Notes under the pieces: model-generated | Database searches by the model: none | What the model was told of the DNA's origin: nothing | What the model saw: the letters and a program-made list of their open reading frames with translations, nothing else | NCBI GenBank assembly: GCA_963697165.1 | Contig: CAVOMX010000007.1 | Coordinates: forward strand, 1 to 15,187 | DNA from: Candidatus Bathyarchaeota archaeon | Lineage (GTDB): Archaea > Thermoproteota > Bathyarchaeia > Bathyarchaeales > Bathyarchaeaceae | Direction: 5' to 3' | DNA length: 15,187 nucleotides | Position numbers and translations under genes: made by a program | Shown: one piece after another, positions 1 to 15,187 of the stretch | Numbering within the stretch: position 1 is the stretch's first letter | Layout of the letters: the number at the start of each line of letters is the position of its first letter

Positions 1-284
1 TATCATTTTAACCTAATATCGATTAGGAATACGCACCCATCAACGAATTGATAATCAACTGAAATTATTATCTGTTTTCTATATTTTCACAAAAATATCT
101 ACTATTAATTCGTTTGCGAATTTGACAGAAATTTGTTGTATGTCAAATTTTCATTGTAATTTTCAGACAATGAATATTTCACCCGGTTATCCTTATTTTG
201 ATATTCCAAATAAAACTTTTAAAAAAATTTATTTCTGTTAACTTAATTGAAATTTTCTTTAATAGGAAATTAACTTACATAAGA

Positions 285-514
285 ATGGGAAAATATTTAT
301 TTAACTATCCAAAAAATGATCATACAGAAGCTATTATGGTAATTGATAAAAAATTACAAAAATTGAAAACTCTTCCAACAGTAGATTCTAAATGCTTTAA
401 ATGTAAGGGAAAAAAGCAGAAACATGGACCTTTGATTTAGGATCTAAAGACAATTCACAAGCAATATTCTTTCGATGCACCAGTTGTGGCTATACTTGGC
501 GCGAAATCGATTGA
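285..514 (+). pseudogene. TFS/RpoM (TFIIS-like) C-terminal zinc-ribbon paralog split by a -1 frameshift (pseudogene, programmed frameshift or sequencing error)
   Basis: ATG285 gives MGKYLFNYPKNDHTEAIMVIDKKLQKLKTLPTVDSKCFKCKGKK. The -1 frame from 416 gives AETWTFDLGSKDNSQAIFFRCTSCGYTWREID*(514). The joined product matches the TFS C-ribbon pattern LPT..CxxC...F(Y/F)RCxxCGYTWRE. The junction is A_AAA_AAG at 410-416. Confidence 0.85.
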
Positions 515-552
515 AAGATAAAAAAAAATAAATGGGTTGGGAGAGTATGGAC

Positions 553-783
553 TTATGCGCAGAGTTTGGTATCCTCCAGCTTTTGTAGTGACCACTCAGG
601 CAAATGGTCACACAAAACGTCTCCATGCAAAAAGACCCTAAAGCCAAGCTGTTAGGCGCGAAACAAAAACAACTGATCATGAACCCCAATAAACCTTCTA
701 TACTCATGCTCATCCCAAACAAAACGAAGCTTTTCCAAGACTCGTCGATGAATCAACGCGGGGTGGTAATAAGTTGAGTGCAT
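553..783 (-). pseudogene. Remnant of the C-terminal part of a GT2-like (GT-A fold) glycosyltransferase with an internal stop
   Basis: The minus frame 759->553 reads ALIHRRVLEKLRFVWDEHEYRRFIGVHDQLFLFRA*QLGFRVFLHGDVLCDHLPEWSLQKLEDTKLCA*. This resembles the GT2 pattern 'LIrReVfekigF...eD..f..Ra...Gfki......c.H'. Internal TAA at 654-652. An in-frame ATG lies at 783, but no N-terminal GT domain is visible. Confidence 0.55.
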
Positions 784-811
784 TTTTGGTTGTGTTAAGG
801 GGTTGTGATTG

Positions 812-999
812 ATGGTTGTGTAAGTGAAGTTTGATTACAGCAGGTGTATCTGGTGCAGAAAATGTATTGAAGTGTGTGTTTTTGGTGTTTTAGAGTGGTT
901 CGAGGAGCAACCTATTGCCGTAAATCCGTGCAGATGTTCAGCGGGTTTAGAATGTATAGGTCAAGCTGTCCTGTTGATGCTATAAGTGTGAAAGAATAG
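812..999 (+). pseudogene. Degraded 2x[4Fe-4S] dicluster ferredoxin
   Basis: ATG812 gives MVV*VKFDYSRCIWCRKCIEVCVFGVLEWFEEQPIAVNPCRCSAGLEC. After skipping 2 nt at about 956 it continues RSSCPVDAISVKE*(999). The first CxxCxxCxxxC motif is intact. The second reads CSAGLEC...CP (Cys to Gly). Other lesions are TAA at 821-823 and the 2-nt frameshift. Confidence 0.85.
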
Positions 1000-1079
1000 C
1001 TCAATTCCTAAATGAGACCGCTCCGAGACACAAAAAACGTACTTTAAGTTAAATGTTCACCAGAGAACAGGCAAATTTT

Positions 1080-1239
1080 TTACCATTCAATGTCATTTTC
1101 CGCGATTTTGGTCCAGCATTTTCTGCATATGGGGAGGTGCTTGTTTCTGTAGTAGATGTAGACTTCAATGTCTGATATTTTTGCATTTTACATTCCATGG
1201 ATTTTTACAGTTTTCAACTGCTTTAGTTAAGGTTGCCAT
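1080..1239 (-). pseudogene. Small (~52 aa) Cys4 putative zinc-binding protein with a +1 frameshift
   Basis: ATG1239 gives MATLTKAVENCKNPWNVKCKN. After one extra base at about 1176 it continues SDIEVYIYYRNKHLPICRKCWTKIAENDIEW*(1080). The span is 160 nt (3n+1). A TATA-like TTTTAAAT lies upstream at 1279-1272. Confidence 0.65.
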
Positions 1240-1542
1240 TGTGAATCCGTGTCTCTTGATGAGTAGGTATCATTTAAAATCCTCGACGTAACGACATCCT
1301 ACTGAGGGGAGAGAACAGTGAAAGTAAAAAAGGAATCAGGCAAACCCAAGAAGCTCTAATGCAACTCTCCACATTGGATTATGATTCTCTCATTTTTTAG
1401 ATTCACAATTAACATTACCCCACCTGCACTGTAATTAAATTAAGCGCAAGTATTCCCTGAAGTATCACATAATAAGTAAAAAAAAAAGCGTAACTTGAAC
1501 AAAAGAACATATTCTAATGAACAGTAGAGGGGGATTGTTGAA

Positions 1543-2575
1543 TTGAATGGTCGGCCAGAAATAGATGAGACCGACGTGAAGATTTTGAAGATTTTGCAGG
1601 CTGATCTACGTACAAGCTACTCCCAAATAGCAGAAACATGTGAAACGTCAATTGATAAAGTGAGAAGAAGATACGAACAATTACGAAAAGAGGGCGTGAT
1701 AGTTAGCGAAGTAATGGGTTTTCATCCAAAGAGCAGAGGGTTCGAGTGCTTCGCCTGGATTGGAATCATCACGCAACCTGGAAAGGAAAAATATGTCTTG
1801 AAAACCTTAGAAGAAGAATCAAAATTATCACAAAACTTTGTTGAAATAGGTACATATAATATCCGCTGTTTAGTGATGCTTAAAAGCATAGATGGTTTGC
1901 CGGATTTTGTTGATGCTTTAAAGAAAAATCAGTATATAAATAACGTTGATGTGATGATTTGGACTAATATTGAAGAAATGGCATATCCAACAAACCTTGT
2001 GATCAGACCATTCCCGGCAGCAACAAATAACGACGAATCAGGGGTTATCAAAGATATCAAGATCAGTTCAAAATTTATTCAAAAACAGAAAGGAAAAAAT
2101 ACAATACAACAAAAAGCTTAAGACAAAAGATCCTAAGTTTGATTTAATCGACCAGACAATAATGAGAGTTCTGTCATTAAATGCTCGGACAACCTTTAGA
2201 ACTATCGCCAAGCAACTGGGAATTTCAACTAAAACAGCAATTTTAAGATATGAAAAATTAAAGAGAGATTGGATTTGGTATTCCACGCTATCATTAAATT
2301 TTGAGAAACTTGGCTATGCAGGGCATGTAAGTTCCTTGATTAAGGTTTCAAACAAAAATTGGGTGTCAGAAGTTTTTAGCCAATTAATCCAGATTCCGAA
2401 TGTAATCGTTGCCATGCGACTACTTGGTCCATACGACATTGATGTTCTTAGTCCTTTTTCAACCACCTCGGAACTAATGGATATTAAACAAGCAATTTCA
2501 GAAATTCCCGGCATCGAAAGAGTGAATTACCAAATTGGAGAAAGTCTAGTATGGCCACCTCTACCAACTTTCTAA
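1543..2575 (+). pseudogene. Tandem (double) Lrp/AsnC-family transcriptional regulator interrupted by a +1 frameshift
   Basis: ORF 1543-2121 has the Lrp HTH (IDETDVKILKILQADLRTSYSQIAETCETS) plus a RAM domain. The frame of ORF 2162-2575 is open from 2003. It encodes KDPKFDLIDQTI upstream of ATG2162, so helix 1 of the second HTH precedes that ATG. The span is 1033 nt (3n+1). A GAGGGGGA RBS-like sequence precedes TTG1543. Confidence 0.75.
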
Positions 2576-2756
2576 AATTTTGATAAGCTTATTGTATGAC
2601 AGGAAAAACGGAATTCTCTTATCTGAGTCTGCTACCCACTCAATCGTGGGCTATTTTATGTTTTTATAAAAAAGGGATAAATATCACGAGAGCATCGAAA
2701 AACAAATTAGTGCAACTTAACACGTTACTTGTCACACGGTTACTGGAGCATTATTT

Positions 2757-3734
2757 ATGAAACTTAATGATGAAGTTATGTGGGTTGAAAAATATCGACC
2801 AAGAACACTAAACGATATTGTGGACTTGAACCATATTGTAGAGAGCCTACAAGCTTTTCTTAAAAATCCACATTCCATGCCACATCTACTTTTAGCGGGA
2901 ATACCCGGCACCGGAAAAACAACGATTGCCTTATGTATTGCACGTGAATTATTTGGAGATAATTGGAAGTCCTTCACGTTGGAGCTCAATGCATCTGATG
3001 AAAGAGGGATCAACACGGTAAGGGACAGGATTAAAGATTTCTCGCGTTATAGCCGAACAGGTTTTGGAGATGTCCCTTATTCGCTCATAATTTTAGATGA
3101 AAGCGATCAAATGACGGGACCTGCTCAAACAGCACTCAGACGAATAATGGAAACCAGTTCTCGAACCAGCAGATTCATTCTAATATGTAATTATTCCAGT
3201 AAGATTATTGAACCGATTCAAAGTCGTTGTGCCATATTCCGTTTCTCAAAACTAGATAAGACCGCAATGATAGAACATCTCAAGAAAATCGCCCAGAACG
3301 AAAATCTGCGATTATTAGACGAAGCAGCAGAAAGAATTGTGGAATACTCTGAGGGAGATCTCAGACATGCAATAAATGCATTACAAACCACCGCCGCATA
3401 TCAAACAGGCGTCATAGATGAACAAACGGTTCTTCAAGTATTCGGTGAAGCTAGCCCAAGACAGGTGCAGTTGATGCTTAACAAAGCACTCAGTGGCAAT
3501 TTCATAGAAGCAAGAAAGATGATGTATGACCTAATTGGACAATATGGTTTTTCTGGCTCAGAAATAGTCCGCCAGATGCAAAGAGAACTACTCAAAGTTC
3601 CACATTTAACTGACAACCAAAAGGCTGAACTAACCAACATCATTGGGGAATATGATTTTCGCCTTACACAAGGCGCAAACAGCGATATTCAATTAAGTGC
3701 ATTACTGGCTCAATTCTCAAAGTTTGGAAAATAA
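2757..3734 (+). CDS. rfcS: Replication factor C small subunit (clamp loader)
   Basis: WVEKYRP, Walker A GIPGTGKT, ELNASDERGI, Walker B IILDESD, SRC motif (IQSRC), GDLRHAIN. 325 aa, no intein. Confidence 0.97.
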   Translation: MKLNDEVMWVEKYRPRTLNDIVDLNHIVESLQAFLKNPHSMPHLLLAGIPGTGKTTIALCIARELFGDNWKSFTLELNASDERGINTVRDRIKDFSRYSRTGFGDVPYSLIILDESDQMTGPAQTALRRIMETSSRTSRFILICNYSSKIIEPIQSRCAIFRFSKLDKTAMIEHLKKIAQNENLRLLDEAAERIVEYSEGDLRHAINALQTTAAYQTGVIDEQTVLQVFGEASPRQVQLMLNKALSGNFIEARKMMYDLIGQYGFSGSEIVRQMQRELLKVPHLTDNQKAELTNIIGEYDFRLTQGANSDIQLSALLAQFSKFGK

Positions 3735-3748
3735 AAAGGGGAACGTAA

Positions 3749-4978
3749 TTGAAGAATGATCTTTTATGGGTTGAAAAGTATCGCCCAAAAAAGATAGCAG
3801 ACGTAGTAGGTAACGAACTAGCAAAAACTGCGTTCATCAATTGGCTACAGAATAAATCCCGACGAAAAAAGGCAGTATTGCTTTATGGACCGGCAGGAGT
3901 AGGAAAAACGGCTTTGGTGAATGCCGCCTCAAATCAGTTTAACTTTTCAATTATTGAAATGAACGCAAGTGATACACGAACAGAAAAAGCAATTAACAAA
4001 GTAGGCAAACCAGCTACTTCTTTTGCTGCTTTGGACAAATTCTCTACCGAAAGCAAAGGCAATATACTGTTTTTAGATGAAGTTGACGGCGTTTTTGGCC
4101 AACAGGATAGGGGAGGAATAGGCGCCATAATCAAAATCATAAAAGAGTCGCTTATTCCCGTTGTAATGGCTGCCAACGACTCTGATCTGAAAAAACTTAG
4201 ACCTTTGAAAAAAGTTTGTCAGTTGATAAGATTTCAACAGGTACGCATACCTCTAATAATCACTACGTTAAGAAGAATTTGTGTTAATGAAAACGTCGAA
4301 GCAGAATTTGAAGCTCTTGAGAGAATTGCTCAGAATAGTCTAGGCGACATGCGATCTGCAATAAATGATTTGCAGAGCATAGCAGAAGGAAAACAATTAT
4401 TGAGACTCCAAGACACCATGTTTCTGAGTGCTCGAAACAAGGATATAGGCATGTATGAGACGCTTAAGAGAGTGTTTTCGGCGGAATCATTTGGAGAAGC
4501 AGCAATGGTGCTTAATCATTCAAACGTCAATTATGACGATTTTCTGCTTTCAGTTAGTGACAATCTTCCGCTTCGATACCTTGACTCAGAGGATTTGGCT
4601 ATTGCATATGATATGGTTTCGAGAGCAGATGTTTTCAGAGGTAGAGTAGGAACTGAGAACTGGCATCTTTTAAGGTATTTTTTTAATCTTCTTGCTGAGG
4701 CTGCGACGGTCTCCCCGAAATCGTTTAAACCTTTCGATTTCATATCCCCGCCGATTAGGATAATGAAGCTTTTTTGGACAAAAGGCAAGAGAATGAAATT
4801 GGAGAATATTTGCGCAAAAATAGCTCTAAAATGTCATGTTTCGCGAAGTACAGCTAAAATGGATATTATTCCGTTTGTTAAGATAATATTGGAGAAACAA
4901 AAGTCAAGTCCAATAATTTCTTGGCTCAAGCTGGAGCCTGATGATGTAGATTATCTCATTAAGATGGACAAATTCTAA
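3749..4978 (+). CDS. rfcL: Replication factor C large subunit
   Basis: WVEKYRP, GPAGVGKT, EMNASDTR, LFLDEVDG, GDMRSAINDLQ. No SRC motif, as expected for the large subunit. It starts 14 nt after rfcS, with a TTG start behind AAGGGG. Confidence 0.95.
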   Translation: MKNDLLWVEKYRPKKIADVVGNELAKTAFINWLQNKSRRKKAVLLYGPAGVGKTALVNAASNQFNFSIIEMNASDTRTEKAINKVGKPATSFAALDKFSTESKGNILFLDEVDGVFGQQDRGGIGAIIKIIKESLIPVVMAANDSDLKKLRPLKKVCQLIRFQQVRIPLIITTLRRICVNENVEAEFEALERIAQNSLGDMRSAINDLQSIAEGKQLLRLQDTMFLSARNKDIGMYETLKRVFSAESFGEAAMVLNHSNVNYDDFLLSVSDNLPLRYLDSEDLAIAYDMVSRADVFRGRVGTENWHLLRYFFNLLAEAATVSPKSFKPFDFISPPIRIMKLFWTKGKRMKLENICAKIALKCHVSRSTAKMDIIPFVKIILEKQKSSPIISWLKLEPDDVDYLIKMDKF

Positions 4979-4982
4979 TTGG

Positions 4983-5321
4983 ATGATGAAAGTGGTTATT
5001 CTAAACAAGAAAGCGTTTGTAATTCCCCGAGTTGAGAAAGAAAAATTTATTCGATTAATGAGAATTGGCCTGGAATACAATCGAGATAAAGGCAGTTATA
5101 GCATAAGCCATTTTGGCAACATCGAAGAACTCCTAGATACACTCTCTAGCATTCTAAATGATGAAGTCTTGTTCCTCCAAAATTGTTCTATATGCAACAA
5201 GGATTTTCCCTGTTCTGAGTGCAAGTATGCAGATTTCTGTGCAACCAAAAATCTTCCATTTCAATGCGTATGCCCTCAATGCCTGAAAGAGGGAAAAAAC
5301 CCTCAGCAAAAAACATTCTGA
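4983..5321 (+). CDS. Hypothetical protein with a C-terminal 8-Cys putative metal-binding domain
   Basis: 112-aa ORF starting 4 nt after the rfcL stop. C-terminal CSICNKDFPCSECKYADFCATKNLPFQCVCPQC. Confidence 0.8.
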   Translation: MMKVVILNKKAFVIPRVEKEKFIRLMRIGLEYNRDKGSYSISHFGNIEELLDTLSSILNDEVLFLQNCSICNKDFPCSECKYADFCATKNLPFQCVCPQCLKEGKNPQQKTF

Positions 5322-5384
5322 AATAAGTGATAGCAACTAGTTTTTGTTGCATATTTTCTCTTTTTGACTGATCCAACAATGTGT

Positions 5385-6554
5385 TTATGGCAGGGGTCTT
5401 TCTCCCACAGTTACCGTTAAGCTAAGTTCTTTCCCGTCTCTGATGATTCCTAATTCTGCAGTATCTCCGGGGCTAACGTTTCGTTCCATGTAAACTATAA
5501 TGTCAGCTGTTGTTCTCACGGGTAGACCAGCAACTTCTGTAATTACGTCTCCACCTAGTGTAATCTCTCTCCCATCCACAACTCTAGTCTCATCTCCGCC
5601 TCTTAGCCCCGACAGCTCTGCTGGACTACCAGAGGTTACTTCCGCTATGAGAATGCCTTGAGGCTTGTCTAGACCAATAGCCTCAGCAATTGCTATGTTT
5701 ACTTCCCATGCTGTGATGCCTAACCAAGGATGCTTGTAGTCTCCATTTGCTATCAGCTCATCAATTTCCCGTTTAACCGTGTCAGAGGGAATAGCAAAGC
5801 CTATCCCTAAGAATGAGCCAGTCGATGATTCAATAGCGGTGTTCACGCCCACAACCTGACCTTTTAGATTAACTAAGGGACCGCCCGAGTTCCCGGGGTT
5901 CACAGCTGCGTCTATCTGGATTATGTCTATAATAACGTATCCTCCAGTAGCTTCCATGGTTCTCTCCAGAGAAGAAACAATTCCCACGGTTAGTGTGTCA
6001 CTTAGACCAAAGGGGTTACCCATAGCTGCAACAGGCGCTCCTACAGTTAACTCAGAGGAACTACCAAGAACCACAGGAGTCAAGGTTGTGACTTCTGGAT
6101 TAACCTTAATGATCGCTAGGTCACTGTAGATGTCCATACCAACTACAGTGGCTGAGGTAATGTTACCGTCCAAGAAGGTAACCTGTATTGTGTTGGAGCC
6201 CGCGATTACGTGATGGTTAGTTACGATGTGACCTTTCATGTCATACACGAAACCTGAACCTAAACCAAGGTCGGTTTGTACGAGAACAACAGAATCAATT
6301 AGTTGATTGTAAATCGTAGGCCAAGGCATCAGCCCCGTCTGATTGATTGCATCAATAATTTCAAGCTGGTTCTGCAGGTCTTGGATTTTGTTATTCTGTT
6401 CACTGAGACTTGTGTCCATTGTTTCCAGTTGGTTCTGGAGGTCCAAGAAAGCTACTGCGAATACGCCAGTGTTAACGATAAGTAGGATTAGGATTGCTGC
6501 AAAGGCGTAAGCCCACTTGTTGGAACTTGAATGTGAAGGTTCTTCTGGAATCAA
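5385..6554 (-). CDS. htrA: Membrane-anchored HtrA/DegP-family trypsin-like serine protease with PDZ domain
   Basis: N-terminal TM helix plus coiled coil. GSGFVYD, triad motifs TNHHV (His), DLAII (Asp) and NPGNSGGPL (Ser). C-terminal PDZ (PWLGI...SPAELSGLRGGD). Confidence 0.93.
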   Translation of the reverse strand: MIPEEPSHSSSNKWAYAFAAILILLIVNTGVFAVAFLDLQNQLETMDTSLSEQNNKIQDLQNQLEIIDAINQTGLMPWPTIYNQLIDSVVLVQTDLGLGSGFVYDMKGHIVTNHHVIAGSNTIQVTFLDGNITSATVVGMDIYSDLAIIKVNPEVTTLTPVVLGSSSELTVGAPVAAMGNPFGLSDTLTVGIVSSLERTMEATGGYVIIDIIQIDAAVNPGNSGGPLVNLKGQVVGVNTAIESSTGSFLGIGFAIPSDTVKREIDELIANGDYKHPWLGITAWEVNIAIAEAIGLDKPQGILIAEVTSGSPAELSGLRGGDETRVVDGREITLGGDVITEVAGLPVRTTADIIVYMERNVSPGDTAELGIIRDGKELSLTVTVGERPLP

Positions 6555-6669
6555 ATTACTTGTCCTTCCTTACGTTTCAGGCGTGTATTGTATCTTTTTT
6601 AGAGGCATCAACACTTCTAAAGGCTTTCGGGTCAACAACACGTTAGTTAAAACAATAAATTTTGGTGTC

Positions 6670-7596
6670 TTAAAATGTCTTGGTTTCCTTGTAGTATGGT
6701 TCACGCCTTTTGACTGCTTCAATGAAAATTTCTTTCAATTTTTTGTCATCGGCTCCGTTCCGCATGGGCGTGAGAAGATCCACTAGATTGTCTGTTCTCA
6801 TGAGGCAAGGCTTCACCTTTCCGTCGCTTGTAACGCGAATGCGGGTACAATTAGCACAAAACTCAGTGTTTTCGATTGGACGAATGAGTTCAACCTTCCC
6901 TTTTGGGAGAATGTAAACCCGTCTGTTCTGCATATATTTTCGGACTCTCGTCTCCGACGCCAACTTCTTTAACGTCTGCTCAATCTCATCCAAACCAAGA
7001 TGGTGACGCTCATAGTATGCTTTGCCGAGATTAATCGGCTCCAGTTCAATCATCTGCAAGATTGTCCCAGTCTGCGCCGTAAACTGGATCATCTTTTCTA
7101 TTTCGCCGTCATTCACGTTCTTGAGCACCAGCATATTCAGTTTCACAGGATGCAATCCAGCCTCTACCGCGGCTCTGACTCCGTCAAGGGCATCTTGCAA
7201 GTTGCCTCCCATGACATCATTATACACGTCGGGGTCTAGTGTGGGGAGGCTCACGTTCACTCGTCCTAATCCCCCTGCTTTCAGGTCTTTAGCCAAGCCT
7301 TTCAGGTGAGTGCCATTAGTGGTCATGGATATGTCTTTTAAGCCCTCTAGTCCAGCGATACCCCGAACAATCTCGACGATTTCCTTTCGAAGTAGGGGTT
7401 CTCCTCCAGTTAGTTTAACTCGGGAGATTCCGAGGCTTATGCCTATCCGAACTATGCGGACAATCTCTTCTACGGTCATGAGTGCTGATGGGTTGCTTTC
7501 GCCCTCCCTGTGACAGTAGGGGCAATGTTTGTCACATTTTTGGGTGACAGAAATTCTCAAGTTGAGAACAGGGCGGTTACAATTGTCATATATCAT
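6670..7596 (-). CDS. moaA: GTP 3',8-cyclase MoaA (radical SAM, molybdopterin biosynthesis)
   Basis: LRISVTQKCDKHCPYCH (CxxxCxxC), KLTGGEPLLR, TTNG, second cluster FCANCTRIRVTSDGKVKPCL. Start placed at ATG7596 (MIYDNCNRP, cf. the family D..gR motif); the ORF track extends to 7641. Confidence 0.93.
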   Translation of the reverse strand: MIYDNCNRPVLNLRISVTQKCDKHCPYCHREGESNPSALMTVEEIVRIVRIGISLGISRVKLTGGEPLLRKEIVEIVRGIAGLEGLKDISMTTNGTHLKGLAKDLKAGGLGRVNVSLPTLDPDVYNDVMGGNLQDALDGVRAAVEAGLHPVKLNMLVLKNVNDGEIEKMIQFTAQTGTILQMIELEPINLGKAYYERHHLGLDEIEQTLKKLASETRVRKYMQNRRVYILPKGKVELIRPIENTEFCANCTRIRVTSDGKVKPCLMRTDNLVDLLTPMRNGADDKKLKEIFIEAVKRREPYYKETKTF

Positions 7597-7800
7597 TAAG
7601 GTCACGTTTCTAAGCATATGCGTTGTGTATGGGAAAACCAATCTTCAGACAAGATAAACCTTTCCAAAAATAAGCTACAAACTAACAGAAAACAACATCA
7701 AAAATGATAAACCTTGAAATTGCCGTCTACACGCAGGGACACAACTTACATAAACTTGGTTGATTCTTTAGAATATCAGAAACGTTTTATGGTGAGTTTT

Positions 7801-8133
7801 ATGTTGACTTTTCAATTGGATTTTTTATCATCAAAGGAACTATACAAAGACGTCATCGTGAGGCTTATCCACGGAAACGAGTTGACACTGAACTACTTTG
7901 AACTTAAAAACCAAGACGTGAAGATTCCTTTCCACACACATCCAGTAGAACATCTTCTCATCGTTCTGGAGGGGGAGATGGAATTCATGTTTGAAGACAA
8001 CAAAATTATTATGAAACCAAAAGACAGCATGTTTGTTCCCGCCAAAACTCGGCACACAGCACGGGTGACAGATGGTCCCGTGAAGGCCCTAGAGATATAT
8101 GCGGTTATAGAAGATGAATACTACAAAAGATAG
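7801..8133 (+). CDS. Cupin-domain protein
   Basis: Cupin motifs PFHTHPVEHLLIVLEGEM and FVPAKTRHTA. A GGTGA RBS at 7791-7795 favours ATG7801 over TTG7714. The 3' end overlaps the convergent KamA gene by 13 nt. Confidence 0.85.
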   Translation: MLTFQLDFLSSKELYKDVIVRLIHGNELTLNYFELKNQDVKIPFHTHPVEHLLIVLEGEMEFMFEDNKIIMKPKDSMFVPAKTRHTARVTDGPVKALEIYAVIEDEYYKR

Positions 8134-9248
8134 GGAGCAGCATCCAGCACACGCACCGAAGTTGAGTTGATATCCTCTAGCCAGCCAGTCTTTTTATCAA
8201 TTGGTCTTTTGAATATTTTTCCTATTTTGTTCCTGTTTTTTGCTTGATGATACTTGAAGTATATCTCATCGTTGAAAATGCCCAATATTTCTATCTTTCC
8301 AGTTCTGTGAGACATGATAAACCTGAACCGCTTACTGTAACCGTTACAGTGTTTCTTTGTTTCTTCAATAATCTCTATGCTTCTATATAGGGGCACTTGA
8401 AAATTGCTTTTAACTCTCTTGACGGGTCTGCATTGAAAAACGTAGTATGGATTGACACCGATACTTACTAGACTGTTCTGTAAATTGACTAGCGTCATAG
8501 GGTTATCGTTGACGCCTTTCAGCAACACTGTTTGATTGTTCACGATAACGCCTGATTTTATCAGGTTATCTACAGCTTTGATGGATTGCTTGGTTATTTC
8601 ATTTGGATGGTTAAACTGGGTAACAACATATATTCGTCGATCTGGACGCGAATACCTTGAAAAAATACGTAACAACTCATCGTCTTCGAACCTTTCCGGA
8701 AAAGTAACTGGTGCTCTGCTGCCAAAACGTATGAACGTTATTTGTGAAATGTCTGATATAATCGAAAGAAGCTGTTCGATAACTTCGTTTTTTAGCACAA
8801 GAGGGTCACCACCAGATATCAAAACGTTGTTTATGTGTTCATGTTGCTTTATGTAAGCTGCCGCATCTTCGAAACGCTCAATTATCTCCTCGGTATGTAA
8901 GCCAACAAGCCTCTTTCTGAAGCAGTGCCTGCAATACATTGCACATTTGTTTGTGGCTAATATCAAGGCTGTCTCTTCGTATTTGTATTGAAGCCCAGAC
9001 ATTTTGGTGTTTTCTGCTTCACCACTTGTGTCATAGGAGCCTTGAAGGTTAAATTCCTCCATTGATGGAATTGCCATCTTTCTTATGGGGTCCTTAGGGT
9101 CTTCCCAATCTATCAATCCCATATAATATGGGGTTACAAGCATTGGATGCTTTTGGGTAATTTGTTTTAGCTTTTTTTCTTCTTTTGGTGATAAATTAAT
9201 GAACTCTTTGAGTTGGTCGATTGTACAAATACTATTTTCCATTTTCAT
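8121..9248 (-). CDS. KamA-family radical SAM/PLP aminomutase-like protein (substrate uncertain)
   Basis: VTPYY, DPIRKMAIP, CAMYCRHCFRKR, LISGGDPL, TQFNHPNEIT, NQTVLLKGVND, PYYVFQC, and TGK (likely the PLP lysine). Confidence 0.92.
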   Translation of the reverse strand: MKMENSICTIDQLKEFINLSPKEEKKLKQITQKHPMLVTPYYMGLIDWEDPKDPIRKMAIPSMEEFNLQGSYDTSGEAENTKMSGLQYKYEETALILATNKCAMYCRHCFRKRLVGLHTEEIIERFEDAAAYIKQHEHINNVLISGGDPLVLKNEVIEQLLSIISDISQITFIRFGSRAPVTFPERFEDDELLRIFSRYSRPDRRIYVVTQFNHPNEITKQSIKAVDNLIKSGVIVNNQTVLLKGVNDNPMTLVNLQNSLVSIGVNPYYVFQCRPVKRVKSNFQVPLYRSIEIIEETKKHCNGYSKRFRFIMSHRTGKIEILGIFNDEIYFKYHQAKNRNKIGKIFKRPIDKKTGWLEDINSTSVRVLDAAPYLL

Positions 9249-9817
9249 TTCTTTTCACCATTGCTAATTGAGTTTGAAATTCGGTTTGCAACCGAGTTAG
9301 CCTTTTTTTCGGATATCCTATAGAAGTTTCGTCCGATATCGTACACGAAAAAGAGAATTAATCCCAAGGTTACATATGTGGTGATTTCTTGCAGTAACGG
9401 TCCATAATTTGGTAGTCTACTAAAGAGAGGAAATATTGTAGCTGCCACCAAAAGGATAGCAACAACGTAGGCAGTGTCCTTAAAGACCCGCTGTCTTGAC
9501 ATTCCCTCTTTTATTCCTAAGTGTCTCAAAAATTGAGACGTTGCCTTGTCGATTATCGCCAAGGCATCAAACAATGTTCGAACTACAAAAATTCCTGCAA
9601 CAATCAATAATCCGATCTGTAACAAAAACACGATTTCAGTGCTGATGCTGCTTAGCGTCCATAAAACAATGAAGCTCGTTGCAAAAAAGACCATAGCAAC
9701 CGAAATATTAGCCAGTAGCCTAGGTAGTCTATTCCTAATTTCTTCAGTTACAGCGTTCACACTAATCAATCCTGATGTGCTAAATTGTTTATTTACAGTC
9801 AACTTTTTCGTATGCAA
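9245..9817 (-). CDS. Hypothetical integral membrane protein (~4 TM), translationally coupled to the KamA gene
   Basis: 190-aa ORF with four hydrophobic segments. Its TGA stop overlaps the KamA start as ATGA (9248-9245). The start (TTG9817) is uncertain. Confidence 0.8.
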   Translation of the reverse strand: MHTKKLTVNKQFSTSGLISVNAVTEEIRNRLPRLLANISVAMVFFATSFIVLWTLSSISTEIVFLLQIGLLIVAGIFVVRTLFDALAIIDKATSQFLRHLGIKEGMSRQRVFKDTAYVVAILLVAATIFPLFSRLPNYGPLLQEITTYVTLGLILFFVYDIGRNFYRISEKKANSVANRISNSISNGEKK

Positions 9818-10456
9818 TTACGGCATAATGCAGGTTTACGCATACTATAGAATTGATTGATGTTTGACTAAAGCACTAATTTCTATATTCTGACGGGATC
9901 TTATAAATAGTGCGTTAACAACAAATGGCATATTACAAAGTTTTGATGTCTGTTCGTTATCACTATATGCATTTAGTAAAAATTTCTTTAACGGACAAAT
10001 TTCTGTTATATTTATTCATAAATAATGAAAGGAAGAAGGGATATCTGAGGCTCTCACATAGGCGTTTGTTGATGAGTACATGAAACGATTCCAACAATAA
10101 TTGAGGAGAATCATGTTTCGCACTTCCTGTGTTTCAGCCTTTTCAGTCCCTTCTATTCCTATAAACTTGTTACTCCCCATAAAAAAGTGGGGAATAGAAA
10201 ATTTTGGATTACGATTAAGCTGAAAGGTGCAATAGAAGTCGTAGAATCAGTTATTGGAACTGCCGCGTTTTGCGCAATATGTTGCTTATGATACTCTTTA
10301 TTTCCGACTTTAACCAAGTTAATGTTGTTGTGAGAGATTTTGGCTACTGAAACAATCAGAATCATCAACAAACAATCGTATGCTTTAGTATTTCAAAATA
10401 TGAGTTTTTGTAATTTGCAACCCTTTCTAGTTATATGATTATATGCAGGGAAAGTT

Positions 10457-10564
10457 TCATCTTTCTACTTGGAACACTACTTCTTTTCGTGAAGAAAACC
10501 AGCGAAGATATAGTTTCTGTTTTCGTATTTTTTTCTTTCTTGAGACTGTGTCCCTTTTTCTCAT
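10457..10564 (-). CDS. Putative 35-aa highly basic microprotein
   Basis: MRKRDTVSRKKKIRKQKLYLRWFSSRKEVVFQVER*, 14/35 K+R. A TATA-like TAATATATTT lies 19-28 nt upstream (10592-10583). It is below the ORF-track size cutoff. Confidence 0.35.
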   Translation of the reverse strand: MRKRDTVSRKKKIRKQKLYLRWFSSRKEVVFQVER

Positions 10565-10660
10565 TTAGCTGTGGGGTGAAACAAATATATTATGCGTCTG
10601 AGTTCACTCATGGACTTGTTTAGAGAAAACATAAATTAATGGTTTGAGGATTGCTTTGGT

Positions 10661-10771
10661 ATGAAATGTCCAAGATGCGAAACCGAGATGATTACGCGAA
10701 AACTTAAAGGAAAAAAGCAAGTGTTCTTTTCGTGCCCCAGCTGTCACTATAACCGCACATCAAGGACATAG
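10661..10771 (+). CDS. 36-aa CPxC...CPxC zinc-ribbon microprotein
   Basis: MKCPRCETEMITRKLKGKKQVFFSCPSCHYNRTSRT*. Two Cys knuckles. AT-rich TATA-like ATAAATTAAT at 10631-10640. It ends 8 nt from the convergent MscS stop. Confidence 0.75.
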   Translation: MKCPRCETEMITRKLKGKKQVFFSCPSCHYNRTSRT

Positions 10772-10779
10772 TTGATCGG

Positions 10780-11622
10780 TTATTCTGTTTCTTGTTTGTT
10801 GGACGCTTTTTGTGCTGTCATATACTCTTTTCGCATCAGGGCTGGAATTGGGGGCATTATACATTCATTTTTGAATTCTTTTTGGATTAACTCGGAAATG
10901 TTTGATTTGATGAATTCTTCGTTGGATGGATTGTTTATCCAAAACAGTGCCTCTATCTCGTTTGTCCACTCGCGGTTGCGAAAAATGAATCTTATTTCTC
11001 TTCTTTTCTTCTTGTTAAAGATGACTGCTTCATGGTTTTTCAGTATGTTCTCGATTGTGGTTTTGGCTTTTTCAGCGTCTGAGTTATAGTCTATGGTGAA
11101 GATTATTGAAGCCACTGACTCTTGTTCTCCGCCTGTGAGATTGATTATTTTTTCTCTCATAAGCATAGAGTTCGGAATGATAATCTCGTTTCGGTCGTAG
11201 GTCTTCAGTTTGGTTGTTCTGAGGGCTATGTCCGTGACTGTTCCTCTTAAGTCTCCAACTCGGATTACGTCGCCGATAGTGTAAGTTTTGCCAGAGATTA
11301 TCAGCACACCTGATACCCAGTTTTCTATTATGTCCTTCAAGCCAAATCCGATCACTAATGCGCCTACTCCGAGACCTGCGACAGCTGCGGTGATGTCTAT
11401 TTCCACAAGGGAAAGGATTATGATGAGAGCTACAATGTAGATAACTATTTGAAAGAACCTCTTCAGGTGAACAAGTGTTCCCTTCTTCAGTTCGCCTTTC
11501 TTCTCAAGTCTACCAACAATCTCGTTAAACAGGGTGACAATCAAAAAGGCGCCGATTATCGTCAAAACTATCTTCAGAAGCAGAATAGGATTTGCGAATA
11601 GACTTTGAAGACTAGCGATCAT
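10780..11622 (-). CDS. mscS: Small-conductance mechanosensitive channel (MscS family)
   Basis: TM3-like AVAGLGVGALVIGFGLKDIIENWVSG, then YTIGDVIRVG, GTVTDIALRTTKLKTYD and IIIPNS. Confidence 0.92.
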   Translation of the reverse strand: MIASLQSLFANPILLLKIVLTIIGAFLIVTLFNEIVGRLEKKGELKKGTLVHLKRFFQIVIYIVALIIILSLVEIDITAAVAGLGVGALVIGFGLKDIIENWVSGVLIISGKTYTIGDVIRVGDLRGTVTDIALRTTKLKTYDRNEIIIPNSMLMREKIINLTGGEQESVASIIFTIDYNSDAEKAKTTIENILKNHEAVIFNKKKRREIRFIFRNREWTNEIEALFWINNPSNEEFIKSNISELIQKEFKNECIMPPIPALMRKEYMTAQKASNKQETE

Positions 11623-11734
11623 ATCCTTTTCCTCGGCATATTCCTAGAAGACGATGTCTCTTTTTTAGTTTTTCTGGACTTGACAATGAACGCCTTTGAA
11701 TGTTAGTTAAGTGAACATTTGCTTTTTTTGGTTT

Positions 11735-12691
11735 TTAGAAAACGAATATGGAAACGCCCACCTGTTGTAGAATAAATATTACGAATATCATGCACAGAAA
11801 TATGGCTGACTTTTTGGTTAGACGTTCACTTGCGCCAACCAGGTACCAGACGGTTAATGATGAAAGCAGGACATAGAACATGATGCTTTGAACGGCTACG
11901 ACATTCACTTCAGAAAATGAGAGTAATGATGATACTCCTAAGATAAGAGTGATATTCGTGATGCAGCTACCAAGCAGATTTCCAAGAGCCATGTTAACTA
12001 GTCCTTGTTTTAGTGCTTGTATTGTTGTTGCCAGCTCGGGCAAGGAGGTTCCGAATCCGATAATTGTTGCTCCTATTATTGATGTGGGTAACCCTACAAA
12101 ATTTGCAATATCTATGGAACTATCCACTGCAATTTTGGAGAGAATTATTATCAACACAACACCAACCAAGAATTTGATTCCCACATTAGCAATATTCTCC
12201 TCTTTTTGTTGTTTGGGAGTCTCCTCGACGATTTTGACTTCAGTTTTTCTGGAAACTGTTACGCCGAAGAATGCGAATAGGGTTAAAAGTACCATGCCTA
12301 AGACGGGTCCTAGGGTTCCTCGTTGGACAATAAACAAGGGGATTATTGAGGAGATAAAAAGGAATTGTACAAGTTCTTTTTGTGTTTGCCCTTTAATTAT
12401 GATCTCCTTTCTACTGATTAATACTGCCAATCCTAGGATTATGGTGAGGTTGGCTATGTTTGATCCTAGGACGTTACCTACCGAGAGACCTCCTTCGCCC
12501 GCAAGCGAGGCGACTGTGGAAACTGAAAGCTCTGGTAGTGATGTTATAATGGAGAGGAGAATGAAACCTGCGGCAATTTCGGATAGTCCAAGAGCTTTTG
12601 ATATAACTAGAACGTATCGTATGATTCGGTCGCTGATCAGCACAATAAGCAGCAAGGCTATAGCCAGCAGGGGTAAACTGTAAACAATCAT
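11735..12691 (-). CDS. Cation:Ca2+ antiporter (CaCA family, YrbG-like Na+/Ca2+ exchanger)
   Basis: Two alpha repeats, TSLPEL...GNVLGSNIANL and GTSLPEL...GNLLGSCITN. About 10 TM segments. Confidence 0.92.
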   Translation of the reverse strand: MIVYSLPLLAIALLLIVLISDRIIRYVLVISKALGLSEIAAGFILLSIITSLPELSVSTVASLAGEGGLSVGNVLGSNIANLTIILGLAVLISRKEIIIKGQTQKELVQFLFISSIIPLFIVQRGTLGPVLGMVLLTLFAFFGVTVSRKTEVKIVEETPKQQKEENIANVGIKFLVGVVLIIILSKIAVDSSIDIANFVGLPTSIIGATIIGFGTSLPELATTIQALKQGLVNMALGNLLGSCITNITLILGVSSLLSFSEVNVVAVQSIMFYVLLSSLTVWYLVGASERLTKKSAIFLCMIFVIFILQQVGVSIFVF

Positions 12692-12790
12692 TTGTACATC
12701 ACCAGGATGTTTTAGTATCTTAAATTAAAGCCTGTGATAATGCTTTTAAAGATTTTATTTCAATTAACAGGAAGGGAGATTTCTTCAACT

Positions 12791-13624
12791 ATGAACCCTG
12801 TTGATTTCATTAACGCAATAGGCGAGTGGAGCATAACGAACCTAAGTAACATCGTGTTTTCTTTTGTTACAATCATTGTGGGTTACGTCGTTATCAAGCT
12901 TGTTACCCGAGAGATAAAGTCTCTGAAAAACCAGAAGAAGCTTGAGCAACATGCGGCTTACACATTGAACCGTGTTCTGAAATGGTTCATTTTTATGGCA
13001 GTTTTTTCGATTATTTTGGCGCAGTTTGGGATACCGTTGGGTGAGGTCTCTGGCCTATTAACGGTTCTTGGAGGAACCGTCATAGGTTTTGCGGCTATAA
13101 ACACGATTGGAAACACTATCGCTGGCTTAATTGTTATGACTAGTCGTCCCTTCAGGGTTGGGGATCGGATATTCTTTAATGGACAATTCGCAGATGTTGA
13201 AGCCATCGAGTTGATTTACACTAAGATGCGCACTCTTGACAATGTATTAATTTCTATACCAAACCAGGAATTGTTGAAGGCCGAGATAGATAATTATGGA
13301 AAAAAGTCGATTGTTAGGAGAGGCTGTTCGATTACAGCTGGTTTTGAGCTTACTTCAGAACAGGTTGAAACTGCTCTTTTAGAGGCGGGGAACAAGTTAG
13401 TGGAAAAGGGCGATGTTTTAAGGTTGCCCGAGTCTTATGTTTGGGTTACCAAGTTTGGGAATTATGCTGTTGAGTACACCCTATATGTTTTTATCCAAGA
13501 TATTGGGCGTCTGCCCGAGATAGATGCTAATCTAAAAAGAGTTGTTCTGGAAACCTGTAAACAGCATGGAGTAGAAATTTGTACGCCAACGATTATCCGG
13601 AGCGTAAAAAGTGGCAAGGACTAA
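12791..13624 (+). CDS. mscS: Small-conductance mechanosensitive channel (MscS family), second paralog
   Basis: GGTVIGFAAINTIGNTIAG, RPFRVGDRI, YTKMRTLDN, ISIPNQ. ATG12791 preferred; the track start at 12734 leaves only 42 nt for a divergent promoter. Confidence 0.92.
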   Translation: MNPVDFINAIGEWSITNLSNIVFSFVTIIVGYVVIKLVTREIKSLKNQKKLEQHAAYTLNRVLKWFIFMAVFSIILAQFGIPLGEVSGLLTVLGGTVIGFAAINTIGNTIAGLIVMTSRPFRVGDRIFFNGQFADVEAIELIYTKMRTLDNVLISIPNQELLKAEIDNYGKKSIVRRGCSITAGFELTSEQVETALLEAGNKLVEKGDVLRLPESYVWVTKFGNYAVEYTLYVFIQDIGRLPEIDANLKRVVLETCKQHGVEICTPTIIRSVKSGKD

Positions 13625-13962
13625 GCTGTTGACTAGCGGTTTGTGTGTCATGTTCTTTTCTGGTGGAAGCTGCAAAAAAAGCCACACCATGATTAGCGCT
13701 TAAAACAAAATGTTAGAGAGAAACAACAAAAAAACGCTCTAGAGAGAGCAAACTTGAACGAATAGACTGTTCAAACCTATTAATGGTTAGGTAATTGGTT
13801 TTATTGTAGCTTTCCCGACAAGCATACTAGTTATCCCATTAGCTAGAAGACTAGCTACTAAATTAGTATAATAGATTTTACTCACGTGTAAGATCAAACA
13901 AAAATCCATTATTGTGTTAGTTACTCCAAGATTGCTTCAAAGAACGTTTGTATTTAGTAAAG

Positions 13963-13989
13963 TATAAATTTAATGACGTATGTCATAAA
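13963..13989 (+). promoter_or_regulatory. Probable TATA box with an adjacent palindromic operator for the nitroreductase gene
   Basis: TATAAATTTA at 13963-13972 is followed by TTAATGAC-GTAT-GTCATAAA (13970-13989, core ATGAC-N4-GTCAT), ending 20 nt before ATG14010. Confidence 0.5.
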
Positions 13990-14009
13990 ATCCGATTGGG
14001 TGGATTAGT

Positions 14010-14546
14010 ATGGAGTTTATGGAGGTCATTGCAGCAAGAAAGAGCGTTCGCGGTTACACCGATAAAGATATTGAGGAAGAGAAGTTCACTAAGATATTCG
14101 AATCCGCTCGTATGTCACCTTCTTGGGCAAACAAGCAATGTTGGAGCTATATTTTGGTTAGGGATAAAGAAAAGATAACAAAATTGGCGGGCGGACTTGT
14201 CAACTCTTGGATGAAACATGCGAAAGCGATTATTGTGGCATGTGGCGATCCGAAGAAATCTGGTTCTCGAAACGGAATGGATTATTATCTCGTAGATGTG
14301 GCAATTTCAATGGAACATTTGGTGTTAGCGGCAGCTGATCTGGGTCTTGGGACCTGTTGGATCGGTGGTTTTGATGAGGCGAAAGTGAAACAAATTCTAG
14401 ATATTCCTGAGAAAATCAAGGTTGTTGCATTAACTCCCTTAGGATATCCATCTGTAGAAGGAGTGAGAAATAAGTTGGTTACGAAGCTAATAGGAAGCAA
14501 TAAAAGAAAAACGATGGAAAACATGGTTCATTATGACAAATGGTAA
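14010..14546 (+). CDS. Nitroreductase-family (FMN-dependent) protein
   Basis: IAARKSVRGY, ARMSPSWANKQCW, DVAISMEHLVLAAADLGLGTCWIGGFDE, TPLGYP, final RK motif. Confidence 0.93.
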   Translation: MEFMEVIAARKSVRGYTDKDIEEEKFTKIFESARMSPSWANKQCWSYILVRDKEKITKLAGGLVNSWMKHAKAIIVACGDPKKSGSRNGMDYYLVDVAISMEHLVLAAADLGLGTCWIGGFDEAKVKQILDIPEKIKVVALTPLGYPSVEGVRNKLVTKLIGSNKRKTMENMVHYDKW

Positions 14547-14750
14547 CTTTCTAACCGATATGGAATAACCCTTTAAGTTTCAAAGTACAATATTTTGTTA
14601 CAAATATTTTTTCAGTTGATAATTACGGTTTTTCCGAGCAGTGGGTTTGAAATTAAACTTTTACCCAAAACCAAAATCAATAACTTGTCAAGGTTTCTTG
14701 GCAAAAAAACTTTTCAATTTTCATCAACTGTTGTTTACTGAGTAATTAAT

Positions 14751-15187
14751 ATGGGGGAAAGACGAACAGCTTTTAAGTTATTGATTCTAGGTTTTGCTGT
14801 TGTTTCTATTTCTCTTTCAATTGCCACACCACAATTTGTATTTGCAGCGTCAGAAAATTGGAGTGAAGTTACAAGATTTTCTGGGAAAGGTGCTCTTACA
14901 ACAACAGACCCCTTTACATGTGATCATGTTGAATGGCGAATTAGATGGGAACTTGAACCGCAATCAGGATTTTTATCAGCATATATTTATCCGCATGAGT
15001 CACAAAGTGCATGATTTGAAAGCATAATAAAGTCACCAGAAAATAATGAAACAAACGGAACATTATACATTCACAAGAGAAGCGGCACATTTCATTTGAT
15101 AATTAAGGCAACAGCAGAAACAAGTTACACACTTGTAATTGAACAAAATTTAGGTTCTATTCCAGAATTTCAATTATGTGCAATTTT
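14751..15187 (+). pseudogene. Secreted PEF-CTERM-type surface protein with an internal in-frame TGA (runs off the window end)
   Basis: Signal peptide MGERRTAFKLLILGFAVVSISLSIATPQFVFA. After TGA at 15012-15014 the same frame stays open to the window end: FESIIKSPENNETNGTLYIHKRSGTFHLIIKATAETSYTLVIEQNLGSIPEFQLCAI. IPEF is the PEF sorting motif. Confidence 0.75.

Follow-up and report, generated by a model that had tools for sequence, protein, structure and literature searches.

A probable relic of a TFS paralog in a Bathyarchaeota genome and the non-D-E TFS clade of its intact parent

The window analysed here, a 15,187-nucleotide stretch of contig CAVOMX010000007.1 from a Candidatus Bathyarchaeota archaeon, contains at 306-514 what is very probably a pseudogene, namely a 5'-truncated, frameshifted duplicate of an intact two-ribbon TFS paralog located on contig C18 of the same genome (Table 1). 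The copy likely makes no working protein. The window feature is an ordinary gene relic, and the actual lead is the parent clade, whose members lack the canonical D-E pair at the hairpin tip.

Window positions 289-568 share 94% DNA identity with the C18 paralog (263 of 281 columns), and unbroken identity begins at 306, which corresponds to parent codon 47, leaving the first 46 codons and one A absent from the window copy. A sequence-only reading had recognized a TFIIS-type C-terminal zinc ribbon running across the 285-440 ORF and the 407-514 frame. This ribbon is present, and the second frame alone matches PF01096 (29.5 bits, cut-off 21, E 6.6e-7); the 51-aa ORF holds only the first CxxC of the C-ribbon and gave zero Pfam matches on its own. 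The proposed product of about 76 aa arises only when the two frames are joined over the base lost from the A run (410-415). The hairpin register was read correctly, with D-N where the canonical TFS proteins of the genome have D-E.

Comparison with the intact C18 gene shows that the absent N-ribbon, the frameshift and the extra Lys all belong to the copy. The N-ribbon is indeed absent from the window, because the copy is truncated at its 5' end, but it is no family trait, as the C18 parent has one. The "added" Lys in the tip (DLGSKDN in the relic, DLGSEDN in the parent) is likewise present without being inherited: codon 446-448 differs by a single G-to-A change from that of parent Glu94, and the Lys is a private change of the relic at the family's most conserved tip residue. 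The likeness to TFS4 that had been drawn from this Lys is thereby lost, the parent tip being S-E-D-N. Overall, the ribbon residues and their register stand, whereas a single gene product and an added Lys as a family trait do not.

Over 66 codons the relic and its parent differ by five nonsynonymous and no synonymous substitutions (positions 338, 390, 433, 446 and 507). This 5:0 pattern has P 0.33 if neutral and 0.017-0.048 at omega 0.2-0.3, and with so few substitutions the test carries little weight on its own. Taken with the frameshift and with the extra frameshifts in two of the three copies of the allele, it speaks against purifying selection on the window ORF.

Table 1. Features of the window and TFS-family genes elsewhere in the genome
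Feature	Position	Strand	Basis or remark
AT-rich intergenic DNA, non-tfs	1-304	.	Window 1-313 has 91% identity to G003:C3
35-bp motif with fortuitous ATG (285), ends at tfs junction	273-307	+	Repeat copies
51-aa ORF	285-440	+	7 upstream-DNA codons, parent residues 47 to ~83, out-of-frame tail
Relic of 3' part of C18 TFS paralog (residues 47-115)	306-514	+	Alignment to parent
A run (410-415), one base fewer than parent; A AAA AAG in upstream frame	410-416	+	
Second frame, 35 aa, without own start codon	407-514	+	Hairpin and last CxxC
3' flank copied with gene	515-568	+	6 mismatches in 54 bases, ungapped
Next relic, fragment of a gene also at C8 and C9	566-777	-	In-frame stop here
4Fe-4S ferredoxin-like gene	824-999	+	Split by 2-base insertion near 955
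Intact parent TFS paralog, 115 aa	C18:8543-8890		Both ribbons, 8 Cys, tip DLGSEDN
Canonical D-E tfs gene	C8:23446-23775		QTRAGDE
Canonical D-E tfs gene	C24:8036-8380		QTRGTDE

The ATG and first seven codons of the 51-aa ORF consist of unrelated upstream DNA, and the junction falls on a TA (306-307) common to both partner sequences. The 35-bp AT-rich motif ending there occurs four times in the genome (window 273-307 and G000 C6:61274, C16:56150 and C17:82320) and again in genome G003 (L050:3383). It is possibly a recombination site or a promoter-like element; it showed no clear fit to the consensus patterns of an integron, dif or transposon end. In a contig from run X1, another upstream sequence, identical in its last bases, is fused to the tfs paralog at this very position. 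In G003, the counterpart of the window's left end is found immediately upstream of a divergent clpB-like gene and runs on into different sequence. As the upstream DNA of this gene is the window's left end, a clpB-like gene probably lies just beyond the end of the window's contig. Genes of this kind, bacterial in appearance, were seen at L050:3694-6291 (G003) and L051:2784-5408 (G019), and we take them to be clpB-like from reading the translation, not from a family scan.

An exact search for the junction in metagenome contigs matched one stretch, L049, which agrees with the window copy in the junction, the lost A and four of its five substitutions, and in which one extra A upstream brings in three in-frame stops. 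Downstream, L049 retains the parent's next gene, from which we infer that the duplication first carried more DNA. In a contig from run X2 that covers window 53-688, a base is missing at 287, so that the frame shifts immediately behind the ATG; another contig of this run carries the 5' part of the gene in intact form. The A loss is found in all three junction-bearing copies seen, and L049 and the X1 and X2 contigs share it. That the truncated allele is found in several assemblies means that it has persisted, a point against the relic reading. The window itself may derive from one of the L049 and X2 data sets. Both neighbours of the relic are broken as well, one by a stop (566-777) and one by a frameshift (824-999), which supports a decaying neighbourhood. 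In the sequence of events that we propose, a rearrangement would have fused unrelated AT-rich DNA to parent codon 47, the observed one-base loss and five amino-acid changes would have come after the fusion, and the downstream DNA would have been replaced at about 568 in this lineage.

Other parts of the window and its repeats have features of their own. The 566-777 fragment, from a gene with further copies at C8 and C9 that we read as glycosyltransferase-like, has very high contig depth in run X3, possibly a sign of a mobile element. Two Lrp/AsnC ORFs at window 1543-2575 look like one double-domain gene with a frameshift near 2080-2120. Window 1080-1330 is 68-86% conserved in about 19 of 24 genus relatives and has no listed ORF of at least 50 aa.

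It is highly improbable that the window copy is expressed through programmed -1 frameshifting at A AAA AAG as a single-ribbon modulator. The heptamer, a classic -1 slip motif, sits in the right frame, archaeal frameshifting is reportedly documented in fucA1, and L049 and run X2 have the truncated allele too. However, the heptamer arises automatically when one A is lost from the parent's run, no stable structure lies downstream of it (172 of 200 shuffles fold equally well, z +1.09), and two of the three copies have an additional frameshift upstream of the slip site. Neither is the ATG at 285 conserved, G003 reading AAG there, and the relic's changes strike the most conserved tip Glu. The N-ribbon, by which TFS4 is anchored on jaw and lobe (PMC8448823), is absent from the window copy. 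An assembly or binning artefact behind the frameshift or the entire copy would suit a one-base homopolymer difference near a contig end in a genome that is 81% complete with 2.9% contamination. We nevertheless give this explanation very little credence, as L049, an independent metagenome contig, has the junction, the lost A and four of the five changes as well, and the X2 contig spans the region in a run that also has the intact 5' part of the gene, even if either may share its source with the window. A decayed duplicate of the C18 gene hence remains the preferred reading.

Of 75 candidates scored in the genome, four exceed the PF01096 cut-off. A canonical tfs, whose presence elsewhere in the genome the sequence-only reading had proposed to confirm, is present twice, on C8 and C24. 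Two canonical D-E tfs genes also occur in most genomes of this genus, and genomes of genus g21 have up to four to six TFS-like matches. The parent gene is present in 6 of 25 genomes of this Bathyarchaeia genus, always intact (107-115 aa), and is under purifying selection, with pairwise omega values in the intact GSEDN family of 0.056-0.31 in 9 of 15 pairs (five of the others are saturated and one has a dS of 27). The loop between the second and third Cys of its C-ribbon has 24 residues, the same as in canonical TFS, and the net charge of this ribbon is -2, compared with means of -0.9 in 21 S-E-D proteins and +1.8 in 93 D-E proteins. Its fold model is TFS-like (pLDDT 67, pTM 0.35) and uninformative on tip geometry; the closest solved sequences and folds are Rpa12, Rpc10, Rpb9, archaeal TFS and TFS4. 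A single RNA run gave 0 contigs on the parent locus, a result that says nothing about its expression. Relatives of the parent were sought in viral_contigs, where none of 14 pattern matches was confirmed, and in a phage collection, where none was found.

Among the 150 matches listed of 824 from a profile search of 50%-identity representatives, 89 had a D-E tip, 57 had a non-D-E tip and 4 were not scorable. The parent belongs to a wider non-D-E clade marked by E-x-W ahead of the hairpin. In a tree of 62 hand-picked rows, the 24 chosen clade members form one branch (support 97/85), which is kept when the hairpin columns are removed, with one extra protein inside (95/91). A profile of 36 clade members gave 258 matches, of which the best 120 were examined and 119 could be scored. 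In none of these 119 does Q-T-R or D-E stand at its canonical position, which is partly a matter of construction, since the profile was built from such proteins. A Glu seven residues past the Trp (Trp+7), the residue turned to Lys in the relic, is present in 116 of the 119, again among the best 120 of 258. In the same set, the hairpin loop has 24-25 residues, about half of the proteins have a lone tip Glu, and 57 have an acidic pair out of register, either D-E two places earlier (about 31) or E-D (about 26). The tips vary by subgroup (G-S-E-D-N, G-S-E-G-T, A-D-E-T-I-H and A-N-E-T-I-H), and the N-ribbon Cys are conserved in at least 90% of the 36 aligned clade proteins. The clade also extends to other families within the class (genomes G124, G116, G187, G369 and G374); a phylum-wide search at E 1e-30, a cut-off too strict to indicate absence elsewhere, added one further member, that of G187. 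A canonical D-E TFS accompanies the clade member in all 11 genomes where one was seen. Database labels of the members are only "RNA polymerase subunit M", "TFIIS" or "RPA12/RPB9/RPC11 family".

These homologs speak against the single-ribbon family that had been suggested. At least two N-terminal CxxC motifs are present in 118 of the 119 scorable proteins among the best 120 of 258 matches, a sample that under-counts short forms, and all five genus relatives are full length. Seven database forms of 72-79 aa start at internal residues, one of which, P0031 (matching C18 residues 38-115), looks like a late start call, and a search for forms of 30-47 aa gave no candidate. The homologs have likewise retained acidic residues in the tip, E-D in the case of the parent, as expected if the window holds a decayed copy. 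Full-length homologs, acidic tips and decay of this copy are outcomes that the sequence-only reading had itself named as refuting it. What survives of the idea of an undescribed RNAP modulator is that D-N was inherited from a real and conserved non-canonical paralog family, and a possible modulator therefore exists, not in the window copy but in the C18 gene and its clade.

Further non-D-E TFS types were observed in the class. One has the tip H-L-G-S-L-E-Q or the related K-K-L-E-E (L054:6006-6347 in G024, L053:4281-4625 in G019 and L163 in G413), groups with the canonical TFS of the class, apparently of separate origin, and is located near an MscS-like gene in G024 and G019. Another has a 29-residue hairpin loop with G-[DET]-H-A-G-[IV]...E-R and no D-E (L170 in G116, L171 in G413, L167 and L172 in G344).

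The tip of TFS decides between cleavage and inhibition (PMC5715097), and D and E position the metal for cleavage (PMC7111264). The N-ribbon and linker of TFS4 bind jaw and lobe and its C-ribbon binds the funnel (PMC8448823). By analogy, we hold it about evenly balanced whether the parent competes with canonical TFS in the RNAP secondary channel. Its N-ribbon and linker would dock on the polymerase jaw and lobe, as in TFS1 and TFS4, and its hairpin of normal length would enter the secondary channel. As it lacks the Q-T-R..D-E arrangement, the parent would stimulate transcript cleavage poorly or not at all, and would thus act as a competitor of the two canonical TFS and dampen elongation or rescue. 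TFS1-AA impairs processivity and Gfh1 inhibits via acidic tip residues (PMC5715097), and the behaviour expected of the parent would be closer to that of the TFS-AA mutant or Gfh1 than to that of the lysine-tipped TFS4.

The shifted acidic pair in 57 of the 119 proteins (best 120 of 258) fits residual cleavage activity and argues against a competitor. It is nonetheless unlikely that the parent family is a variant cleavage factor that uses the shifted Glu, whether as E-D or as D-E two places earlier, under special conditions. The near-invariant Trp+7 Glu with its frequent acidic neighbour, the unchanged hairpin length and a C-ribbon that is not basic would suit such a factor, but canonical Q-T-R or D-E is missing throughout, albeit partly by construction, about half of the proteins have a lone Glu, and the gene is patchy within the genus and always found alongside canonical TFS. 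A non-catalytic accessory of the Rpb9 kind, with the N-ribbon on jaw and lobe and the C-ribbon outside the pore, appears quite unlikely. Rpb9 (5x4z_I) has D then a non-acidic residue at the same place and, according to a 2022 review, cannot stimulate cleavage (PMC9501531), and the N-ribbon Cys are conserved in the clade, yet the near-invariant tip Glu suggests that the tip has a role and patchy presence fits a core subunit poorly. A role of the parent family away from the polymerase is improbable.

Setting the competition reading in a wider frame, the clade may tentatively be viewed, at somewhat less than an even chance, as a Bathyarchaeia-own class of secondary-channel RNAP regulators with a full-length hairpin and a displaced, near-invariant Glu, which would have arisen independently of TFS4 and would inhibit or retune the polymerase through an acidic tip, in a manner like that of Gfh1/DksA in bacteria. 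If so, TFS, of which the class has two or more other non-D-E types as well, would have diversified there into a group of factors that modulate transcription globally. Repeated duplication of tfs is known in archaea, but a 2017 survey gives a single TFS for the only Bathyarchaeota genome it covers (PMC5715097). A search of the literature on TFS paralogs and Bathyarchaeia, with most subscription papers and bioRxiv supplements outside its coverage, found no paper describing the clade, and the accessible portion of PMC13257274 has no mention of TFS; the parent clade is apparently undescribed. The parent family matters because the 2022 review names only two direct inhibitors of archaeal RNAP, TFS4 and the viral RIP (PMC9501531).

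Compared with archaeal TFS/TFS1 (TIGR01384) and TFIIS domain III, the parent shares the two-ribbon layout, with 115 aa and a 24-residue loop, and is about 37% identical to the C24 TFS of its genome, but D-L-G-S-E-D-N replaces Q-T-R..D-E. It scores 50.3 bits against TIGR01384, below the cut-off of 64.75, whereas the two canonical TFS of the genome score 75.8 and 66.8. The window copy departs further, being frameshifted and without the N-ribbon, and the two ribbons are found in the parent only.

Eukaryotic Rpb9 also has two ribbons and an Asp followed by a non-acidic tip residue, as in the parent. However, Rpb9 is a fixed Pol II subunit and the parent gene is accessory and patchy, and the similarity of their tips is probably convergent. 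Like TFS4 of Sulfolobales (NF047723, PDB 7oqy), the parent is a two-ribbon protein without the catalytic D-E that exists beside canonical TFS. TFS4, an RNAP inhibitor induced by virus, has a shortened hairpin and 2-3 basic residues that are required for inhibition (PMC5715097), whereas the tip of the parent is full-length and acidic (S-E-D-N) and its C-ribbon is not basic; the TFS4 model NF047723 gave no match to the parent at E 0.01. Bacterial Gfh1 and DksA are acidic-tipped secondary-channel factors that inhibit or modulate rather than promote cleavage (PMC5715097, PMC8448823). The analogy is functional only, as these factors are coiled-coil and not zinc ribbon proteins and are not homologous to the parent. 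A second independently evolved TFS paralog with a displaced acidic tip would test whether D-E register or mere acidity governs the choice between cleavage and inhibition.
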